Source: a virus
Strand: one strand, 5' to 3'
UHGV virus genome: UHGV-0034108
DNA: 64,000 bases
Part shown: piece by piece, positions 1-64,000 of the stretch
How the letters are laid out: each line of letters starts with the position of its first letter
How positions within the stretch are numbered: the stretch's first letter is position 1
Program-made: the position numbers and the translations under genes
The notes under the pieces: model-generated
What the model was told of the DNA's origin: nothing
The model's input: only the letters and a program-made list of their open reading frames with translations
Database searches by the model: none

Positions 1-1129
1 GGAATACTTCGACATCCATCAGGATAACGGAAGGAACGGTGTCAGATATGGCAAGGGAAGAATGTCACGAATATTCACACGAATATTCAATGGCAGTCTT
101 TTGTATGCCGGTCTTGCTATGGGCGAGGATTATCTGTCAGCAGTAACATCCCTTGCCGCAGCCAAAAACTTCAAAGTTAAGGATTCGTCCGGAAAGGTTC
201 GCAATCTCTGGGATGCCTACGAAGTAAGGTATAGAGATGCTGCAAATAAAACAGGGGCATATCTTGCATTGAAAAACGGATATACAAAAGCAGACGGCTC
301 TCCTATCACGGCGGCTGATGAGGCGGCTTTCTCTAAGAAAGTGGTAGGACTGAACTTTGAGCTTCAGGGAATCTATAACCTCGATGACCGTAGTGCTGTT
401 CAGCAGTATGCATTCGGGGCACTTATCATCATGTATCGTAAGTGGATTGCTCCGGCAATCAAGAGGCGTTATGGGGCAACGCAGTTTAACATGCTAAAGG
501 ATTCTTACGAGGAAGGATATTACAGAACGTGGTTAAGGACTATTTGGGACTCTCTCGTGGATGCTAAGGATGCTGTTACTGAAGAGGACGGAGCGAAAGC
601 TTTGCTCAATATTTTTGCCGATGTGAGAGCTATGGTTTCTGCATTTAGAATAAACTATAGTAAGCTGACCGCGTATGAGAAATCAAATATGACAAGGGCA
701 TGGACTGAACTTGGAATAGTTCTTGGTCTGTTCTTGTCTACTGCTTTGTTGTTACGCTTTCCACCAGATGATCATGATAACGAGACGCTTCAGTGGCTCG
801 ACAATCTGGCATTGTCGCAACTTCTTCGCCTTCGTGCTGAACTCGGAGCGATGGCTCCAACACCGTTGCTCGTATGTGAGGCGCTGCGTATCCTCAAGTC
901 ACCATTTGCTGCTATAGGGCCTATAAAGAGTACTCTTAACATCTTCCAACTGATGCTTCCACACAATTGGTTTACTGAAATCAAGACTGGAAAATATAAG
1001 GGGCATGTTAAGGCGTATAAGTATTTCCGTGAGTTCCCGATAATCTCGATGTTCAAGAAGATTGATAACTTCATTGATCCGAGTCCACTCATTCAATACT
1101 ATCGAAATGAAAGCACATTTGGTTGGTAA
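1..1129 (+). CDS. C-terminal part of a large virion structural protein (reading frame open at window start)
   Basis: Frame of ORF 62..1129 has no stop back to nt 2; 355+ aa; followed by strong intrinsic terminator. Confidence 0.5.
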   Translation, partial: EYFDIHQDNGRNGVRYGKGRMSRIFTRIFNGSLLYAGLAMGEDYLSAVTSLAAAKNFKVKDSSGKVRNLWDAYEVRYRDAANKTGAYLALKNGYTKADGSPITAADEAAFSKKVVGLNFELQGIYNLDDRSAVQQYAFGALIIMYRKWIAPAIKRRYGATQFNMLKDSYEEGYYRTWLRTIWDSLVDAKDAVTEEDGAKALLNIFADVRAMVSAFRINYSKLTAYEKSNMTRAWTELGIVLGLFLSTALLLRFPPDDHDNETLQWLDNLALSQLLRLRAELGAMAPTPLLVCEALRILKSPFAAIGPIKSTLNIFQLMLPHNWFTEIKTGKYKGHVKAYKYFREFPIISMFKKIDNFIDPSPLIQYYRNESTFGW

Positions 1130-1212
1130 AGTTTGTAAGTTCAAAATACTTTCGTAACTTTGTACCGTTAAAAACGAATGTTATAGTCTACTTTTTTAAA
1201 GTGATCAAAATT

Positions 1213-1242
1213 GGAGATGCCGTGAGGTGTCTCCTTTTTTTT
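1213..1242 (+). terminator. Rho-independent terminator
   Basis: GGAGAUGCC-GUGA-GGUGUCUCC (9-bp stem with 2 GU pairs, GNRA tetraloop) followed by T8. Confidence 0.7.
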
Positions 1243-1291
1243 ATTTGCATTATGAAACAAAAGTGTTACATTTGTACAAAAGAATAATGCT

Positions 1292-1483
1292 ATGAGAAGA
1301 ATTATCAATTGGTTAAATGCCAGAAGGGCACGTAGAATGCGCAAAGAAATAGCTTTGCATTGTGCGAAGGTGACTTCTTACGAGTCTATGCTTCGTATAA
1401 TGCACTTCATTGAAACAGGGGAATATCCTGTTCAGGACATGTCAACGGCAAAAGGTCGCATTGCCGGAGGCTCTACTCTTTAA
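1292..1483 (+). CDS. small basic hypothetical protein
   Basis: 63-aa ORF in 700-nt gap between structural genes; Arg-rich N-terminus. Confidence 0.3.
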   Translation: MRRIINWLNARRARRMRKEIALHCAKVTSYESMLRIMHFIETGEYPVQDMSTAKGRIAGGSTL

Positions 1484-1673
1484 GCAGGCGTTTCAGTTGT
1501 TCGTAGGAATAGTCACTCGTATAGAATTTATATCCTCCGTTGTCGGTTATCTTGTATGACATGAATACGCAGATTACACCGTCACCCTCGTCAGTGATAG
1601 CGGCTATGCTATTTACATTTACAAGAAACCGCACTCCGAATCCTGAATGTTGAAATTCGATAAACTTGCTCAT
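1473..1673 (-). CDS. hypothetical protein
   Basis: 66-aa ORF, opposite strand to neighbours; coding uncertain. Confidence 0.3.
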   Translation of the reverse strand: MSKFIEFQHSGFGVRFLVNVNSIAAITDEGDGVICVFMSYKITDNGGYKFYTSDYSYEQLKRLLKE

Positions 1674-1836
1674 ATTGCTTTTCTTTATTTTTTGATGCTA
1701 CGAAGATAAGCATTTTCTGAGGGATTCCATTTTCGGTTTCCCTCATTTTTTACTAAATCAGTTTCAAACAATAAGCGTTTCATTTACAACCGTCGGAAGA
1801 GTTGCCTTTTTATTTAGTTTTGCTGCATAAAGCATT

Positions 1837-4293
1837 TTGAATATGAACAATGAAGCAGCATTTCCGAGTCAGACATTATCCTTCAAGCAGAAGGGTGATA
1901 AGTGGCGTCGTGCTTGTGTAGATTGGGGTGCAAATAAGACATACTTTAATTACTCTCCAGTAAGACGGGATATGGTTCATATGAAAGTGAACTATGATCT
2001 CGTCAATGGTATTATTCATATGGAGGATATAGCGGCTGTGCTAAATCCGGGAAATATATCCACAGCCTTTCTTCCGAAGAAGATACAGCATTACCCTATA
2101 CTTAACTCCAAGCTTAATACCCTTAGGGGGGAAGAAGCGGCAAGAGTATTTGACTGGAGAGTGATAGTGACCAACCCGTTTTCTATATCAAAAATTGAAG
2201 AAGAGAAAAAGGCACAGTTCTTTCAGAACATACAGCAGATTGTGGAAACTCCAAATCTTGACGGGCAACAATCTGAGCAGCAGGTACAGGAGACACAGGA
2301 TTATTTCAATTACAACTGGCAGGATATACGTGAGATAAGAGCTAATGAACTCCTGCGTCATTACATTAAGGAGCAGAACTTCAAACAGATATTCAGCGAT
2401 GGCTTCATGGATGCAGCGATTAACAACATCGAAGCCTATTCATGTAGTATCGTAGGAGGTGAGCCTGTACTGACGAAACTTAATCCTCTGAAACTTCGCA
2501 TTTACAGAAGCGGATATTCAAATCACATAGAAGATGCTGATGTCATTGTGTATGAGGATTACTGGTCTCCTGGAAGAATCGTAGACACCTATTATGATGA
2601 GTTATCCGCAAAGGATATAAAGTGGTTGGCAAATGAACTTCCGGACTTCGGTGGTTCGGGTCCTGTAGGTGCAGCAGGTAATTACAATGAAGCATATCCG
2701 TTTATTCGTAAGGGTCGGTTCATTGGTGAGAATGGAATTTTCGTTGATGGAAACTCGGGGTTTGCTGAAGTGTTTGACGAACTTGCCGATATGGACGGAG
2801 GTCTTGGTTCTAATCTTCTTCCATATGATGTGGCAGGAAATGTCCGTGTTATCCATGTGTGGTGGAAGTCGTTGAGGAAAATATATAAGGTGAAGTCTTA
2901 CGATCCTCAGACAGGTGAGGAGCAGTTCGACTTCTACCCTGAGACTTATGTCGCCGATACCGATGCCGGAGAAGAAGCTACGGCTTTGTGGATAAATGAA
3001 GCTTGGGAAGGTACAAAGATCGGAGAGGATATATACGTAGGAATGCGCCCGTGCCTTGTGCAGTACAACACAATATCAAACCCCTCAAGATGCCATTTCG
3101 GTATCGTTGGGACTATATACAATGTTAATGAGGCAACACCATACTCACTCGTAGATATGATGAAGCCTTACAATTATCTATATGATGCTGTCCATGCGAA
3201 GCTTGTTGATCTTATAGCAACAAACTGGGGTAAACTGCTTGAGATGGACCTTGCATTGAAGCCGAAGAATTGGGAGGTAGAGAAATGGATGTACTTTGCA
3301 AGGGCAAATAAGGTGCTCATCAAGGATTCATTCAATGAAGGTACCAAAGGTGCGTCAACAGGAAAGCTTGCCGGAGGTCTCAACAATGCTTCGAAAGGGT
3401 ATGTAGATGCCGATTGGGGTCAGTCTATACAGAATTACATCAATCTTTTGCAATGGGTAAAGGATTCCATGTCTGACCTTGTTGGAATCAATAGGCAGAG
3501 AGAAGGAAATACATATAACCGTGAAACAGTAGGCGGAATTGAAAGAGCCGTACTTCAGTCATCGTATATCACAGACTGGATATTTCAACAGCATGACGAC
3601 ACTAAACGCCGTGTGCTTGAATGTTTCCTTGAGACTGCCAAGGGTGCATTGAGAGGGAGGAATAAGAAATTCCAGTACATCTTGTCAGACAATTCACTGA
3701 AGGTAATGGATATACCCGGTGATGAGTTCTGCGAAAGCAGTTATGGTCTTGTGGTAGATAGTTCAAACGACACTCAGAAACTTAATTCCCAACTCGACAC
3801 ACTTGCACAGGCTGCCCTTCAGAATCAGCTGATAGACTTCTCGTCTATACTCAAGTTGTACTCGTCAGCGTCCATGCAGGAAAAGATGCGTATTGTGGAC
3901 AATGCACAGAAGAGAATGCAGCAACAGCAGCAGCAGGCTCAGCAAATGCAGCAGCAGCAAGCTCAGATGCAGCAGCAGGCATTGTTACAACAGAAGCAGC
4001 TTGAACTGCAACAGCAGGATACACTCAATCAGAGAGACAATGAAACACGTATCCGTGTTGCTGAAATCAACTCTAAGGCTGAAGAACTGCGTCTTGGAAT
4101 TTATGAGGAAGATAATAATGTCCAAATAAGAAATCGTGAACTTGACTTGGAGCAGCAGAAACTTCGTGCGGAGATAGAGCAGTTCGATAAAGAACTGCAT
4201 CAGAAAGACAAGGAACTCAAGCAGAAGAAGGAGATTGAGATGAAAAAGATAGAGGCTCAGAAACAAGTTCGTAAAGCAGCGGGAGGAAAGTAA
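1837..4293 (+). CDS. large virion protein with polyQ / coiled-coil C-terminus (portal or head-tail protein candidate)
   Basis: 818-aa ORF; C-terminal 150 aa Q-rich then heptad-like charged repeats; position at start of structural block. Confidence 0.5.
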   Translation: MNMNNEAAFPSQTLSFKQKGDKWRRACVDWGANKTYFNYSPVRRDMVHMKVNYDLVNGIIHMEDIAAVLNPGNISTAFLPKKIQHYPILNSKLNTLRGEEAARVFDWRVIVTNPFSISKIEEEKKAQFFQNIQQIVETPNLDGQQSEQQVQETQDYFNYNWQDIREIRANELLRHYIKEQNFKQIFSDGFMDAAINNIEAYSCSIVGGEPVLTKLNPLKLRIYRSGYSNHIEDADVIVYEDYWSPGRIVDTYYDELSAKDIKWLANELPDFGGSGPVGAAGNYNEAYPFIRKGRFIGENGIFVDGNSGFAEVFDELADMDGGLGSNLLPYDVAGNVRVIHVWWKSLRKIYKVKSYDPQTGEEQFDFYPETYVADTDAGEEATALWINEAWEGTKIGEDIYVGMRPCLVQYNTISNPSRCHFGIVGTIYNVNEATPYSLVDMMKPYNYLYDAVHAKLVDLIATNWGKLLEMDLALKPKNWEVEKWMYFARANKVLIKDSFNEGTKGASTGKLAGGLNNASKGYVDADWGQSIQNYINLLQWVKDSMSDLVGINRQREGNTYNRETVGGIERAVLQSSYITDWIFQQHDDTKRRVLECFLETAKGALRGRNKKFQYILSDNSLKVMDIPGDEFCESSYGLVVDSSNDTQKLNSQLDTLAQAALQNQLIDFSSILKLYSSASMQEKMRIVDNAQKRMQQQQQQAQQMQQQQAQMQQQALLQQKQLELQQQDTLNQRDNETRIRVAEINSKAEELRLGIYEEDNNVQIRNRELDLEQQKLRAEIEQFDKELHQKDKELKQKKEIEMKKIEAQKQVRKAAGGK

Positions 4294-4658
4294 TGGCAAG
4301 ACATTTTTCACGTGAAGAGATAGAGGAAATCAGACGTGCGCTTGCAGCCACGTCAGCTAAAGATACAAGTTTTCCAGAGACCGATGCAGTCAGAGATGAG
4401 GATCTTGTGCCTATAGTACAGGATGGGATTAACAAAACTGTCGGCATAAAGATTATTTCCGCAGGTGTAGAGGAGAAGGTTCTTTCGCACGTGGATGAGG
4501 CAATGAAAGGTACAGTTAAGGGGATAAAAATAAGAAGTGGCTCATCTGAAACTGATGTTGTTCTTGATGCAGAAGGTAAAGCTGTTATTGGACTTGGCAA
4601 AGCACTCAGCTATGATGGAAAAGACATTAATGTGATTTGGGAAAACTACGAAAAATAA
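4293..4658 (+). CDS. hypothetical protein
   Basis: 121-aa ORF, ATG overlaps upstream stop (TAATGG). Confidence 0.5.
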   Translation: MARHFSREEIEEIRRALAATSAKDTSFPETDAVRDEDLVPIVQDGINKTVGIKIISAGVEEKVLSHVDEAMKGTVKGIKIRSGSSETDVVLDAEGKAVIGLGKALSYDGKDINVIWENYEK

Positions 4659-4679
4659 CATCCATAAACATTTAAATAT

Positions 4680-5882
4680 ATGGCAGAAACAAAACTCAAT
4701 TTCAAAAAGGTAGCGTCCTATCCAACGTCAGGTGTGACTGCTGGAGACGTTATCTTCTGCACAGGAGACCACACGATTTATGTGGCAACTGGTGCAACAA
4801 CAAAGGAGGCGTTCTATGGTGGACGCATCAAGGATATCAAAGTAGTTGAGAATGGCGTTCACGACAATCTCGTTATTTCGTATCTTGATGGCACGGCAGA
4901 CCTCACTATCGACTTCAGCGACATCAACAACACTCTTGCTGAACTGGATCAAAAAATCAGTCAACTTGAAGCTAAGGCTCCAGTTGCTGGAAAGGATATT
5001 GATATCACAGGAGCAAACAATGCAATAGATGTTGCCCTTGATGAAGCAATTACCGTAATGGGAGTTTCAGTTGGCACTCTTGCTAATGGGTCAACACTTA
5101 CTAAAGGTATGAGCCTTTCTGAAATTCTGAAGAAGATTCTAATCAAAGAGATTGATGCAAAGGTTGGTGCACTACCATCAACAAAACTTAATGTATCAGG
5201 CGTGGCATCAGGTGGCACTTATGAGGTGGGAACATCTCTTACTGCAACACTGTCACATACATATACCGATGGTAAGTTTGTTGGTGCAGATTCATTGTAT
5301 CAGTACAATCTGGCTGCTGGTTGTGCCGAAGGTATAACTACGTATAACTTTGATACAACAAACGTAACTTCACCACATACATTTGTTGTTACAGAAGGTG
5401 GTCATACAATGAATTGTAAAACAGCTTATGGTGCAAGTACAGCAAAACCAAAGAAGAATAATGGAACAGCATCATCTGTAAGTATTCCTGCTGGAACTGC
5501 TACTTCTGCAACATTTAGCTTTACAGGTAAGTTCTATGGATATGTGGGTTATTCTACAAAGACAGCAGGTTCTCAGTTTGATTCAGCATCTATCAAGAAG
5601 CTTGCAGCAGCAAAGCAGTATCTTACTGTTAATGGCAGCACCACGCTTCTCTCTGGTGGAGCTACTTCAGACGGAACATCAATAGTCATTGCAGTACCAG
5701 CAACGTACAAACTTTCAGGAATACAGAACTCTCTTGGAGTTTCAATTCTTGAGAACTTTAATGCACCAGTGAATGTGAACTACACCAACGGAGAAACAAC
5801 TACTGCATACAAAGTATATGTTTATCCTATCACATCAGGTGCAAAGGTGGCATACAAGAACGTGGTAATTACAAAAGCTTAA
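4680..5882 (+). CDS. tail fibre-like protein (shares N-terminal domain with 7610..10885)
   Basis: N-terminus KLNFKKVASYPTSG..GDVIFCTGDHTIYV resembles LKFNKVKTLPTSG..GDVFFVSSEKKIYI of the large fibre; Ser/Thr/Gly-rich body. Confidence 0.55.
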   Translation: MAETKLNFKKVASYPTSGVTAGDVIFCTGDHTIYVATGATTKEAFYGGRIKDIKVVENGVHDNLVISYLDGTADLTIDFSDINNTLAELDQKISQLEAKAPVAGKDIDITGANNAIDVALDEAITVMGVSVGTLANGSTLTKGMSLSEILKKILIKEIDAKVGALPSTKLNVSGVASGGTYEVGTSLTATLSHTYTDGKFVGADSLYQYNLAAGCAEGITTYNFDTTNVTSPHTFVVTEGGHTMNCKTAYGASTAKPKKNNGTASSVSIPAGTATSATFSFTGKFYGYVGYSTKTAGSQFDSASIKKLAAAKQYLTVNGSTTLLSGGATSDGTSIVIAVPATYKLSGIQNSLGVSILENFNAPVNVNYTNGETTTAYKVYVYPITSGAKVAYKNVVITKA

Positions 5883-5898
5883 TTAGGAGGACTGAATT

Positions 5899-7551
5899 AT
5901 GGCAGAATATAAGACAGACAAACAGGTAAACTATGGATTCGGTCTTTCCTTTGAAGCAACTGGAAAGGCTCCAGTAGTTGCAAAGAGAATTTGGGAGACA
6001 CTTGCCGACGCACAGGCTTATGTAGACAGTGCTACTGATACGGCTATTGCGGGTCTCCAGCTTACGGTAATCAATGATACCGATGCTTCAAAGAACGGTG
6101 TTTATTTCGTAAAGGAAGCAGCAGGTGAGAATGGCAAGACAGTAGGTGTTCTTGTTAAGTTGGCACAGGGTGCTGATACTTCAAACCTTCAGACTCAGGT
6201 AACTGCAAATAAGCAGGCTATTGATAAGCTCAACGGTGCAGAATCAGCAACAGGTTCAGTAAAGAATACTGCAAAGAGTTATGCTGATGCGGCATTGGCA
6301 GCAGTTCCTATAAATGGTATTGCAGAAGATGATAAAATCCTTACTCTTGCTAACAAAAAACTGAAGTCTGACATAACAATGTCTTACGACAGTACCGATA
6401 AGAAGATATATCTGTATGGTCAAGATAAAACTAAAGCAAAGGCACTATCAAGTATTGATTGTACATCATTTGTTAAGGATGGTATGCTTGAGGGGTCTGC
6501 ACTCTATAAAGCTACCACTGCAACAGGTACAGTAACAATCAATGGGAAACCATATTCACTTTCAGGTCTCACTGCTAATCATACATACATAGTTCTTGTA
6601 TGGAATACTGATTCAGACAAAAGTGCAATGTCTATTGATGTCACCACTTTGATTGATGTATATACGGCAGGTGAGGGACTTACATTGACTAACAATCAGT
6701 TCTCTGTTGACAAGACCAAGGTTGCACAGAAAGCTGATTTTGATAAGCTTAAGGCTGCCCTTATTGACAATGCTTCTATTAACGGAAATGATATTGCAAC
6801 TGAAGATAGTCAGACTGGTGAGATAACTGGTAATACGATTACACTTGATAGTTCAAATGTAAAAATTGCGACTGGTTATAATAAATACGGCTCTCTTGCG
6901 GATGTTGCTGCTGGTAACTCTATTGGTATGGCTATCGCAAAGCTTGAGTTTAAAGCCGATAAAGCACTTACCGATGCAGCCGCAGCAGCAAAAGCAGGTG
7001 TTACTACAGTAGGCGGTCAACCAGGTGATATTATACTTGATGGTACAGGTGCGGGTAGTTACCCTGTAAAACTCTCAATGAGTGGGAAGCAGATTAAAGC
7101 TACCATTGATAATCTTGGCACAGCAGCAAAACATGCAGAGGGCGATTTTGCTACTAAAGCACAGGGTGATAAAGCTGATAATTCTGTACAATATGAAGAT
7201 AATGGTAAAGATGTAAAAATAGCTGATGGTCGTATTACTACTAAAGAAGGTATATTTACATCAGATACAGATGCTAATAATGGAACTAAATATACATTAG
7301 GCATTCAGCCATCTTCTTTAGCTACCATCCAGATGGTTGGAGCTGATTCTAATGGTGCATACAACACAGGTATATCAATAAGACCTACTGGTGTTATAAC
7401 ATTTCAGCAAACTGATGTTGCTAACCCATCAACAATAAATCCTGTAACACTAACTGGAATTGCAACACCAACTAATAGCAATGATGCTACAAATAAAGAG
7501 TATGTAGACTCAAAAGTTTCAGCCGCAATGACTTGGGCAACCTTTGAATAA
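5899..7551 (+). CDS. tail fibre protein
   Basis: 550 aa, Thr/Ala/Gly-rich; C-terminal GIATPTNSNDATNKEYVDSKV motif shared with next gene; SD AGGAGG 8 nt upstream. Confidence 0.6.
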   Translation: MAEYKTDKQVNYGFGLSFEATGKAPVVAKRIWETLADAQAYVDSATDTAIAGLQLTVINDTDASKNGVYFVKEAAGENGKTVGVLVKLAQGADTSNLQTQVTANKQAIDKLNGAESATGSVKNTAKSYADAALAAVPINGIAEDDKILTLANKKLKSDITMSYDSTDKKIYLYGQDKTKAKALSSIDCTSFVKDGMLEGSALYKATTATGTVTINGKPYSLSGLTANHTYIVLVWNTDSDKSAMSIDVTTLIDVYTAGEGLTLTNNQFSVDKTKVAQKADFDKLKAALIDNASINGNDIATEDSQTGEITGNTITLDSSNVKIATGYNKYGSLADVAAGNSIGMAIAKLEFKADKALTDAAAAAKAGVTTVGGQPGDIILDGTGAGSYPVKLSMSGKQIKATIDNLGTAAKHAEGDFATKAQGDKADNSVQYEDNGKDVKIADGRITTKEGIFTSDTDANNGTKYTLGIQPSSLATIQMVGADSNGAYNTGISIRPTGVITFQQTDVANPSTINPVTLTGIATPTNSNDATNKEYVDSKVSAAMTWATFE

Positions 7552-7609
7552 TTCTTTTCGGTTCAGCGAGGGTGATACCTTGCTGAACTGCCAATTAAAA
7601 CAAAACGAT

Positions 7610-10600
7610 ATGACTGCTTTGAAATTTAATAAAGTAAAGACTTTGCCAACATCTGGATATAATGTAGGTGATGTGTTCTTTGTATCAAGCGAGAAGAAGA
7701 TATATATAAGAACTGCATCTGGTTGGGAAAAATATGTAGGCGATATTACAACAGAAGACATTGTAGATGGTGCGGTGACTGAAGCAAAGATAGCTGATGG
7801 TTCTATAACAGGAGATAAGTTCAGTCCAGGTTTAACGTTGTATATGAACAAACAATTTAACTACCTAAAGCAGGTTCAAGTTAAATATGGTGAAGACCCA
7901 TCAGCAGAAATAAAATCCTTCGCTCAGAGAGATAATAAGACTGCTTTGTATGTAAAGTTGTCAAACGGTTTGCTTGTTCCTGCAAATACAAATGGTGAGA
8001 CTGTTTCTGGTTTATATTCTTATGGAAACACTGTTAGAAAAGTTCTTTTCGATGGAACCAATTGGAGTGATGTTGAAATACAGAATGATATTATTGATAC
8101 GGCACATATTAAGGACAGAGCTGTTACTCGTGCTAAATTAGAACTCGGGTCAGTAGGTTCCGGGCAACTTGACCAAGATAGCGTTAATTCTTATAGTATT
8201 CAGCAAGGTGCTGTCAAAAATAGTCACATATATTCTGGTGCAGTAAACTCAGAGAAACTTGCAAAAGGAGCCCGCAAACCAATCATCTTCACTCCAGATA
8301 CAACCGAAGTAGACGAAGAAACCTATCAGAAACTCTTGAGTGATGATGTGGATGTGGTATTCAAGACGTCTGAGGACAATATTTGTGTACTCACTTATAA
8401 AGTAGAAAGGGAAACTTCATACGCCCTATATTTCACTTGTTTTTCAGTAGAAGGAGAATCTGATAACGATAATGTTTACCTTTATGGGTATGAAGTGACT
8501 ATAACAAAAGATAGTCACCATACTTGCAACGTAATTGAAAATTTCAGTAATGATTTTTCGTCTTTTTTAACTCAAACAGGCTTCCTCCACAAAAACACTC
8601 TTTCCCGAATCCTCAAAGAAATCGACCTCACAGGCACCGACGAGGCAGAGAGGAAGGCAAAACTCGACCAATTTGAAACGGATTGGAAGGCATTGACAGG
8701 TGCAAGTGACTTGACAGGGGCGAGGTTTGTGGGGAAAGTAACAATATCGGGTGTTGGAAAATCTTGTTTATTCACTCACCAAACTGTTGGTGTATATGAC
8801 TACATTGGTTTTGTATATTCTATAGATTCAGCTGACCGTATAAATATATTAAAAGTTGGTTTGGAGGTCGATTCAGAGAATGTATATGTGAATTATGAAA
8901 AAGTTGTAGATTACTCTCATCTCGAAGCAATAACTATCAAAGCAGGCAATACCACCACGGATAAGGCTGATAATATTGCTGCAATACGGGCTTATGTGAA
9001 TAATCTGAAGGCTTTGGGTGTTGATACGACAAAGGGGTATATGATACCTGTAAAATTAGATTCGGGAAGTTTAGACGGCTTTGTATCTTATCATTCTGAC
9101 ACTGCTGATTACCCTTGGAGTGGTTTACTTATTCGTCCAGGAGGTACAGGTAAATTTATGGGAATAAACAAAGATGGACTTGTAGTATTAATTCCGGATA
9201 TATTGACTAGGGGTGAACAAATCGACCTCACCACCACTTCCAAACTGATAGTCGGTGCTATAAACGAAGTGAATAGTTTAGCTGGTACAGCAAAATCAAC
9301 TGCGGACACTGCTAATAGCAATGCTACTTCAGCAAAGACAGCAGTAGATGGGTTGGCAGAAAATGTCAGTACATCAAAAATAACATTTGCCGCGCCGTGG
9401 GGGGATAGTGTGGTTGAGGTGGATAAAACAAACAATAACGGTATTAATCTTTCTTATTCGGGAACACTTGCGTTACCTGTACACGGTATAGCCACACCAC
9501 ATAACGATAATGATGCTGTCAATAAGAAGTATGTTGATGACAATCTGCCAAATATGGAAATGTACGCAAAAATCGGCACAACTAATGGCGGTATTAATGG
9601 TATAGGATTTACAACACTTTTTATCGGGGAATATGGTAATTATGCATATTTGGAAAAATCGGAAATTATAGAAGACCCGAATGAGCCAACGGGCGAATCT
9701 ATTACTGGGATACAAATGAGAGGTGCCGGTTGGCAGAAGAGGAGATTTACCGGAATTACTCATACTATAAATGACACCGATGCTGCTAATAAATCTTATG
9801 TAGACACCAAGGTAGCGACAAAACAAGACAAACTCATCTCTGGAACTAACATAAAGACAGTTAATTATCAATCGTTGCTGGGAAGTGGAAATATTACTGT
9901 TGGAAGTGATGTTTCATCGAATGGCGATAATACATTTACTGGAAACAATATATTCGAAACATATGCAGAATTTAAACAGGGCATGTTTGTGCATAACGAA
10001 AATTTAAATCAGTCATACTATTTAGCTATAAATACGGACGGTAAATTTTGGATTAGCAATACAGATGATGCCGATGTTGAGGTAACTGGAGTAGATACTC
10101 CAACACAAGATAACGCAGCTGCCAACAAGAAGTACGTTGATGATAAAGTAGCTGCTGCTGGTGGTGGCTCTGCACCTGTACTTATAGACATTGATGAAAT
10201 AACAGGAAGTGCTGGAGATACAATATCGGTTGATATATTTAATACAATGGCAAATGCTGCAAATGCAAAAACACCTGTATTTGGGTATTATAAACTTGTT
10301 GAAAGCACAAGAAGTACTTATGAAATTATTCCGTTATCTATTAAGCTTATTTCAAACACAAGTTCAATTGGGACTTTAGCAGCACAATATATAAGAAACA
10401 GTGCCTACAATAGTGTTGTACTTAGAAAGCTTTCTGATACAGAGTGCAATATTTTAACTGCTGTATCGCGTACATTTGCGCTTGACACCTCAGTAGATAA
10501 ATCAAGCACAAGAGGTATTCAATCAAGTGCAGTATGGAAGGAGATTCATTCAGAACCAATAACATTTAACACAGCAACTTCTGGAGTTACAACATTGTCA

Positions 10601-10885
10601 TCAACAAGTAAACACAAGATTCTGTGTTATGCAGATTCTGGAACACAGCAATATAATCTTCCTACCTCTCCTGTTGACGGTGAGACTTTCATGTTCCTAA
10701 AGGTAAAAAGTGGTCATACAATTATAATACAGAGCGGTACTGGTAATGCTAATGTTTATGATTGTTCATCAGGAAACTCTGTTATATCAAAGACGGTAGC
10801 ATCATCAACAAGAAGGAAGATTACTGTAACATATTCAAGCAGTGCAGCTAAATGGTTCTTGATGGCTGATGATTTCCTCAGTTAA
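7610..10885 (+). CDS. large tail fibre / receptor-binding protein with internal repeats
   Basis: ORF 7544..10885; likely start at Met23 (7610) by homology to 4680 N-terminus; three copies of G(I/V)xTPxxDNDAxNKKYVDDK motif. Confidence 0.65.
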   Translation: MTALKFNKVKTLPTSGYNVGDVFFVSSEKKIYIRTASGWEKYVGDITTEDIVDGAVTEAKIADGSITGDKFSPGLTLYMNKQFNYLKQVQVKYGEDPSAEIKSFAQRDNKTALYVKLSNGLLVPANTNGETVSGLYSYGNTVRKVLFDGTNWSDVEIQNDIIDTAHIKDRAVTRAKLELGSVGSGQLDQDSVNSYSIQQGAVKNSHIYSGAVNSEKLAKGARKPIIFTPDTTEVDEETYQKLLSDDVDVVFKTSEDNICVLTYKVERETSYALYFTCFSVEGESDNDNVYLYGYEVTITKDSHHTCNVIENFSNDFSSFLTQTGFLHKNTLSRILKEIDLTGTDEAERKAKLDQFETDWKALTGASDLTGARFVGKVTISGVGKSCLFTHQTVGVYDYIGFVYSIDSADRINILKVGLEVDSENVYVNYEKVVDYSHLEAITIKAGNTTTDKADNIAAIRAYVNNLKALGVDTTKGYMIPVKLDSGSLDGFVSYHSDTADYPWSGLLIRPGGTGKFMGINKDGLVVLIPDILTRGEQIDLTTTSKLIVGAINEVNSLAGTAKSTADTANSNATSAKTAVDGLAENVSTSKITFAAPWGDSVVEVDKTNNNGINLSYSGTLALPVHGIATPHNDNDAVNKKYVDDNLPNMEMYAKIGTTNGGINGIGFTTLFIGEYGNYAYLEKSEIIEDPNEPTGESITGIQMRGAGWQKRRFTGITHTINDTDAANKSYVDTKVATKQDKLISGTNIKTVNYQSLLGSGNITVGSDVSSNGDNTFTGNNIFETYAEFKQGMFVHNENLNQSYYLAINTDGKFWISNTDDADVEVTGVDTPTQDNAAANKKYVDDKVAAAGGGSAPVLIDIDEITGSAGDTISVDIFNTMANAANAKTPVFGYYKLVESTRSTYEIIPLSIKLISNTSSIGTLAAQYIRNSAYNSVVLRKLSDTECNILTAVSRTFALDTSVDKSSTRGIQSSAVWKEIHSEPITFNTATSGVTTLSSTSKHKILCYADSGTQQYNLPTSPVDGETFMFLKVKSGHTIIIQSGTGNANVYDCSSGNSVISKTVASSTRRKITVTYSSSAAKWFLMADDFLS

Positions 10886-10931
10886 ATGGAAGTATAATAT
10901 AATGTGTATCAAATAAATAAAACAATATATT

Positions 10932-11276
10932 ATGGAACAAAATAAAAGAATAAGCACAATATCTTCTATGTGTGAGAAGATTAAAGGTTTTCTGAAAAAG
11001 GTGTGGGCTGTCTTGACTGCAACCTATAAGTGGATTACAGGATTTGGAGCCGATAAGTACATACACTTTATCGCAGGAATTGTCATTACTGCTGCGGTTG
11101 CTTTCATACCACACTTCGCTCCGTTTGCTCTTACTGCTGGAGTTGTCGCGGGTGTAGTGAAGGAATGTATAGACCATTTATGTGGAAAAGGATTTGACGA
11201 GACAGATCTATTCGCAACTATATTAGGATCTGCCTTGGCTCAGATTTGTATCTGGATTTATCTTATAATATTCTAA
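10932..11276 (+). CDS. small multi-pass membrane protein (holin candidate)
   Basis: 114 aa, 2-3 hydrophobic segments, immediately upstream of endolysin. Confidence 0.45.
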   Translation: MEQNKRISTISSMCEKIKGFLKKVWAVLTATYKWITGFGADKYIHFIAGIVITAAVAFIPHFAPFALTAGVVAGVVKECIDHLCGKGFDETDLFATILGSALAQICIWIYLIIF

Positions 11277-11280
11277 CATT

Positions 11281-11754
11281 ATGGATTGGATTCAGATATT
11301 GACATTGATTTTAGGGTTTCTCGGTGGAGGTGGGGGGTTAACTGCCCTTGTCACTATCAGGTCGCAACAGAAGAAAGCAGGAGCGGATGCAGATAATGCA
11401 GCAATCACAGCTCTGAACAATGCTATTACTACAATGACAGGAATAGATAATGACAAGGACAGGGAAATTGCTGATTTGAAAACTGAGAACTCCGGGTTGC
11501 GTACTCAGATAGGTGACTTGCAGAAACAGATTGCCGACAAGCGTTGCGAGTGTACGACAAAGAGTTACTACATGTGTGTACACCAAGGTTGTGTACTTCG
11601 ACGTCCGTCATTGGGTCGTGGTAAGAATTACTTTTCAGAGCATTGGCAGGATGCTGATTTCGGAGCAGACTTCTATACTGTTGAGGAGCTTCTTGATGAA
11701 TATAGAAAGAATAACGTATTAAAACTTATAGAACACAATGGGAACGATAAGTAA
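11281..11754 (+). CDS. membrane-anchored coiled-coil protein, lysis-associated
   Basis: N-terminal TM (ILTLILGFLGGGGGLTALV), then coiled coil; overlaps endolysin start. Confidence 0.4.
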   Translation: MDWIQILTLILGFLGGGGGLTALVTIRSQQKKAGADADNAAITALNNAITTMTGIDNDKDREIADLKTENSGLRTQIGDLQKQIADKRCECTTKSYYMCVHQGCVLRRPSLGRGKNYFSEHWQDADFGADFYTVEELLDEYRKNNVLKLIEHNGNDK

Positions 11755-13234
11755 AAATTTCTCTTATGCGGAGTTTGAAAAGACGGACGTACCTGGAATG
11801 CAGGTGAAGAATACGATAACATCAGTGGATGTCCGTGATAGTATCAAAGAACTCGTTGATACTGTTATACAGCCGCTCAGAGATGCGTGGGGAAAGCCTC
11901 TCGCTATCAACAGCGGCTACAGATGTCCGGAAGTAAATCAAGCTGTTGGAGGTGTTCCTACCTCACAACATTGCTTTGACACAGATACGGAAATTCTGAC
12001 AAACAACGGTTGGAAGACAAGTACTACAATTTCAATCGAAGATTTGGTATATACATATAGTTTTAGTTATGGAAGCATAGAACTCAAAGCGATTAACGAA
12101 ATTATACATAAACCATTTGTCGGTGAATTATATCACATCAAAAACAAACATCTTGATGTGATGTGTACCGATAAACATAATGTTATTGTTCGTTATGATA
12201 ATCATAAGTATCAACGCAAGGGAGTGAATAAAATTACGGCAGAAGGGCAGGCTTATTTTGATTCACTGAAAACCAATAATGATCAATTTCATCTTGAAAA
12301 AATGGAAGAGGTCGCGGGCAAAAGGCGACATTTCATGACTTGTGGCTACACGTCCGAAACTACAGACTATGATGTTATGTTTATGAAGTTCGTGATGGCG
12401 GTTGTGGCTGATGGCTACTTCGGTTTCCATTGTGGTAAGACGCCGTACATCGGCTTTCATGTTAAGAAGGAGAGAAAAATAACATACCTCAAAGTCTTGA
12501 TGAAATTGAATGGGATAAAATATTCAGTCAGAAGAGAAAAGGATGGCACTTATTATTTCTATATCGGAAAATCAGTTGCTGACAAGGTATTGGAAATCAT
12601 AGGCAAGAAAAAGAACATCCCTTATTATATTCTAAAGGCAGACGTTAGGACATTACGTGAACTGGTTGGTACATATACTTTTTTTGATGGACATTGTGAT
12701 ATACGTCACGGCAATATTGGTATTAGTATATCTACTGTAAATGCAAATAACGCCTCTGTTTTGCAGGCAATGTGTGTGCTGTCAGGTATGCGCTGTATAT
12801 TATCATCAAAAATACCGGAATTGGGGAGTATCAGAGGCGTGCAGATAAAAACTGCACAACGAGTATATAGTTTGTCAATCTGTCCAGATAAAATAAGTAG
12901 CAAGTTCAAGGAAGATAGTTTTAAGAAGGTCCATTACAGTGGGGAGGTTTGGTGTATTCGAGACGATAATGACACCGTCATCGTTCGCAGGAATGGCAAG
13001 GTTTCTTTGCAGGGGAATTGTAAGGGCGAGGCAGCAGACGTGTGTCCGTTCGGAAGAAATGGTAGTGGCAATGTAGATGTCATCAGACAGCTTGCACAGA
13101 AAGCATCTGAATTGAAACTCCCATTCGATCAGATGATTCTCTATCCTACGTTTGTTCATTTCTCACACAAGAAGAATGGCACTCAAAGAGGACAAATACT
13201 TTATAACAAAAGATATACAGGAAAGAAACTATGA
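11738..13234 (+). CDS. peptidase M15 family endolysin precursor containing an intein
   Basis: Exteins join to ..TSQH|CKGEAADV.. = SxHxxGxAxD zinc motif plus downstream FVHFSH; 349-aa insert between. Confidence 0.75.
   Translation: MGTISKNFSYAEFEKTDVPGMQVKNTITSVDVRDSIKELVDTVIQPLRDAWGKPLAINSGYRCPEVNQAVGGVPTSQHCFDTDTEILTNNGWKTSTTISIEDLVYTYSFSYGSIELKAINEIIHKPFVGELYHIKNKHLDVMCTDKHNVIVRYDNHKYQRKGVNKITAEGQAYFDSLKTNNDQFHLEKMEEVAGKRRHFMTCGYTSETTDYDVMFMKFVMAVVADGYFGFHCGKTPYIGFHVKKERKITYLKVLMKLNGIKYSVRREKDGTYYFYIGKSVADKVLEIIGKKKNIPYYILKADVRTLRELVGTYTFFDGHCDIRHGNIGISISTVNANNASVLQAMCVLSGMRCILSSKIPELGSIRGVQIKTAQRVYSLSICPDKISSKFKEDSFKKVHYSGEVWCIRDDNDTVIVRRNGKVSLQGNCKGEAADVCPFGRNGSGNVDVIRQLAQKASELKLPFDQMILYPTFVHFSHKKNGTQRGQILYNKRYTGKKL
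11972..13018 (+). mobile_element. intein with LAGLIDADG homing endonuclease domain
   Basis: Starts CFDTDTEILT (block A), TDKH (block B), LAGLIDADG-like VMAVVADGYF and LVGTYTFFDGHC, ends ..NGKVSLQGN followed by Cys+1. Confidence 0.75.
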
Positions 13235-13343
13235 TTATGTGGTACTTGTAATGTTTTTCATAATTTTTTGATGATTTTTATGTGTTTAGGATTCCCGTCG
13301 TGAGATGCGAATCTTTTTAAGGAGAACTTAATACTTTTTTGAT

Positions 13344-13739
13344 ATGAAAGATTTTATTGAATTTCTGTTATGGCTGCATCAGTTGCCACAAACTACACTC
13401 GGATATATTCTGAGATTGTTTTACAAGGGAACAGACAAGTTGTATCATTCTGGAAAGTGCGATGTGATAGTCCGTCGTTCTTCTAAAATGGGCGGAGGTA
13501 TTTCACTTGGTCAGTTCGTCATTATCAGTCAATGGTCAAAGTCAAATACAGTAAAACACGAGCTTGGGCATTGTATTCAATCTCAATATCTCGGATGGCT
13601 GTACCTTATAGTTATTGGCTTGCCGTCAATCGTATGGGCCATGTTATATAGTATTCCATCTATATATAAGAAGTGGTCATATTATGACTTTTATACAGAA
13701 CGCTGGGCAGATAAACTCGGAGGAGTAGTAAGAAAATGA
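13344..13739 (+). CDS. small membrane protein with HExxH (HELGH) motif
   Basis: 131 aa; KHELGHCIQS followed by TM segment LYLIVIGLPSIVWAMLY. Confidence 0.45.
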   Translation: MKDFIEFLLWLHQLPQTTLGYILRLFYKGTDKLYHSGKCDVIVRRSSKMGGGISLGQFVIISQWSKSNTVKHELGHCIQSQYLGWLYLIVIGLPSIVWAMLYSIPSIYKKWSYYDFYTERWADKLGGVVRK

Positions 13740-13783
13740 TTGTACTACAACTTGTAGTATATTGAACTTTTTAGAAAGTTGCT

Positions 13784-14281
13784 ATGAAGAAAGTTAGCGG
13801 ATATGTAATTGCTATTTGTGTTACGGCAGTTATCGTTGCTGCTGTTACATTACTGTCATCACGTCATTATAAGAAAGATGAAGTGATAAACATAGTCCGC
13901 GACACAGTCATAGTTCATGACACCGTGCGTATAGAGAAGCCTACAGCAAAACATATAAGAACTGTTGATACAGTCCTTGTTCTTGCTACAGACACTCTAA
14001 TGGTACATGATACGGTCTTTGTGCGTCTTCCTGTTGAGGAGAAACTTTATTCAAGCAATGATTATAAGTTACAGATATCCGGCTATCGGCCATCATTGGA
14101 TTGGATAGAAGTTTACCCGACAACTGTAACGGTAAAGGAAACTCAGACCATTTCCACACCAGCACGAAAAAGATGGGGAATCGGTGTTCAGGTAGGCTAC
14201 GGTGCTACATTATACAATAAGCAGGTTGTACTCTCTCCTTATGTAGGTATCGGAGTAAGTTATCATTTTATAAGATGGTGA
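13784..14281 (+). CDS. membrane-anchored protein (spanin candidate)
   Basis: 165 aa, N-terminal TM/signal anchor; last gene of lysis cluster. Confidence 0.35.
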   Translation: MKKVSGYVIAICVTAVIVAAVTLLSSRHYKKDEVINIVRDTVIVHDTVRIEKPTAKHIRTVDTVLVLATDTLMVHDTVFVRLPVEEKLYSSNDYKLQISGYRPSLDWIEVYPTTVTVKETQTISTPARKRWGIGVQVGYGATLYNKQVVLSPYVGIGVSYHFIRW

Positions 14282-14299
14282 TTAGCTATTGAGAAACGT

Positions 14300-14689
14300 T
14301 TGTTTCTCAAGTTGCCGGACGGATATCCGTTCCGGAGTTTTTGCGTATATACCATAATGATAACACTAAAAAATAAGCGTATGACAAAGAGAGAAATTTT
14401 TGAAGAAATCTTCAATGTAGTATGTGATGTATGTGAAGTAGACAAGACCGATATCCTCAGTGGTGTAAAGAGAACGGAAGTAGTGGAAGCACGCTGTATA
14501 GCGGCTCACTTTCTGATAAGATATGGAGTTCTTCCCGGTGATGTCGTAAGGTTCAGTAATGGTCTTGTGAGATACCGTCAGTGTGTGAACAATTCGGCTA
14601 ATCTGTTTGACTTTAGAAAAAAGGTATCATTCTCTTTCTGTAATGATGCTAACTGTGTTGGAAAGATTCTGGAAACAAGATTGAAATAA
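14300..14689 (+). CDS. hypothetical HTH protein (weak DnaA C-terminal-like pattern)
   Basis: TDILSGVKRTEVVEARCIAAHFLIRYGVLPGDVV resembles DnaA domain IV helix pattern; weak. Confidence 0.3.
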   Translation: MFLKLPDGYPFRSFCVYTIMITLKNKRMTKREIFEEIFNVVCDVCEVDKTDILSGVKRTEVVEARCIAAHFLIRYGVLPGDVVRFSNGLVRYRQCVNNSANLFDFRKKVSFSFCNDANCVGKILETRLK

Positions 14690-14807
14690 ATTAGAAATGA
14701 ATTAGAAACGAATCTGCATCATAAGCTTTTGTGGCATAGGTGCTTATACCTACCTTTGTCATACCGATTGTACAACGGGTATGTATAACAATTAAAATTT
14801 AAAAGTT

Positions 14808-15623
14808 ATGTCAGAAGCAAAAACTTATGTTTTCGGTGAGGGTGCAGGCAACGGTCTTGATACTGCGGCTCTTGCCATGATGAACGGCGGCATGGGCGGA
14901 GGAATGTGGAATAACCCTATATGGGCTATCGTATTTCTTGCTGCCTTGCAGAATGGTGGCATTTTTGGCAACAACAGGGATAAAAATTCTGATGTTGCTT
15001 TTGTATCCAGTCAGCTTGGACAGGCGATTGCCGGTAATGCAAATTCAATATCGAATCTTTCTACTCATCTTGACTGCTCTATTGGACAGATTCAGACAGG
15101 TCTTTCAGCACTTCAGTCAGCTATCTGCAATCTTGGAAATCAGAATGGCATGAGTGCAATGCAGATTGTAAATGCAGTCAACTCCGGTGATGCGGCATTA
15201 ACAAGTGCTCTACAATCATGTTGCTGCGAAATCAAGCAGGGCATCTCCGGTGTAAATATCGGTGTGGCTCAGGGTTTCGGAAATCTCAAATATGAGAATG
15301 CAGCAAATACCTGTGCAGTGAAGCAGGCAATTGCGGATCAGACGCAGACAGTCCTTGCGAAGCTCGATGCAATGGAGGACAGCAGGAAGGACAGGGAGAT
15401 TGCAAGTCTCACAGCCGCTCTTACAGCAGCAAACAGCCGTGCAGAAAGGCAGGCGGAACTCGCACCTATCCAAAAGGCACTCGCAGACATAGAGTGCAAG
15501 CAGCCTACTACTGTAACGACGGCATACTCACCATTTGTTGCGGTACCTAACTGTGTAGCAGCGCAGCTTGGACTATACGGTACTGGTACGGCTTGGCCAA
15601 ATGGCGGTGGTGTATTTGGTTAG
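14808..15623 (+). CDS. Gly/Ala/Asn-rich hypothetical protein
   Basis: 271-aa ORF, low-complexity Gly-rich N-terminus, Cys cluster CCCE. Confidence 0.5.
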   Translation: MSEAKTYVFGEGAGNGLDTAALAMMNGGMGGGMWNNPIWAIVFLAALQNGGIFGNNRDKNSDVAFVSSQLGQAIAGNANSISNLSTHLDCSIGQIQTGLSALQSAICNLGNQNGMSAMQIVNAVNSGDAALTSALQSCCCEIKQGISGVNIGVAQGFGNLKYENAANTCAVKQAIADQTQTVLAKLDAMEDSRKDREIASLTAALTAANSRAERQAELAPIQKALADIECKQPTTVTTAYSPFVAVPNCVAAQLGLYGTGTAWPNGGGVFG

Positions 15624-15637
15624 AAAGGAGGTGCGCT

Positions 15638-15979
15638 ATGGCTATACCTGTACCCTTTAACAGCCAGGGCATCTGGGGCATAGAGTCCCAGGGCGCACCG
15701 ACTGTCACAGCCACGGACGTCACTTTCAATTTTGAAAGTCATCCAAACATCAACACACCGTATAATGGTCTTCTGCTCGTGAACATTACGACAGCTATTC
15801 CGTCCGGCACCACCGGGACCCTTCCGATATTTTTCAAGACAGGAAACAGGGCAGCAAGGGAAGTGACGAAAGGCAGCGGTGCTCCTTTGACGGTAGCGGA
15901 TATATCCGGAACAGGTTATTACATGTTCTTCTACAACTACCGGACAGGAATATTGCGAGCAGTAACACCCATTGTATAA
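15638..15979 (+). CDS. hypothetical protein
   Basis: ORF 15593..15979; SD AAAGGAGG 7 nt before ATG at 15638. Confidence 0.5.
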   Translation: MAIPVPFNSQGIWGIESQGAPTVTATDVTFNFESHPNINTPYNGLLLVNITTAIPSGTTGTLPIFFKTGNRAAREVTKGSGAPLTVADISGTGYYMFFYNYRTGILRAVTPIV

Positions 15980-16001
15980 CAAGTAAAAACAACAAGCAGT
16001 T

Positions 16002-16484
16002 ATGTTCAGTGCATTGAGAGAGTCATCCCCTTTTTATATTCTGCGTAGGGGAGCCGGAGAGATTCCGGTATTGCAGATTGGGCAAGTTCAATCAGTTTCA
16101 CAACCCAAACCGAAATTCGGGACATTTCCCGGACAGTTCGGTGCAGAGACCACAGTGGACGTGAAGGTCACGGTGGGAAACGAGACGCAGAATTTTGAGC
16201 AGCTTCCGAGCCAACTCACGATAGCGAACTTCGGTTCAAGCGGAATCGTGGTGTCAGAAAGCAGGGAAGCCATCCTCGCCGAGGTCGAATCCATCCATAG
16301 AAACAGCCTTGATATTGTCAAGAGCCGTGACTATCATGAGAAGGTGGCGGAGGCTTGCGGTCAGATAGAGTTAGAACTCAACCCTCAGCTCCGGAAGGAG
16401 AGGGAACAGGAGGATAGAATCGTTGCTCTTGAGGGAAAAATAGACAAGCTTATCAATGCACTGAACAAGACTGCAAAAAACTGA
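16002..16484 (+). CDS. hypothetical protein with C-terminal coiled coil
   Basis: 160-aa ORF. Confidence 0.5.
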   Translation: MFSALRESSPFYILRRGAGEIPVLQIGQVQSVSQPKPKFGTFPGQFGAETTVDVKVTVGNETQNFEQLPSQLTIANFGSSGIVVSESREAILAEVESIHRNSLDIVKSRDYHEKVAEACGQIELELNPQLRKEREQEDRIVALEGKIDKLINALNKTAKN

Positions 16485-16490
16485 TTTACC

Positions 16491-16712
16491 ATGTATATGA
16501 TTGAAATAGAAGAAAGCAAGGTCAGCAGGATGTCTGAACTTGTTCAGAGTATGCTCCGTACAGGAGGTCAGCTTATGAAGTGTCTTGAAGATTGCGAACA
16601 TGAGGATGATCGTGATGATGATGACGATTATAGGCATGAATCTCGTAGGCGGAGAGGCGAAAGAGACTATCGTGATGATGAACGTAGTTCACGTAGTCGT
16701 GACAGATATTAA
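16491..16712 (+). CDS. highly charged low-complexity protein (RD/RS repeats)
   Basis: 73 aa; EDDRDDDDDYRHESRRRRGERDYRDDERSSRSRDRY. Confidence 0.35.
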   Translation: MYMIEIEESKVSRMSELVQSMLRTGGQLMKCLEDCEHEDDRDDDDDYRHESRRRRGERDYRDDERSSRSRDRY

Positions 16713-16758
16713 AAAAAGGCAGGACCGAAACATCAGTCCTGCCATAATAATTTGAGTT

Positions 16759-17178
16759 ATGGAAAGGGAATCTCTTGACAGATATGATGTACTTCCTCCT
16801 GCAATGAAGAACTACATCAGACATTATGGCCGTCACTTTTCAGAAGAGATGTATAAGTTTGCCGTATCGAAAATGTATCGCAGTACAGAAGACGGAAAGC
16901 GTGAATATATGGAACCCATATCTCGTGAAAGATTCGATGACCTTATGTCATCGTATGGTATAAGGCTTGAGAATGATGTTCTGTATGATGGTATGTTTGT
17001 CTACTGTATGGCGATGTCGGATTTCTACGGTTCTTCGCTTCCTGACGAATCTCATGTTTGTCAATTCGTGAAAGATTACATCGACGATACTGATCAGGCA
17101 GATGGTTTTGTATTCAACCGGTTCTATTCAGATATGGTTAGAAAGGGTGAACCTATACCGTGGAGTGATTGCTTATAG
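16759..17178 (+). CDS. hypothetical protein
   Basis: 139-aa ORF. Confidence 0.5.
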   Translation: MERESLDRYDVLPPAMKNYIRHYGRHFSEEMYKFAVSKMYRSTEDGKREYMEPISRERFDDLMSSYGIRLENDVLYDGMFVYCMAMSDFYGSSLPDESHVCQFVKDYIDDTDQADGFVFNRFYSDMVRKGEPIPWSDCL

Positions 17179-17649
17179 GTATTGCTCCAGCTTGCTTGTC
17201 TGTATCAATGCTTGATGATAGGAATCTTTATCATGCTCTGATGCGAATGTCATTGAACCATCGTCAGCAATTACAGCTTCCGGAAGATGGTATCCGTTTT
17301 CGGATGCCCACTGACGGAAGTCTGTGATTGCTCTTCTCATTTCCGGAATCGTCAGATCACTTGTACTTCTGTAGTATCTTACGGTCTGTCCTGTAATCTT
17401 GTCTTTTGAAACTGTAACGAAAAGTGACGGACTGGCAAGCTCCTTCAAATAGACTTGTTTTGCATAGGCTTCTGTTACTCCTGTTTGAGCTGCCATTATC
17501 CGGCATAGTATATGGAGATACGAATTTTGATTCAGAGTTCTGTTAGATTCATCTTTCAGACTTACGTTTCCACGTTGCTTTTTTAGAAGAGCGTTTGCTC
17601 TCCTTATGAAACTCCGTCTCTCATCTTGTATTGAAAGGTCATAATTCAT
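17173..17649 (-). CDS. NinB/Orf-like recombination protein
   Basis: RTLNQNSYLHILCRI resembles lambda Orf RSLDQNRKLWACLGDV core; adjacent to att/int. Confidence 0.4.
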   Translation of the reverse strand: MNYDLSIQDERRSFIRRANALLKKQRGNVSLKDESNRTLNQNSYLHILCRIMAAQTGVTEAYAKQVYLKELASPSLFVTVSKDKITGQTVRYYRSTSDLTIPEMRRAITDFRQWASENGYHLPEAVIADDGSMTFASEHDKDSYHQALIQTSKLEQYL

Positions 17650-17765
17650 CTCGAAAAAATTTAGTTAAAGATAATAAAAAAGTGTGTCATTTTGCAGAAT
17701 ACTATGCAGATACTTTTCAAATTGTCCGTAAGTTTCTGATTTAGAACTTGCAAATTTTTTAGAAC

Positions 17766-17816
17766 TTATGCTTTGCAAGCAGAGGGTCGTCGGTTCGAAT
17801 CCGTCTATCTCCACCA
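17766..17816 (+). tRNA. 3' fragment of a tRNA-Ala(TGC)-like gene (attachment-site core), not a complete tRNA
   Basis: Anticodon stem-loop ..ugcUUUGCAAgca.., T-arm GTCGG-TTCGAAT-CCGTC, acceptor 3' strand + A73 + CCA; U70 permits G3:U70; no 5' acceptor strand upstream. Confidence 0.55.
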
Positions 17817-17986
17817 AACAAGGTAATATCAGTCAATTAGTAAAACATTTATGTTACACAAATTGACTGGTTTGTCGTGTTTTATTTTTATCTCATGTGC
17901 CTTAAAACCGTTCTTATCACTATGCAGAAAACTATGCAGAATTTTGTCTACAAAATTATATCTTTGCAGGCAAAAAATTTTAGAAC

Positions 17987-19224
17987 ATGGCTGCAACAAG
18001 ATTTTTCCTCGATATGAGAGGAAAGGCTAAGGATGGAAAAGGCTCCGTCCTTATTTCGCTTTATCACAACACAAGTACTACTACATTCGGCACGGGAATC
18101 CGCATTCATCCCGATAATTGGTGTGACGGAAGGATAACGGGAGTTCCGGGAGCCGAGGTACTTAATGCCAGTCTTAATGAGCAGAAGACAAAAATTGACA
18201 AGAAGATAGCATTATTATCAATGGAGCCTTCCTTTTTCAGCATGACTGCCTCACAAATAAAAAAGAGTATAGCGGAAGAAAAGCCTAAAAAGACCTATGG
18301 ACATCCTGTATCTGCTGTGTTTGATGAATATGTAGAAACAGGACATCTGAAAGACGGAACTAAATCTATATACAAAAGTACACTGAAAAAAGTTCTGTCT
18401 TTTTCTGGAACTACCGTCTGCATGGAAACTATGGATTTGCGTTGGCTTAGAAATTTTGATAATTACTTGTCAAAAACTCAGGGTATAAACGGTAAGGCAA
18501 TTTATCTTCGTGCTTTACGTGCCGTATTTAATTATGCAAAACATACTGGAATCATATCACACTATCCGTTTGATACCTTTTCAATACGGCACGAGGAAAC
18601 ACGTAAACGTAGTATTACCGTTGAGCAATTACGATTGTTTTATAACAAGGAAACTTCATTGCAGAATCAAATGTATAGAGATTACTTTTTTCTGATGTTT
18701 TTCCTTATTGGAATCAATGCAAAGGATTTGCTTCTTGCCAAAAAAGTCAAGTAAACAACGGTCGTTTTGAATATACAAGAGCTAAGACAAATAAGAGATA
18801 CACTATCCGAATTGAACCGGAAGCTGAAGAGCTTATACTGAAACATAGCGGAAAGTCAGATTATCTTCTCGATGCTATGGATCACTGCGTTCATTATAAT
18901 AGCTTCATGCGGGAGATAAATGAAGCCATCCAATCTGTAGGTGATGTTGTTGAGGAGTATTTACCGGATGAAAATGATTTGTTTGCAGAACCTAAACTCA
19001 TTAGACATATACAGCCAATAATACCGGACATAACAACATATTATGCCCGACATACGTGGGCAACATTTGCCCACAAATTAGATATTTCATCAGATATTAT
19101 TGCTCTCGCTCTTGGACATTCACCTACAAATAGGACGACATTTATTTATATCAAACCAGATTTGAAGAAGGTTGATGAAGCAAACCGAAAAGTGATAGAT
19201 TATTTTTTCGGAAAATCAATATAG
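17987..19224 (+). pseudogene. int: tyrosine integrase, disrupted by frameshift at A6 run (18740..18745)
   Basis: ORF 17987..18754 (N-terminal/core-binding) continues in +2 frame from 18739 into ORF 18877..19224 (RHTWATF..LGHS..TTFIYI catalytic region); one extra A would restore about 410-aa protein. Confidence 0.7.
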
Positions 19225-19584
19225 CGTTTTTCCACTTCCGTCACACATCGGGCAGTTTTCTACATCACTACGCCCATCAAACGAATCATCGTCAATTATC
19301 TCAGGAAGACGGTTCCATTCTTGTGCTGTTACAGGTACATCAGTGCGTCTCTTTGCATCCCATTTATAGTACAACTTACCTGCTCCATTGCATCTTGGAC
19401 ACGTGCAGTATCGTTCATTCCAAGGAGCATTACGACTGTCGTAATCTCCTGATATATAATCAATCCGTCCCATACTACATTTTTGAGCAACTAATGATTT
19501 CTTCAGCATCCCAATATTCACGTTTAACTTTCTGTATAGCTTCTTCACGAGAATTTGCGCTGACCCATACAGATGCAAGGTCAT
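19216..19584 (-). CDS. small zinc-finger protein (two CxxCxGxGK motifs, DnaJ-type)
   Basis: CPRCNGAGK and CPMCDGSGK. Confidence 0.5.
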   Translation of the reverse strand: MTLHLYGSAQILVKKLYRKLNVNIGMLKKSLVAQKCSMGRIDYISGDYDSRNAPWNERYCTCPRCNGAGKLYYKWDAKRRTDVPVTAQEWNRLPEIIDDDSFDGRSDVENCPMCDGSGKTLY

Positions 19585-19639
19585 CTCCTTTTGGTTTGTA
19601 GTAAATTTTCCAGTCCATGATTATTTTATTTTAATAATT

Positions 19640-20164
19640 TTAATAAAGAATTGTCGGAACAGCAAGGTACGAGTTACAAAAGATGTCGCAGTCTACAAAA
19701 CCACCTCTGCCATCCGCAATCCAACAGTAATCCTTGCTGCATTTTGAACAAGACCAAACGTAGCAAACAAAATCTCGCAATAAGTCAGCTCCTGCTATTG
19801 TCTTCGCCAATTCGTCAATATTTTCCTTTTGGTCTTGAATTTCCATTGCTGCAAGCAGTGACGGAAGAGCGAAAACACCATAATTATCTGCATAAAACTG
19901 AGTAACCCACATAGCAGCAGGACTGCCAAGAGCAACGAGCTGTTCAGTTCTATAATCAACATATTCACTCTTTAGTGCTTCTATCTCTGTTTCAGTAGGT
20001 GAGTCCCAGTTACAGATTTTGTCATTATCTGCGAGTATCATCTTCTTAGAATACTTCGGATAGATGAGTGCCCTCTGTTTATTAAGGAGGTTTATCTCAA
20101 TACCCTCAATGCTTTCAAGCCTGTTCTCTCCCTCGTGTCCATTTTTGTAGATGATTTTTGCCAT
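19640..20164 (-). CDS. hypothetical protein
   Basis: ORF 19640..20182; GGGAGGA SD then ATG at second Met. Confidence 0.5.
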   Translation of the reverse strand: MAKIIYKNGHEGENRLESIEGIEINLLNKQRALIYPKYSKKMILADNDKICNWDSPTETEIEALKSEYVDYRTEQLVALGSPAAMWVTQFYADNYGVFALPSLLAAMEIQDQKENIDELAKTIAGADLLRDFVCYVWSCSKCSKDYCWIADGRGGFVDCDIFCNSYLAVPTILY

Positions 20165-20166
20165 AA

Positions 20167-20652
20167 TTATTCCTCCCACCATTTATAATACTCTGGACAA
20201 TCGTCTTTCGTCCCAAGCAAATGCTTTGTTTCGTCATTGTAAGGAATACACTCATAAACAGTTACACCTATACAATGTACCTCTCCATTTGACAAAATAT
20301 CACTGAAAAAATTGCAGACCCATCTTTCATTCTCATAATTATGTCTGATTAGCACTTTGTCAAATGGCTTAAACTCTTTCGGGTCGAATTTCTTCTTAAC
20401 GGGAACTTTGAACTTGCTCCAATCTCTTTGATATTTAGAGGGAAATAGTATACATTCTGCTTCTTTTATATTATACATTTTTCCGTTTGAATAAAGTGCT
20501 ATGTAATTACAACCAACTGCTGTTAGAGCTATGGGTTTACAATTGTTAACTTTTATCTCATCTAGAAATACATCACCATATATTGGAGACCAAAACTTTG
20601 TACCTTTTGGGCAATTCTTTAAGATTATACATAAATTTAAATATTCATTCAT
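20167..20652 (-). CDS. hypothetical protein
   Basis: ORF 20167..20667; GGGAGGAGTAATTATG places start at second Met. Confidence 0.5.
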   Translation of the reverse strand: MNEYLNLCIILKNCPKGTKFWSPIYGDVFLDEIKVNNCKPIALTAVGCNYIALYSNGKMYNIKEAECILFPSKYQRDWSKFKVPVKKKFDPKEFKPFDKVLIRHNYENERWVCNFFSDILSNGEVHCIGVTVYECIPYNDETKHLLGTKDDCPEYYKWWEE

Positions 20653-20654
20653 AA

Positions 20655-21020
20655 TTACTCCTCCCATTCAACTTTAACTGTTGAAATATAAATAGAACTA
20701 CCTACTACTGCTGATTTTGCTTCCTCCTCTGTATTATAAACATCTCCAGTAGTTATAGTTGAATTAATTTTAAAAAGATTTATCCAACCCTCTTTTTTTA
20801 TTGTGGCAAACATTAAATCACGCCAATCATCCGTGTTATTGTAGAATCTTCCGTTCCGATAGTAATACCATAAGTCCTCACTATCGTTATTGGGTATTAA
20901 AGCTACTATTGGCATATCGGATTTCATATCTGTGCAAAGAATTCTTACAGGCAATCCATTTCGTGTGACGACCTTTCTGTCAGGATTCTTTAAATACTCT
21001 TTCATGCTAAACGGTTTCAT
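20655..21020 (-). CDS. hypothetical protein
   Basis: 121-aa ORF. Confidence 0.5.
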   Translation of the reverse strand: MKPFSMKEYLKNPDRKVVTRNGLPVRILCTDMKSDMPIVALIPNNDSEDLWYYYRNGRFYNNTDDWRDLMFATIKKEGWINLFKINSTITTGDVYNTEEEAKSAVVGSSIYISTVKVEWEE

Positions 21021-21028
21021 GTGTTATA

Positions 21029-21625
21029 TTAGTTTTTGACATTATTTAGCCTGTTAACGATATATGCAATGAATCCATTCTGCATCTTTTCTGCAATTTC
21101 TACAGGAAGATTCATGGCATTTCCACAGCCAATCAGGTGTCCCCATCCCCTAACAAGGAATTGATATTCACCCTTATAGTTTATTCGCGCTGGTTCATTT
21201 TCATCAATAGACCACTCTGGCTCAAAATCTGATTCACTCTCTCCATTGATTATGGATATGATTTTCTCAACTCTCTCTATTTCCCCTTCTGCATAATCGT
21301 CATCATTGTTGTACCTGTACTTGAATGAACTCAGTGACATGGTATCATGGACATCGTATGCGAATGAACCATATTTGCTGAGGTGTAGGGGCAGTTCATA
21401 GCAGTCCGTCCAGTTCTCTGGAACAAAGTCCGGGTATCTCTTCACATCATTGCGCTCATCGTCACGGTCGACTTCATCAGGGGGACATGAAGACCATGTG
21501 TTGTATTGCGTGGGGCTGCATTCAGTACATACGAGCTTTCCATTTAGAAGATGTCCAGTCCTACTGTCAAAAGGTTTACTGCACACGGGACAGATTACCC
21601 TATATTTCAATTTCGTTTCTTTCAT
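21029..21625 (-). CDS. hypothetical protein with N-terminal zinc ribbon
   Basis: CPVC..17..CTEC; SD GGAGGAATAAATTATG. Confidence 0.5.
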   Translation of the reverse strand: MKETKLKYRVICPVCSKPFDSRTGHLLNGKLVCTECSPTQYNTWSSCPPDEVDRDDERNDVKRYPDFVPENWTDCYELPLHLSKYGSFAYDVHDTMSLSSFKYRYNNDDDYAEGEIERVEKIISIINGESESDFEPEWSIDENEPARINYKGEYQFLVRGWGHLIGCGNAMNLPVEIAEKMQNGFIAYIVNRLNNVKN

Positions 21626-21628
21626 AAT

Positions 21629-22006
21629 TTATTCCTCCATAAATTTTCTGAACTGCTCTTCAGTGAAACCATCTATACCCCAATTCACCTCACCATTATT
21701 CTTTATGCTTGACGGATAGAAGTGTTTGGTTATAAACTTCCAGGCTCTGTCTATAATGGCTTTGTCAATAAGATTGTTCATATTACAACTGTGGTTATCT
21801 TTAGTGTTATACCATTTAAGATATTCCTTATTTATTTGTGCCCAATATTTATAACCTTGTTTTGTTGCGCCCCAAGAGAATGCAGTGATAACAAAATCCT
21901 TATTGTATTTAATATTGTTGATTCCGTATTTAAAGTTATTTTCATAAAATTCACTTTTCCACGATTGCCTATCCAACCATCTTAAAATTTGTTCCTTTGT
22001 TTTCAT
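21629..22006 (-). CDS. hypothetical protein, paralog of 22071..22334
   Basis: MKTKEQILRWLDRQSWKSEFYE vs MKTREQILEWLDKQPWKGEFYE. Confidence 0.55.
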   Translation of the reverse strand: MKTKEQILRWLDRQSWKSEFYENNFKYGINNIKYNKDFVITAFSWGATKQGYKYWAQINKEYLKWYNTKDNHSCNMNNLIDKAIIDRAWKFITKHFYPSSIKNNGEVNWGIDGFTEEQFRKFMEE

Positions 22007-22070
22007 AACATATATTAATTACATTCTGGTTCTATAAATCTAAAACTTACATCTCACGTACTTTGTCTCT

Positions 22071-22334
22071 TCAAAACAATATTATTGGATGTTGGATGCA
22101 GTATTCCTCCAAAGAATGAGGTTTATCAATAGAGGTATACCATTTATGGTATTCTTTGTTACGTTCTGACCATATAATTGTCCATTGTATGGTCTCGCCC
22201 CAAGGGAATGCGCTCATTAAGAAGTTTGCATTATAAACCCTTTTATGATTTTTACAAAGAAATGCAGCTTCATAAAACTCCCCTTTCCAAGGCTGTTTGT
22301 CCAGCCATTCCAAAATTTGCTCTCTTGTTTTCAT
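22071..22334 (-). CDS. hypothetical protein, paralog of 21629..22006
   Basis: Shared N-terminus and (A)F(S/P)WG..W...NKEY.KWY core. Confidence 0.55.
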   Translation of the reverse strand: MKTREQILEWLDKQPWKGEFYEAAFLCKNHKRVYNANFLMSAFPWGETIQWTIIWSERNKEYHKWYTSIDKPHSLEEYCIQHPIILF

Positions 22335-22561
22335 TATAAAAGTTCATTAAAATGTTCATTCGCTATTTCTATAAATGAAGCAGCTTCTTCATCCGCAGAT
22401 GACATCTGCTTGCAGATAGTACTTGCAATTTTGATAAATGCCTTTCCTTTAGCATCATAATCCTTACAAGTTTCTGGATTCATATCATTTTGTAGTTCAC
22501 ACCACCAGATGCCTTGATTTACAAGTTGTCGGTAGTTTATACATTCAGTACAAGATTTCAT
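22334..22561 (-). CDS. hypothetical protein
   Basis: 75-aa ORF, Cys-containing. Confidence 0.45.
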   Translation of the reverse strand: MKSCTECINYRQLVNQGIWWCELQNDMNPETCKDYDAKGKAFIKIASTICKQMSSADEEAASFIEIANEHFNELL

Positions 22562-22563
22562 AA

Positions 22564-22851
22564 CTATTCCTTTTTACCAAGATTAAATCCAGTAAATGAG
22601 CAATTTTTAAGAAAATTATCTGCGTCATTATCGATATTTTTCGGATTTATATTTTCCTTATATCTCAATATGAGTGCGCATGATTGTGCCAAATCTTCTG
22701 TCTTAGTATTCATAACATTACGCATAGCATCCTCTTTGAGTTTCACCAGGTCTGCTATTGTTAACTCATCTTCCTCAAGTAACATGAGAATTATGAATCT
22801 TGCTTCTTCTGGATTTGCTTTCATCCAGTCAAGAACGATTTGTGTCATCAT
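22564..22851 (-). CDS. hypothetical protein
   Basis: 95-aa ORF. Confidence 0.45.
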   Translation of the reverse strand: MMTQIVLDWMKANPEEARFIILMLLEEDELTIADLVKLKEDAMRNVMNTKTEDLAQSCALILRYKENINPKNIDNDADNFLKNCSFTGFNLGKKE

Positions 22852-22853
22852 AA

Positions 22854-23054
22854 CTATTCAATTTTAACAGGGTCGTCATCCCAACTAATATGTCTCCCGA
22901 TAAGCTTTTCATCGGCATCTGACGGAAGTTGTATCGCAATTTGAGTAACACCCGTTACCCAATTAAAAGGCGTCAACCATGTAGAATACCCTCGTTTCGG
23001 TTTATTGTTAAAAATCCAAAGGGAGCTACCTTTACTTCTTACTATCCAAGCCAT
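22854..23054 (-). CDS. hypothetical protein
   Basis: 66-aa ORF tightly packed in operon. Confidence 0.4.
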   Translation of the reverse strand: MAWIVRSKGSSLWIFNNKPKRGYSTWLTPFNWVTGVTQIAIQLPSDADEKLIGRHISWDDDPVKIE

Positions 23055-23217
23055 AATTATTCGTATTTATATTTCCAATCCTTGCAAACAAGGCTCTTTC
23101 TATTAGTGGGCTTATCTTTAAGCCCGCACATAGATATTGCAAACGGCTTTGGAGCCGGAACATAGTATTTGCAATCAAGGCATCTCGCCTTTCTTATGTA
23201 TTCTATTATTGCCATAG

Positions 23218-23466
23218 CTATTCCTCCTCCATTGCTTTTCTGAAATTTTCTATACTTTTTTCTTTATCTATGAGCCCGGCGGTTTTCTTTTTAAGAAACC
23301 CAAGTAGATTGATGAAATCATCAAGCTCTGACGAGTAACGCTCTACTGCTTTTTCAAGCATCCATTGCGCCCCTCTCTCGAAACCACTTTCCCATATACC
23401 ATAACCCTCTTGCCATTCGTGGTCTCCGTAGGGTGACTTGTATTTATCGTCTATTTGTGTTGCCAT
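23218..23466 (-). CDS. hypothetical protein
   Basis: 82-aa ORF; SD GGAGGAGGAATAGCTATG. Confidence 0.45.
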   Translation of the reverse strand: MATQIDDKYKSPYGDHEWQEGYGIWESGFERGAQWMLEKAVERYSSELDDFINLLGFLKKKTAGLIDKEKSIENFRKAMEEE

Positions 23467-23473
23467 AACTATT

Positions 23474-23743
23474 CTATTTTATATAGCTTGTGATATTTGA
23501 ATCATCCTCATCTATCTTCTTCCCCTTTTCGTCGCACTTATACGTTTCGTAGGAGATGTTAAGTATTCTCTCCCCAATAAATGACTTTTTACATTTAGGG
23601 CAAACGAATTCCTGTTCAGTATCGTCGAGTGTTTGTCTGTCAAAAGTATCGCACGAAACAAATTCAGAATGCCCGCAATATGGGCAAATCAATAATAAAT
23701 TACTAAATGTACTGAGTCGTATTCCGTTAATTATTGTTATCAT
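23474..23743 (-). CDS. zinc-ribbon protein
   Basis: CPYCGH..CPKCKK pairs. Confidence 0.45.
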   Translation of the reverse strand: MITIINGIRLSTFSNLLLICPYCGHSEFVSCDTFDRQTLDDTEQEFVCPKCKKSFIGERILNISYETYKCDEKGKKIDEDDSNITSYIK

Positions 23744-23921
23744 AACCTACTTTTTTTTAATTCTTCTTTATAAGTTTCAAAGCACTCTTTACACACAGCT
23801 CTGCCATGTATGGTATAGTACCTTACAAAGCCGTTCTCTACCAATGGAAAAGGCTTATTACATAAATTACAAATAAATCTATTCAGCTTTTTCATTTCTT
23901 TTTCGATTCTTTTTAGACCTT

Positions 23922-24356
23922 TTATTTTATGCCACTTCTCTCAAGTTTGCACAAACGGACAGACTGACCGAATTGACGTGCGCAGATTTTCGGACCGTAG
24001 TGGTCGTAGTTGTAGAAGCAGAAAAACCATACAAAGGTCCTACTATCGGGGCACGGAGTGCAGGAGCAATAGTAGCCGACATCGCCGAAACTATCAGGAA
24101 ACCACGTATCGTATCGACAACCCAACGCAGGAAACTCAATAGTATTCCCATTAAATTTAGACTTACATATTAGAGCCCTTTTTTCTATATCAAACACACA
24201 ATCACAGTTTTCTGCTAACTCGCAGAATTGCCACCTTGCAGGGAGGCTGTTCCCAAACTTTTCAACAGCCTCATCAAAGGTGAAATATCCTTCTTCGTTT
24301 TCGGATGCCCATAAAGTTCCTGAAGGCAATCCCATATCAACGTATTCTTTTCCCAT
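23922..24356 (-). CDS. hypothetical Cys-rich protein
   Basis: 144-aa ORF. Confidence 0.45.
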   Translation of the reverse strand: MGKEYVDMGLPSGTLWASENEEGYFTFDEAVEKFGNSLPARWQFCELAENCDCVFDIEKRALICKSKFNGNTIEFPALGCRYDTWFPDSFGDVGYYCSCTPCPDSRTFVWFFCFYNYDHYGPKICARQFGQSVRLCKLERSGIK

Positions 24357-24505
24357 ATCAAAATGCTATTTTAAATGGTTTGTTTCTTAATGTCGGCCTC
24401 TGTTCTTCAATGAACTTCCGAAGGTCTTCTTCGTCAAGCGGGAACAGAGGGCAATACTCGTATGTGAGCGTGCACTGCCATCTGTCATTGAGCATAACAT
24501 CAAAC

Positions 24506-24832
24506 TTAATCTTCTTCATCGTTTATAATCTTTGTGACGATGATTTCAGATACCTGCTTTTCGATGTTGTTACTGTCAACATAATTTCTGTATTCAAGTC
24601 GTCCGACGATGTGAAGCCACTCGCCTTTTTCTATCTTCGTCAAGTCAATTTCATCGGAAGCAAATGCGTGGCAGGCGTGCCAAGATGTTTCAATGGTTTG
24701 ACAGCCTTTGCTGTTATAAACCTGCATCGTGCAGAGAGAAAATCGTGCGTATTCCGTACCACCAATGACTTTCTTTAATACAGTCCCTACACGCCCTGCG
24801 AGTTCGATTTTGTTTATATATTTCTCTTCCAT
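24506..24832 (-). CDS. ssb: single-stranded DNA-binding protein (short OB-fold SSB)
   Basis: OB-fold pattern KIELAGRVG..RFSLC..WH.C..F..LHIVGRLEYRNY; acidic C-terminus NDEED. Confidence 0.65.
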   Translation of the reverse strand: MEEKYINKIELAGRVGTVLKKVIGGTEYARFSLCTMQVYNSKGCQTIETSWHACHAFASDEIDLTKIEKGEWLHIVGRLEYRNYVDSNNIEKQVSEIIVTKIINDEED

Positions 24833-24913
24833 ATCATTTATTTTTCGTTTTTTATTGCGGATTCTGTGAAAATTCTACAAAAATCCACAGAATCCGCGTT
24901 GAAACATGGATTT

Positions 24914-25354
24914 TTATCGTCCGGTGCTTCCGTAACCTCCAATGCCCCTGTCTGTCTCTGTGAGTTCTTCCACCTCATCAAACTCCACTTCAGGATAAGG
25001 CAAGATTATCATCTGACAAATTCTATCGCCTGAGTGGTATCCGCCATCGTTTTGCAGAAACTCGCGAGCGTCCGTAATGATGAACTTTGCCGTTACCTCA
25101 CCGCGGTAGTTGCTATCTATCACTCCCACGGAGTTGTGTAGTACAAGCGGCTTGTTTGCGATTGAACTCCGTGGGAATATCAGTCCCGCGTTTCCTTCGG
25201 GTATCTCGAAGGCAATACCCGTGTGGCAAAGAAGTTCCTGCTTTGCCCAGTCTATTGAAGTCTCTGTGCAATACAGGTCAAATCCCGCGTCCGTGGCGTG
25301 CGCCTTCTTTGGTATGATTGCGTCTTTGTGTAACTTCTTTATTCTTACTTTCAT
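24914..25354 (-). CDS. dut: dUTP diphosphatase
   Basis: dUTPase motifs DAGFDLY, PRSS, GVIDSNYRGEV, RGIGGYGSTGR. Confidence 0.9.
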   Translation of the reverse strand: MKVRIKKLHKDAIIPKKAHATDAGFDLYCTETSIDWAKQELLCHTGIAFEIPEGNAGLIFPRSSIANKPLVLHNSVGVIDSNYRGEVTAKFIITDAREFLQNDGGYHSGDRICQMIILPYPEVEFDEVEELTETDRGIGGYGSTGR

Positions 25355-25355
25355 A

Positions 25356-25751
25356 TTATTTCAATTTAAACTTGTTTATAAATTCATTTGAAGCTGACGC
25401 TTCCGGTAGTTGTACAAGTTCCTGCATAAACTTATGGGCCATCTCCTGTGTATTGCACCTATCGGCATATAGCAGTATAAGACGCAGAAATTCATTGGCA
25501 TCAGATCGACTGCCATCATAATCAGACTTATTTGCCATGCAGTCTATACGAGCTTTATCAACATAGAGGTCGAATTTTTTATGGAAGTCTTTTGCTGAAT
25601 TGATAAGAAGATTATGGGCTTTCTTTATGTCATATCGAAGCTCACCATGTTCGACATCCTCAACATGTTTTTCAACCTCAGTCATAAGAATGTCAAGAGT
25701 GTCAGTAAGAGCAAAGTAAACATTTATGAGCAGATTTGTCAGTGTCGTCAT
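25356..25751 (-). CDS. hypothetical protein
   Basis: 131-aa ORF. Confidence 0.5.
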   Translation of the reverse strand: MTTLTNLLINVYFALTDTLDILMTEVEKHVEDVEHGELRYDIKKAHNLLINSAKDFHKKFDLYVDKARIDCMANKSDYDGSRSDANEFLRLILLYADRCNTQEMAHKFMQELVQLPEASASNEFINKFKLK

Positions 25752-25854
25752 TTCTTTTTATCCTTTGGGTTGTCGATATACATTGATAATATTGCCAATG
25801 GAACAATTACAAATAGAAGAACAACCATAAGCATGGTGATGTCTATAAATTCCA

Positions 25855-26040
25855 TTACTTTACCTCCTTTATGTTTTCAAGATATGCTTCCACATTTTCT
25901 ATTTCTCCCTCCTCAATATCTTTGTCCTTTACAATGTTTACTGCTTGTCTGACTGCCTCATTTATGTCTTTGGCAGCTACATCCACTTTAAAACAAACAT
26001 CGAAATGTATACTAATAGTGTACGTTTTAGTCTTCTTCAT
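25855..26040 (-). CDS. hypothetical small protein
   Basis: 61-aa ORF. Confidence 0.35.
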   Translation of the reverse strand: MKKTKTYTISIHFDVCFKVDVAAKDINEAVRQAVNIVKDKDIEEGEIENVEAYLENIKEVK

Positions 26041-26190
26041 CTGTTACAACTGTTCTTTTACGATTTAAAAATTTAATAAGTTCTTCCCTTGTGAAGTCTA
26101 TATAGCAAGTTCCGAGATGTATTCCGAAACCACGTTTACTATACCCAACATCTGTCGGTTGCTGAAAATCGTTTGTCATACTTATTGTTT

Positions 26191-26805
26191 TTAATGAATC
26201 CAATGATCTCCTATACTTGCTTCTGCCGGAATAGGAAGTTTCTTATAGTATTTTGCTGCTGCTTTTGCCATGATATCTTGCATAACTTTGGCAAAATCTT
26301 CTGCAATTTCTTTTGGACATTCGCAGTCACATTCATCGTGGACCATAACACAGAACAATATAATTCCAAAGTAGCCATGTTTGACTATCCACTCAAAAAG
26401 GTCTGCGGCAGCTTGTTTAAGCACAATGGCACTACCTCCCTGTATAGGATAGTTGAGCACATTCTTTCCAAACCAGTCATGTCCTTGTCGTAGGTGTTTG
26501 ACAACCATCTGTGCAATATCATCACCTGTCCCTTTATGATATAGGTTATAATCCTGCATAAATCGCCAATCAATTCTGTCCTCAACAGCACGCCATTCTG
26601 CCCATTGAGGCCAATAAACCCTATGACCGGTGGTACTGTTGATGACAATATACCCATGCTTTGCAACGAAATCAGACGCCTCTTTCTTGAATTTAGCCAT
26701 ACCAGGCATACCTTTAAGAAGATTTTGGACCATTTCTCTTGCTTTATCTATAGACATGCCTATATTTGCTGATATTGATGTGCCATCAGAACCATATCCT
26801 ACTGC
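26191..26805 (-). CDS. DNA polymerase I family (family A) exon 2
   Basis: AVGYGSDG..(motif B continuation), NYPIQGGSA, motif C VMVHDE; aligns with Taq pol motif B/C region. Confidence 0.7.
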   Translation of the reverse strand, partial: AVGYGSDGTSISANIGMSIDKAREMVQNLLKGMPGMAKFKKEASDFVAKHGYIVINSTTGHRVYWPQWAEWRAVEDRIDWRFMQDYNLYHKGTGDDIAQMVVKHLRQGHDWFGKNVLNYPIQGGSAIVLKQAAADLFEWIVKHGYFGIILFCVMVHDECDCECPKEIAEDFAKVMQDIMAKAAAKYYKKLPIPAEASIGDHWIH

Positions 26806-28037
26806 CATTTTGTTATCTTAAAAGCTCTTTATCTTTTAATTCTATATGTTTCCATATAGTTCAGACTATATCATCATCCTCATATTGAGGAGTCGAGCAC
26901 TCGTGTTCCCATTATTAAGTGAGCTTTTCAGGGATTAGTCGTTGAACCTTCTATCTACTTTTATGCTCTTCGATAGCTTGGCTGCTGATTACCGTAGATT
27001 TCTCCTTAGGCTTCCAGCAATTCACTCGATTTGCTACACGAAATTACTTTCGTGAGGTTCACTAAATTCTGATATTTATATTCATGACAATAGTAAGGAT
27101 TTGCATATAAGTAATGAAGAAGAAGTGTTAAATTGGTTTTATCATAAACAAATAAAGTATAGCAGTCTTTAGTGTTCAGACGGACAGTACTTTTTATGCC
27201 GTATGATTCAAGAAAAGTTTGAATGCGTAAAAGCCATTGTTTTGAACATGACTTTAATCCCCAACGATAATGACCGCAAGTTCCGTCTCCATCAAAATAG
27301 CCACGAATCATGTCCCATGTTATATCTATACATGGATTCAGATTGTGATGTTTTTTTGAAGCAATATTTAATGTGGCGGAGAACCAGTCTGCTATTTGCT
27401 TTGAATTTATACTTGCATTGTACATATAATGCATTTCACCACATTGTGTTGTGTAAGGTCTGCTAAATATGGAAACTCCATTTCCAAACCAGTCCTTATA
27501 CTTCAATACCACATATTCTTTTCCTGAATAAAGCACTATGCGATGAGAACGTGATGTATTTGTTATATGTCCATCTGCGAATATATATCCTAACCAATAA
27601 TTAGCCTCTATTGTGTTGTTTGCAAACTTATTTTCCCATGTATTATTTCTGCCAGAGCCACGCATCTGCAATCCGAGTCTATGTACATGCCAAGTTATAG
27701 TACTGCTTTTGATGTTAAAAGCGTTACCAATTTCTTGATATGTGCAGTTAGAATAATACATTTGTGTGAATAAGTCATCTTGTTCTTTTGACCAACTTTT
27801 TTCTTCTTCTCGTGTTCTTTTTATGTTATTCCTTACTAATACATCATATACAGTAGTGACGGAACATGAATATTTATCTTGAAGTTCTTTCCAAGACATA
27901 CCGTTAGCATAATCAGCTATAAGTGCAGTATCATTTACTTTTTTCATATTTATTTTTTTGCAAGTTTAGTTGATTTAGACTTCCGTATTCTTGTTCAAAA
28001 TAAATCACTTACTGTTTATAAATCATTTTGTTAATGT
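26806..28037 (-). mobile_element. group I intron (inferred) carrying LAGLIDADG homing endonuclease, inserted in polA motif B
   Basis: Exon1 stops 4 codons after ..RQKAKSAEF; exon2 resumes with AVGYG; free-standing endonuclease ORF between; splice sites after U (..GAGUUU) and after G (..AAAAUG) fit group I rules; boundaries +/- few nt. Confidence 0.55.
27006..27947 (-). CDS. LAGLIDADG homing endonuclease (intron-encoded) with N-terminal HTH domains
   Basis: LGYIFADGHIT and IRGYFDGDGTCG motifs; two HTH-like segments at N-terminus. Confidence 0.8.
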   Translation of the reverse strand: MKKVNDTALIADYANGMSWKELQDKYSCSVTTVYDVLVRNNIKRTREEEKSWSKEQDDLFTQMYYSNCTYQEIGNAFNIKSSTITWHVHRLGLQMRGSGRNNTWENKFANNTIEANYWLGYIFADGHITNTSRSHRIVLYSGKEYVVLKYKDWFGNGVSIFSRPYTTQCGEMHYMYNASINSKQIADWFSATLNIASKKHHNLNPCIDITWDMIRGYFDGDGTCGHYRWGLKSCSKQWLLRIQTFLESYGIKSTVRLNTKDCYTLFVYDKTNLTLLLHYLYANPYYCHEYKYQNLVNLTKVISCSKSSELLEA

Positions 28038-29501
28038 AAACTCGGCGGATTTGGCTTTTTGCCGCAAGTCTGGTCTCAATTTCTTGACATCATGGACATC
28101 TACATCCTTCAGCTCATCCGGAAAACATAGTTTAGCATAGAGATTATGAGTATCTATACCGTGTGCAAAGGCATCGAGGAGTTTCTTTTCGTTCCACACA
28201 TCTGCCTGTACACGCGACTCCTCAGCGGAGAAATCACAGGATATGAATAAGTTACCTTTTTCCGCTATGAAGCAAGAACGACATACCTTACCATATTCAT
28301 CTCGTGCTGGAAGATTCTGTAAGTTTACAAATTTTACCTGTTCTGGAAGAAGTACCTTCAATCTTGCAAGGTCAACATTGTTCTTATTGCTTCCGCAGGA
28401 CATTCGTCCAGTCACAGTACCAATTTGCTTGAACTCGGTGTGAAGTCGTCCTGTATTTGGATTGATAAGATTCAGGTGTCCTTGCCCATAAGATGTGACA
28501 TTCTTCTCAGCGCCCTTATAGCCGTAATAGAGTTCAAGAAAATCATCAGCAATTCCTTTCTGTGTAATTATCAAATTTTCCAATGCAGAGTCACGCTCTT
28601 CCTTAGTTTTCTTATCACGTGTAGTGGTATTGAATCCCAAAGCTTGCATTACAGGTATTACTTGACGGGAACTACTCCATTGTACAAACACATCGGGAAG
28701 TGCGTTATCTGTAGGCTCAAAAAGTGAAGGTTGTGTTACTGAAGATACAAATTGCTTGTTGAGTTTCGTATTTGACCTAACGTAATCATCAAGTTTCTGT
28801 TTGTAATCTTCAAGCTCCTTCTTGTCACTTTCCATCTTTGCCTTCCACTGAACTTCATCGAGCTTCACTCCACACCATTCGAGATATGCTATTGCAGGAA
28901 CAAATCTATTTTCTACAATAAAAGCACGAAGGCAATTACGATTTTCCGCAACAATCATTTGCGCTTTTCTGATATCTTGCAGGTACATGACATCATGTGC
29001 AGCATAGATAATACCCTCCGGTGTCAGTCCTTTAAGAGCAATTTCTTCCTGAAAGGATTTGTCTATAACAATTCCTGTATTGCGTTCAAGAACATCTCCG
29101 AGATTGAACGACACTATACCTGGCTTATAACCAAGATAGAGTGTTTGTTCGCAGATCATCGTATCATAAACACGCAACGGTATAATTTTGTGATTATACA
29201 GAAACTTGAGGTCAAATTTGAGATTATGTCCAATCAGATATGAGTTTTCAATAATCCCCTTGTACTCTTCCGGCTTGACAGATAGACAGTCTACAACTAT
29301 TGCAGTAGTCTCACCGGAATTAAAATCTTTATAACCAAACTGCATTGACGTAAGAGTGTTTACATGACAATCAAGTCCTGTTGTTTCAGTATCGAACTGT
29401 ACTACAGGCCAACCACGAATGAGGTCTATGCTTTCCTGCACAGTCAAAGGGCTTACATTCTCATCCGAAATGTCAAGCCTGTCACTAACGAGATAAATCA
29501 T
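28038..29501 (-). CDS. DNA polymerase I family (family A) exon 1: 3'-5' exonuclease plus polymerase motif A and start of motif B
   Basis: Exo I FDTETTGL; motif A ISCDFSAEESRV; ends RQKAKSAEF (motif B R..AK...F). Confidence 0.75.
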
Positions 29502-29934
29502 CGCATGCCATCTCCTTTTTCTTAAAGTTTAACTTGCAACCGTATTTACTGAGAAAGTCCGAACCGAGAAGCGCCGAAATCCTCGGCGTGTTCCCGGAAC
29601 GGATTTTCATGAAGTCATGTATGTGGCTTATATCAACACATAGCCCGGATACCTCCAACGCAATAAAGGTTTCGTCGGAGTCCGGAAAGGCCAGAATAGC
29701 CTTTCCGATGTCTGCAATGACATTTTTTGCTGACGGCATTCCGACAATCCTGATGTCGAATCCTACAGATGTCAGGATACTGTTCCTGTGCTGATGTACA
29801 AAGTCGGAGTCGAACAGCGTCTGCTCCGACCCTGAGTCTATAATTGCATATGCTTCAGTACCATCATCGAGAAAGAACTGGACAACAGGTATGTCCAGTT
29901 CATGTTCAATAAACTTTATTCTACATTTCTTCAT
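29485..29934 (-). CDS. retropepsin-like aspartic protease
   Basis: AIIDSGSEQTLF = hydrophobic-hydrophobic-D-S-G-S active-site loop; about 150 aa typical of single-domain retropepsins. Confidence 0.5.
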   Translation of the reverse strand: MKKCRIKFIEHELDIPVVQFFLDDGTEAYAIIDSGSEQTLFDSDFVHQHRNSILTSVGFDIRIVGMPSAKNVIADIGKAILAFPDSDETFIALEVSGLCVDISHIHDFMKIRSGNTPRISALLGSDFLSKYGCKLNFKKKEMACDDLSR

Positions 29935-30967
29935 TCTTCCTCCTTATTTTTACAGTTGTATCATAAAGTTTGTTAAATGTCTCCAACGTAAGATCATATT
30001 TGCAGAGAATTGTCTCAAGTTTAGACATTGAGACAAAGACGGGATCTGCTGGAAGATTCAGAACTCGTGCTACAAAATCTTGTGCAAGTTTTCTATCTTC
30101 ATTGCTGGTAAATGGCACGCGCTCTATCCGTGAGGAAATTAATCTGCGCACAACCTTAGGGAATTGAGTTCTACGACTATTTATGTTATTTACCAGTGAT
30201 GTATATCTTATAACCTCATTCCAGACAGCCATTGTACCGGGAAATTCTATCCAATTACATTGATTTATGACATTAAGCTGTATTATGAAGTTATTCATAT
30301 TACGTTTGAAATCAGACCTGGAAGTCGCAGTTAAATATGCTAACCACAACACATCAAGAGTGAGCTTGTTATTCCCTGTAACATTTAATGAACTTACTGG
30401 AATACATGGTTTATTTAAGGAACCTTTAAGCAGTAATGGATAGTTTCCTTTAGAATCATCTGGCCATATAACAGTTGTACATCGCCTTACAACTACCGCG
30501 TCAGAAGTTACAATGTTTGGAAATATCTTAGCCGCAAGTTCAAACATCTGTCCTTCCGTATGGTCTTGTATATCTGTGAAAATACATTTATTGGATGGAA
30601 ATATGATCAACCCCTCCGCATAAGTTCTGTGTTTGAAATTCGAACTTAGCTCAAAAACATTAAAGTCTCCTGTATCTTCATTTCTTTTGATGTTGTAATG
30701 AGCCTTCAAATCTTCAATTGGAATACTACAGTCAGTCGCGACATAGATATCTGAACCTTCGGCAGGGCTTATGGTATTGTCCAATAATGTACCGGATTTG
30801 AGTAGGTCAAATACATCAACATTAATACAATAGTCAGGGACCTTCCTACGTGTATTGTAATTTATAAATATGTCGTAATCATAGTATTTTACGCCATCAA
30901 TCTCAAAATAAGCTTTTGTCTTCATGCTAATTTCTCCCAAGAATGTCAAGTAAGTCGTTTGGCCCAT
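29921..30967 (-). CDS. hypothetical protein
   Basis: 348-aa ORF. Confidence 0.5.
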   Translation of the reverse strand: MGQTTYLTFLGEISMKTKAYFEIDGVKYYDYDIFINYNTRRKVPDYCINVDVFDLLKSGTLLDNTISPAEGSDIYVATDCSIPIEDLKAHYNIKRNEDTGDFNVFELSSNFKHRTYAEGLIIFPSNKCIFTDIQDHTEGQMFELAAKIFPNIVTSDAVVVRRCTTVIWPDDSKGNYPLLLKGSLNKPCIPVSSLNVTGNNKLTLDVLWLAYLTATSRSDFKRNMNNFIIQLNVINQCNWIEFPGTMAVWNEVIRYTSLVNNINSRRTQFPKVVRRLISSRIERVPFTSNEDRKLAQDFVARVLNLPADPVFVSMSKLETILCKYDLTLETFNKLYDTTVKIRRKNEEM

Positions 30968-31973
30968 CCGTTCTTATGTACGATGGAACTGTAGCCTGCC
31001 GTGCCTGATAATCGAGTATTTCACAGAGCAGGGTTTGCCATCCTTTGTAGGAATAGGTACGTTCTCCGACAGAGAAGGTAAAACCGTCAAACTGAGATGG
31101 GTCTGTCTGGTCATAGACATACGTCACCGGCACTTTGTCTGTTCGGCTTATGTCTGTAAACAAGTACGGAAGTATGGTGTATGACTTGTAGTCCTCATCT
31201 TTGTCCATTACAATCCGCATTACATCCGAATACAGTTTTGCCTGTATGTAATAGGCAAGACGTACAAAGTTCTCCTTGAAGTTCCATGCGGGATCGCCAC
31301 TGGTTTTAAGGTCAACAAGCTGAATTGTCTTAGCTTCATGATCAACTTTTATCAAGTCAGGCATAATCTTTACCGGAATGGTTTGCCCAGAAGGAAGTGT
31401 GTAATCTACGACATACTGAGCTTGATAAATATACTCTACAGTATCGCTGCTTTTTGTACCAAACAGGGTTTTTAGGTATGAGTCGTTTCTGAAGATGGTC
31501 ATCATGGAGAAAGCATCAGACCACTCATCTTCTGTCACAATAGTTTTTCCGGAACGTCTTACAAGATAATAATCTGCATATTCTACGAGATGTCTGTACT
31601 TTGCGTCGTATCCCCAGTTAGGATAATATTGGCATGTTTCAGTTGCAGTAGTTATCTCCTTACTTGTGAGTGTTTCAAAGCAAGGTGCTGTACAGGTTGA
31701 GACTAATGTGTCCAGAACCCTCCTTTCAGCATCAGGAACAGTTCGATCAAAAACAGCGTATTTTGACTTGGTGGCTTTACTTCCCTGTGTTAGCATGCAG
31801 TCGAACAAGGATCCAAATGTCATTGCTGCTGTCGGCTTTTGCTTTTCATCCAATGTAGCAATGGCAGCAAAACCGGTTTTTGCATATTTCGCAATCTTGG
31901 AATAAGACCATGCGGGATAATCGTGATAATCCTGGTCAGCGAGCTTTAAAGAATAATCTTTTAATGATTTCAT
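30927..31973 (-). CDS. PD-(D/E)XK family nuclease (phage exonuclease-like)
   Basis: ..MPDLIKVD..TIQLVDLKTS.. D / D-x-K arrangement; about 350 aa. Confidence 0.45.
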   Translation of the reverse strand: MKSLKDYSLKLADQDYHDYPAWSYSKIAKYAKTGFAAIATLDEKQKPTAAMTFGSLFDCMLTQGSKATKSKYAVFDRTVPDAERRVLDTLVSTCTAPCFETLTSKEITTATETCQYYPNWGYDAKYRHLVEYADYYLVRRSGKTIVTEDEWSDAFSMMTIFRNDSYLKTLFGTKSSDTVEYIYQAQYVVDYTLPSGQTIPVKIMPDLIKVDHEAKTIQLVDLKTSGDPAWNFKENFVRLAYYIQAKLYSDVMRIVMDKDEDYKSYTILPYLFTDISRTDKVPVTYVYDQTDPSQFDGFTFSVGERTYSYKGWQTLLCEILDYQARQATVPSYIRTDGPNDLLDILGRN

Positions 31974-32132
31974 GATAGTTAACTAAAAAAGTAAGGGAGA
32001 ATCTATGGGTAAACTAATGACAAACAACATCGCTATAGATGATTCTCCCTTACTTATGATTATACTTATGTCCTCTAAATGTTTTTCTTACTGCAAATAT
32101 AACAAAAAAGTTAGTATAATATAACAAATGTG

Positions 32133-33188
32133 TTACTTATTGCAGAAAATGTTGTCGAACAACATAGGAGCTTCTATGTATTTGGGTTTAACTGCTATCG
32201 CAGAATGCAGAAGTGGCATAAATTGACTTATCTTATCAAGACTACATGCATTGGATAATGGAAGATAACTTCCAGATTTATCTACTCCCAAGAAAGAAGC
32301 TATAAAATCCTGCATCATATTCCAGTCTTTTGGCTGTATAACACGATTCCGGAAACAGCTCACTGGTGTAGTTGATTCCACAAAACAAATCTGTCGCATT
32401 ACATGCCTAAATTTTTCTGAATTTGCTTTGTAAAAATTATCCTTCATGTGTAACAGCAGGCAAAGAGTTGCCGGATAATCATTCCAATCACTGCCAAGTA
32501 CTGACTGTTCAAACATGGCTTTATCCCTCATATTATACCAAACGGTTAAGGTATCCGGACAAATTACAGTTGTCGGCTTTCTTTCTACCTTAGATTCAGT
32601 TACGCACTTCATCATAAAGTATCGGTCTGCAAGTGCATCGTTGTAGATTTCCACATAGGGTATGAAATCACACACCATACGTTTTTCGATACAGTTGCCA
32701 AGTACAGTAAACTGCCTTAGTTTCAAAAACTCGTCAACTACGTCATAGGTGATTTGTGGCGGTATCTCAGTATGAGTCCTATAATTTACATTATTTAGTG
32801 TAAACAAGTACAACTTATTGTTTTGTACTGCTGCAACATCAAAATATAGCGTTACCTTATCATCTATGAAATCTGGAATGACTATAGTATCGGCAGTGTC
32901 TTTGGAAAGTACTATCTTGTAGCCGCTATGTCTTAACAAGTCTCTTGGAATACTACATTCCGGGCATACATAAAGGCGTTGATTCTTCATCTGTTCAGAA
33001 CCTTTTACGTAAAAACGGAGATTATCATATTCTGAACATTTCGAAAATGAGATAAAGGCAGCTTTATTTTTGTACTTTCTTCCACTTCGTCGCCATACCT
33101 GAATGTTACGCAATCTCATATCCATTGCTGTATAAAAGAGAAAGCCTTCGTACACAGCATCAAACTTTTGATATATACAGTTCATCAT
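32133..33188 (-). CDS. hypothetical protein
   Basis: 351-aa ORF. Confidence 0.5.
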   Translation of the reverse strand: MMNCIYQKFDAVYEGFLFYTAMDMRLRNIQVWRRSGRKYKNKAAFISFSKCSEYDNLRFYVKGSEQMKNQRLYVCPECSIPRDLLRHSGYKIVLSKDTADTIVIPDFIDDKVTLYFDVAAVQNNKLYLFTLNNVNYRTHTEIPPQITYDVVDEFLKLRQFTVLGNCIEKRMVCDFIPYVEIYNDALADRYFMMKCVTESKVERKPTTVICPDTLTVWYNMRDKAMFEQSVLGSDWNDYPATLCLLLHMKDNFYKANSEKFRHVMRQICFVESTTPVSCFRNRVIQPKDWNMMQDFIASFLGVDKSGSYLPLSNACSLDKISQFMPLLHSAIAVKPKYIEAPMLFDNIFCNK

Positions 33189-34459
33189 GACAATATCTTT
33201 GCTATTTTTGGTTCGAACAGAAGCTTATTAGTCTGACTCTTGTGCTTTGATGTTATCGTCTTTATCATGTGATAATACAGGTCCTGATTGAAGAGTCGCT
33301 TTCCGCCATTCTCCTCGTTGTCTATGAAATCAAGTATCCTATCCTTGACTTTCGCTATAGGCGTTTGCTCCTTGGAATCAAGCCAGGCATTGACAAAGTT
33401 TACGAACCTGCGTTCAAGAAGTGAGGATATGTCTGCTCTGTACTGCTTATCCCCATCATACATGGCATTCTCAAGAATGGGACGTACTTCATCCCAAGGT
33501 TTGAGTAGCATATCTTTTGGCTGTATGAGAAGGTGCATCTTGTTTCTTATGAAGGAAGAGAACATCTGAGAGAATCGTCCATTGTCGTCATGGAAACAGC
33601 CTCTGGATATGGACGAGATAAATGCAAGATTCTGCTTGTCATCCCAATCCTTAATTCCGGAAATCATATTCGCAAACATGACGAAAGACCTCGGGTTGCA
33701 TATTCTGTTTCCTTCCTCGTCGGCTTGAAACAACTCGTTTGAATATGACAGAACGAAGTTAATGCAACGACCATCTATGCCCTCCGACTCTGCCCACTGT
33801 GCCCATGCATCCTGAGACCAATCTATGCTGAAGTTCATAAATCTCGTTGCCTGTGCCTCATCCAGAGATGATACGTTGTTCGTGCCGTCATCAGGATTAC
33901 TGGTAAGGACGATTGTTGTTTTCTTCGGAAGGGACCAGGATATGTACTTCTGTTCAAGTACAAGGTCCATTACCGCCTGAAGAAGTTGGGAATTTGCCCT
34001 GCTCCAGTCATCAAGAAGAACGACAGTTCCGTTATCTGTATATTCTGGAACCCAAGCAGGCTTGGCATAGGACATACGGGTCTTTCCGGTCTGTCTTACG
34101 GCAATGGATTTATCCATGCCGTTAATCTGCTTATCTGTAAGCCACGTAGTTCCGGGAAGAACATGTACTTTTACTGTGCCGTCCTTTTCCTTTATACGAC
34201 GTGCCGTCTGGCATTCGTATTCTGTCTGTGGAAATCCCAGAAGGTCTCCACTCTCGTCAAGCTGTGAAAGGTTGAGTTTAACAAAACCCATCTCACGCTT
34301 CTCCGCGATCTGCCTTACGATTGAGGTCTTTCCTATTCCCGCTGAAGCTTCAAGTGATATGGCAATCGGAGTCACTCCAGTTTCTTGGAGTCTGATGTTG
34401 TTGTCGATGGTGTAGTTGAGGAGGTTATCCACCTCGGTCATTGATACTGTGTTTGTCAT
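33185..34459 (-). CDS. AAA+ ATPase (MoxR/AAA_5-like)
   Basis: Walker A EASAGIGKTS, Walker B VVLLDDWSRA, sensor VLTSNP. Confidence 0.7.
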   Translation of the reverse strand: MTNTVSMTEVDNLLNYTIDNNIRLQETGVTPIAISLEASAGIGKTSIVRQIAEKREMGFVKLNLSQLDESGDLLGFPQTEYECQTARRIKEKDGTVKVHVLPGTTWLTDKQINGMDKSIAVRQTGKTRMSYAKPAWVPEYTDNGTVVLLDDWSRANSQLLQAVMDLVLEQKYISWSLPKKTTIVLTSNPDDGTNNVSSLDEAQATRFMNFSIDWSQDAWAQWAESEGIDGRCINFVLSYSNELFQADEEGNRICNPRSFVMFANMISGIKDWDDKQNLAFISSISRGCFHDDNGRFSQMFSSFIRNKMHLLIQPKDMLLKPWDEVRPILENAMYDGDKQYRADISSLLERRFVNFVNAWLDSKEQTPIAKVKDRILDFIDNEENGGKRLFNQDLYYHMIKTITSKHKSQTNKLLFEPKIAKILS

Positions 34460-34484
34460 AATAGATTAATGCTTATATAGTTTG

Positions 34485-35726
34485 CTATTGTTTCTTTGGA
34501 ATGAAGACTACAGAACATCCATTTACCATATATTTTTTTCTGTCCTTCTGATCTCCTTTAGAAGATATTACCCATAAAGTCTCCTTTGGGGTATTGCTTG
34601 GTATGGTAGCATATCCGTCTGTAAAGTAGACAAGTACATCATACTTCTTTATGTTCTGTCTGTACATGTCAATAACAGGTTGAAATGATGTTCCGCCCGT
34701 CCCATGCAGTTTTAGATTTGGTTTTCCCCGGTAGTAATATTCATGCTGTATTGCAGCATCGCACTCGACAACATGAAAATCGGCATAATCGTTAAGAGTC
34801 TTTAACTGTCCAAAGAACTCAAGATATTCCTGCATCGAAACTGAACCGGAAGTGTCAATTGCTACGAGGATGAGAGACTTTCGTTGCTTTCGTGTACCTG
34901 CTGCATCCGGAAATCGTTTGGACAGACGCTTGTTAGATTTCCTCAGCATCTCACTGAACGCATTGCCTAAATACCGTCTACAATATTTCTTCCAGTTAGT
35001 TACAGGTTTGGGTCTCTTGCGTTCACGAATTGCCTGAATGATACCTGTCATCTCTCCCGGTAGTGTACCACAGCCTTTTTCTGTCTCGTCAGCTGCTGCA
35101 AGAAGCAAGTCCTCAACCTGTTGTTTCAAGGTTTCCACTTCCTGTTCTGTATCTCCGTCTGGCCATCCAGAATGATCATCAAAAGTCTCAGATCCTATCT
35201 GATCCGGTTCTGTGACATGTTCCGACTGATCTTGCTCGGTATCTTCATCATCAAAGTCGTCAAACTGCTTATTCTGCGCTGCTTTTTTCTTGGCAGAATT
35301 TTCCAATTCTCTTTCTTTAAGTAATCTGTAATACTCTCGTGCGCCCAACTGAGGTCTCCAACCATATTTTGATGGTATGAGGACAGGAAGTGTTCCCAGT
35401 TGTGATACGTCTATATAGCAGTTTACCTCAAGATCCGCAGCAATATTCTTCAGCTTCTGTTCGTGATATGTTTCATTCTTATCCTCCCATAATGTAAAGT
35501 GATTGAATGCGAGGTGCAGAACCTCGTGTTTCAGTAGTTCCAGTACAGCAGCATCAGGAAGCGGGTTTATGAAGTCCGGATTATATACAAGACGAAACAC
35601 ATTTCCTGATTGTGTAACACCGATGGTGTCAAGATTTTTTGACGGGTACCTCTCCATGGCGGAGAGCAATATCCCATAATACGGTTCCCTCATCGAGAAC
35701 AGCATACAGAGTTTTTCAAAGTCCAT
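34485..35726 (-). CDS. putative metallopeptidase (HExxH) plus VWA domain protein, partner of AAA ATPase
   Basis: N-terminal LKHEVLHLAFNH; acidic linker; C-terminal VWA MIDAS LVAIDTSGSVS. Confidence 0.6.
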   Translation of the reverse strand: MDFEKLCMLFSMREPYYGILLSAMERYPSKNLDTIGVTQSGNVFRLVYNPDFINPLPDAAVLELLKHEVLHLAFNHFTLWEDKNETYHEQKLKNIAADLEVNCYIDVSQLGTLPVLIPSKYGWRPQLGAREYYRLLKERELENSAKKKAAQNKQFDDFDDEDTEQDQSEHVTEPDQIGSETFDDHSGWPDGDTEQEVETLKQQVEDLLLAAADETEKGCGTLPGEMTGIIQAIRERKRPKPVTNWKKYCRRYLGNAFSEMLRKSNKRLSKRFPDAAGTRKQRKSLILVAIDTSGSVSMQEYLEFFGQLKTLNDYADFHVVECDAAIQHEYYYRGKPNLKLHGTGGTSFQPVIDMYRQNIKKYDVLVYFTDGYATIPSNTPKETLWVISSKGDQKDRKKYMVNGCSVVFIPKKQ

Positions 35727-35732
35727 GATTAT

Positions 35733-36752
35733 TTATCTTTGTGATTTCCAGATTTCAACAAGTTTCCCCTTTCCGAGCTTTTTTACCAAATCACTCGGGT
35801 CCTTGCATTGAAGTTCAGATGGTATGCAGACATTACGTAATTTTGGATAGAGTGCCATAAGTTTCCTGGCATTATCCTGACCCGGATTATCGTGTTCATG
35901 ACTAAAATCATTGTCATACCAGATATACACTCTCTTAAATCCATCAAAAACCTGTTTCATGACTTGTGGTTTAGGAAGATAACCTTCCCCCTGTAGTGAC
36001 ATTGCTGGAATGCCCAAATTATACCACAGGCACATGGCATCCTTTCTTGATGATGTGATGATGACTGCTCTGTTTGACTTTATTTTAGCAAATGCAAATG
36101 CCTGTCTCCAGAGATCCCAGACGGAAGCATCATGTTTCGACAACCACTTCATTGTAGTCGAATAAGGCTGGTACAGCTTGATGCTTTCCGTTCCGTCTTT
36201 CCATTCGAAATAGGCATAGGCATACTTATCCATAGGTACAGTAACCGTTCTCGACTTTCCATCCTCAAGTTTTGTAAAGAAGGCATGAGATATGGGAAAT
36301 ACATTGCACCATTTGGCAAACTTCTCGGATATTCCGTAAGATTTCCAAAATTCCACATCCCAATCTTTCCACTCACGTATTTTTACCTTTATTGTAGAAT
36401 TGCCGGTGAGATGTATTTTACCCTTGTATTTTCGTATCAGACTTGCCCGTGGTATTTGATTTTCCGTATCGAGCTTTATCTTCAACAGGGCTTCCTTGTA
36501 CGTAACATGCCATAGTTTAGCAAGAAGCGATATTGCACTGCCGCTTTCCCCGGTGCCGAAATCTTTCCAAAAGACGACGCCGCCCCTCTCCTGCATAGAG
36601 AAAGAAGGGCGCTCGTCATCTTCACGCAACGGTGATCGACACGTACACGGAAAGCAGTCTATACCAACATAACGACGGATTATATCTTTATCGGATAGTG
36701 ATATGTCGTCGCGTGTTATGGAAAGACTGCTTCTTTTTGTAGATGTAATCAT
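35733..36752 (-). CDS. DNA primase (DnaG-like zinc finger plus TOPRIM)
   Basis: CPCTCRSPLREDDERPSFSM resembles CHC2 zinc finger; TOPRIM-like VIITSSRKD and YIWYDNDFSHEHD. Confidence 0.65.
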   Translation of the reverse strand: MITSTKRSSLSITRDDISLSDKDIIRRYVGIDCFPCTCRSPLREDDERPSFSMQERGGVVFWKDFGTGESGSAISLLAKLWHVTYKEALLKIKLDTENQIPRASLIRKYKGKIHLTGNSTIKVKIREWKDWDVEFWKSYGISEKFAKWCNVFPISHAFFTKLEDGKSRTVTVPMDKYAYAYFEWKDGTESIKLYQPYSTTMKWLSKHDASVWDLWRQAFAFAKIKSNRAVIITSSRKDAMCLWYNLGIPAMSLQGEGYLPKPQVMKQVFDGFKRVYIWYDNDFSHEHDNPGQDNARKLMALYPKLRNVCIPSELQCKDPSDLVKKLGKGKLVEIWKSQR

Positions 36753-37711
36753 TGTGCAAACGGAAGATCATCGTCATCCTCAATGTAATTACCCTCATCG
36801 TCAAACATTGTCTTCGGCTGCGCAACATCCGTAGCTGTCTCCTTATATTCCCTTACAGGAAGAGAACTGTAAGTATATTCACCACGGATAGTCTTGCCGG
36901 CAGCACGCCTGTCTGCAACAGATGCCACGAACTTGTCAATGAGTGTCCTTGCGCGTGTATACTCACCTGTATTTCTGTCGACAGGCATTCCATTCCCGAT
37001 GTATCCTGAGTTAAGGAATGACTGATATGTCTTGTTGTCATCGGTCGTCATGACTCCGAGCACTACTTTCACTCTGTTGTCAGGCTGAAGTGCAAGATAT
37101 TCGGCAATTTCAGACACATCGCCATCGCAAATCTTTCCCCAGTCATCTACAGTAAGTCGTCCCGGATTCTTTGATGGAGTCCATCCGTTCTTTGTCCTGT
37201 CAAATATCTGAAGAGGAGTGATGTTGAGGTACTTGAAAAGGAAGCTTACAAGCTCTTCCTCTCCGATATGGCAGGCTTTGTACGGCGTGCTGATATTTGC
37301 AGGCTGTCCATTCTTGTAGATTGGGACTTTTCCTGCCTTGAACTCCTCCTTCGTCACCCACGCGGTACGACCATAGCAGTCAATCACCTTGCACTTGTCG
37401 CCAGCCGCATTGGTCTGTACTCCTTTCTGGCACCAGAAGTCAAGAGACACTACCGGTTTCTCGTCAAGATCCTGAATCTGAACCAGAAGCCTTACCCTTG
37501 TCGACTGCGTTTCACGTCCATCAGGAAGTGTCTTTGTAAGGATATAGTTCGGCTCTGCGGCATCTTCTGGGATATTCCAACCGAATTTGCGGAGTTTGGC
37601 GTTGTCGGGATTGACTGCCAAGACATTGATGGAGGCAACTCCTACATACTTTCTGATGTCCAAGAACTCGCCGTTTGCGGCTTCTTTGCTTGCATTTACG
37701 TTTTCAATCAT
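36749..37711 (-). CDS. putative ssDNA-binding / recombination protein with SSB-type acidic tail
   Basis: C-terminus ..EDDDDLPFAQ resembles SSB DDDIPF tip; lies between primase and helicases. Confidence 0.4.
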   Translation of the reverse strand: MIENVNASKEAANGEFLDIRKYVGVASINVLAVNPDNAKLRKFGWNIPEDAAEPNYILTKTLPDGRETQSTRVRLLVQIQDLDEKPVVSLDFWCQKGVQTNAAGDKCKVIDCYGRTAWVTKEEFKAGKVPIYKNGQPANISTPYKACHIGEEELVSFLFKYLNITPLQIFDRTKNGWTPSKNPGRLTVDDWGKICDGDVSEIAEYLALQPDNRVKVVLGVMTTDDNKTYQSFLNSGYIGNGMPVDRNTGEYTRARTLIDKFVASVADRRAAGKTIRGEYTYSSLPVREYKETATDVAQPKTMFDDEGNYIEDDDDLPFAQ

Positions 37712-37735
37712 AGCTGTAAAAAATTAATAATGTTT

Positions 37736-38095
37736 TTATTGTTGTTTTTCGTCTTTTGTGAGGAGTTCGGGATTTTCGAATGGAGGCATTGCCACTTGAT
37801 GATATTCCTTTTCCTTTCCTTTGCATCGAAGTTCCCAAATGTCTTCTGGTTCTTCACCGTCCTCCTGAAGTATAACAAGCACATTCGGGTGTCTTGAAGC
37901 AACAGTTTCTACTTCATTAGTAAGGTCATAATATTTTCCTTCAATACATCCGTAACTGATAAGATCCAGAATGTCTCCTTTATACTTCGAGCTTTCTACA
38001 AGGTCTTCCTGAAATGCTTTTATTGCCTTTGGAGTACCTTCGGCTGTAAGTGAGTAGTTTGTACAGTAGCTCATGGTAGTATCTCCTATTTCCAC
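37736..38095 (-). CDS. hypothetical protein
   Basis: 119-aa ORF. Confidence 0.45.
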   Translation of the reverse strand: MEIGDTTMSYCTNYSLTAEGTPKAIKAFQEDLVESSKYKGDILDLISYGCIEGKYYDLTNEVETVASRHPNVLVILQEDGEEPEDIWELRCKGKEKEYHQVAMPPFENPELLTKDEKQQ

Positions 38096-38568
38096 TCCTC
38101 AGGCTCATCTCCCCAATCGTCGTCATCATCATTTATCTCCTGTGATTCTGACGTCTCCCACTCGGATGTCTCTGCTTCAGGTTTAGATTCAGATGCTGTC
38201 TCAGGTTCAGCGGCCTCCTCCTCTGAAGTTTCTTCTTCTGTGTCTTCTTCATTGTTTTCCGGGAAGATTGTATCGACAACCTTCTCCTCTACAGGTTCCT
38301 TTTCGGCTTCCTCAACAGCCTTGTTTGCAGTTTCTTCCGCAACGGGTGTTTTCGGTTCATCTGTAAAGCATACCATGGTTTTGTATGCGGAAATCTGCCC
38401 TTCCTGCATTCTCAGCAGTTTCTCAAGGTCGGCTTTCTCCTTGTCAGCAAGTGCCTTGTACTTCGCATCAACCTTTTCGATTTCCTGCTTCGTAATCTCC
38501 ATTGCCTTTGTTGAGGATGCAATGATCGTGTTGATCTCTTTGATAAGTTTTTTATTGTCTGTAATCAT
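38086..38568 (-). CDS. coiled-coil protein with highly acidic C-terminus
   Basis: 160-aa; C-terminal 70 aa E/D/T/S-rich. Confidence 0.45.
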   Translation of the reverse strand: MITDNKKLIKEINTIIASSTKAMEITKQEIEKVDAKYKALADKEKADLEKLLRMQEGQISAYKTMVCFTDEPKTPVAEETANKAVEEAEKEPVEEKVVDTIFPENNEEDTEEETSEEEAAEPETASESKPEAETSEWETSESQEINDDDDDWGDEPEEWK

Positions 38569-38598
38569 AATGTTGGTTGTAATAATTAAATGAAACGA

Positions 38599-39690
38599 TT
38601 ATAATTTATAATGTGATATGTAAATATCAGGTATATTAGCAGTTACGCCATTAAGGAAGCTGTCGTCCTTGGTTCCGTCAAATACAGGAATCCATATTAC
38701 CGGATTTTTACTTCTCATAATGCGTCCGATGCTCTGAACAGTGATTCGTTCAGTTCCTCCGAGCTGGGTTATTACACCGTGTTCGATGTCTACCAGATTC
38801 TGTCCTTCGATAAGTTTTCCCACTACAAAGAGAGAGTTTATCTCCTTACTGTTGAACTTTTCAAGAAGTTTTGCCGATGTTGGAGTCTTGGATGTGAATG
38901 CCCTTTCCTTACATAGAGATTCAGCCTGCTTTATGGATGCACAGAAACAGAGGAATCTCCTGTTCTTATTCTGAAGTCCATTGCATATATATCGTACGGC
39001 ATCCTCCTTAATTTCTCCAAGGAAATGTTTTCTTGCAACTCCGGCACTGAACATCTTTAGTTTGTTCATCTTCGTTGGATTGTCATTAAAGGCAGCTTTG
39101 GCTTCTTTCACTTTCTGTTCAAGAATGTCGTACATTCCCTTTGCAGACAATGACATCCCTCTGTACCAGTACCTGCGACGAACTCTATCAATGCTGATAT
39201 GACAGACATTAACCTTCGGCATTGGAAGAAAGCCATTCCGGATAGCATGTTCAAGTGTAATTACAGATTTTTGAAAGTGTCCATAAGCATTTTCCAGAGC
39301 TGCTTTCTCATCGTCTGTAATGACAGCACCAAGTGCCAAGACATAGTTTCCTGATACGGTACGGCAAATTTCTCTGCGTATGTCTGTATCTACATGCGGC
39401 GCTTCATCAAATACCAAAAGGCCCCACGAGGTGTTTTCATATTTCTTGAAGGAAGCATAGCATGCAATCTCGACCCCATAAGGGCTGACATCGAACTTTT
39501 CAAACTCAGTAATCCAGTTGGCAATATTGTTCTGTTCCGGAACGAGAATCAGGCAAGTGGTGCCGGGATTGTTTCTCAGGAAGTTCAAAGCCACCTGACT
39601 TTTTCCGACACCGGTTGCCCATTGACAGATAACCCTGCGTTCACGTTCAAGAACACGTGCAACGCTATTCTGTAGTTCCTGTCTCGTCAT
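38599..39690 (-). CDS. superfamily 2 DNA helicase
   Basis: Motif I-like ATGVGKSQV, motif II LLVFDEAPHV (DEAH-like), helicase C-terminal region. Confidence 0.6.
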   Translation of the reverse strand: MTRQELQNSVARVLERERRVICQWATGVGKSQVALNFLRNNPGTTCLILVPEQNNIANWITEFEKFDVSPYGVEIACYASFKKYENTSWGLLVFDEAPHVDTDIRREICRTVSGNYVLALGAVITDDEKAALENAYGHFQKSVITLEHAIRNGFLPMPKVNVCHISIDRVRRRYWYRGMSLSAKGMYDILEQKVKEAKAAFNDNPTKMNKLKMFSAGVARKHFLGEIKEDAVRYICNGLQNKNRRFLCFCASIKQAESLCKERAFTSKTPTSAKLLEKFNSKEINSLFVVGKLIEGQNLVDIEHGVITQLGGTERITVQSIGRIMRSKNPVIWIPVFDGTKDDSFLNGVTANIPDIYISHYKL

Positions 39691-40498
39691 CGTTGAGGAA
39701 TATCTGTGACAGGTCCATCTTCAGGTTGTTGTTTTCATCAGACTCGCCAACTACAAACTGTTTTCCCCGAAGATGAGCCGGTCGTGCTTCTCGTAATGTA
39801 CCATCACCGCCGGCAAAGGAGACGATAGTCTTGTTCTTCTCGCGGTAAATGAATCCTATCGCATCAGCCTCACCACAGATGATGTCAGCAAGCTTACCTG
39901 CAAGGTCTACCGAATACTCTGTAGATTCCTGATTGTTGAGGTTCACCTGTCTGTCCTTCACATGGCAGACGAGGATGAGAGTTTCACACATCGGAGGCAT
40001 GAACATGTGTATCACCTCTTTCAGTGCGTTTCTAAGATAGAGATAGCCGCCGCCATTCGGCAATTGACGTACATCAGCCTTTGGATCTGGAACAGGCTTG
40101 CCGTCAACGAGAATGAGATTTCCGTTTCTGTCTCGTTTCAAACCCCACTTTGCACCCATCTGAGTATTTCTGTAAAGCTGTGCGGCATAAGACAGACACA
40201 TCTCCTCAAGCCTTGTGGCATTATCTATGGTGATGAACCTGTATGGACGCTTGCCGGTCTTCTTTATCTCTTCGTTTATCTTTGCCCGAATCGCAAAGAT
40301 ATCCGCTACGTTTCTCGCATCGACGGACATAACCTCAAGAGAACGATAACCATCTTCAAGGTCAATGATGAGATTACTGTCAAGCGATGCAACGGCACTT
40401 GACTTTCCCGATTTCGGTCTACCAAAGAGAACCAATAATCTCGGATTATAAGTCTGTGCCTTTCTTCTTTCTGTAGGCAATGTAATTTCTTTTGGCAT
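39665..40498 (-). CDS. RecA-like / AAA_24 ATPase (Sak4-like)
   Basis: Walker A GRPKSGKSS; Walker B RFITIDNATRLEE; about 277 aa. Confidence 0.55.
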   Translation of the reverse strand: MPKEITLPTERRKAQTYNPRLLVLFGRPKSGKSSAVASLDSNLIIDLEDGYRSLEVMSVDARNVADIFAIRAKINEEIKKTGKRPYRFITIDNATRLEEMCLSYAAQLYRNTQMGAKWGLKRDRNGNLILVDGKPVPDPKADVRQLPNGGGYLYLRNALKEVIHMFMPPMCETLILVCHVKDRQVNLNNQESTEYSVDLAGKLADIICGEADAIGFIYREKNKTIVSFAGGDGTLREARPAHLRGKQFVVGESDENNNLKMDLSQIFLNDDETGTTE

Positions 40499-40501
40499 AA
40501 T

Positions 40502-41758
40502 TTATTTGTTTAGAATTTTGTTAATCAATGCAAGCAGCATCAATGACCCGCTCTTTCTTTGTTGACGATAAGACTTTATGTCTTTTGCTCTTTGGTAATA
40601 CTTCGCTACACCGTTTATGTCATCCGGTCTTGGCAGTTCTTCAAAGTCACAGACGGCACCGTCAAAGAACAGTGGGCATACACCGCCCATTTCTCCATTC
40701 CTGTTTGCTATGACATACAGGAATCTTCCGTAGTTACGAAGTCCCTGCCCGGTCTCGTCCTGAATCTTATATCCAAGCCAGGCTGGTAGACCGAACTTTG
40801 ACGGGTCAAAAAGACCAAGAACTATATCGGCATCTCTTGAAGTGTACTTCGAATCGGAGAGACCGGCTGCTGACGGGAGCATCTTCTTCTGCTTTATCGC
40901 TTCCAGACCCTCCGTTTCAGACGCCTGTTGCTGTATCGCCACGCAGGTGTAGTTGAACCTGTTTCGGAGATACTTCACGAAATATTCGCTCATTTTGTCA
41001 ACGGCATCTTTCGTTCTGAATCCCTGCTCCTTATCCAAGAGGCTGACATGATCGATGAGGACAATCTTATAATGATTCGGGTCATCCTGCACATAGGAGT
41101 CGAATACCTCAACTTCCTTTCCGGCAAGTCCGTTGGACTTCATCTTGTGGGTCGTGTACTTGCCAACCGATTTCGCGTATTTCTCGCACACGCGAAGTAT
41201 CCCAGTCGGGTTGGTGTCCTCTGTTTCAAACTGCACGCAACTCTCGAAGAACCGGATGCGCTCCTGATATTTCTCGCTCCTCAGTTTTTCCAGCGCCTCT
41301 TCCGGAACCGGATAGTCGCTGGATGTTGAGCGAAGATCGGACGGTGACAGTCTTATACCGTCAAGGGAATACAGCAGATGCGAGAGATACCTCTCTATCA
41401 CCTTCTGCACAGCCTCCTCAAGGGCAAAGTATATGATGTGAACAGAGCATTTTTCCGGATATTCAAAAGCATAATCCAGAACTGTGTACAGATACAGAAA
41501 GTTAGCGAGGTTCGTCTTACCAACTTTTTGGTTTGCTGTGCAGACGACATATTGTCCCTGTTCTATGCCCGGAAACTCGTTTCTGAATCTCTCGAACGGA
41601 AGAGGAATACAGTTGGTGCCACCGTGGAGCACATTGTTTCTCCTTTCCTCAAGATTGTCAAGTACTCCGGCGACGGAGCTTATGTCGTTTACGACCATCG
41701 CGTACTCCTCGAACTCCTCGTCGGTAATTCCGAGCGTAGTGTTATATCCCTCTATCAT
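40502..41758 (-). CDS. DnaB-like replicative helicase
   Basis: Walker A ANQKVGKTNLA; IVLIDHVSLL; CVAIQQQASETE resembles DnaB H3/H4 motifs. Confidence 0.6.
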   Translation of the reverse strand: MIEGYNTTLGITDEEFEEYAMVVNDISSVAGVLDNLEERRNNVLHGGTNCIPLPFERFRNEFPGIEQGQYVVCTANQKVGKTNLANFLYLYTVLDYAFEYPEKCSVHIIYFALEEAVQKVIERYLSHLLYSLDGIRLSPSDLRSTSSDYPVPEEALEKLRSEKYQERIRFFESCVQFETEDTNPTGILRVCEKYAKSVGKYTTHKMKSNGLAGKEVEVFDSYVQDDPNHYKIVLIDHVSLLDKEQGFRTKDAVDKMSEYFVKYLRNRFNYTCVAIQQQASETEGLEAIKQKKMLPSAAGLSDSKYTSRDADIVLGLFDPSKFGLPAWLGYKIQDETGQGLRNYGRFLYVIANRNGEMGGVCPLFFDGAVCDFEELPRPDDINGVAKYYQRAKDIKSYRQQRKSGSLMLLALINKILNK

Positions 41759-42273
41759 ACGACCTCCCCGAACTCGTTGAGCGAAATCTCGTTCTCGTCG
41801 GCATCGGGAACCCCGATGTCATCCGAAGTGAGATAGTCAGCGAATACGGACTTGTAGGTGTAGGCTATCCGTCCGTCCTTTCCGACCATCTTCTCCTGCT
41901 TGAAGATAAAGTACTTGAGCAGCATCATATATTTGCAGCTGCCTTCGAACTGTGCGAGGTATCTACGACCTGCACGGAGGCACTGTTCTATAGTATAGTT
42001 GTCCCCGAGCTTGTAATACTTCCAGATGAACTCCAGTCGCTTTTGAATATTGGGGACAGAGTCTCGCCATGGCCATTTCCCATCCTTCTCCCCTGCTGGC
42101 CAGAGTTTCCTGAGACCAGTGGCTACGGCTTCGAGAAAGGCCATTCCTCCCTGAGGTTGTTGGACAACCTCAAGGGCATCGGTGAACCCGCGTATGTAGG
42201 CGCACCGTTCAGAGGTGCCGTCGGCATATACAGCCGACGCCCTCCTGATGATTTCACTTCTTGTTATTTCCAT
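41755..42273 (-). CDS. hypothetical protein
   Basis: 172-aa ORF. Confidence 0.5.
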   Translation of the reverse strand: MEITRSEIIRRASAVYADGTSERCAYIRGFTDALEVVQQPQGGMAFLEAVATGLRKLWPAGEKDGKWPWRDSVPNIQKRLEFIWKYYKLGDNYTIEQCLRAGRRYLAQFEGSCKYMMLLKYFIFKQEKMVGKDGRIAYTYKSVFADYLTSDDIGVPDADENEISLNEFGEVV

Positions 42274-42502
42274 GATTCTTCCATTTGCGTTCCAAAGGTA
42301 TGGAAACCAACTGAAAAAACAATGATGTTTCTTGGTTTTTAGATTTTATTCACTTCGGCAACATAGTAAGTGTAGTCGGGGTCGTTCTCATTCCTGTTCA
42401 TGATGTCGGCATACCCCGTTGCATCCTTCTCGCTGTCGGTGGCGAACGCCACTATTGACAGCGCCGGCTTGTTTTCGTAGCCTTTAATTACAAGAAACTT
42501 TG

Positions 42503-42841
42503 TCATTTTTTAATGATTTTTAAGATTATACCTGTATTTCTGTAGCTTCTTCCAAGCCTTATACAGATGTCCAGTGATACATTTTTCCGGAGATATTTCC
42601 TGTAAATCTTTCCGGTGTCAGTCATACGAAGTACGAAGCAAGCACCGGAGCGACTGATGAAGATTTCTCGACGAACTCCATCAAGATCTTCCCACAGGAA
42701 TCCGGTTCGCTCTCCGCCTATGGTACAGCCACGGACATCTGAATAGACTTTCCCGTCAAAAGTATATGATGCCGGTAAAGCGGGAATGGCCGAAACTTCC
42801 TCGGCTTCGGTCATTCTCTTTATATCATCAAGTGTCAGCAT
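42503..42841 (-). CDS. hypothetical protein
   Basis: 112-aa ORF. Confidence 0.45.
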   Translation of the reverse strand: MLTLDDIKRMTEAEEVSAIPALPASYTFDGKVYSDVRGCTIGGERTGFLWEDLDGVRREIFISRSGACFVLRMTDTGKIYRKYLRKNVSLDICIRLGRSYRNTGIILKIIKK

Positions 42842-43221
42842 ATCGGATAAGACCGTTTGTCATCCGGAAGCATTGTAGTTCCGATACACTGTCTGTCAAG
42901 TGGCAGGACGATGTCATACTGCTTGTCCTTGAGTGTACTGTCGATGACGTTGAACTTCTTGCCGTCGTCAGATACGGAGCGGAAGAATCCTGACTTCCAT
43001 CTGGAAATACCATCTGCTGTAATGTTGGCGCACATTACAGGAACACCGACTGAAGTCTCGTCGGATAGAATGGTATACGTATGTGTGTCATAAATCACTG
43101 ACGCATCTCCCTCTTGTGAGAGAGTCACGTTACTGAAGAACTTGACTGCTGTCTTTGCAGAATCTTCCGCGTAAATCTTGCCAACACGGACTTTGATTTT
43201 CTTTTCTACGATTGTGTGCAT
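42835..43221 (-). CDS. hypothetical protein
   Basis: 128-aa ORF. Confidence 0.45.
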   Translation of the reverse strand: MHTIVEKKIKVRVGKIYAEDSAKTAVKFFSNVTLSQEGDASVIYDTHTYTILSDETSVGVPVMCANITADGISRWKSGFFRSVSDDGKKFNVIDSTLKDKQYDIVLPLDRQCIGTTMLPDDKRSYPIC

Positions 43222-43242
43222 TTGTAAATTGATTTAAGTTAT

Positions 43243-43590
43243 TTATATCGCCTGAATGAACAGGTCAATGTCTTGTATTCTCAATCCAAGCCGTTGGGCA
43301 ATTTCATCCGCCTGCTCGATGTCATCGTTGGAACCGGAGCGAAGCAGCTCCCTGACTGTGCTCTCTCCGGTTCCGAGAAGCCGTGCATAACGGCGACGAA
43401 GTCCGATGTGATACATGCGATGGAAAAGTAGTTCGACACGGGTATCTGTAATGCAATAGACCGCGTGTTCAAAATTGTATAATCCACGAAGGATTTTTCT
43501 AATCATTTTCCTTCTCATAATTTTCAAGATAGTAGGCAATGTTAAACAAGGTTTGAGCATAGAGAATTTCACAGTTGTTATCAACTGCAA
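43243..43590 (-). CDS. hypothetical protein (possible HTH); start probably internal (about 43506-43518)
   Basis: 115-aa ORF overlaps next ORF by 92 nt unless later Met is used. Confidence 0.4.
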   Translation of the reverse strand: MQLITTVKFSMLKPCLTLPTILKIMRRKMIRKILRGLYNFEHAVYCITDTRVELLFHRMYHIGLRRRYARLLGTGESTVRELLRSGSNDDIEQADEIAQRLGLRIQDIDLFIQAI

Positions 43591-43861
43591 TCCACCACGG
43601 TGTTGTGTCTATATATTTATCAAGTTCATCTTCAGGCAGAGGACGATCATTGATACATACCTCAAGACAATTTCCGACCACTCGGATGGCAAAGACTTGA
43701 TATTCTAAGATATCCATGCTGCTTGGGGACGTGTACATGGCAGCATACGGGGAATCAAGTTCTCGTGTCACTGTCTTGAAGTAACCACGCTCGTTGGCAT
43801 GACTGCGCACAAAGGACACTATGTCCTCATGCGCCTGGGAAAAATCAGGTGTTCTAATCAT
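43499..43861 (-). CDS. hypothetical protein
   Basis: 120-aa ORF. Confidence 0.45.
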   Translation of the reverse strand: MIRTPDFSQAHEDIVSFVRSHANERGYFKTVTRELDSPYAAMYTSPSSMDILEYQVFAIRVVGNCLEVCINDRPLPEDELDKYIDTTPWWIAVDNNCEILYAQTLFNIAYYLENYEKEND

Positions 43862-44031
43862 AATTTTGTTGTTTAAGAATCGAAGAAAAAAGATGACGTT
43901 TGCTTTAACCGCAAGGCAGAACGCTCAGCAAGATGTGACAGAATGTCACGGATACGGTTTACTGGTCTCCGAAGCCACGAAGAGGCCGTCATCATTTCGG
44001 AGGAAGGGAGGATACTCATCCTCCCTTAAAG

Positions 44032-44247
44032 TTAAAAGGCAATGTGCATCTCATCGCGTGTGGTGTCAAACCACGTGATGCTGTTTTCGCGGGAAAGCAG
44101 ATGCCTGCGTGTATAGTCCATAAAAGTGAACACATTGTCAAACACGGCAGTTGTGTCGTAATGTTTCTCGTCCTTGATCTTGTTGAATTCCTCAAGAGTC
44201 AGGACATCTCCAACAGATACCTCATCATTCATAGTCTTACAATACAT
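44032..44247 (-). CDS. hypothetical protein
   Basis: 71-aa ORF. Confidence 0.4.
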   Translation of the reverse strand: MYCKTMNDEVSVGDVLTLEEFNKIKDEKHYDTTAVFDNVFTFMDYTRRHLLSRENSITWFDTTRDEMHIAF

Positions 44248-44368
44248 TTTCTTGTGGTGAATCCTTTTATGTCAGCTCTCTGACTTGCATCAAGGGTTGC
44301 CATTGCAGACTCAAGGTCCTTGGCAACTATGAGAACTTTCTTGTGATTGAAGAAGCGGAATGTGAATA

Positions 44369-44932
44369 TCATAAGTCTGTATCGTTTTCAATCTGGGCAA
44401 GCGCCCCATTTGCCATATCGTAATAGACCACAGCAATTGACCCTTCGGTAGGACTGCCTGCGGCAATGCACATGGTTATAGCTCCACCTTCAGCCAGCCA
44501 ATGTGCGAGCCAGTCTACGCGACGAGTCCAGACTCCATAGATTTCTATTCCGCAACCGTCACTATATGAATCCTTAAAATCCCTGTTGATGACTACTGAC
44601 TCACCATATTTCAATGTATATCTGTCCACCAAAGTATTAAACTCTGATTTAAGGATATGCCATCGGAGCTGACGCTCACATACTACAGTGACTTGATATA
44701 TATTATCAAGACCATAGGTATCCATAAGCAAAGTGACATCGTGACCGGCAAACTTCCCCCGCAAGACTGGACCGGAGTCTGTCTCAGCCATAGAGAAACC
44801 CTTGCTCTGCATCTGTGAGATGAAGTCTCTCTTTGTACCGTCAATGGGGACGCCCATGAAGTGCATGTGACTCTGGGCAAAGCCCGCGATGCCTATCGAC
44901 ACCGCGAGCAAAAAGATAATTAAGCGTTTCAT
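44369..44932 (-). CDS. secreted protein (signal peptide), possible lysogenic-conversion / exclusion factor
   Basis: N-terminal MKRLIIFLLAVSIGIAGFAQS signal peptide. Confidence 0.5.
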   Translation of the reverse strand: MKRLIIFLLAVSIGIAGFAQSHMHFMGVPIDGTKRDFISQMQSKGFSMAETDSGPVLRGKFAGHDVTLLMDTYGLDNIYQVTVVCERQLRWHILKSEFNTLVDRYTLKYGESVVINRDFKDSYSDGCGIEIYGVWTRRVDWLAHWLAEGGAITMCIAAGSPTEGSIAVVYYDMANGALAQIENDTDL

Positions 44933-44940
44933 TTTATGAT

Positions 44941-45282
44941 TTATTTTATTCTAAGTGTTGCCTTTGCCACGTTGAGGCATCCAATCAATGTAGTTATACC
45001 TACTTCCCTAAAATAGACGGGTTCTGGATATATGTCCTCATTATTCGTAATGAAGAAGATATTGCCTGTAGGATGCAGCTCGATTGCGGCAAGTTTCTCA
45101 TCACGATACCCATCATCAGATGTCTGCCTCGGTATCTGTATTGCCAAATCATGCTCATCCGGAATTGAAATTACATGATTTTCTGCCTTTTCAAGCAGTT
45201 CGTGCATCTCACTCCAGACTGCGTCCTGGATCTCATTACAGATCTGGAAATACTCATTTACCATTGTTTCAATAGTCTTCAT
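44941..45282 (-). CDS. hypothetical protein
   Basis: 113-aa ORF directly downstream of IS. Confidence 0.5.
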   Translation of the reverse strand: MKTIETMVNEYFQICNEIQDAVWSEMHELLEKAENHVISIPDEHDLAIQIPRQTSDDGYRDEKLAAIELHPTGNIFFITNNEDIYPEPVYFREVGITTLIGCLNVAKATLRIK

Positions 45283-45295
45283 GATATTATATTTA

Positions 45296-46324
45296 ATGAT
45301 TACGCAATGTTATACCTAAACTCGTTTTTATAAGCCAAGGCAGCGACCACGAGCCTATCAAAGAGTTTGTCTCCGAATGTCCTGCGGTTGAACTTGTAGC
45401 AGAACTCGTTCAGATAGCTTTGAAGGTAGTCGGGTCTGATGTCGTGATAGACGTCCAGCAGGAGCCGTTTTGCGTTGCTGATTGCGATATGAACCCACGG
45501 GAGTAGCTTACCGACCTGCTTTGGCTCTATGACCTGATGCACGTGTTTACTTACGAGTGACTTTATATTTGTATATGACGTTGAATCGTCAGAAGTTATG
45601 GTTGAACTTGGATTGACATACATCCTCACCTTTCCGTCAATGGTTTCCGACTTGAGATCGTTGATGACGAGCATCTTGATGTGCTTGACTGCGGTAGGCT
45701 TGTCGGAGGTTTTCTTCTGAGTCCCATCGGAGGTCTCGGCCAGGACGAGGACCGCAGTTTTCTTCTGGCTTCCGCGCCCGCGTTTCTGCGGCTCGTCCTT
45801 CTTGCCCTCAGGGGTCTCGGTGGAGAAGAACCCCTCGTCCATCTCCACTATCCCACACACCTGGTATTGCGCGTCCCGCTTGCCCATGATACTCCGAAGC
45901 TTATGAAGCATCGCCCAGATTGGCATATAGTTCTTGTGACCCAGCTGACGCTGGAGCTCCGATGCGGAGAAACTCTTCCGCGTCGAGGTGAGCAGGTGCA
46001 TCGCCGTGAACCAGTACATCAGTGGCAGTTGGCTGCCGTGCATTACCGTATTCGCCTTCAGGCTCTGGCGGTAATGGCAGCCCTTGCACTCGAAGCATTT
46101 CTTATCCTTCTTCCAATAGTGCTCCGTGCAGCCACACTTTGGACAGACAACGCCCTGCTTCTCCCTGTATTCCCTAAGCTTGTTCTCGCAGCTTTCCTCA
46201 TTGGGAAACTCCTGCATAAAGTCTATAAGTTTCATTGTATCTTCGTTTGTTGGGACAAAGATACTGTTCGACTGTGCAAAAACGCTGCGCAAGTTATGAC
46301 TTAGGTATAACATTAATTATTCAT
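45296..46324 (-). mobile_element. IS1595-family insertion sequence
   Basis: Perfect 14-bp inverted repeats AATGTTATACCTAA at 45306..45319 and (rc) 46305..46318, extended imperfect IR to about 24 bp; single transposase ORF. Confidence 0.7.
45300..46235 (-). CDS. IS1595-family DDE transposase with N-terminal zinc ribbon
   Basis: CPKCGCTEHYWKKDKKCFECKGC zinc ribbon; likely start at Met27 MKLIDFMQEF inside the IR. Confidence 0.7.
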   Translation of the reverse strand: MKLIDFMQEFPNEESCENKLREYREKQGVVCPKCGCTEHYWKKDKKCFECKGCHYRQSLKANTVMHGSQLPLMYWFTAMHLLTSTRKSFSASELQRQLGHKNYMPIWAMLHKLRSIMGKRDAQYQVCGIVEMDEGFFSTETPEGKKDEPQKRGRGSQKKTAVLVLAETSDGTQKKTSDKPTAVKHIKMLVINDLKSETIDGKVRMYVNPSSTITSDDSTSYTNIKSLVSKHVHQVIEPKQVGKLLPWVHIAISNAKRLLLDVYHDIRPDYLQSYLNEFCYKFNRRTFGDKLFDRLVVAALAYKNEFRYNIA

Positions 46325-47195
46325 AATTTTTATTTGTTTCGACCGAGGATTCTCATCCTCACGCACTATGCCTGACGACTTTTTATACTCGCATAGTCGA
46401 GTTACCCTTGCTTTTTCCTGAGAGAAATATTATATTATTATAATATTTATCTCCCTTTAAAGAAATATAAAACTTTCTGTATAAGGAGGGGTCTGGGGAA
46501 CCACCGGAAATCAAATCCCCCGGAAATCTCAAAAATCCGGGGAATTTCATTCCTGATGAGAGAAAGGACGAGGAGCGGAAACCTACCAGGGAAGAGACAG
46601 TCTACCTCTCGAACAGAAGAAAGACCAAAGCTATTTCTCTTGGTCCTTCAAGAAAGCCTTGAAAGCTTTTAACTCTGACTTCTTCACGGGATAAAGAAAC
46701 CCCATAAAGCAAACCAGAACAAGTCTTTCCTCAGGCTTTTTAGTATTTGATTTTTCCATGGCAGAATCAAAGAGCTAAAAATCAAGAAGTTAAGAATCAG
46801 ACTCACGCACGTGTATACGCACGCGCGAGGAAACCCGAGCCGGAAAGAGAAACTCCAAAACCGAGCGGCGACCGGTAAGCAATAGTTAAATGCGCCGGGC
46901 CCTTGGAGTCGGACTTTCGCGGAAAGGGCATAGAAATGGCCTTCTCAGCCGTTTTTTCTCTTCGGACGATAACTTATATGTCTGAGAAAAGATAATGGCT
47001 CAGAGGGGCATTTCTGAGGAAAGTCTATTTCTGACTAAAAAATCAAGGCGGAAATTCAAGTCAGAAATAGGCTATGGCAGTCGAATCAAACCTCAACAAG
47101 CCGTTGGGAGCAGGTTAAAGTCCATAAGAAAAACTTATGGATAAAGCCCGACTTTGGTAGTCAGTTGGGTCAGATTCGACTGCCAGTTGGGTCAG
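46325..47195. other. approx. 870-nt noncoding region rich in nested hairpins and direct repeats (candidate structured RNA or origin/regulatory region)
   Basis: No ORF over 60 aa; 12-bp IRs CTATTTCTGACT/AGTCAGAAATAG (47025..47036 / 47059..47070) and GGCAGTCGAATC/GATTCGACTGCC (47076..47087 / 47173..47184); 12-bp direct repeat CAGTTGGGTCAG x2; CCCCGGA/TCCGGGG hairpin; GC-rich blocks. Confidence 0.4.
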
Positions 47196-47228
47196 TCAAG
47201 GAACAAAAAAGAGAGGCCCGAAGGCCCC
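47196..47228 (-). terminator. Rho-independent terminator with UUCG tetraloop
   Basis: Minus strand GAGGGGCC-UUCG-GGCCUCUC then UUUUUUGUUCC, 5 nt after stop of 47233..47586. Confidence 0.8.
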
Positions 47229-47232
47229 TCGA

Positions 47233-47586
47233 TTATCCGCGGAACTCGCGCTTGTCTCCGTGGCAGAGAAGATGTTTCGGGGCACCCGAAGTCACTTCGC
47301 CTGTCTCCTCATCTGTGTAGAAACCGACGCGGAACTCAAAGTTCTCGATAGGCTCTCCGACCTTTGCGAGGTCCTCTGCCGTCGCCTCATTGCGAGGCCA
47401 GAGGTCTGTTTCAACAATTCTACCGTCTGGCGCAGTGGCACGGACGTGGACGAGGACGCAAGTTTCCTCGTTTAGCTTTGCTGTCTTGGTGCTGAAGGAT
47501 GTGTTCACGAATCCGCATGCCGGGAAATACAACTGAGCGTCATAATCCTGATAACGCTCGTTTTCTTTGAACTGTACGTTTGTCAT
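47233..47586 (-). CDS. hypothetical protein, GC-rich relative to phage backbone
   Basis: 117-aa ORF with own strong terminator; elevated GC. Confidence 0.55.
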   Translation of the reverse strand: MTNVQFKENERYQDYDAQLYFPACGFVNTSFSTKTAKLNEETCVLVHVRATAPDGRIVETDLWPRNEATAEDLAKVGEPIENFEFRVGFYTDEETGEVTSGAPKHLLCHGDKREFRG

Positions 47587-47853
47587 AGCTTTAACTTTTT
47601 AAATGTGACCACGGGGGCCCATCCCCCGCGTATATGTTGAGGGTGGGGGTGGGGAGGTGTACCTCTCGCACGTACAAGTGTGGCGGGTATGTCAAATTTT
47701 AAGTATTGCCCGTACATACAAGAGGGGTAGTAGTTTTTTTCTGCAAACCAAGTGGTGTGTGGGGTGGGAGTTTCTCCCGGCTTGCGTATTTAGATAAAGT
47801 TCATTAACTTTGTCCCGAAGCCTCGGGTTGTTCAGTTGTTCCAATAGGGCCAA

Positions 47854-48066
47854 TTGAATGTAATCAGATATTCGACATTGTATATGATTGAGTTGATATT
47901 TAAGATAATAGGATATATATTCATAGCTTGCGTTGTGTGCATTGCTTTGTGGAAGTTGGTGCTTCTGATAATAGCCTTTTTCACATCAGGCGTATGGTTG
48001 TGGTTGCTTGCAGTAGGCGGTGGTTTGACAGTGTTGGGTTTAATATTCGATTATTTTTCGAAATGA
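47854..48066 (+). CDS. small two-TM membrane protein (paralog pair member 1)
   Basis: 70 aa; ..SGVWLWLLAVGGGLTVLGLIFD. Confidence 0.45.
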   Translation: MNVIRYSTLYMIELIFKIIGYIFIACVVCIALWKLVLLIIAFFTSGVWLWLLAVGGGLTVLGLIFDYFSK

Positions 48067-48227
48067 AAGATGGTAATGGCTTGTGCACTATGGCGATATT
48101 GCTGCTGATTGCGATGGTAGTGTGGTCGATAATAGCATTTATTGACTTTATAATCTCCGGAGGGTGGCGGTGGCTTCTCGTTATCTTCGGAGTCCTTTTG
48201 CTTCTTGCGTTTATCCGTACAGAGTAG
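48063..48227 (+). CDS. small two-TM membrane protein (paralog pair member 2)
   Basis: MKDGNG start overlaps upstream stop (ATGA); ..SGGWRWLLVIFGVLLLLAFI similar to member 1. Confidence 0.4.
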   Translation: MKDGNGLCTMAILLLIAMVVWSIIAFIDFIISGGWRWLLVIFGVLLLLAFIRTE

Positions 48228-48566
48228 CGGCAATTTTCTTGACAACTCTTGTTTTTGTGGCGGAGACAAAGTATCTTTGTCAAACAAAGTAATGAAGAGC
48301 ATGCTCTCAATAGCACTATTGAGACTCTGTTCAAAGGCTCGGGCAAGCGATTTTACTTTAGAAGTGATACGAGTTGCCGCTTGTATCACTTTTTGTCTTT
48401 AATTATCCTGTCTCCACGTGTCTGTTATATTTTTATAAGTGCCTCCAGCATATACAGACATTCTTGGATGTATTGGTAAGTGAACTGGTAACAATATGTA
48501 ACCGTTTCGCTTTTATCAGTTTTGTGTGTCGAAAATTTTTCTATGTTTGCCACAAAAAAATGAATT

Positions 48567-50129
48567 ATGGCTGATATTAAAGAACTTGCAGAAAGGCTGT
48601 TGCAGCTCGGATACACGAAAGACAATCTTTATATTGATGGTGGTGATACTAACGATGGTGGTTATTATGGTGGTGAGCTTGCACCTGCTGTTGTTAAGCC
48701 TAAACCTGTGGTGGTTAATCTTAGAACATCGAGAGTTAGTAAAGATTTTCCTATAAGTCACTCTGCTTTAGATCATACAGGAACTCCAAATGAGGAATCT
48801 TCTTTCTTAATAAGCAAAGGTTGGGATAGCACATACAATTTATTGACTAATAATTGCAGTGATTATACATGTAGGTTTCTTGAGGATGCTCTTGGTATAT
48901 CGTTAACGAATGGTATAACAACGCCTGGTAAACTGCGCAGAGCTATGGCTAAGTCTCCAAATCTGTTGGATACATTTAAAACGCCGGATGGTGTTTCAAC
49001 TATACAGAAAATACAAATACCGTGGTACGATTACAGAAAAGCCTTAGAAGCACAACGGCAGAGGGATTTGTATGATTATGAACAAAATGTAAAAAAGAGT
49101 CAGGGCGAACAAGTTGCTAAGTATGGCGTTAATAAACGGATTGACAAATTAAACAAAGAACATCCGAAACTTCAATATTATATAGATAGCGACGGGAATG
49201 TCATAAGGCATGAAAATCAATATGTGTATCCTTCTTCCAAGCCTTATGCACACGGTGGTCTGCTGCGCAGATTTGACGGCGGGGGACAAAAGGAAACAGC
49301 AGAAGTGCTTCCAGAAGTTGTTGTAACTCCATACGGAAATTATGTTAACTATACCGGTGAGGAAACGACGGTTCCATCCATTTCTGATTTCTTTGATGCT
49401 AAAGCTAATGCGGCAAGGGTTAATGCAGTTGGTAATATGTTGAATACAAAACATCCTGTGGTTCCTGCGGTCCCGAATGCCTTGGCCAGAAACCTGCTTG
49501 TACGTTTCGGCGTTTCCGATGAAAGAGCGGCTGGACTTCTCGGCTATGATAAGCATCCGCATACTTGTATAGCTACAACTACATCGCAATATAATGATCC
49601 GGAAGCTTTTGTTCCCGGTAACATTACATTTGATAAAAACAGGACTGGTTTCGTTCAGGTAGGTGATTATGATTATATTCCTGGAGATCTTGTGAATCTT
49701 TATTATAAAGGTACTCCTTTTCACTCAACAATGGTTACGGGTGTTACAAAGAGTCCTCTTGGTCCAGAATACGGATCGCCTATGTTGACATATTCTAATG
49801 GCGGAGTTGATGTTCCGGGGGAAGAAACCCACATGCGATATAATATGAATAATCTGTATGACGATGGGGATGATGAGACTCCGGACTTTGGACTTATGCC
49901 TGGAAATGTAGGAATAGGTCAATACAAAGTATTCAGATATGTGGGTAGTCCCAGCAGGAAGATTGATTGGGGTCGTGAATACAACTCAAAGTACGGATAT
50001 ACAGTGGATGAGAAAGGTAATGCTGTTGAGCCTCGTGATAAAATGTACGATTTGTTGGCAAAGATGCAACAGTATGGATACAAGTTTGAGAAAACTTCGG
50101 ATGGCAAGCTTAGGGTAGTTCGTAAATGA
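48567..50129 (+). CDS. two-domain putative peptidase: N-terminal PPPDE/DeSI-like (His then NNC) and C-terminal CHAP/NlpC-P60-like (Cys..His)
   Basis: N-term HSALDHTG ... LLTNNCSDYTCRFLE; C-term HTCIATTTSQY ... GDLVNLYYKGTPFHSTMVTGV. Confidence 0.5.
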   Translation: MADIKELAERLLQLGYTKDNLYIDGGDTNDGGYYGGELAPAVVKPKPVVVNLRTSRVSKDFPISHSALDHTGTPNEESSFLISKGWDSTYNLLTNNCSDYTCRFLEDALGISLTNGITTPGKLRRAMAKSPNLLDTFKTPDGVSTIQKIQIPWYDYRKALEAQRQRDLYDYEQNVKKSQGEQVAKYGVNKRIDKLNKEHPKLQYYIDSDGNVIRHENQYVYPSSKPYAHGGLLRRFDGGGQKETAEVLPEVVVTPYGNYVNYTGEETTVPSISDFFDAKANAARVNAVGNMLNTKHPVVPAVPNALARNLLVRFGVSDERAAGLLGYDKHPHTCIATTTSQYNDPEAFVPGNITFDKNRTGFVQVGDYDYIPGDLVNLYYKGTPFHSTMVTGVTKSPLGPEYGSPMLTYSNGGVDVPGEETHMRYNMNNLYDDGDDETPDFGLMPGNVGIGQYKVFRYVGSPSRKIDWGREYNSKYGYTVDEKGNAVEPRDKMYDLLAKMQQYGYKFEKTSDGKLRVVRK

Positions 50130-50733
50130 CAGTTACCTTTCTGAATGCTCCCTGTGAAATCATCTTGTCGTATATCTGAGCGTCTATAAGCGAGAACGGA
50201 AAGACAAACAACGGCTCATGGTAGCATTCGTGAATGCCTGCGGTTGTCTTCAGTTGTATTTCGCCAGAGATGTCAGACTTTATTATCTCCGCGTCATTAT
50301 ATATAAGGGAGTATCGGCATTCTTCACTCCCGCTTTTAATGCGACCAAAAGCAAATCCGCCATTCGTTTTATATAGGTCACATGAACCATAGTTGACCGT
50401 CAGGTTTGATGCTGAGTTCTTGCATGCCTTCCTTACGACGACTGACTTTGTGAAGTCACGTTTGAGAAGCACTGTGTCTTTCTTCGAATGCTCCATTAAC
50501 CGGCATTGCTCAGCCGCTTCCGGACATACGAATTGACCTATTGTGTAGTTCAGAAGGTTCAGTGTTCTTATTGTCACCCTCTCGTAGACGGAAAGATTTT
50601 CACCGTTCTCTATCTTTTCCTGTGATTTGTATTGACCGTATATGACGTATATGAACCCGTTGACGATTGTGATTATCAGAGTTGCTACAATCATTGCCGG
50701 AAGCATTTTCGCAATTAGTTTTCGGTTTTTCAT
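50110..50733 (-). CDS. membrane-anchored hypothetical protein
   Basis: N-terminal TM MLPAMIVATLIITIVNGFIYVIY. Confidence 0.5.
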   Translation of the reverse strand: MKNRKLIAKMLPAMIVATLIITIVNGFIYVIYGQYKSQEKIENGENLSVYERVTIRTLNLLNYTIGQFVCPEAAEQCRLMEHSKKDTVLLKRDFTKSVVVRKACKNSASNLTVNYGSCDLYKTNGGFAFGRIKSGSEECRYSLIYNDAEIIKSDISGEIQLKTTAGIHECYHEPLFVFPFSLIDAQIYDKMISQGAFRKVTVIYELP

Positions 50734-51595
50734 CTTGTTTTTTGAGAGATTACTCTCGCGCGTGATTAAAGTTTTGAAAGTAAAAAGTCTAAAAAATTAA
50801 GACTTGTTATGTTTTATTGTCTTGTTAATGATGTTTAGCCGGAGGCAGGTGGGGTGAAGGTGGTTGAGCTTCTTGAGCAATCTTCTCCCCCTCCCACGAA
50901 GCCGGTATTTTCTCCGGCATGGCAGGATTAGAAGATTACCGGTGACAGGCTGTCGTGCTTCCTGGTGTGAAGTATGGTCCCGCCTCCCTCGTTCCGTCAC
51001 AGTGCCAGTACGGACTTCCCGAGATTAGCGATCTGGACATCGCCCGCTGGACCCTCTCAGGAACGGCAGGGTCTCACGCCTGTCGTCTTCTCCGGGTTTT
51101 GGTTCTCCAGCTGCCCCTCAACAGAGTCTTTTAAACTACTGCCGACCTTAAGGTCTGACCTACGGCTTTTTCAGATGTTTCGAGTGGCTACGCATTTCTG
51201 CGGACGAGCTACATCACGTTTGCTTTTGATTCGGTGACAGCGCTGTGTGTTCCGCACTACAGGCCTTTGCTTTCTCTGTCACCGTCGAACGAAAAAATCC
51301 GCCCGCAAGTTTCCTCGTCTCCGAGAAATAGCCACTCGAACTTGCAGGCGGATTATATATGGAGTTGCAATCCATAGTCCTATTTTGTACTGCAAGAGTG
51401 GGCTACCAAAAGCAGCACAACAAAGGTATGGATTATTGTTGAAAACTGCAACACTATTCACATAAATTTTCATATTTTTCTTCTTTTTCTGTCTTTAATA
51501 CAGCAAATGAAACAAAAAAGTTTTCTATATAACAAGTTTGTTTTGTTTATTGATAATAAACCACTATATTTGTCGCAACAAAAACACTTATAGCC
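50734..51595. other. approx. 860-nt noncoding GC-rich region (candidate ncRNA / divergent regulatory region)
   Basis: No credible ORF; GC-rich blocks, hairpin GACCCT..AGGGTC; contains minus-strand terminator. Confidence 0.4.
51286..51354 (-). terminator. Rho-independent terminator (minus strand)
   Basis: 16-bp stem AATCCGCCCGCAAGTT / AACTTGCAGGCGGATT (15/16 paired) followed on minus strand by UUUUUUCGUUCG. Confidence 0.6.
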
Positions 51596-51739
51596 ATGAG
51601 GATGTATACCAGAGCTTTCAATAAGATGAGCGAACTTAACAAATTCGTAAATGAGAATGGAATCCAGAAAGACAACATAGTCAGTATCTTTCAATCAGTC
51701 GACGAGACATACCTCCTTGTATATTATGGCGAGTAGTTC
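51596..51739 (+). CDS. small protein (47 aa), first gene of + strand late operon
   Basis: MRMYTRAFNKMSELNKFVNENGIQKDNIVSIFQSVDETYLLVYYGE; below ORF-track size cutoff. Confidence 0.35.
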
Positions 51740-51959
51740 TGAACTTACAATAGAGGAGTACAATGAGCCTGTGTACTACTGTCGTGACTGTCATTCGCTG
51801 AAGGTTATCATAAATGAGGGTCTTGCGAATGACGAGTGGGACGGGTCGTACTGCGGTGACTGCGGTTCTGCCAATATCGGTGAGTGTTGTTTCGGCGAGT
51901 GGCTTGACGTTGAGGAGGCTAATGCTGAGCGTGCGAGGGTTAGGGAATGGAACAGATAA
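51717..51959 (+). CDS. zinc-ribbon protein
   Basis: CRDCHS..CGDCGS. Confidence 0.5.
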   Translation: MYIMASSSELTIEEYNEPVYYCRDCHSLKVIINEGLANDEWDGSYCGDCGSANIGECCFGEWLDVEEANAERARVREWNR

Positions 51960-52375
51960 CGAGGATTGATGGGAGGATTTACTATGGTACGGAACAGTGC
52001 ATGTCAGTCGATGACGCCTATTCAAGATTTCGTGATGACTATCACCGCTCTCTCGGACGAGAAAAGAGTAACAGACTGGACAGGCTTGGGCAGCGTAGGG
52101 AGAGGATACACGGTTTCGGTTTCGTGTTCTCCGGAGATGTACCCGGTCTGGAAAGGTTTGGTTGCCGGGGACGTTACAGGTGCAGACTCATGGGTCTCGT
52201 CGGAATCAGTTACGTGAGGGGGGTTGGTATATGGGACTATTCGGATGTTGGAGATGCAGAATTTGAGGAGTGGTTGGACTGGATATTCTCACGAGGAAAC
52301 ACGTCTCTTGTTACAACAGGTATTCGTGATAAGGTAGGAAGAACAAACAAAAGAAAAAATACAAGATATAGATAA
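51947..52375 (+). CDS. hypothetical protein
   Basis: 142-aa ORF, Arg/Gly-rich. Confidence 0.45.
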   Translation: MEQITRIDGRIYYGTEQCMSVDDAYSRFRDDYHRSLGREKSNRLDRLGQRRERIHGFGFVFSGDVPGLERFGCRGRYRCRLMGLVGISYVRGVGIWDYSDVGDAEFEEWLDWIFSRGNTSLVTTGIRDKVGRTNKRKNTRYR

Positions 52376-52396
52376 ACCAACTAATATTTAAATGCA

Positions 52397-52744
52397 ATGG
52401 AAGAAAAGAAACAACCAGTAATGAAGCCGGTACAGCCGACTAAGAAGCTCACTTACGAGGAACTCAATCAGGCAGCGAGTGAACTGCACACACAGTATCA
52501 GAAGCTTGCTCAGGAGTACCAGAAAGTGGTGGCAGCACTCAACAACAGGCAGTTTGACTACATGTCATTCTTGCTTCAGATGCTTTTCAAGGTTATGGAG
52601 CACCCGGAGATGTATACTCAGGAGTTCGTAAAATGGGCATCGTCTAATATCGAGGAGTCCTTGAAGGGGTTTGCTCAGAGTATCACGTCTGCATCTGAGG
52701 ATGGATGCAAACCTGAAGAGGGGCCTTTGAATGAAGCCGAATAA
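52397..52744 (+). CDS. hypothetical protein
   Basis: 115-aa ORF. Confidence 0.5.
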   Translation: MEEKKQPVMKPVQPTKKLTYEELNQAASELHTQYQKLAQEYQKVVAALNNRQFDYMSFLLQMLFKVMEHPEMYTQEFVKWASSNIEESLKGFAQSITSASEDGCKPEEGPLNEAE

Positions 52745-53144
52745 TGTCTTTCTCGTGCCGTGTACGGAGAACTCGTTCTACAGATCGTGGATCGAGTTCT
52801 TAACTCCGTACCACAAACTCACGGCACGTGAGAAGGATGTTGCCGCGAGGTTGTTGATGCAGTATTTCCGGTTCAGAGACAATGTGCCTGATGATGATGT
52901 ACTCCGCGAATTGATGTGGTCAAAGAAATCAAGGACGGACATTATGTCATCTCTCGGAATGTCACAAGCTCATTTCCAGATGATACTCACAAAGTTGAAG
53001 ACAGCCGGTTTCTTAAAGGATGGCAACATTAATCCGCGTTTCCTTCCGCATAAGGTGCAGGGGGATTCGCGGTTTATGCTTAAGGTTGTGTTTGACTGGT
53101 CATCTGAGAAAAATCCTATAAGGCATGGGGAGGAGAAAGCTTGA
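52731..53144 (+). CDS. hypothetical protein
   Basis: 137-aa ORF. Confidence 0.5.
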   Translation: MKPNNVFLVPCTENSFYRSWIEFLTPYHKLTAREKDVAARLLMQYFRFRDNVPDDDVLRELMWSKKSRTDIMSSLGMSQAHFQMILTKLKTAGFLKDGNINPRFLPHKVQGDSRFMLKVVFDWSSEKNPIRHGEEKA

Positions 53145-53592
53145 GGACGGGGATATCTTATTGGTGTCGAAGAATCTTGGAGTTCCGGTAGAAGAAGTAC
53201 GCAGGATTGTACACTCGTTCTTTGATGATATTGGCTCAAAGGCACGACGGCTTCCGTTTGCCGATACAAGCAGGATACATAGGAGGAAATCATTTGACAA
53301 GTATTTGTTTGCCGTGAACATTCCCTGTATCGGACGTATTGGTCCTGTGTATAGCCGTTACTTAAAGTGGCTTGAGAACGAATCCGGAATGTCAGGCCAG
53401 GAGCTGCGTAAAGCACATCAAAGGAGACTGACAAAGGATGAGGTTGAATCACTTGCAGCTGATATACTCTCCGGAAGAATGCCTGATATGCCTGAAAGAA
53501 AAAAAGGAAATGAAGTTTATAGGCGGATATGGCTTGTGGATGCGGACGGAAAACGCTTGGCACGACAAGTCTTTCCAAAAAAGCTTAGGTAA
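53125..53592 (+). CDS. hypothetical protein (possible DNA-binding)
   Basis: 155-aa ORF, basic. Confidence 0.45.
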   Translation: MGRRKLEDGDILLVSKNLGVPVEEVRRIVHSFFDDIGSKARRLPFADTSRIHRRKSFDKYLFAVNIPCIGRIGPVYSRYLKWLENESGMSGQELRKAHQRRLTKDEVESLAADILSGRMPDMPERKKGNEVYRRIWLVDADGKRLARQVFPKKLR

Positions 53593-53621
53593 TGTTTAAG
53601 TAATGTTTAAGTAATGTTTAA
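53589..53621. repeat. 3 x 11-bp perfect tandem repeat GTAATGTTTAA spanning upstream stop and downstream start codon
   Basis: Copies at 53589..53599, 53600..53610, 53611..53621; each contains ATG..TAA. Confidence 0.85.
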
Positions 53622-54012
53622 GATTAAGAAGGTAAGGCCGTTGTTCACCGGAATCGTGACCACGGCGAAAAAGTATGTCGGAGAAGTGAAGACTTCCGGT
53701 GGTCTTCTTCTCGACACGACACGAATGGAGGGAAGCCTCAACCCATATCAGACGGTAGTGTCTGTTGGTGCGATGTGCAAGGATGTAAAGCCTGGGGATG
53801 TTGTGAAGTTGAACTTCAAGCGATATGCGAAGGCTAATCATGCTCCGGGAGCTATTGACGAGGCTCAGAACAAACAATTCGATAACCTGTCTATAGTGTA
53901 CGAGATACCGATGATAGACATTGATGGGCAGGAGTGCTTATTCCTACAGTCCAATGATATAGAATATGTGGTTGAGGATTATGATGTTGACGAGGGTGGA
54001 CTTTTGCAATAA
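53614..54012 (+). CDS. GroES-like co-chaperonin
   Basis: KVRPLFTGIVTT..SGGLLL..VVSVGAM..VKPGDVVKL..DIEYVVED parallels GroES RPLHDRVIV..SGGIVL..VLAVG..VKVGDIV. Confidence 0.5.
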   Translation: MFKIKKVRPLFTGIVTTAKKYVGEVKTSGGLLLDTTRMEGSLNPYQTVVSVGAMCKDVKPGDVVKLNFKRYAKANHAPGAIDEAQNKQFDNLSIVYEIPMIDIDGQECLFLQSNDIEYVVEDYDVDEGGLLQ

Positions 54013-54028
54013 TTAAAACACTTATTAT

Positions 54029-54238
54029 ATGGCAACTCAAAAGATTAGCGCAGATGAGCGCAGGTGGCGTGCTGAAGAGGACGCAAACACCATGGCAAGG
54101 TATGAAGAGATAATGTCAGACAAGGCACGTAGGTCTGCTGCCGTGAAGATGGCACAGTCAAAGGCTACTGACCTCAACAAACGTGCTGCTGCCATGAACC
54201 GTGTCGCAGGTATGAAGCCTTCAACAAAGAAGAAGTAG
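54029..54238 (+). CDS. hypothetical basic protein
   Basis: 69-aa ORF. Confidence 0.4.
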   Translation: MATQKISADERRWRAEEDANTMARYEEIMSDKARRSAAVKMAQSKATDLNKRAAAMNRVAGMKPSTKKK

Positions 54239-54239
54239 T

Positions 54240-54785
54240 ATGAAATTAATAGAGTTCGATGGTGTTGATTTCAAGGTAGCGGACGAGGCTTTCCTTATAC
54301 GTCCCATACGTGAGTTGTTTCAGAGGGACGGAACAAAGAAGAAGGAAGATTTCTGGAGGCAGATGTCTTACTTGTGGTTCATGTGTGATCCGAGGAGTAC
54401 CTATATGTATATCACAGATCAGGATAAGCGTGCCGCTGAGATAAAGAAGACAGAAGGTTTCGATGATGACTGGGAACCTGATGAACTTCTTCTGGACGCT
54501 ATGGATGCCTACAGGAGACAGACAACTACTACTGCCTCCGTCCTGCTTGAAGGCATGCGTAAGGGAATTGACAAGCTTGTAATGTTCTTCAATGACTTTG
54601 ACCTTTTCGCTCTCGACAAGAACGACAGGCCCATATATCAGGTGAGTACAATGACAGGTGCGCTAAAGCAGATACCGGACTTGGCCAAGGCTCTTGCAGA
54701 TGCTGAAAAGGCTCTTGCAAAGGATTTCGTGGAGGATGATAAGGCACGCGGTGGACTCGAAAAATCAGTTGCGGAGGATTGGTAA
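54240..54785 (+). CDS. hypothetical protein
   Basis: 181-aa ORF. Confidence 0.5.
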   Translation: MKLIEFDGVDFKVADEAFLIRPIRELFQRDGTKKKEDFWRQMSYLWFMCDPRSTYMYITDQDKRAAEIKKTEGFDDDWEPDELLLDAMDAYRRQTTTTASVLLEGMRKGIDKLVMFFNDFDLFALDKNDRPIYQVSTMTGALKQIPDLAKALADAEKALAKDFVEDDKARGGLEKSVAEDW

Positions 54786-55348
54786 TGGAATATAAATCTG
54801 TAAAAGACTTTAGTGTAAACACACTTGAGATTGGTGGTTTAGTCGGGGCATTCTCAGCCTTGCATCTCCCATTTGGTAAGGACTGCGGTTCCATTGCCGG
54901 GACTTTTTGCGAAACAGATGAGCGGGGGCAGTTGACATATTCTGCATTCATCACCCCTTCCGATGGTGACATGAGTCTTCTTGAGAAACTTCGTTCACAC
55001 GGTGATGAACATGCTAAGGTACTTCGTGGTATTATGGTGTGGTGCGAGATTAATGCACCGCGTTACTGGTGGCAGGAGATGGCTACATACAGGATAGGCT
55101 CGGAGCAGCTCAGTTCAGAGTCCACGATGCACATACAGGGGAAGGGACTGTCTCAAGACGAGCTTATTGAGATGAAAGAAAACCTGCCTGAGGGTTTCAT
55201 GCAGAAACGTATCTGGATGTTCTCGTATCAAACTCTTGGAAGGATTTACCGTCAAAGGAAGAATCATAGACTTCCGCAGTGGTGGTCATTTTGCGACTGG
55301 ATACAGTCACTCCCATATTCGGAACTTATTATAGGAGCAGAGAAATAG
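54779..55348 (+). CDS. hypothetical protein immediately upstream of terL (position typical of small terminase subunit)
   Basis: 189-aa ORF; positional inference only. Confidence 0.35.
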   Translation: MVMEYKSVKDFSVNTLEIGGLVGAFSALHLPFGKDCGSIAGTFCETDERGQLTYSAFITPSDGDMSLLEKLRSHGDEHAKVLRGIMVWCEINAPRYWWQEMATYRIGSEQLSSESTMHIQGKGLSQDELIEMKENLPEGFMQKRIWMFSYQTLGRIYRQRKNHRLPQWWSFCDWIQSLPYSELIIGAEK

Positions 55349-57613
55349 GTGACTGACACTGTAATCATACCAACCAATGAATATCAGACTCCGATAACGA
55401 AGGAACTGCTTGATATGTACCCGGATGAGGTGCAGGAGCAGTTCCTTGAGTTCGTCGATACAGTACCTCTTATAAAATACATGATAGGCACTGACAGGAA
55501 GCGTGCCCGTGATTTGGCGAGGGATTCTAAGGGCAGGATTATAGTGGATATAACTCATCCCCATATATTGGAGGATATGGATTACTTCCGTCCAGCTGCA
55601 AAGTTCTTTCAGGAGAACAAATGTTATACTTTGCTTCAGCCGAACTCCAATTCCAAGAGTGAGTTTGGTAAATGGCTTTCTGAAGAATTTAGACGTTGCC
55701 GTGAGGGTTATGTCCGTGAATCTGATGGCGAGTGGGTCACTGGGCAGATGTATTGGTTTCTCAACTACTGTCCGATAATGCTGAACAGACTTGCTCCAGG
55801 GACTGATATATATGTTAGGATTGAGGAGTTTCCAGATTTCTGGGAAGGTATCTATTACAGATTTCATTACATAGATCAGGCTCGTCATTCCGGAAAACAC
55901 TGTATGGAGCTTGCTCGCAGAGGTTGCGGGAAAAGCTACTCACTCGCATCACTTATGTCACATAACCTCATACTTGGGGAAAACGAGGTAGCCAAATCGC
56001 GTGTTACGACTGTTTTGACGGCAGGTACAAAGGAGTACCTTGCGGATAAGGACGGTACGTTCACGAAATTTTCACCGATGATTGACTTCTGTGCTAATAA
56101 CACATTCTTTCCAAGGCTGATGCTGAAGCGCTCTCCTTCCGAGATGATATGGAGGATGGGTTACAAGAATAGCAATAAGAATGAACTCGGTTCTCTCAAT
56201 TCAGTGATGGGACTTTCCGTAAAAGATGATGAGGGAAAGATTAGAGGAAAACGAGGATATATCTTGTTTGAGGAGATGGGTAACTACGCAAACTTCAAGG
56301 AGGTGTGGGATAACGTGCGCGACTCTGTAAAGGAAGGAAGTCATGTGTTCAGCCTTTTATACGCTGTAGGTACTGCTGGTGATGACGAGTCTGACTTCTC
56401 CGGTGTCCGTACAATTCTTTATAATCCTTCAGCGTATGAGGTCTATGCACTTGTAAATGTTTATGATAAAGTAGGCAAGGGTACAAACAAGTTTGCATAT
56501 TTCTTTCCATCATATATATCAAGAGCCGGATGCATGGATAAGGATGGAAACTCAGATGTCGTGAAGGCACTCTTCGAGATACTCATGGAGCGGTGGATGG
56601 TAAAGCAGGGTGGAGATGCCAAGTCACTCTTGTCAAGAATAGCACAGATGCCTATCACACCGGCTGAGGCAATCCTCAAGGTGAAGTCTAACTTCTTTCC
56701 TGTGACAATGCTTACAGAAAGATTGAGGCAGCTCGACCAGGACCCGCACGCCTACGATGACGTGTATGTCGGGACTCTTATTGAGGTGAATGGTAAGGTT
56801 GAGTTTCGAGCAACGGATGATGTTCCTATAAGGCAATGGCAGGTGGACAATACTAATCAGGGTGCTCTTGAGATATACGAGATGCCTGCATCCGGACATA
56901 TACCAAGCAACAGGTATATAGCAAGTCTCGACCCTGTTGATAATGATCAGGCTGAATCCACATCATTTTCCAGTTGCTTTGTGTTCGATCTGTTCACTGA
57001 TAGGATAGTCGCTGAATACACAGGACGAATGCCATTTGCGGATGATAATTTTGAAATGGCAAGACTGATGTGCTTGTTTTACAATGCAACCATACTTGTT
57101 GAGGCCAATAAGAAAGGCTACTATGCGTATTTTGCAAAGAAGCATTGTACCTGGCTGCTTGCGGACTGTCCTGAATATTTACGAGATAGGCAGCTTGTGA
57201 AGTATTCGATGTTTGGATCTGCACAGAAGGGTGTGACAGTTAATGCTCCTATAATTGGGTTTGCTAATGGGCTGATACGTGACTGGCTGTGCAAGACAAC
57301 AGCTGTTGAGGTTAAAGATGAGCATGGTCAGATTACAATCCAGCAAATACCTAATCTTTACAGACTTCGCAACAGGGCACTTATTGAGGAGTTGATAGGC
57401 TACTCGGCAGAAAAGAATACAGACCGTGTACGTTCTCTTGCCCAGCTTATGCTGTACAGGGAGCAGTTTATAATTCTGTATGGCGGTTCACCTGAATCAG
57501 GTGATGTGTCGAATGATGATGTTTCGTCTGATGAGTTCTTTGATCGTGACTGGAAAAGACAGACAGGATCTTATAACGATTTTTATGAGTACATGAAGCA
57601 GTTTTTCAAATGA
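55349..57613 (+). CDS. terL: terminase large subunit
   Basis: 754 aa; Walker A RRGCGKSYS; typical ATPase-nuclease size and neighbourhood. Confidence 0.75.
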   Translation: MTDTVIIPTNEYQTPITKELLDMYPDEVQEQFLEFVDTVPLIKYMIGTDRKRARDLARDSKGRIIVDITHPHILEDMDYFRPAAKFFQENKCYTLLQPNSNSKSEFGKWLSEEFRRCREGYVRESDGEWVTGQMYWFLNYCPIMLNRLAPGTDIYVRIEEFPDFWEGIYYRFHYIDQARHSGKHCMELARRGCGKSYSLASLMSHNLILGENEVAKSRVTTVLTAGTKEYLADKDGTFTKFSPMIDFCANNTFFPRLMLKRSPSEMIWRMGYKNSNKNELGSLNSVMGLSVKDDEGKIRGKRGYILFEEMGNYANFKEVWDNVRDSVKEGSHVFSLLYAVGTAGDDESDFSGVRTILYNPSAYEVYALVNVYDKVGKGTNKFAYFFPSYISRAGCMDKDGNSDVVKALFEILMERWMVKQGGDAKSLLSRIAQMPITPAEAILKVKSNFFPVTMLTERLRQLDQDPHAYDDVYVGTLIEVNGKVEFRATDDVPIRQWQVDNTNQGALEIYEMPASGHIPSNRYIASLDPVDNDQAESTSFSSCFVFDLFTDRIVAEYTGRMPFADDNFEMARLMCLFYNATILVEANKKGYYAYFAKKHCTWLLADCPEYLRDRQLVKYSMFGSAQKGVTVNAPIIGFANGLIRDWLCKTTAVEVKDEHGQITIQQIPNLYRLRNRALIEELIGYSAEKNTDRVRSLAQLMLYREQFIILYGGSPESGDVSNDDVSSDEFFDRDWKRQTGSYNDFYEYMKQFFK

Positions 57614-57981
57614 TTAATAAGTATCTAAATAAGAAGACGGAGATTGATGGTCGAGTGTTTGACTCACGCAAGGAGGCTAAATACTATTTGTACTTGAAGC
57701 AGTGTGCAGCGGATGGGTCTATCAGTGACCTGCGTATGCAAGTTCCGTATGAACTTGTACCGGCAGTGTGGGAGGAGCAGGTTGTACATCTGAAGACAAA
57801 GGACAAGATTGTTAGACGGCAAGTGCAGAAGCCTATAACGTATGTGGCTGATTTTGTGTATGTTGATAACATTACGGGGAAGACTATAGTAACCGATGTG
57901 AAAGGTTTCAGGACCAAGGAGTATTACCTCAAGAAAAAGATGATGAGGGCACTTCTTGGCATTTCTATAACCGAAGTATGA
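57610..57981 (+). CDS. small PD-(D/E)XK-like nuclease (DUF1064-like)
   Basis: ..TYVADFVYVDNITGKTIVTDVKGFRT.. D / D-x-K pattern; overlaps terL stop (ATGA). Confidence 0.4.
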   Translation: MINKYLNKKTEIDGRVFDSRKEAKYYLYLKQCAADGSISDLRMQVPYELVPAVWEEQVVHLKTKDKIVRRQVQKPITYVADFVYVDNITGKTIVTDVKGFRTKEYYLKKKMMRALLGISITEV

Positions 57982-58094
57982 TATTATAAGTCTTGTTAGT
58001 AAAACAAAGTGTTTTAGTTAAAATAAATAAAATTGTTAGTTACCGCCAAGTGAATCACTTATGGCGGTTTTTTGTTTTACATATATAGGTATTT

Positions 58095-59267
58095 TTGCCG
58101 CAAACAAATAAATGGAGAATTAAAATGGATGAATTAGGATTTGATATCGGGGGACTTCTCTCAGAGGAGGAAGCCGAGCAGCTCTTTGAGGAACAGGCGG
58201 CTGCTGAGAAAGAAGGTACGCCTGAAGAAACAAATAAAGAAAAACCCGCTGAGGAAGCTGAGGAAACCGAAGCTCCGGAGGAAGTAGGCGAGGAAGATAA
58301 TAAAGAAGACGGGAGCAATGCCGCCGTTCAAGAGGGCGACGGTTCTTCTCCAAGCATTTATTCTTCCATTGCCAGCGCTTTGAAGAATGACGGCATATTC
58401 CCCGACTTCGACGATGACGAACTTGGTTCCGTGCAGTCGCCAGAAGACTTCGCTGAACTTTTTGAAAAGGCCATCACGTCCAAGCTTGACGAAAGGCAAA
58501 GACGTATAGATGCCGCACTTGGTAATGGTGTTGCTCCAGACACGGTGAAGATGTATGAGCAGACATTACAGTATCTCGGTTCTATAAATGAGGAAGTGCT
58601 TTCTGCTGAAGGTCAGGACGGTGAGGACTTGCGTAGGCAACTTATTTACAATGATCTTATCAACCGTGGTTATTCTGATGAGAAAGCCCGCAAGGAAGTT
58701 GATAAGTCATTCAAGTCCGGCAGTGATGTTGAGGATGCAAAGGATGCACTCGAATCACTTAATGACTTCTATGGAAATGGCTACAAAAAAGTTCAGGAAG
58801 ATGCCAAGAAGCAGGCTGAAGAATTTCGTGCTGCCCAGAAGAAGCAGACAGAAGATTTCAAAAAGTTGGTGCTCGATGACGATGTGAAGATAGGTGATGT
58901 CAGTCTCGACAAGACAACTAAGCAGCGTGTATTCGATGCGGTCTCCAAGCCTGTCTTTAAGGACAAGGACACCGGGAAGCTTCTAACAGCGGTACAGAAA
59001 TTCCAGAAGGAGCAGCCTCTTGAGTTTTTGAAGCAACTCGGAATGTGGTATGTCCTCACAGATGGTGGGAAGAGCATGGACGGATTCACAAAGGAGCAAG
59101 TTCGTAAGGAAAAGAACAGAGCAATCAAGGAACTTGGACGAAAGATAAACACATCGTCCATCGGTCGTGATGGCTCGCTCAGATACGTTTCCGGCAGCGA
59201 TGGTGGATCTGGAGATCCGATACTGTCAGATGGTTGGAAAGTAGGCTGGGGTGACACGAACATTTAA
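58095..59267 (+). CDS. head-assembly protein with acidic N-terminus (scaffold/portal-associated candidate)
   Basis: 390 aa; residues 20-75 E-rich. Confidence 0.4.
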   Translation: MPQTNKWRIKMDELGFDIGGLLSEEEAEQLFEEQAAAEKEGTPEETNKEKPAEEAEETEAPEEVGEEDNKEDGSNAAVQEGDGSSPSIYSSIASALKNDGIFPDFDDDELGSVQSPEDFAELFEKAITSKLDERQRRIDAALGNGVAPDTVKMYEQTLQYLGSINEEVLSAEGQDGEDLRRQLIYNDLINRGYSDEKARKEVDKSFKSGSDVEDAKDALESLNDFYGNGYKKVQEDAKKQAEEFRAAQKKQTEDFKKLVLDDDVKIGDVSLDKTTKQRVFDAVSKPVFKDKDTGKLLTAVQKFQKEQPLEFLKQLGMWYVLTDGGKSMDGFTKEQVRKEKNRAIKELGRKINTSSIGRDGSLRYVSGSDGGSGDPILSDGWKVGWGDTNI

Positions 59268-59291
59268 GTTTAACTCAAAATTTTTAGAACT

Positions 59292-60821
59292 ATGCCAGGA
59301 CGCATAAGCAACAATCAAATGGTTGGCGTTACTGCGTGGAAAGGTACGGTCACAAAGGACAATCACCTTTACGGACTGTTCCGCACTAACCCGCAGATGG
59401 CCAGCGACGTAATGACTGTCCTCATGAGCAGCATGCATCTTCCAACGCTCGACACATACCTCTCAAAGGAGGTTCCGGTGCGCGAATACGAGGATGATTC
59501 AGAACTGTTCTGGGACGTGGTAGCTTCCTCAAGAAGGAATATTCCTCTTGTTGAGGCAAGGACAATGAGCGGAGAGACTGTCACTGCCGGTAAGGGCAAT
59601 ATCGGACAGAACTTCGAGCCTTTCTATCTGGTATTCCCGACAGACTGGTTTGCTCTCGGTGAGGTGCTCTGGGGTGAACTCAATGAGGTATACCCTATGA
59701 TCGTAAAGGAAGAGGGGCGCCAGGAAGGGACGAACACTGTATATCTCGTTGAGATGTTCGGTGCCGATGGGGCAAAGGGTATTCCTGCTAAACAGCTTCT
59801 TGCTGGAAGGAAATTCAGTTGGGCATACGCTCCTGTAGAGGAGAACTTTTCACGTAAAGTCGGTGATGTAAGGTTCTCAACGCCGGTTTCTATGCGCGGC
59901 GATTGGCAGCGCGTCCGTCTTCAGCACAAGGTTGGCGGCAAGGAACTCGGAAAGAGGCTTGCTGCAAACATTCCTGTATCAAGGGAGGTCAACGGCAAGA
60001 CCGAGACTGCCATTGCATCAAGGTGGATGCTCGCTGTTACATGGAAGATTGAGGAGACGTGGAACGAGTACAAGAATAACGCACTTGACCGTGGTGTATC
60101 AACCAGGATGGAGAATGGCGAGTATTCTAACTTCGGACTTTCCGGTCTTGCAAACAGGCAGGGTTCAGGATTCCGTCAGCAGCAGGCGGCAGGAAACCAG
60201 ACATACTACACTAAATTCCGGATTGGTCTTATTGAGGATGCCCTCTATGGTATCTCGGCAGGAAAGCTGGACTTCAGCAAGAGGAAGTTCGTAATCCGCA
60301 CTGGAGAACGTGGAGCAATGCTGTTCAGCAAGGAGGCTAAGAAGGAGATGTCAGGTTGGATTCCACTTTATGGAGGTACAAGCAATGTTCCTTACATCAA
60401 GAGCGGAGCTTCAACAGATTTCGCTCCTAACGGAGTCTCTGTTACTGACCTTCAGATAACTAAATGGATTTCGTCTAACGGACTTGAAGCAACCATCATG
60501 ATTGATTCAAGCAAGGACGATCTTCAGACTAACAAAATCATGCACCCACTTGGTGGTCCTGCGGAGTCATATCGTTTCGATATCTTCTACGCATCTGACG
60601 AGGAGCAGCCAAACGTGCAGAAATGTATGGTCAAAGGTCAGCCAGAGTTGCGTGGATATCAGTGGGGTCCGTTTGCTAATCCGTTCACGGGAGAGATGAA
60701 CAATGCTTCAGCTTCCTTTGATGAGGATGCGGCAATTGTACATTACAAGGCTACACTTGGTCTTGTGATTTACGACCCGACAAGGTGTATATCACTTATA
60801 CCTGCAATACTTCAGGCTTAA
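59292..60821 (+). CDS. head structural protein (portal or capsid candidate)
   Basis: 509-aa ORF in head module. Confidence 0.4.
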   Translation: MPGRISNNQMVGVTAWKGTVTKDNHLYGLFRTNPQMASDVMTVLMSSMHLPTLDTYLSKEVPVREYEDDSELFWDVVASSRRNIPLVEARTMSGETVTAGKGNIGQNFEPFYLVFPTDWFALGEVLWGELNEVYPMIVKEEGRQEGTNTVYLVEMFGADGAKGIPAKQLLAGRKFSWAYAPVEENFSRKVGDVRFSTPVSMRGDWQRVRLQHKVGGKELGKRLAANIPVSREVNGKTETAIASRWMLAVTWKIEETWNEYKNNALDRGVSTRMENGEYSNFGLSGLANRQGSGFRQQQAAGNQTYYTKFRIGLIEDALYGISAGKLDFSKRKFVIRTGERGAMLFSKEAKKEMSGWIPLYGGTSNVPYIKSGASTDFAPNGVSVTDLQITKWISSNGLEATIMIDSSKDDLQTNKIMHPLGGPAESYRFDIFYASDEEQPNVQKCMVKGQPELRGYQWGPFANPFTGEMNNASASFDEDAAIVHYKATLGLVIYDPTRCISLIPAILQA

Positions 60822-60845
60822 AACAGTTAAAAAGGAGAAGATAAA

Positions 60846-61754
60846 ATGGAAAAGAAAACTGAAACAAGAAAAAAGACTGATGAAACAATGACTGGAGCAA
60901 TGGTAAATCCGCTGCGTAACGAAAGGATCTATGTACGCTTTGTCGCCAAAGACAACGGTCTCCCAAAGGGGCACGTACTCTCTGGCGGCAAGGCGGATGG
61001 AGCCTTTACGAGCCTGTGTGTTCCTGTGCTCCGTTCTACCGGTTCATATAAGAATGTGCTGACAAACGAGGAGAAGGACTTCCTTGAGGAGGCTCTCGGA
61101 CTTGACTACAATGCACTTTCAGTATATAAGAAGGAGAATAACTATTGGGATAGTTACAGTGTCTCACTCAGCAAGGAAGGGATACACCTTGATTTGTCTG
61201 ACCCGGAGGATTTCATAAAGTATAAGGTTCTTCTTGCTAACAGTGATATTGTGGCGCCTTCAGTAAAGGAGCGTATAGAACGACCGAAGGTGACGTACCA
61301 GTTTGAGATTGTGCGTGACAATGAAGAGGCTGCGCTTGAGAACTCCAAGATGGATGCTACGATGTCTTCATACAAAGAGTTTGGCAAAATCGAAAGTGAT
61401 ACTGATACTATGCGTGTGCTTGTTGAGCTTCTCGATGGCAGACCGTATGCGGCCAATACTAAGCCGGAGTTCCTTCGTGCGAGAATAAACACTCTCATAC
61501 AGGCTGATCCTAAGAAGTTCCTGGCATCAATTACCGACCCTCTGCTCCATATAAAGGTCGTAATACGTAGGTCACAGGAACTTGGGAAAGTTGTTAAGAG
61601 AGGTGATTACTATTACCTTGCATCTGATGGATCTCCGCTTTGTGATGGTAATGAGAATCCAACTCTTCCGGTTGCTGCCCGTTTCCTCAACATGCCTGCA
61701 CATCAGGATATCAAGTTCATACTCGAAAGCGAGGTTGACAAGAACAGAATTTAG
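60846..61754 (+). CDS. head-module hypothetical protein
   Basis: 302-aa ORF; SD AAAGGAGAAG. Confidence 0.45.
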   Translation: MEKKTETRKKTDETMTGAMVNPLRNERIYVRFVAKDNGLPKGHVLSGGKADGAFTSLCVPVLRSTGSYKNVLTNEEKDFLEEALGLDYNALSVYKKENNYWDSYSVSLSKEGIHLDLSDPEDFIKYKVLLANSDIVAPSVKERIERPKVTYQFEIVRDNEEAALENSKMDATMSSYKEFGKIESDTDTMRVLVELLDGRPYAANTKPEFLRARINTLIQADPKKFLASITDPLLHIKVVIRRSQELGKVVKRGDYYYLASDGSPLCDGNENPTLPVAARFLNMPAHQDIKFILESEVDKNRI

Positions 61755-61756
61755 TC

Positions 61757-62470
61757 ATGAAGAATGTAACGGAATGGATGCAGGCCTTTAACCTGCTGTA
61801 CAACAACATAGCAAGTGACAAGGCTCCAGGCCTTGAGCCGTATGAGATAAGCCGGTTTCTCACTGATGCACAGAATGCAGTAGTAGTTGCTCTTTATAGG
61901 GGTACTCTTGGTGCTGCCTTCGAATCAAATGAGGAAGTGACTGCATATCTCGACACGCTTGTTATGCAGTGCAGTGGGAAAAAGATATCGCAAGAGGAGA
62001 TGTCGCCTGTGCTTTCTCAGCTTAGGATTGACGAGCACTCCACCATTTTCGAACTGGATCAGACTAATGGGGATGTTCTTTTCCGTACATGGGAAGGATG
62101 CAAAATCGCCTCATCTTGCGGCGACATTTTAGTTCCGGTCATTCCTGTGACACAGGATGAGTACTGGAGGACAGTGCGCGATCCGTTCAAGAAGCAGAAT
62201 GACAGACGTGTGTTAAGACTCTCCTATGCTTCTGCCTCTACAGCAGAGGACTTCTCCGTAATTAAGTATTCTGAACTTGTCAGCGATGCTGAGATAAAGT
62301 CATATTCAGTTCGTTATATCAGAAGACCGTCTCCGATAATACTTGAGACACCTCCTACTGGATTGTCTATTGATGGCCAATCAACAGTGATGACCTGTAT
62401 TCTTCCTGAACCACTTCATCAGACTATACTTGCCGAGGCAGTTAAGATGGCCAAGGCAATCTGGAATTAA
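61757..62470 (+). CDS. head-module hypothetical protein
   Basis: 237-aa ORF. Confidence 0.45.
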   Translation: MKNVTEWMQAFNLLYNNIASDKAPGLEPYEISRFLTDAQNAVVVALYRGTLGAAFESNEEVTAYLDTLVMQCSGKKISQEEMSPVLSQLRIDEHSTIFELDQTNGDVLFRTWEGCKIASSCGDILVPVIPVTQDEYWRTVRDPFKKQNDRRVLRLSYASASTAEDFSVIKYSELVSDAEIKSYSVRYIRRPSPIILETPPTGLSIDGQSTVMTCILPEPLHQTILAEAVKMAKAIWN

Positions 62471-62499
62471 TAGAAAAACAAACAAAAACAGTTTCCGAT

Positions 62500-63471
62500 A
62501 TGAGAAATTTCAACACAAACCAGACACGCCACTTCTACACGGACAAGATTACCGTTGATGGAGTGACCACTTCAGTAGAAGTCGAGTCGGTAAAGCCTGA
62601 GGCAACGGCAGATGCAGTTGCTCTGTTCTTCAAGGGGACCAATGCCGACGGACTTGCTTATCGTTCAGACCTCGTGCCTATTGACAAGATCGTCAGTCTC
62701 AAAAAGACTCCGGCATCGGCAATGGCTACGCCGCTCATGAAACACACAATCACAATCAACACCGGTGAGTTTACGGATGTCGCTGCGCTTGCAGGGAAGC
62801 TCCTGAAGCTTAACATAACTGTGCATCAGGTGTTTGATTATGATGACTCCAACAGCATCACGTTTACTGTCGAGCACAAGGTTGCAGCTAAAGAGACAGC
62901 AGCGAACTTCTACAAAGCATTCGCTGATGCAATCACGGCTGCAATGCCTAAGCCGGATTCAAAGTATCCGTATTTCACAGTTGAGTCTTCAGCAGCTGGT
63001 CTCGTTCTTACTGAGGCTCCTCAGAAATATGTTCGCGGAAAGCTTACCGGTGAGCCTGTACACTTCTCAGTGTCATTCGGTATTGCACAGGCATCTTACC
63101 TTGACGATGCCGATGTAGCATGGGGAGTTGACACAGTTGAGAAATCAGACAAGACAGTTCCTGCGAACTATGTTCTTGCAGACCTCGAATACTTTGCATT
63201 TGGTGAGCGTGGAGATTACTTCCGTGGTAATAATTGGCCAAACAACGTTGAGCCTACCTATGCCATTAATCCAAATAGCACTGAGGCGTATTCAGTTCTG
63301 ACAATTGAATACTACTGGGCAGGTAATGCGGAGAATGTGCAGAAGTCACCGAGACTTATACAGGTTGCAGCTGTAGATGTTGATGCAATGTACAACAAGA
63401 TTGTAGCATTGCTTCCGCCTACAAATGCCGGTGTGACTAAAGCGATTGCCGATGCTAAGCTTGGCGCGTAG
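62500..63471 (+). CDS. virion structural protein, major capsid protein candidate
   Basis: 323-aa ORF followed directly by strong terminator, as for highly expressed capsid genes. Confidence 0.4.
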   Translation: MRNFNTNQTRHFYTDKITVDGVTTSVEVESVKPEATADAVALFFKGTNADGLAYRSDLVPIDKIVSLKKTPASAMATPLMKHTITINTGEFTDVAALAGKLLKLNITVHQVFDYDDSNSITFTVEHKVAAKETAANFYKAFADAITAAMPKPDSKYPYFTVESSAAGLVLTEAPQKYVRGKLTGEPVHFSVSFGIAQASYLDDADVAWGVDTVEKSDKTVPANYVLADLEYFAFGERGDYFRGNNWPNNVEPTYAINPNSTEAYSVLTIEYYWAGNAENVQKSPRLIQVAAVDVDAMYNKIVALLPPTNAGVTKAIADAKLGA

Positions 63472-63508
63472 TCAAACTATAAGTAAAATATTTACATTCT
63501 TTAACAAA

Positions 63509-63546
63509 GGGGGTTGGGTCTGTGAATCCGACCCCTTTTCTTTTTA
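63509..63546 (+). terminator. Rho-independent terminator
   Basis: GGGTC-TGTGAATCC-GACCC within G/C-flanked stem then CTTTTCTTTTT. Confidence 0.7.
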
Positions 63547-63568
63547 CATTTGGGCAAAATAAGAAGAT

Positions 63569-64000
63569 ATGGTTATTTTTAGTGAACTTGCCCTTAGTGA
63601 AGACGGTAGCCGTCTTTCAGTTGAATGTTCGGTTAGAGACCTGAGCATTTATGATGGGATGTATATAAAGAGCATAGCTGTTGAGCATTATGCAAATGCT
63701 CAGGTATCTGGTGAACCGAGTGAAAAGGCAATTCGTATATTCGACAATACAGATGTTGACAAGGTTGACAAGACTGCAAAATCTGTTCGAACTTATCTTG
63801 ATGCATCAGATGCTCGTGTAAAAACTATGTTTGGATTGTCATCATTTTCAGGAGGTCTCTTCTATATTATAGTCGAGTGTGATGGCGATCTTGGAGCTGC
63901 TGTGGCAGGTCTCCCATGCGGGTATGATGAGACACGTGATACTTGTGTTATCCTGGATTGGTGCCTTCTGTATAAAATAGGCATGAATTACATTGCGGAA
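63569..64000 (+). CDS. hypothetical protein, partial (runs off window end)
   Basis: ATG at 63569, open to nt 64000. Confidence 0.4.
   Translation, partial: MVIFSELALSEDGSRLSVECSVRDLSIYDGMYIKSIAVEHYANAQVSGEPSEKAIRIFDNTDVDKVDKTAKSVRTYLDASDARVKTMFGLSSFSGGLFYIIVECDGDLGAAVAGLPCGYDETRDTCVILDWCLLYKIGMNYIAE

Follow-up and report, generated by a model that had tools for sequence, protein, structure and literature searches.

The window analyzed here, meaning the whole stretch of 64,000 nucleotides of the virus genome UHGV-0034108, comes from a crAss-like Bacteroidales phage and carries an unbroken reading frame of 498 codons, in which the two halves of a peptidase M15 domain flank a long insert. Two small genes precede it, the second of which overlaps the start of the putative endolysin gene by 17 nt, and their translations suggest lysis-type roles for both proteins. 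The features of the locus are as follows (a slash marks a splice or insertion point here and below):

10932..11276, plus strand: small membrane protein of 114 aa with three hydrophobic segments in its translation, just upstream; candidate holin
11281..11754, plus strand: protein of 157 aa whose translation shows a membrane anchor at its N-terminus and a region resembling a coiled coil; candidate spanin, holin or antiholin
11738..13234, plus strand: precursor ORF of N-extein, predicted intein and C-extein, 498 aa and 56.5 kDa, stop codon within this range
11738..11971, plus strand: N-extein of 78 aa, first half of the peptidase M15_3 domain, ending in Ser76-Gln-His78
11969-11971, plus strand: His78, predicted zinc ligand 1 and the -1 residue of the intein
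11972..13018, plus strand: predicted intein of 349 aa and 40.0 kDa, class-1 type, with a nested LAGLIDADG homing endonuclease
11972..12001, plus strand: block A, CFDTDTEILT; Cys1 (C79, 11972-11974) is the putative N-terminal nucleophile
12167..12178, plus strand: core of block B, Thr144-Asp-Lys-His147 (TDKH, residues 144-147, the TxxH motif)
12335..12817, plus strand: LAGLIDADG (DOD) homing-endonuclease domain, about residues 200-360
12410-12412, plus strand: Asp225, acidic residue of catalytic type in LAGLIDADG motif 1, VMAVVADGY
12686-12688, plus strand: Asp317, acidic residue of catalytic type in LAGLIDADG motif 2, LVGTYTFFDGH
12944..12988, plus strand: block F, EVWCIRDDNDTVIVR, with Cys406 (12953-12955) at F:4 and Thr413 at the usual position of the block-F His
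12998..13021, plus strand: block G, KVSLQGN/C, with penultimate Gly426, terminal Asn427 (13016-13018) and Cys+1 (13019-13021)
13019..13231, plus strand: C-extein of 71 aa, beginning CKGEAAD
13037-13039, plus strand: Asp434, predicted zinc ligand 2, in the C-extein
13157-13159, plus strand: His474, predicted zinc ligand 3, in the C-extein within FVHFSH

[quoted passage not shown]

By its sequence, the host protein is a predicted peptidase M15_3, a LAS-type zinc hydrolase. The N-extein matches Pfam Peptidase_M15_3 (PF08291) with an E-value of 2e-12, and the score of the precursor rises from 47.5 to 63.9 bits when residues 79-427 are deleted (cut-off 23.2), giving a single alignment that crosses the junction. 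The zinc DD-carboxypeptidase of Streptomyces albus (1LBU) likewise aligns its SRHMYGHAAD with SQH/CKGEAAD of the spliced extein. The proposal that the extein ends join into one zinc motif is borne out by both alignments, the motif being contiguous only after splicing. Among 71 intein-bearing M15 proteins of 25-75% identity, which are the basis of all conservation counts given here, H78 and D434 of the His-x6-Asp pair are invariant and the downstream H474 is at least 90% conserved. The extein matches PHROG 894, "endolysin", with an E-value of 2e-30, and its family membership together with the gene order makes it a candidate phage endolysin. The 114-aa protein encoded at 10932..11276 gave only weak PHROG matches, of unknown function; no recognized holin family was found for the two small membrane proteins directly upstream of the precursor gene.

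Natural alleles without the insert were found in near-identical phages, as the earlier note had anticipated. They encode 149-aa proteins that are 98-99% identical to the in silico spliced extein (149 aa and 16.5 kDa by calculation) and differ from it at position 79, where Thr replaces Cys, and at one or two further residues. The spliced extein aligns straight through SxHxxGxAxD with intein-free M15 peptidases. Aligned with the window, three syntenic contigs (L001, L002, and L005) show 95-99% identity on both sides of the insert, ending at 11971 on the left and restarting at 13021 on the right; gene order around the endolysin is conserved in them, and the boundaries of the insert (11972..13018) correspond exactly to the gap against these contigs. 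The empty site reads ..CCTACCTCACAACATACTAAGGGCGAGGCAGCAGAC.. in these alleles. The insert is in frame, and homologous host alleles lack exactly this stretch, as is characteristic of an intein. Given the rise in the M15_3 score, the natural 149-aa alleles and the syntenic contigs that break at 11971/13021, this insertion pattern is far beyond chance. The AlphaFold (AF2) model of the intein-less allele alone was poor, with a pLDDT of 51, from a shallow alignment of 23 sequences that are more than 80% identical. An intron was considered and rejected, as the ORF is continuous and in frame, and so was an assembly artefact, given that 37 contigs, drawn from several sources, encode exactly this protein.

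The earlier reading of the insert as an intein with a LAGLIDADG endonuclease agrees with profile matches to solved inteins, with related inteins in unrelated hosts and with the predicted fold. Homologs of the insert comprise 631 cluster representatives at E<=1e-10 and include inteins in ThyX, NrdA/NrdB, PurD-type proteins, RNase HII, RpoB, RtcB, and DNA polymerase. A family profile of the insert, built from 10 sequences, retrieved the AceL NrdHF intein at E 2.5e-5 and also those of Mja KlbA, PI-PkoII, and TliVMA; solved inteins were found only with this profile, a single-sequence phmmer search of the intein against PDB yielding nothing beyond noise (LSm3 and MarR, E about 1). A megablast search of the region against GenBank phages gave no match. 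The AF2 model of the intein has a pLDDT of 89, and its top PDB matches in Foldseek are TliVMA, PI-SceI, and PI-PfuI (E about 1e-18 to 1e-14), followed by I-DmoI. The predicted Hint fold in Foldseek, the family profile and the matches in other host proteins all support homology to established inteins. A bacterial intein-like (BIL) or Hog domain was also considered and was ruled out on account of the nested homing endonuclease, the nucleophile at +1 and the exact empty site.

The N-terminal splicing motifs are well preserved, with C79, T84, E85, L87, and T88 of block A and H147 of block B invariant across the 71 sequences, and T144 at least 90% conserved. The model TIGR01445 (intein_Nterm) aligns from its position 1 exactly at C79, with 16.5 bits against a cut-off of 24.5; this match and that of PF14528 (below) lie in the right place and under the cut-off, and neither is taken as proof of an intein. 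Block G shows no variation at G426 or N427; C428 is kept in at least 90% of the sequences, two homologs (P0054 and P0076) having Ser instead. According to the earlier note, its reading would be overturned if the insert proved to be a conserved domain that does not splice and is devoid of Cys1 or Asn-Cys+1; this is excluded by the invariance or near-invariance of Cys1 and of Gly-Asn/Cys.

The C-terminal catalytic set is less conventional, since the usual assisting residues are absent: Gly426 stands in place of the penultimate His (G:6), Cys406 in place of the F:4 Asp and Thr413 in place of the block-F His. An HMM alignment of block F to the Mja KlbA intein sets WC opposite YD and NTT opposite NHT; all 71 sequences have W405, and at least 90% of them C406 and T413. 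Block F is therefore atypical as well, Cys standing at F:4 and Thr at F:13. The penultimate Gly had been singled out earlier as a departure from the usual His; it is indeed present, but it is not an unusual trait of this copy, as all of the M15 family and the wider intein clade retain it. Similarly, Cys+1 does lie at the start of the C-extein but is not a native extein residue, because the empty alleles carry Thr (in most), Ser or Val there. The penultimate His, the F:4 Asp and the block-F His are common in inteins, yet not obligatory. A phage intein with a penultimate Gly, that of the Bethlehem RDF, splices completely (PMC5050341), and by analogy the Gly found here appears compatible with splicing. 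Asn cyclization, if efficient, must rely on groups other than the usual His/Asp set.

Two LAGLIDADG-like motifs, noted previously, were located in the translation and are conserved across the 71 sequences, D225 and G226 being invariant and D317 and G318 at least 90% conserved. In Foldseek, the AlphaFold model matches I-DmoI, I-Tsp061I, and I-SceI. Two motifs in a predicted pseudo-dimeric alpha/beta fold are what defines a LAGLIDADG protein, and the match to Pfam LAGLIDADG_3 (PF14528) is weak (E 0.14; 12.8 bits against a cut-off of 22.5). The endonuclease may be active and capable of homing.

The intein is not confined to this phage. Counted as sequence clusters, about 70 M15 homologs, out of roughly 2,700 in all, share the insertion at this site, at 25-75% identity, and are found in crAss-like phages, the cultured Bacteroides fragilis phage BF766P4, and genomes of Parabacteroides, Butyricimonas, and Tannerellaceae. 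Its patchy distribution is an indirect hint of homing, and public records label the intein-bearing protein as "hypothetical protein" or "phosphoesterase". Identities of intein and extein are incongruent, with 68% for the intein versus 41% for the extein in one homolog (P0014) and 43% versus 65% in another (P0018), a likely sign of mobility. Further likely signs of mobility are the clustering of synonymous differences beside the insertion site and the GC content of the intein, 37.4% against 42.0% in the window.

We consider it very likely that the insert is a class-1 intein, selfish and mobile, that carries a LAGLIDADG endonuclease within it and occupies the endolysin gene of a crAss-like phage. 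Insertion between the His78 codon and the next residue, six residues before the zinc ligand Asp, would mean that the 56.5-kDa precursor is translated with its catalytic H-x6-D...H zinc site pulled apart. Cys1 would then form a thioester at the His78-Cys79 bond, the N-extein would be passed to Cys+1 by trans-thioesterification, cyclization of Asn427 would free the 40-kDa intein, and an S-to-N shift would link TSQH to CKGEAAD, yielding an active enzyme of 149 aa (16.5 kDa). The intact zinc ligands of intein-bearing alleles suggest that the enzyme still has to work and that splicing is required, so that the enzyme would form only after the insert removes itself. Once free, the intein could cut intein-less alleles around CAACAT/ACTAAGGGCGAGGC as a homing endonuclease, given a mixed infection or an encounter between phage and prophage; repair would then copy it in together with flanking extein sequence, including the Thr-to-Cys change at +1. 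Comparison with the empty alleles indicates that Cys+1 probably travels with the intein. Points against this reading are the atypical C-terminal catalytic set and the curated intein and LAGLIDADG models that remain below their cut-offs.

A different question is whether the intein has become more than a passenger. Because the zinc ligands His -1 and Asp +7 are separated and Cys1, Cys406, and Cys+1 lie at the splice centre, the reaction could be governed by zinc, redox state or time, which would make it a safety catch on lysis and the endolysin a self-activating zymogen of gut Bacteroidales phages; we regard this as unlikely. In its explicit form, that of a domesticated, conditional intein, slow or gated splicing would serve as a posttranslational safety catch or timer that keeps the endolysin inactive until late infection, the gate being zinc at His-1, Cys+1, and Asp+7, a disulfide of Cys1, Cys406 (F:4) or Cys+1, or kinetics alone. 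In other phage inteins the penultimate residue is reported to tune splicing rates (PMC5050341). The insertion falls exactly at the zinc site with a zinc ligand as its -1 residue, three conserved cysteines surround the splice centre, and the same site has been kept although the exteins have diverged to about 20-30% identity. However, near-isogenic phages with exteins 98-99% identical and the same gene order do without the intein, and the catalytic residues of the homing endonuclease are conserved, as a selfish element predicts. Insertion into conserved active-site motifs is, moreover, a general habit of inteins, and relatives of this intein in ThyX, RNR, and other hosts have the atypical residues too, which thus represent no adaptation to lysis. 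We think such domestication improbable.

That the insertion is splicing-dead, either an intein remnant in a broken endolysin pseudogene of a phage with another lysis enzyme or an accessory domain kept in the mature protein, might be suggested by the absence of both histidines that usually assist Asn cyclization, by the Cys at F:4 and by the subthreshold scores of the curated intein HMMs, but is very hard to maintain given an intact 498-codon ORF, conservation of every nucleophile and of the block-B TxxH in 71 sequences, some as little as 25% identical, extein zinc ligands that remain invariant in intein-bearing alleles, the same residue set in hundreds of inteins within essential enzymes, and the difficulty of squaring a 40-kDa domain between the His and Asp of H-x6-D with an active LAS site.

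The known hosts of inteins are chiefly proteins of replication, repair, nucleotide metabolism, and packaging. In the literature searched, no endolysin with an intein had been reported, in line with the earlier remark that one in a lysis enzyme is unusual, and an endolysin appears not to have been described before as an intein host. The selfish intein proposed here would thus add to the host range of inteins a lysis enzyme, with insertion within the metal-binding motif itself, and with about 70 clusters sharing the site it represents a family rather than a one-off. Its recognition would allow correct annotation of the endolysin in these abundant gut phages. Splicing in this clade presumably proceeds with both of the customary helper histidines missing and a Cys in position F:4, which is of mechanistic interest; a naturally self-activating endolysin may offer a scaffold for conditional lysis, and the near-isogenic intein-plus and intein-minus phages provide a ready system for the study of homing and fitness cost in the gut virome.

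The closest known relatives are the inteins of ThyX (Corynebacterium phage P1201), NrdA (T5-like phages, e.g., Salmonella phage Shivani), NrdB, RtcB, and DNA polymerase, which show homology along all 349 aa with 21-27% identity and share block A in the form C[FY][DS]xxTE[VI]LT, a nested LAGLIDADG endonuclease, and a C-terminus VRRNGKxxxxGN followed by C, S or T, with a penultimate Gly and usually Cys at F:4. Their hosts are DNA and nucleotide enzymes, whereas the protein interrupted here is a lysis-module enzyme of the cell-wall hydrolase type, and the present insertion differs in lying inside a zinc-binding motif with a metal ligand as its -1 residue. PI-SceI (Sce VMA1), TliVMA/PhoVMA, and PI-PfuI have the same two-domain organization, in which a LAGLIDADG endonuclease splits a Hint splicing domain, and give the best Foldseek matches (E 3e-18 to 5e-14), but are just 10-16% identical in sequence, reside in archaeal or yeast V-ATPase and RNR, and have the canonical His-Asn C-terminus. 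Group I introns occur in lysin genes of Streptococcus thermophilus phages and of Staphylococcus phage K/Twort, with uninterrupted alleles in related phages. They too are self-splicing, homing-type elements interrupting the gene of a phage lysis enzyme; they splice at the RNA level, however, whereas the ORF is continuous here, and removal of the insert would therefore have to take place at the protein level.

The intein of Bethlehem gp51 (RDF), from a mycobacteriophage, is likewise phage-borne and of class 1, with Cys1 and, as one of several such phage inteins without the penultimate His, a penultimate Gly, and changing this Gly to His slows its splicing (Kelley et al. 2016, PMC5050341); it resides in another host protein, and in the present intein the block-F His is missing too and F:4 is Cys. 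Class 3 (WCT) inteins, such as that of the mycobacteriophage Bethlehem DnaB, have no N-terminal nucleophile and are marked by a block-B Trp, an F:4 Cys and a G:5 Thr (Tori et al. 2010, PMC2807308). They share with the present intein the conserved F:4 Cys, on account of which this class was considered, and an origin in the phage world; the assignment was rejected, as Cys1 is invariant, block B has no Trp (B:12 is Val or Leu) and G:5 is Gln. By architecture, the Hedgehog proteins also combine a DD-peptidase/M15-like, LAS-type zinc domain and a Hint-fold autoprocessing domain in one polypeptide (PMC6027127); no sign of an evolutionary link to the present protein emerged. Their Hint domain is C-terminal, performs cholesterol-dependent cleavage rather than splicing and has no endonuclease, whereas the Hint domain described here sits inside the zinc motif and is predicted to be excised.

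The reading frame at 11738..13234 (+) is unbroken over 498 codons, and its translation bears out every residue and position that the earlier note had quoted for an intein within an M15 endolysin. The features of the frame, all taken from this translation, are:

11972 (+), N-terminal junction, ..TSQH78 followed by C79FDTDTEILT
residues 144-147 (+), block B, TDKH
inside the insert (+), LAGLIDADG-type motifs VMAVVADGY and LVGTYTFFDGH
13018 (+), C-terminal junction, end of ..GKVSLQGN427, with Cys428 at 13019-13021

In the precursor, Pfam recognizes Peptidase_M15_3 over residues 28-82 only (47.5 bits); after deletion of residues 79-427, the match becomes one alignment spanning the junction (63.9 bits). 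The spliced sequence likewise matches an intein-free M15 enzyme across the junction (marked by a slash), SQH/CKGEAAD being aligned to SRHMYGHAAD of 1LBU, the zinc D-Ala-D-Ala carboxypeptidase of Streptomyces albus. As both alignments cross the junction through the ligand region, the insert lies between zinc ligands 1 and 2, inside the M15 zinc motif as had been proposed: Ligand 1 is His78, the -1 residue, ligand 2 is Asp434 (+7), and ligand 3 is His474 in FVHFSH.

The insert is genuinely an intein, of class 1, that carries a LAGLIDADG homing endonuclease and interrupts the H-x6-D zinc motif of a putative M15-type phage endolysin; this assignment, made earlier from motifs, is supported by sequence matches, predicted fold, and conserved residues. 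An exhaustive HMMER scan that used the insert as query yielded 4,728 cluster representatives with E<=1e-3, of which 631 reached E<=1e-10; the best 150 matches include 17 in M15 hosts, judged by junction motifs. The architecture of M15 plus insert recurs in ~70 clusters (proteins of 470-510 aa, 25-75% identity), and the insert alone also matches inserts of ThyX, ribonucleotide reductase (RNR), GARS-type proteins, RNase HII, RpoB, RtcB, and DNA polymerase. A 10-sequence profile of the family reaches solved inteins, with AceL NrdHF first (E 2.5e-5), then Mja KlbA, PI-PkoII, and TliVMA; position 1 of the TIGR01445 model (intein N-terminal region) falls exactly on Cys79, at a score below the cut-off. 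The AlphaFold2 model calculated from the family alignment (pLDDT 89.1) retrieved TliVMA, PI-SceI, PI-PfuI, and PhoVMA at the top ranks of a Foldseek search of the PDB (E 3e-18 to 1e-13), followed by the LAGLIDADG enzymes I-DmoI, I-Tsp061I, and I-SceI, and among viral models the homolog of crAss-like phage cr53_1 ranked first, followed by intein-bearing polymerases, RNRs, terminases, and portals.

In an alignment of 71 M15-intein proteins, His78, Cys79 (Cys1), and Asp434 are invariant, as are Thr84, Glu85, Leu87, and Thr88 of block A, His147 of block B, Asp225 and Gly226 of the first LAGLIDADG motif, Trp405 of block F, and Gly426 and Asn427 of block G. At least 90% conserved are Thr144, Asp317 and Gly318 (second LAGLIDADG motif), Cys406, Thr413, Cys428, and His474. 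The zinc ligands of the extein are thus retained in intein-bearing alleles, indicating that the enzyme is still needed and therefore that splicing is required, and retention of the endonuclease catalytic residues points to ongoing mobility. Some splicing residues are atypical. The HMM alignment to the Mja KlbA intein places VWC opposite IYD and NTT opposite NHT, so that Cys stands in for the usual Asp at F:4 and Thr for the block-F His. At F:4, standard inteins usually have Asp, and class 3 (WCT) inteins have Cys (Tori et al., PMC2807308); a class 3 assignment was rejected, as Cys1 is invariant and both a block-B Trp and a G:5 Thr are lacking. The penultimate Gly noted earlier is present, but it is a trait of the clade rather than a peculiarity of a single copy: It occurs across the whole M15-intein family and in most inspected relatives in other hosts, the exceptions at the C-terminus being the homologs P0078 and P0079 (Ser-Asn) and P0084 (Gly-Gln, an ending also noted in the phiCbK and iridovirus RNR inteins; PMC3556154). 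The penultimate His is often absent from phage class-1 inteins, and in one Gly-bearing phage intein, splicing goes to completion and becomes slower when the Gly is changed to His (Kelley et al., PMC5050341); the Gly is therefore no argument against activity.

With the in silico spliced 149-aa extein as query, more than 2,700 homologs were found, the best of which have its exact length of 149 aa and match it at 98-99% identity; two of these, P0123 and P0124, differ from it at two and three residues, respectively, and both have Thr instead of Cys at position 79. The intein-minus allele, which the earlier note had suggested seeking in related phages, is thus present, and near-isogenic empty alleles circulate within the same phage lineage. 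Three contigs with this allele (L001, L002, and L005) share the gene order of the window, which in L001 reads portal, tail fibre, 114-aa gene, 157-aa gene, M15, 131-aa gene, and 165-aa gene, and in the shorter L002 and L005 spans the genes around M15. Their alignments to the window (95-99% identity) break off after base 11971 and resume at base 13021. The empty site reads ..TCA CAA CAT/ACT AAG GGC GAG.., the occupied site ..TCA CAA CAT/TGC TTT..(1047 nt)..GGG AAT/TGT AAG GGC GAG.., and the insert boundaries proposed earlier are therefore exact. The Cys+1 codon is part of the intein-bearing allele; in the 120 best intein-less homologs, Thr prevails at +1, Ser or Val takes its place in others, and Cys is rare. 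Differences between the alleles are dense near the insertion site, chiefly at third codon positions, and cluster at 11869-11917 (vs. L001 and L002) and 13030-13048 (vs. L005), the flanks elsewhere being 95-99% identical; these clusters may be co-conversion tracts from homing, or reflect recombination. The GC content is 37.4% for the intein and 42.0% for the window.

Divergence of intein and extein is uncoupled in the M15 family: P0013 and P0014 show 66-68% identity in the intein and 41-45% in the extein, P0016 to P0018 43-45% and 59-65%, respectively, and in P0069 to P0072, with exteins ~20% identical, the intein still occupies the H/C..GN/CxGxAxD site. That the intein has a regulatory function, be it as a safety catch on lysis or by splicing gated by zinc or redox state, is disfavored, given that the intein is dispensable in alleles 98-99% identical and that the endonuclease is conserved. 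Very probably, ordinary selfish homing would spread the intein, and obligatory protein splicing would rebuild the active site.

The window is DNA of a crAss-like phage: It contains a portal gene, and its major capsid protein falls into the Crassvirus capsid family (E 1e-140), with 51% identity to the cr126_1 and DAC15 capsids. Upstream of the M15 gene lie a tail-fibre gene and then two small membrane proteins, one with three hydrophobic segments, the other anchored at its N-terminus, with a coiled-coil-like region behind the anchor and a 17-nt overlap with the M15 start. Given this context and the match of the spliced extein to PHROG 894 "endolysin" (E 2e-30), a role as the phage endolysin is a reasonable inference. 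Just downstream, a 131-aa protein (13344-13739, +), whose gene is kept in L001, L002, and L005, has a HELGH (HExxH) motif and hydrophobic segments; no family match was found for it. Carriers of the intein-bearing M15 include the cultured Bacteroides fragilis phage BF766P4 (WAX07506.1, "hypothetical protein"), cr53_1 ("VOG2995; phosphoesterase"), a Parabacteroides genome (annotated just as a D-Ala-D-Ala carboxypeptidase-family metallohydrolase), Butyricimonas virosa, a Tannerellaceae assembly, and a MAG protein labeled "Hom-end-associated Hint". The cr53_1 gene (NC_055889, 2872-4377) has several in-frame standard stops in both its extein and intein parts; this fits the stop-codon reassignment that has been reported in some crAss-like phages, and the intein would then have adapted to, or entered, a recoded genome.

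Window-L001 synteny stops at window 17820. Beyond it, L001 (15039-20450) encodes bacterial fumarase, a sigma-54 activator, cmk, lytB, and efp, and from these genes adjoining its phage part the crAss-like phage seems to occur as a prophage. The window continues with an integrase divided between ORF 17987-18754, with the arm-binding and SAM-like domains, and ORF 18877-19224, with the C-terminal part. The translation of ORF 17665-17817 resembles a tRNA fragment (..GFEPTT..) and may mark an att core; ARAGORN found no tRNA. An IS1595-family transposase lies within the phage genome at 45300-46313 (-; DDE_Tnp_IS1595 E 3.5e-25, plus zinc ribbon). The family-A DNA polymerase gene (26191-29501, -) is split over two ORFs, 28023-29501, ending ..RQKAKSAEF.., and 26191-26808, beginning ..AVGYGS.., with a free-standing LAGLIDADG ORF (27006-27947; PF14528 E 7e-13) and an Rfam match to a group I intron (RF00028, 92 bits, 26842-27087) between them; the arrangement suggests that the phage carries a second mobile element of the self-splicing type.

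In the full texts searched, no intein was described for an endolysin, which is not proof of absence. All of 224 mycobacteriophage Lysin A genes are free of introns and inteins (Payne and Hatfull, PMC3314691), the word "lysin" is absent from a mycobacteriophage intein survey (PMC5050341), and for crAss-like phages, in which inteins are reported, TerL is named as the usual host (Yutin et al., PMC7886860). The novelty lies in host protein and insertion site, apparently undescribed, and not in a new principle; the M15 intein is well supported, experimentally tractable, and mechanistically slightly unusual. Many of its relatives (P0266-P0283) sit directly after His in motifs like GDxH/C or YGH/C, and a calcineurin-like phosphoesterase in BFVD contains a related one; such positions hint at metal-binding motifs as favored targets. 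In BFVD, an intein-like sequence is also matched in the "TIGR02594 family protein" from Myoviridae sp. ctLnO19, a further candidate for a lysin-type host, TIGR02594 being a cell-wall hydrolase family. Hedgehog proteins likewise combine a DD-peptidase/LAS zinc domain with a Hint-fold domain (PMC6027127); their topology and chemistry are unlike those of the M15 precursor, and the resemblance is only a curiosity.

Follow-up and report, generated by a model that had tools for sequence, protein, structure and literature searches.

Phage family A DNA polymerase (PolA) genes are known hosts of group I introns. Those of Bacillus phages SPO1, SP82 and Bastille and of cyanophage Pf-WMP3 carry self-splicing subgroup IA introns with endonuclease genes (I-HmuI, I-HmuII, I-BasI and I-PfoP3I), inserted into a conserved segment of the finger domain at site 674 in E. 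coli numbering, and the enzymes are nicking HNH endonucleases; the group I introns of T7-like PhiI/W31 and Xanthomonas phiL7, at sites 881 and 676, also carry HNH endonucleases (PMC3428280). In crAss-like phages, described by Yutin et al. (2021) as dense in group I introns, these were identified through their endonuclease domains, and a figure legend mentions one intron-encoded LAGLIDADG protein (PMC7886860). The part of that paper considered here assigns introns and inteins to MCP, PolB, primase, ATP_43b and TerL genes of the Delta and Zeta groups, and says that the alpha-gamma group is without such insertions; in the same part we found no description of an intron in PolA motif B or of intron structure at the RNA level (PMC7886860).

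The locus analysed here lies in a 64,000-nt stretch of phage DNA (the window), in which a PolA gene read from the minus strand is interrupted within motif B. We consider it very probable that the interruption is a mobile self-splicing group I intron with a LAGLIDADG gene, in the polymerase of a crAss-like (Crassvirales) phage. Such an intron would resemble those of SPO1, SP82, Bastille and Pf-WMP3 in combining a self-splicing ribozyme, a candidate for the IA type, with an endonuclease gene in a conserved finger-domain segment, whereas its position in motif B differs from site 674 and its LAGLIDADG enzyme sets it apart from these four and from the introns of PhiI/W31 and phiL7 (PMC3428280). In the papers considered here, the experimentally studied PolA intron sites (674, 676 and 881) are all associated with HNH enzymes, and the present insertion site is not described. 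The introns reported from crAss-like phages would thereby extend to PolA, with an O-helix site and a LAGLIDADG enzyme added, in phages that by their polymerase are closest to Steigviridae. The mobile element is of an ordinary kind, and the accepted view of group I intron function is unchanged.

The interrupted polymerase gene

The 492-aa ORF at 28023..29501 (minus strand) matches Pfam DNA_pol_A_exo1 at residues 24–179, and its match to DNA_pol_A stops at position 216 of the 381-position profile; the 205-aa ORF at 26191..26808 (minus strand) covers positions 219–379 of the latter. The two pieces also adjoin in PHROG phrog_17, in which exon 1 ends at profile position 1070 and exon 2 begins at 1071. 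Exon 1 (28038..29501, minus strand), as placed by Pfam, phrog_17 and colinearity with homologues, encodes the 3′–5′ exonuclease, motif A and the start of motif B (...RQKAKSAEF), and exon 2 (26191..26805, minus strand), as placed by Pfam, phrog_17 and alignment to Taq polymerase, encodes AVGYGS and the remainder of motif B, motif C (VHDE) and the stop codon. The original prediction had read the same division, exonuclease to early motif B in one ORF and resumption through motif C in the other, from the translations, and the profile matches bear it out. The alignment to Taq polymerase spans a DYSQxELR-like motif A, RxxAKxxxFxxxYG and VHDE, and the host polymerase (PF01612 plus PF00476) has its exonuclease domain and motifs A, B and C all present.

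Joined, the exons encode a 692-aa polymerase that aligns with 100% coverage to many uninterrupted homologues of 683–705 aa, the closest of which (P0001) is 94% identical and likewise 692 aa long; by polymerase similarity the phage is nearest Steigviridae (39% to Kolpuevirus). Comparison of the exons with an intron-less allele, L001, gave 39 amino-acid as against 260 nucleotide differences, which indicates conservation at the protein level. In public assemblies, gene callers give three genes at this locus, the polymerase as two and a hypothetical protein. Once the intron is recognised, a single PolA of 692 aa can be annotated in these very abundant gut phages, in place of a false 'split polymerase'.

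Intron limits and exon junction

The intron (26806..28037, minus strand) is 1232 nt long, with its 5′ splice site after U28038 and its terminal G at 26806, as placed by the Rfam match, the empty site of L001 and ten other loci; these limits coincide exactly with those predicted. The insertion falls between the F and A codons of motif B in the O-helix (KSAEF|AVGYG), which corresponds to F667|G668 of Taq polymerase and to what we take to be F762|G763 of E. coli Pol I. The exon|intron boundary reads ...GCCGAGUUU|ACAUUAAC... and the intron|exon boundary ...AACAAAAUG|GCAGUAGG..., so that the ligated exons would read ...GCCGAGUUU-GCAGUAGG.... The exon-1 frame meets a UGA stop (28025..28023) within the first 15 intron bases, ACAUUAACAAAAUGA (28023..28037, minus strand), and unspliced RNA would therefore yield a truncated polymerase.

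A single combination of U(-1) and terminal G restores the reading frame: splicing after GAGUUU and after AAAAUG, giving KSAEF|AVGYGS. These are the splice sites proposed in the original prediction, and they hold up against intron-less PolA proteins, since the spliced product is colinear with 40 aligned uninterrupted homologues, in identical register and with no gap at the junction. They also agree with the DNA of L001, in which ...GAGTTT|GCAGTA... is contiguous (site sequence AAATCAGCCGAGTTTGCAGTAGGATACGG) and which shares 94% amino-acid identity, and 87.5% DNA identity over the gene, with the host gene. The last intron base, G26806 here, is G in 11/11 introns. When mismatch density against the intron-less allele was followed for a co-conversion footprint, no clear pattern emerged, with slightly fewer mismatches just downstream of the junction.

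The ribozyme core

Rfam RF00028 (Intron_gpI) matches the minus strand at 26842..27087 over its full model (1–253) with a score of 92.4 bits (E = 2e-22), above the gathering score of 50 bits. A structure running from P1 to P9.1 was drawn by hand and assessed on 11 introns, all of them related. In this model 95.6% of cells were paired, and changes on both sides were seen in 45 of the 73 pairs. None of 500 shuffles scored as high, a control that is inflated by shared ancestry because the 11 sequences are all related; slid controls, which like the number of pair types are independent of shared ancestry, gave 30–42% paired. The group I core expected on this strand is thus present, with an Rfam match above threshold and covariation in P3–P9 and in the P7 pseudoknot.

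P3, P4, P6, P6a and P7 were 99–100% paired; in P3 and P6a, compensatory changes were seen as well. The P2 hairpin, CACGAAA-GUAA-UUUCGUG with a GNRA loop (27037..27054, minus strand, as are all the elements that follow), lies within the endonuclease ORF and shows compensatory changes in 7/7 pairs. P3 (27023..27029 with 26893..26899), established by the Rfam alignment and covariation, encloses P4, P5, P6/P6a, the 5′ strand of P7 and P7.1 (26893..27029). The P7 pseudoknot (26936..26942 with 26863..26868), the guanosine-binding helix, is 100% paired and encloses P8 and J8/7 (26863..26942). P8 itself (26877..26891) is poorly paired in the alignment (61.8%), which we think is a problem of alignment register. 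Covariation was also seen in P9 (26842..26859), which is closed by a GAAA tetraloop, and in P9.1 (26818..26839), with the invariant loop AUAAAGAG; the intron tail, GAUAACAAAAUG, in the segment 26806..26859, ends in the terminal G. P10 is weak (1–3 bp), and its first pair covaries.

Between P7 and the 3′ strand of P3 lies the P7.1 hairpin (26907..26934), with 4/4 pairs compensatory. We propose a tertiary contact between GAGC in the P6a loop (26965..26968) and GCUC in the P7.1 loop (26921..26924), in which 4/4 pairs covary and 97.7% of cells are paired. Subgroup IA was reportedly defined by Michel and Westhof in 1990 by the extra elements P7.1/P7.2 in this position. Here we identified one covarying hairpin, P7.1, and no separate P7.2, and the intron is a candidate for subgroup IA, the general type of other phages. 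The intron of Bastille is identical to it over 35 nt, from the 3′ strand of P7 through P9.

P1 and the internal guide sequence

The 5′ strand of P1, GUUU|AC (28036..28041, minus strand), consists of the last four exon and the first two intron bases; it pairs with GU-GAAC (27057..27062, minus strand), which contains the guide sequence GAAC, encodes the endonuclease residues V-N, and covaries. The U·G wobble at the splice site is found in 11/11 sequences, and the adjoining pair is A-U, G-C, C-G or U-A depending on the locus. The guide sequence tracks the exon: it is GAAC for GUUU here, GAGC for GCUU in L092, where the insertion is shifted by +4 nt, and GACUG for CAGUU in L321, where the shift is +11 nt. 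GAACC is kept whether the endonuclease frame reads ..LVN.. or ..LEP.. across it, and in L328, which lacks the ORF, the guide sequence is 10 nt from the splice site. A local P1, in which an element at intron positions ∼42–53 (GAAC/GAAUAC, GAAUUC-like in relatives) would pair with GAGUUU, was also considered and rejected: the element is absent from the ORF-less L328, in alignment it corresponds to the upstream part of the bipartite, promoter-like motif described below, and the GAAC that adjoins P2, with its conservation in two frames and its covariation with shifted splice sites, also rules it out.

The guide sequence, which the original prediction had not located, lies ∼975 nt into the intron, beyond the larger part of the endonuclease ORF; the ORF is therefore placed in the P1 loop and overlaps the ribozyme core. 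The last ∼27 codons of the endonuclease form the guide sequence, P2, P3 and P4, and its stop codon UAA (27006..27008) lies in the internal loop of P5. The Bastille ORF (880–1446 in an intron of 687–1539) differs in being placed late in the core, apparently in P8. In the S1389 introns of myxomycete nuclear rDNA the endonuclease gene is a sense extension of P1, as here; unlike the phage intron, these interrupt eukaryotic rRNA and encode enzymes of the His-Cys box type, and in the part of the source considered we found no description of an ORF overlapping the ribozyme core (PMC8395846).

A bipartite motif, (T/G)TG-N20-21-TAnn(T/C)TTG, lies upstream of the endonuclease gene and keeps its position in eight related loci. 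Its -7-like half, TAAACTTG (27961..27968, minus strand), is 13 nt before the endonuclease ATG. The motif is possibly an internal promoter of the Bacteroidetes type and suggests a separate endonuclease transcript; its short form, TANNYTTGYA, was not significantly enriched in the window as a whole (17 matches against 11.8 expected).

The LAGLIDADG protein

The gene in the P1 loop (27006..27947, minus strand) encodes a 313-aa protein, a putative homing endonuclease. It matches Pfam LAGLIDADG_3 with 49.1 bits (cut-off 22.5), phrog_4645 spans residues 13–300, and weak matches to HTH_23, HTH_28 and Sigma70_r4_2 fall in residues 10–90. There are two LAGLIDADG motifs, LGYIFADG (D125) and RGYFDGDG (D221), and both aspartates, together with K199, are invariant among 27 endonuclease homologues. 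The AlphaFold model (pLDDT 88.9) has the order alpha-beta-beta-alpha-beta-beta-alpha twice in one chain (residues 113–304), preceded by two N-terminal three-helix bundles (residues ∼6–90) that match, in PHROG, DNA-binding regions of HNH endonucleases and regulators from phages (phrog_8446, phrog_323 and phrog_1303). Foldseek gave a probability of 1.00 to I-Tsp061I, I-DmoI, I-SceI and I-WcaI, with the bI3 maturase also among the best matches.

The protein thus models as a monomeric double-motif LAGLIDADG enzyme, and the double motif and the two helical bundles confirm the prediction of a 313-aa LAGLIDADG ORF with two N-terminal helix-turn-helix domains. I-DmoI, I-Tsp061I and I-SceI similarly have two LAGLIDADG helices and two alpha-beta-beta-alpha-beta-beta-alpha halves per chain; the enzyme of the window is 11–19% identical to them and has about 110 extra N-terminal residues. 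The intron family could also supply new nucleases that have long sites and added helix-turn-helix modules.

Related introns and their distribution

Close relatives were found in Logan, ENA and NCBI by exact-protein look-ups, and L257, L292, L321 and L328 came from matches to core DNA patterns, filtered by tblastn. Homologous introns were present in ten other loci. Endonuclease relatives with 66–48% identity interrupt motif B of PolA in seven further crAss-like contigs (L083, L087, L089, L090, L091, L092 and L257). Six of these insertions are at exactly the same site, and that of L092, whose endonuclease ORF is interrupted by stop codons under the standard genetic code, is displaced 4 nt downstream. 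ORF-less introns occupy the same polymerase site in L328 (261 nt) and L292 (341 nt), the latter keeping a remnant of the endonuclease C-terminus, and in L321 the intron is inserted 11 nt downstream. Presence of the intron is therefore polymorphic at one exact site, with an intron-less allele at 94% amino-acid identity. The collection searched contains an identical endonuclease in 49 blocks, mostly on contigs of 50–200 kb, so a phage with this intron is common and can be presumed viable. The family provides a comparative set of 261-nt ORF-less, full-endonuclease and +4 nt and +11 nt shifted forms that is usable for ribozyme engineering.

The core patterns GGTTCAACGACTA...GATGATATAGTCTG and GTGAATTGCTGGAARCCTAA...GGYAATCAGCAGCC each occur in at least 120 stretches of viral and metagenome collections; being widespread in many phage introns, they do not define this intron family. 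A search of IMG/VR with the endonuclease alignment gave a best match of 38% identity and no useful close relatives, and when the complete locus was compared with isolated phages by megablast, no close genome was found, only short intron-core matches to Clostridium, Staphylococcus and Bacillus phages. In Leptolyngbya phage Lbo-JY46 (PP438436.1), the record of which annotates three unrelated genes, a 253-aa LAGLIDADG ORF likewise interrupts PolA within motif B (RQKAKSAGF...NYGGNG); it is shorter than the enzyme described here and shares 33% identity with it (E = 6e-24). The locus also resembles the present intron in its P9.1-like hairpin and in its tail, GAUAAC...UG, whereas its splice site, judged from the reading frame, would be about 5 nt further downstream. 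Rfam gave no group I match for Lbo-JY46 (even at E ≤ 1), for cr116_1 or for the Bastille intron; since the last is a known intron, the Rfam model evidently misses introns with a large ORF in the core, and the negative results for the other two mean little.

Proposed mechanism and alternative readings

We propose that P1 would form in the polymerase transcript by pairing of GUUU|AC with GUGAAC, which lies ∼975 nt downstream. The ribozyme of 255 nt (P2–P9.1, with the P7 pseudoknot and the contact between the P6a and P7.1 loops) would bind guanosine and cut after U28038, and the exons would then be ligated after G26806, yielding the 692-aa polymerase. Ribosomes on the endonuclease ORF would be expected to unfold the ribozyme; as the ORF runs into the ribozyme, its translation and splicing would exclude each other on any one RNA molecule. 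The endonuclease, in turn, would cut intron-less polymerase alleles of co-infecting relatives at or near ...GCCGAGTTT^GCAGTAGGATA..., and repair from intron-carrying genomes would copy the intron into the cut allele. Against this reading, P1 must close over about 970 nt, P10 is weak and P8 is poorly paired in the alignment. More tentatively, in the PolA motif-B introns of crAss-like phages the guide sequence and endonuclease may have been retargeted stepwise along one segment that encodes a helix (+0, +4, +11 and perhaps +5 nt, the last in a cyanophage), with the ORF acting as a translation-controlled splicing switch, an idea that we hold to be possible but doubtful. If both the retargeting and the switch were true, they would represent a new form of phage-intron regulation and a tractable model for the acquisition of new sites.

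The long P1 closure might require help, and, together with the structural match to bI3, it raises the question of whether the intron splices with the LAGLIDADG protein as a maturase that aids folding of P1 and the core (compare bI3 and I-AniI), rather than as an endonuclease, or not only as one. We think this unlikely: the catalytic aspartates D125 and D221, and also K199, are invariant, the patchy presence of the intron among close relatives fits active homing, and forms of this ribozyme without an ORF are maintained at the identical site (L328 and L292), so that the RNA is presumably independent of the protein.

It is very improbable that the RNA stays unspliced and that two polymerase polypeptides assemble, with a free-standing endonuclease encoded between them. 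Public gene calls do give three genes, exon 2 happens to begin with ATG, and cr116_1 and Lbo-JY46 are annotated as split polymerases with an intervening endonuclease; but the O-helix motif RxxxKxxxFxxxYG is itself interrupted midway, and the two pieces exactly flank a complete group I ribozyme that shows covariation. Moreover, the apparent start codon of exon 2 varies in relatives (ATG, GTG, TTG or ACG), always ending in G because this base is the intron's terminal G, which is conserved. Exon 1 extends four codons (TLTK*) past the junction and exon 2 starts at it, which leaves no room for split-intein halves, and Pfam found no intein domain at the polymerase locus. Least credible of all is a decayed intron that has lost splicing, leaving a polymerase pseudogene in a defective or mis-assembled genome. 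Nothing specific points to it beyond the one relative (L092) with a stop-broken endonuclease ORF, and against it stand the core helices, all intact in the window copy, the 49 blocks with the same endonuclease, and the conservation of both exons at the protein level. The ribozyme between the pieces, its intact helices and the exon conservation thus leave unsupported the separate subunits and the pseudogene that the original prediction had named as its alternatives, and we favour the mobile self-splicing intron.

A possible intein elsewhere in the window

The original prediction names a further LAGLIDADG element, an intein at 11972..13018, which is unlike the intron endonuclease in sequence. Its translation reads TSQH|CFDTDTE...SLQGN|CKGEAADV within a peptidase M15 motif, and from this sequence it is plausibly an intein.

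An intron interrupts the polymerase gene within motif B

The original prediction was that a family A DNA polymerase (PolA) gene is split inside motif B, at 26806..28037 on the minus strand, by a group I intron with its own LAGLIDADG endonuclease. The polymerase is indeed distributed over two minus-strand ORFs, one of 492 aa (28023..29501) that matches Pfam DNA_pol_A_exo1 and then DNA_pol_A up to profile position 216 of 381, and one of 205 aa (26191..26808) in which DNA_pol_A resumes, covering positions 219–379. The pieces abut at profile positions 1070/1071 of PHROG phrog_17. On the minus strand the 5' splice site reads ...GCC GAG UUU|ACA UUA ACA AAA UGA... and the 3' splice site ...GAUAACAAAAUG|GCA GUA GGA UAU GGU.... 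Joining 28038 to 26805 would give a 692-aa polymerase. Because a one-base shift of either site alters the product, the predicted sites after GAGUUU and AAAAUG, with U at −1 and a terminal G, are the sole solution.

The spliced polymerase has 4604 homologues (E <= 1e-20) in a large protein collection, the best 120 of which are uninterrupted (∼650–705 aa, query coverage 94–100%); the top one, P0001, shares 94% identity and has exactly the same length, 692 aa. When the spliced product was aligned with 40 uninterrupted homologues, the junction region KSAEFAVGYGSDGTSI was free of gaps. In L001, the contig encoding P0001, the exon ends are joined directly in the DNA (...GCCGAGTTTGCAGTAGGATA...), and the insertion of the intron is therefore exact to the base. 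Alignment of the split segment with Taq polymerase (PLMRRAAKTINFGVLYG / PDLRQKAKSAEFAVGYG) shows that the intron follows the Phe in the O-helix motif RxxxKxxxFxxxYG (F667 in Taq numbering, F762 in E. coli). The predicted interval is exactly the intron.

The intron has a covarying group I core

The Rfam group I intron model, run on the minus strand, matches 26842..27087 over its whole length with 92.4 bits (E 2e-22; gathering score 50). We drew the structure by hand and counted pairs on an alignment (A3) of 11 'mini-introns', each composed of 8 exon bases, 6 intron bases, the segment from 6 nt before the guide sequence to the 3' end, and 6 exon bases. Standard pairs fill 95.6% of the 800 cells, and both sides change in 45 of the 73 pairs. 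None of 500 shuffles reached any observed value, and sliding the 3' partners by 1–3 columns reduced pairing to 30–42%. Every pair covaries in P2, P6a, P7.1 and a proposed loop–loop contact, and P9 and P9.1 covary at six of seven pairs; P3 contains four compensatory pairs, and no variation is seen in P4, P6 or most of P7. The proposed contact is a 4-bp pairing between GAGC of the P6a loop (26965..26968) and GCUC of the P7.1 loop (26921..26924), with all four positions covarying. Only 61.8% of P8 cells are paired, which we attribute to alignment register, since each sequence can form the hairpin there. In the short P10, four pair types preserve the first pair in 10 of the 11 sequences. All coordinates were verified on the sequence.

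Subgroup IA introns have extra elements separating P7 from the 3' strand of P3, and the hairpin present there makes this assignment probable. Two similarities group the element with common phage introns: 35 nt are shared without a mismatch with the polymerase intron of Bastille, and ∼180 nt are ∼80% identical to Clostridium perfringens phage introns. The latter similarity covers the 3' end of the intron (window 26805..26990, minus strand). In phiCP13O, phiCP34O and vB_CpeS-17DYC the matching sequences are located inside or next to genes that carry a tape-measure or minor tail protein annotation, and CPQ4 has one further match; this resemblance suggests that introns of this ribozyme lineage have gone unannotated in those phages.

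The guide sequence is conserved and retargeted

Because the Rfam match is limited to the last ∼250 nt, the guide sequence had to be located separately. GAACC lies immediately 5' of the P2 hairpin in all the introns, except that L092, a relative, has GAGCC. It is read as ..V-N-L.. in the window and as ..L-E-P.. in the related L091, that is, in two reading frames, and the conservation therefore operates at the RNA level. The guide GAAC (27057..27060, minus strand), ∼975 nt into the intron, forms P1 with the terminal exon bases GUUU, placing a U.G wobble at the splice site. P1 is extended by pairs between intron positions +1/+2 and the bases 5' of GAAC: A-U and C-G in the window, AAGAA/UUCUU in L091, GAA/UUC in the related L257 and G-C in L328, an ORF-less intron. 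In L328, P1 as a whole consists of 5 bp capped by an 8-nt loop; the P1 loop of the window intron holds ∼970 nt more.

In L092 the sole in-frame solution with U(−1) and a terminal G lies 4 nt downstream (GAGUUUGCUU|...UUG|UAGCUUAUGG) and yields EFALAYGG, the product also obtained from its close relative L292 by splicing at the usual site; the L092 guide, GAGC, pairs with GCUU. L321 has its splice site displaced 11 nt downstream and a guide, GACUG, that pairs with CAGUU. As judged from these comparisons, the matching of guide changes to exon changes and shifted splice sites identifies the guide sequence beyond reasonable doubt.

The P1 loop encodes a LAGLIDADG endonuclease

The 313-aa ORF within the P1 loop (27006..27947, minus strand) matches LAGLIDADG_3 above the Pfam cut-off. 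The two predicted N-terminal helix-turn-helix domains are borne out by weak matches at residues 10–90 and by an AlphaFold model (pLDDT 88.9) with two three-helix bundles (helices 6–14/19–25/30–39 and 54–65/70–77/81–90), followed by two alpha-beta-beta-alpha-beta-beta-alpha halves (residues 113–304). Foldseek matched the model to I-Tsp061I, I-DmoI, I-WcaI, I-SceI, intein endonuclease domains and the bI3 maturase, all with probability 1.00. Residues G120, Y121, A124, D125, G126, K199, G216, F218, G220, D221 and G222 are invariant in 27 aligned homologues. PHROG profiles whose matches are confined to the N-terminal ∼100 residues represent DNA-binding proteins, regulators and HNH endonucleases, which suggests a DNA-binding module common to different nuclease families. 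The original prediction was right in observation and interpretation alike.

The last 27 codons of the ORF traverse the guide sequence, P2, P3, J3/4 and P4, and the stop codon is a UAA in the P5 internal loop; the C-terminus ..KS(G/S)ELLEA, conserved in the closest homologues, is merely the translation of AAAUCGGGUGAAUUGCUGGAAGCC. The overlap of the ORF with the 5' half of the core would make its translation incompatible with splicing of the same RNA molecule, and the endonuclease may be translated from a separate internal transcript. In eight loci the ATG is preceded, at 10–25 nt, by a bipartite motif, (T/G)TG-N20-21-TAnn(T/C)TTG, which resembles the Bacteroidetes housekeeping promoter consensus, TTTG-N19-21-TAnnTTTG. 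We regard a promoter as only a lead, since the short form of the motif is not enriched within the window.

By analogy with group I intron chemistry, splicing would be initiated by guanosine and proceed in two steps guided by P1 and P10. The endonuclease, like other LAGLIDADG enzymes, would cleave intron-less alleles, and gene conversion during co-infection would then copy the intron into them.

The window also contains an M15 peptidase (endolysin-like) ORF (11738..13234, plus strand), its Pfam match confined to the N-terminal part of the peptidase, with an intein-like insert at ∼11972..13018 (..TSQH|CFDTDTEIL...SLQGN|CKGEAADV...) that has two LAGLIDADG-like motifs and whose excision restores the SxHxxGxAxD metal-binding motif. 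Sequence comparison revealed no similarity between the insert and the intron endonuclease.

Full, decayed and empty introns coexist with intron-less alleles

The endonuclease has 112 homologous clusters, all metagenomic; 49 blocks of the collection list the identical protein, mostly on 50–200 kb contigs. Every homologue whose genomic context was examined splits PolA in the same motif, namely P0122, P0124, P0128, P0132, P0133 and P0169 (66–50% identity) and the L257 enzyme (48%). Two core-pattern scans, filtered by tblastn, added at least three related introns. Among the matches listed are L328 (261 nt, at exactly the window insertion site), L292 (341 nt, retaining only the last ∼25 endonuclease codons) and L321, whose endonuclease is 31% identical. 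This phage group thus combines full, decayed and empty forms of the element with intron-less alleles, the pattern expected of a homing element.

In L092 the endonuclease gene (3501..4445) is broken by standard-code stop codons (longest ORF 154 aa) and does not translate to the query; this could reflect decay or stop-codon recoding, which is known in crAss-like phages. Other PolA genes of the group, on the metagenome contigs L283, L323 and L324, are apparently interrupted at further sites (∼residues 385–427 of the window protein), where a different endonuclease is encoded that shares just 23% identity with the window enzyme.

Comparison with known introns

The PolA introns catalogued in PMC3428280 lie at sites 674 (SPO1, SP82, Bastille, Pf-WMP3), 676 (phiL7) and 881 (PhiI, W31), all with HNH enzymes, and phage introns mostly encode GIY-YIG, HNH, PD-(D/E)xK or EDxHD enzymes (reviewed in PMC3984707). 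Yutin et al. (PMC7886860) report group I introns, recognised by their endonuclease domains, at high density in crAss-like phages. Endonuclease genes located within P1 have been described in myxomycete rDNA introns (PMC8395846). We found no description of this particular element in open-access literature text. It is a well-known kind of intron at a new insertion site; of specialist interest are the P1-loop location of the endonuclease, the overlap of ORF and ribozyme, and the stepwise retargeting of the guide sequence.

Leptolyngbya phage Lbo-JY46 (PP438436.1, 36976..39939) has PolA split in the same motif B, with a LAGLIDADG ORF 33% identical to the window enzyme and a similar 3' hairpin and tail, but gave no Rfam group I match even at E <= 1; its record annotates three separate genes and no intron. 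The insert is either a divergent intron or something else. In crAssphage cr116_1 (NC_055882.1, 33303..36278) PolA is also split, at a site that differs from that of the window intron; two 'DNA polymerase I' genes (598 and 78 aa) and an intervening 229-aa 'endonuclease' are annotated, without an intron, and no Rfam match reached the gathering threshold.

The host phage

The portal, large terminase and major capsid proteins match crAss-type PHROGs, and the nearest Crassvirales isolates or reference genomes to the spliced polymerase are Kolpuevirus 'frurule' (39%), cr116_1 (38%) and crAss001 (31%). The isolated-phage collection held no closely related genome and gave short intron-core matches only. 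Close homologues are carried on ∼70–100 kb contigs, and one relative is found on a contig of a 'Bacteroidales bacterium' genome bin. Downstream of the polymerase, at a distance of a few genes, relatives of the phage encode a tyrosine integrase (Phage_integrase, Arm-DNA-bind_5; L089, 5411..6571; L090, 5752..6984), which is unexpected because crAss-like phages are usually regarded as non-integrating.

Elsewhere in the window, a predicted pistol ribozyme (46338..46402, minus strand; Rfam RF02679, 55.7 bits; gathering score 34.5) ends 25 nt short of the start of a downstream 337-aa ORF (45300..46313, minus strand) that Pfam identifies as an IS1595/ISXO2-like DDE transposase. A self-cleaving ribozyme adjoining a transposase inside a crAss-like phage may merit separate study.

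Follow-up and report, generated by a model that had tools for sequence, protein, structure and literature searches.

The RNAs ROOL and GOLLD form homo-oligomeric cages by self-assembly. They are large 'ornate' RNAs of phages and prophages, ROOL comprising many helices and several pseudoknots and GOLLD exceeding 800 nt, and neither has a known protein partner or function. Both are encoded by phages, often in the vicinity of tRNA islands (PMC12286853). The RNA proposed here resembles them in kind only, with a length of about 580 nt, at least two pseudoknots and a position in the slot that is occupied by tRNA genes in related crAss-like phages, the window itself being devoid of tRNA genes. It differs from them in that no covariance-model match to either family was obtained, even at E-values up to 10 on the element alone, in that it belongs to phages of Bacteroidota, order Crassvirales, and in that it carries a promoter-proximal module with a terminator-like stem.

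Further points of reference are the tRNA arrays of crAss-like phages such as ΦcrAss001, in which about 23 tRNA genes lie upstream of the late operon. These arrays occupy the same place, from the accessory or replication side to the start of the late operon, and the conserved leftward promoter of the present locus serves a tRNA gene in the relative L014; the RNA described here is, however, not a tRNA and about seven times longer. The promoter-proximal phage RNAs that act on RNA polymerase include HK022 put, which consists of two simple stem-loops, the Bacillus EAR element of about 120 nt, and the lambda late leader with its terminator. They share with the present locus a structured RNA directly behind a phage promoter and a terminator-like signal through which polymerase reads on, or here would read on, but there is no similarity in sequence or model, and the folded core of 450 nt has no equivalent in them. 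Riboswitch and attenuator leaders likewise combine a pseudoknot with an adjacent stem resembling an intrinsic terminator upstream of an ORF on the same strand, whereas here the pseudoknot uses the loop of the terminator and not a strand of its stem, no conserved antiterminator pairing was seen by eye, the downstream genes are unrelated between lineages, and the element is several times longer and without match to any Rfam riboswitch. The gut ecosystem harbours crAss-like phages as some of its most abundant viruses, and to our knowledge little is known about their non-coding RNAs; the literature yielded no description of such an RNA in this group.

The window, i.e. the whole stretch of 64,000 nt of viral DNA that was analysed, contains between the minus-strand ORF at 50110-50733 and the ATG at 51596 a gap without conserved ORF. 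A high GC content had been claimed for this gap from its sequence, and this applies to its core at 50838-51416 (GC 0.537 versus 0.42 for the window), the flanks being AT-rich with values of 0.27 (50734-50837) and 0.26 (51417-51595). The earlier note had also regarded the region as non-coding, which agrees with the pattern of variation: L001, with about 95-96% identity in this part, shows three indels relative to the window, of 1, 2 and 2 nt, relatives of 90-98% identity differ by 1-2-nt indels in the region, and no open frame is kept across relatives. Its statement that no ORF exceeds 74 aa was slightly off, since an ORF of 87 aa is present on the plus strand at 50974-51237; this frame is not kept in relatives. 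The gap can be divided into the following parts:

50754..50837, minus strand: AU-rich spacer from the RNA to the gene for a 207-aa protein, with a weak hairpin and U-run at 50779-50805 and the box CACGCGCGAG at 50754-50763
50838..51416, minus strand: proposed structured ncRNA of about 580 nt, 5' end predicted from the promoter, 3' end approximate
51421..51428, minus strand: predicted leftward promoter P_left; -7 box TAccTTTG, preceded by the -33-like element GTTG (51449-51452, 20 nt upstream)
51500..51525, no strand assigned: near-palindromic motif (ACAGCAAATGAAACAAAAAAGTTTTC), conserved and located between the divergent promoters
51565..51572, plus strand: -7 box TAtaTTTG of the late-operon promoter, 24 nt upstream of the ATG at 51596

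The start, end and stability of the RNA are predictions; its 3' end was placed where the folded GC-rich core stops, and no convincing terminator was found there.

The AT-rich segment 51430-51595 is a divergent promoter and late-control region, in line with the suggestion of the earlier note that a late-promoter control region resides here. The late -7 box is kept in relatives as CTATATTTG / CTATCTTTG, and the operon behind it leads to TerL and the major capsid protein. The near-palindrome GAAACAAAAAAGTTTTC at 51509-51525 overlaps the direct repeat D4, whose other copy is located at 32062-32112, and the motif is present in all relatives, whether or not they carry the RNA, and probably serves to control late transcription. 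The consensus of primary-sigma promoters in Bacteroidetes consists of a -7 element TAnnTTTG and a -33 element TTTG located about 19-21 bp upstream. P_left has the -7 element and a partial -33 element (GTTG, 20 nt upstream). Groups A, B, C and D and also L014 retain ACAAAGGTA, with 124-178 nt separating it from the start of the 46-aa gene, and the -7 box variants are TAcaTTTG in group F and TAtaTTTG in group E.

With respect to the distribution of the element, the RNA is kept at 90-98% in L001, L003-L009, L011 and L041, and diverged homologues were detected in L013/L034 (group B), L031 (group C) and L256 (group F). Groups D and E share only the 5' module without the core. The family is small, the core being represented in four lineages and the 5' module in six; part of the latter and the 3' domain were aligned by eye. 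The 5' module and the adjoining elements are composed as follows:

51405..51414, minus strand: 5' strand of helix P1 (UGCUUUUGGU), partner 51221-51230
51396..51405, minus strand: 5' strand of pseudoknot PK (UAGCCCACUC), complementary to the apical loop of the T hairpin
51358..51376, minus strand: small hairpin UAUGGA-UUGCAAC-UCCAUA, followed by a conserved UAUAUAA
51298..51352, minus strand: T hairpin, the terminator of the earlier note, with a GC-rich stem of 14-16 bp and a loop of 27 nt
51329-51337, minus strand: 3' strand of PK (GAGUGGCUA) in the T loop
51292..51297, minus strand: U6 run directly after the T stem (A-run on the plus strand)
51233..51283, minus strand: hairpin Ha (GGUGACAG...CUGUCACC), groups A and B only
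51221..51230, minus strand: 3' strand of P1 (AUCAAAAGCA), downstream of the T hairpin and Ha

The hairpin followed by U6 that had been noticed on the minus strand is thus indeed present, its arms at 51298-51311 and 51339-51352 forming 14 bp, or 16 bp with two A-U pairs, including one G-U pair on the minus strand. The T stem is kept with compensatory changes in groups B, C, D, E and F, and the U-run, which ranges from U5 to U9 or longer, follows it in all six lineages. A GC-rich stem and a U-run on the transcribed strand are characteristic of intrinsic terminators; the loop of 27 nt exceeds the short loop of 3-8 nt expected for such elements, for which reason a simple terminator scan did not call the hairpin, and P1 needs sequence past the U-run, in conflict with a transcript 3' end at this site. 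Since P1 spans the hairpin, and the loop pseudoknots with the 5' segment, T is embedded in a larger RNA of about 580 nt and does not, as had been assumed, form the end of a small RNA.

P1 starts 5-10 nt after the TAccTTTG box. A G-U pair of this helix in the window corresponds to G-C in L011, the helix is wholly flipped between groups A and F (UAUCAAAAGC/GCUUUUGAUA in F), and it extends over 16 bp in L031, at least 13 bp in L012 and 8 bp in L023. The best complement of the T loop is located 16-23 nt after the -7 box in six of six lineages with differing sequences, namely UCGGGAAGG/CCUUCCCGA in B, UAGGAGC/GCUCCUA in C, ACUGCCAGC/GCUGGCAGU and GACCGG/CCGGUC in D, CACAGG/CCUGUG in E and GUCACUCCA/UGGAGUGGC in F; loop-shuffle tests of PK within single lineages gave modest values (p 0.003 to 0.7). 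P1, PK, the T stem and the U-run are therefore common to six lineages, and a small hairpin and an AUAUA tract before the T stem were read by eye in the other lineages. The arms of Ha in group B are CGGCU/AGCCG.

Downstream of this module and on the same strand lies the conserved, pseudoknotted domain that constitutes the main feature of the region, the GC-rich 450 nt that the earlier note had left unexplained:

51174..51215, minus strand: motif Hb, with closing helix GAUG/CAUC, loops CUCGUC and UAGCCACUC and a variable inner hairpin
51122..51166, minus strand: two hairpins read by eye, GCCG..GACC-UUAA-GGUC..GGC and CAG.AGU...ACU.CUG
50968..51121, minus strand: core pseudoknot domain with helices Px (51106-51111 / 51046-51051), Py (51064-51085), Pz (51055-51063 / 51016-51024), Pw (51027-51044) and Pv (50993-51014)
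50970-50979, minus strand: loop GACCAUACUU, listed with the 3' domain
50979-50987 / 50841-50849, minus strand: tentative long-range helix PL
50838..50967, minus strand: 3' domain with the long helix PM (50876-50886 / 50930-50940)

The closing helix of Hb reads GAUG/CAUC in group A, GCCGC/GCGGC in B, CUGGCG/CGUCAG in C and AUCGC/GCGAU in F, the loop sequences being kept in all four lineages. The two hairpins at 51122..51166 occur in A and F; in B they are reduced. Px and Pz make up the second pseudoknot of the RNA. PM recurs in B and F, and PL is tentative, a local hairpin being the alternative in B and C. Two further stems that had been pointed out before, GACCCT..AGGGTC and GTGACAGG..CCGTCAC, do exist in the sequence, but they are not conserved pairings and conflict with the covarying helices.

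Alignment of the core of groups A and B revealed 95.1% of the cells paired and 14 of 33 pairs changed on both sides, a result that was reached by none of 500 shuffles, while slid controls of the same core yielded 30-44% paired cells. Inclusion of groups C and F gave 94.6% paired cells and 23 of 32 pairs changed on both sides, again with 0/500 shuffles. The pseudoknot helix Px, which is absent from the search model, covaries at six of six pairs. Model R1, which was built from A and B with C and F left out, scored 189.6 bits for the window and 129.5 for B, and matched F (52.5 bits, E 2e-12) and C (31.7 bits, E 5e-6) at the predicted position and on the predicted strand; a search of 0.92 Mb from related crAss-like loci yielded no other hit below an E-value of 0.09. 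Neither this model nor blastn indicated any similarity to the first GC-rich region at 46.4-47.2 kb. The folding energy z-scores of -3.2 (minus strand) and -2.6 (plus strand) fail to tell the two strands apart, and the compensatory changes over four lineages argue more decisively than these scores against a structure arising by chance.

The G-U pairs favour the minus strand. In the core alignment of A, B, C and F, minus-strand G-U occurs at nine pair positions as opposed to A-C, i.e. plus-strand G-U, at one, and the hand-curated helices contain 14 G-U versus 2 A-C. Changes inside group A follow the series A-U -> G-U -> G-C, and the consensus fold has an energy of -122.6 when read on the minus strand, compared with -100.7 for the plus strand. 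In an unfiltered strand-neutral helix search the counts of G-U and A-C were equal because such a search collects many spurious helices, and only the covarying helices are informative in this respect.

We propose, with a probability of roughly one half, that the region is the gene for a new stable, highly structured phage ncRNA of about 580 nt that is transcribed from the minus strand and contains an internal, possibly conditional terminator. The host RNA polymerase would start at about 51416 from a Bacteroidetes-type promoter oriented opposite to the late promoter. A compact module would then form from roughly the first 125 nt, in which the 5' end is locked in P1 and the next segment pseudoknots with the apical loop of the long GC-rich stem T that precedes the U-run. 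T and the U-run would probably stop or pause some polymerases, giving rise to a short form of about 125 nt. Polymerases passing T would complete P1 and then synthesize the GC-rich core with the Px/Pz pseudoknot and the long 3' helix. The folded RNA itself, possibly acting in trans, would be the functional product, as tRNAs are for this slot in related phages, and the downstream gene for a small membrane protein would merely be co-transcribed. The slot carries tRNA-Leu in L014, where the P_left box is located about 10 nt upstream of this minus-strand tRNA gene, and tRNA-Met in L002; ARAGORN and Rfam RF00005 detected no tRNA in the window.

A serious, though less likely, alternative is that the whole structure is a cis-acting leader whose 5' module represents a pseudoknot-embedded attenuator gating the small membrane-protein gene by a factor or by timing; the protein may function in lysis or in the envelope, and the role of the core would be to respond to a signal or to affect translation or stability. 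The order of elements on one strand, from the promoter through the terminator-like stem, followed by a U-run in all six lineages, and the structured RNA to the ORF, is that of a leader. In all four core lineages the next gene on the same strand encodes a small protein (207, 86, 92 or 163 aa) containing one or two membrane helices, the ORF has no evident separate promoter, and the gene is convergent with that of a large protein whose relatives carry Glucosaminidase, YkuD, LysM or SLT domains. In lineage F the ATG of the small protein follows the last helix by about 25 nt, so that the RNA is physically a 5' untranslated region. The downstream proteins, however, are not homologous between lineages and are exchanged just upstream of the ATG while the RNA stays: homology with L001 and L005 stops at 50743-50750, the downstream gene being swapped there and the RNA retained. 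Moreover, L043 and similar relatives express an equivalent gene from the same promoter without such an RNA, and the slot in relatives holds tRNA genes, which specify products and not regulators. L015 and L023 possess the 5' module without a minus-strand ORF behind their P_left RNAs, this evidence for a stand-alone RNA coming from RNAs without the core. The length of about 580 nt, the dozen or so helices and the two pseudoknots go far beyond known riboswitch or attenuator leaders. Neither mutually exclusive conserved pairings nor related downstream genes, as expected for a riboswitch or attenuator, were apparent; the search for an alternative to T conserved across the homologues was made by eye and is therefore a weak result, the one candidate antiterminator, CUUGCAG/CUGCAAG, being confined to group A.

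Improbable by comparison is a functional product in the form of a short minus-strand sRNA that ends at the hairpin and U6, the remainder being control DNA or a decayed gene or spacer. A short minus-strand transcript of 200-300 nt had been anticipated, and a conserved minus-strand promoter does lie upstream of the strong hairpin and U-run; given its position at 51421-51428, a transcript ending at the U-run would have about 125 nt. The 5' module is also the sole part common to the six lineages. This reading fits the covariation data poorly, as the GC-rich stretch keeps at least five helices by compensatory changes over four lineages with identities down to about 57% or less, and the covarying helix P1 requires sequence past the U-run.

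It is likewise improbable that the element acts as DNA, for instance as a replication origin or as a packaging or recombination site between the divergent modules. Its location at the strand switch next to AT-rich DNA would suit such a role, as would the sharp boundary, bearing a CGCGCG box, at which relatives exchange the left cassette and the inverted arrangement of the 10-mer CACGCGCGAG at 46819-46828 and 50754-50763. On the other hand, the minimum of the cumulative GC skew is located at 46732, outside the region, no iterons or repeats were detected in the region beyond one inverted 9-mer, and lineage F keeps the RNA without the spacer or the CGCGCG box CACGCGCGAG. Compensatory changes with a G-U excess on one strand, a helix beginning at the predicted start site and pseudoknots point to RNA. 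Nor does the window contain a matching repeat, and an interpretation as the template of a diversity-generating retroelement or as another repeat was rejected.

Stop-codon reassignment and frameshifting occur in some crAss-like phages, yet a protein-coding gene hidden in this manner can be dismissed for the present region, since TGA read-through opens frames of 177 and 188 codons and a 156-aa ORF exists in L001 and was annotated by the gene caller in L041, but neither TAG nor TGA read-through opens a full-length frame, the 1- and 2-nt indels among close relatives shift the frame, groups A and B have no peptide in common in any of the six frames, and the standard code yields intact TerL, portal and major capsid proteins.

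The comparison with sequence databases assigned the element to no described family. The Rfam scan that the earlier note had called for, performed with cmscan against all families of Rfam 15 at the gathering threshold on the whole window, at E-values up to 5 on 46000-52000 and up to 10 for both the isolated element and its group B homologue, matched no known family, including ROOL and GOLLD, and the homologues of groups B to E returned noise only for the element. Among GenBank phages, neither the elements of A, B, D and E at the DNA level nor the adjacent 142-aa protein at the protein level had a match. In IMG/VR the pattern GAGTGGCT..GACGAG..CACG hit at least 120 stretches, those examined being chance matches or already known contigs, the pattern AAGTATGGTC..GACANCGC produced two chance matches in high-GC coding DNA, and the 207-aa protein had no relatives. 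The GTDB genomes contained one relative, which lacks the element, and comparison of the flanking genes with defence-system, Pfam and PHROG collections gave almost nothing.

Tentatively, the RNA preferred here could be the first representative of a novel class of large pseudoknotted RNAs of Crassvirales that would be autonomous and abundant and would function at the RNA level, be it as scaffold or cage, as decoy or as catalyst, in parallel to ROOL and GOLLD. Such a class would reside in the tRNA slot and combine a conserved 5' module with embedded pseudoknot and terminator with interchangeable 3' domains (A/B/C/F, D and E). Because the family is small and well delimited, it is practical for structure probing, cryo-EM and in-vitro transcription. 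An RNA of about 580 nt with two pseudoknots in the tRNA slot would add a new family to the large phage RNAs represented by ROOL and GOLLD, in a different host phylum. In its 5' module a polymerase stop signal lies inside a pseudoknot and is bridged by a helix, an arrangement that suggests a testable conditional terminator, which, if true, would set the amounts of the full-length RNA and of a possibly lysis-related membrane protein.

The portal protein, the large terminase (55349-57613) and the major capsid protein of the window match crAss-type families, the terminase sharing 59% identity with its counterpart in Bacteroides phage ΦcrAss001, and the window thus comes from a crAss-like phage. 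The leftward genes at 19-46 kb include replication functions (DNA polymerase, helicase), whereas the rightward genes start at 51596 and run toward the terminase and capsid genes, so that the label "late operon" used in the earlier note is reasonable. Both blocks are separated by accessory genes and two ORF-free stretches, of which 50734-51595 is the second. Its core (50838-51416) is GC-rich, as had been noticed before (0.537 versus 0.42 for the window), and is flanked on both sides by AT-rich DNA of about 0.26 GC. Additionally, a group I intron (26842-27087, minus strand, 92.4 bits) was detected in the DNA polymerase region, with ORFs around it at 27006-27947 and 28023-29501 and a further one at 26191-26808. 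The large terminases of several close relatives (L005-L009; e.g. L005 9388-12429) probably contain an intein, since they comprise 1149-1150 aa and carry a LAGLIDADG domain; the window terminase has 754 aa and lacks this domain.

Two anchors, the terminase and the 142-aa protein of the neighbouring late gene, were used to collect the same slot from many related phages.

Lineages at the slot
Lineage A, core-bearing: the window and close relatives, including L011 (90% identity)
Lineage B, core-bearing: L013, L034
Lineage C, core-bearing: L031, interrupted by the contig end
Lineage F, core-bearing: L256
Type D: L012, L023/L036; architecture common only in the first ~150 nt
Type E: L015; architecture common only in the first ~150 nt

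In most of the remaining relatives the slot is a short gap, and some carry minus-strand tRNA genes at exactly this place (tRNA-Leu in L014, tRNA-Met in L002). No tRNA genes were found in the window; ΦcrAss001 contains about 23 of them upstream of its late operon.

Promoters of Bacteroidetes follow the consensus TAnnTTTG with an upstream TTTG. A plus-strand TAtaTTTG (51565-51572) is located 24 nt upstream of the first late gene's ATG, and a minus-strand TAccTTTG (51421-51428), with GTTG 20 nt upstream, is kept in A, B, C, D and L014 at a distance of 124-178 nt from the late gene, the variants being TAcaTTTG in F and TAtaTTTG in E. Since this box lies about 10 nt ahead of the tRNA-Leu gene of L014, it is a predicted promoter driving RNA genes leftward. 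A near-palindromic motif (51509-51525) located between the two divergent promoters is present in all relatives and repeated at 32062-32112. The late-promoter control region proposed in the earlier note had anticipated this arrangement in part, and the conserved motif adds the candidate for the control site itself, as it is likely a late-control site. The motif is contained in a 51-nt direct repeat (32062-32112 and 51472-51522, 73% identical), the 32-kb copy of which also has TAtaTTTG on the minus strand, so that two promoters may share a regulatory site.

The proposed RNA of about 580 nt would begin with a 5' module closed by helix P1. Directly 3' of the P1 5' strand, a segment is complementary to the apical loop of T, a long stem; this pairing is designated PK.

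Elements of the 5' module (sequences in minus-strand reading)
51414 to 51405, minus strand: P1 5' strand, UGCUUUUGGU, a few bases past the promoter box
51230 to 51221, minus strand: P1 3' strand, AUCAAAAGCA, beyond stem T
PK in A: UAGCCCACUC with GAGUGGCUA, one bulge
PK in B: UCGGGAAGG/CCUUCCCGA
PK in C: UAGGAGC/GCUCCUA
PK in D: ACUGCCAGC/GCUGGCAGU and GACCGG/CCGGUC
PK in E: CACAGG/CCUGUG
PK in F: GUCACUCCA/UGGAGUGGC

A G-U pair of P1 in the window is replaced by G-C in L011, and all pairs are flipped in F (UAUCAAAAGC/GCUUUUGAUA); the helix comprises 16 bp in C and, within type D, at least 13 bp (L012) or 8 bp (L023). The complement of the T loop is consistently found 16-23 nt past the promoter box in six lineages. 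Loop-shuffle tests of single lineages gave modest values (p 0.003 to 0.7), and it is the fixed position and the varying sequences taken together that make the PK pseudoknot likely. Next in order, in all six lineages, are a small hairpin, the conserved sequence UAUAUAA, stem T, which is kept via compensatory changes, and a U-run; A and B have an extra hairpin, Ha, ahead of the P1 3' strand. Stem T (arms 51298-51311 and 51339-51352, then U6, with one G-U pair in minus-strand reading) had previously been interpreted as a terminator. Stem and U6 are real, but the stem is internal and embedded in the putative pseudoknot, with the partner strand of P1 located beyond it. Stem T may stop or pause a share of the polymerases; since P1, which spans it, is conserved, the read-through RNA past T is predicted to matter.

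Beyond P1, the motif Hb is followed by a five-helix domain with the hairpins Py, Pw and Pv and with a second predicted pseudoknot, because Px pairs across Pz. The closing helix of Hb differs in all four lineages (GAUG/CAUC, GCCGC/GCGGC, CUGGCG/CGUCAG, AUCGC/GCGAU) and encloses a variable inner hairpin together with two pyrimidine-rich loops of conserved sequence (CUCGUC, UAGCCACUC). Within the five-helix domain of A and B, pairing holds in 95.1% of the cells, and 14 of 33 pairs show changes on both sides; none of 500 shuffles reached these values, and sliding of the partners left 30-44% paired. A covariance model seeded with the A and B sequences, Px left out and C and F not included, matched C (E 5e-6) and F (E 2e-12), both times at the expected place and strand; 0.92 Mb of terminase-anchored crAss-like loci gave no further match below E 0.09. 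For A, B, C and F together, 94.6% of the cells are paired and 23 of 32 pairs are changed on both sides (0/500 shuffles), counts that derive from few lineages with nested helices aligned to the model and a shuffle control that ignores relatedness. Px, to which the alignment was not fitted, covaries at all six pairs. In the 3' domain the long helix PM is seen again in B and F, and a long-range helix, PL, is tentatively proposed.

In group A only, the Hb motif recurs in inverted orientation in the T-hairpin loop (CGAGUGGCUA...GACGAG; minus strand 51316-51341 and plus strand 51182-51208), and the window's only two occurrences of GAGTGGCTA are at the T loop and at Hb. By virtue of this copy, either the 5' pseudoknot strand or the two Hb loops together (10 + 6 bp) could serve as pairing partner of the T loop.

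Watson-Crick covariation is compatible with both strands, and wobble pairs tell them apart. The four-lineage counts yielded minus-strand G-U at nine pair positions versus A-C (plus-strand G-U) at one, and the hand-curated helices 14 versus 2. Single changes inside group A lead from A-U via G-U to G-C, and the consensus folding energy is -122.6 for the minus versus -100.7 for the plus strand; single-sequence folding z-scores (-3.2 minus, -2.6 plus) gave no discrimination. Together with the promoter, the P1 start and the U-run, the wobble counts, group A changes and folding energy assign the predicted RNA to the minus strand.

The next gene on this strand encodes a small membrane protein. That of the window has 207 aa, that of L001 and L011 86 aa, and those of B and F have 92 and 163 aa, with no homology among these proteins, and the homology between the window and L001/L005 ends at 50743-50750, immediately ahead of the ATG. 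Since a membrane-protein gene is always present behind the core and the ORF of F starts about 25 nt past the last helix, the main rival explanation is a cis-acting leader gating membrane-protein expression. Against it stand the changes of downstream genes between lineages, the tRNA genes that relatives carry in the slot, the absence of a minus-strand ORF behind the RNA in L015 (E) and L023 (D), and the large and complex fold. On these grounds we favour a stable RNA gene with the folded RNA as its putative product, which would be co-transcribed with whatever is downstream, like the tRNAs of relatives, with stem T halting transcription in part or conditionally. Weak Glucosaminidase, YkuD, LysM or SLT domains occur in family members of the convergent large protein, from which we infer that the cassette may act on the cell wall.

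Hidden coding is unlikely: indels of 1, 2 and 2 nt separate the window from relatives that are 90-98% identical across the whole region (L001, L003-L009, L011, L041), no peptide is shared in any frame with the diverged homologue L013, and read-through of TAG or TGA gives no help toward a coding frame. The longest ORF has 87 aa (50974-51237, plus strand) and thus exceeds the 74 aa stated in the earlier note, but no conserved ORF is present. A DNA-level function is likewise unlikely, as the cumulative GC skew minimum lies outside the region, at 46732. Kinship with the first GC-rich region was rejected, there being no similarity by blastn or by model R1, the covariance model of the core domain.

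The other ORF-free stretch (46403-47232, ~830 nt), which holds this skew minimum, is purine-rich on the plus strand and 89-95% conserved in L003-L008, and may be another RNA gene or a replication origin; L014 has a tRNA-Leu gene at the equivalent place. At its downstream end on the minus strand, a pistol self-cleaving ribozyme was identified (46338-46402, minus strand; 55.7 bits versus a gathering score of 34.5), which relatives share, the distant L012 (81-143) among them, and which would cut a leftward transcript just ahead of the next genes. Immediately downstream, at 45295-46320, an IS1595-family transposase ORF (45300-46313, minus strand; Pfam DDE_Tnp_IS1595 and zinc ribbon) has been inserted when compared with L005, where 134 nt take its place. 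The accessory genes between the ORF-free regions are swapped as cassettes among phages otherwise 88-98% identical: L003 1492-2511 contains a 323-aa gene where window 47688-48459 has only short ORFs, and 410-aa and 86-aa genes of L001/L005 (L005 3269-4791) replace the 520-aa and 207-aa genes of window 48591-50742. The 10-mer CACGCGCGAG is inverted at the flanks of the 3.9-kb cassette (46819-46828, plus strand; 50754-50763, minus strand); ACGCGCG occurs in the window in these two copies only, and in A, B and D, but not in F, the RNA spacer is also marked on its left by a CGCGCG box.

The Rfam scan named as a check in the earlier note assigned the element to no family, even with permissive thresholds on the element alone, ROOL, GOLLD, OLE, tRNA, riboswitches and introns being covered, and nothing similar was found in GenBank phages. 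The closest known RNAs are ROOL and GOLLD, two large phage RNAs that have pseudoknots but no known function and are often located near tRNA islands (PMC12286853). The likeness is one of kind only (large, pseudoknotted, phage-encoded), and their covariance models do not recognize the element. The element is regarded as a putative new RNA family, which is marked by a distinctive 5' module and has so far been seen in a narrow group of crAss-like phages.
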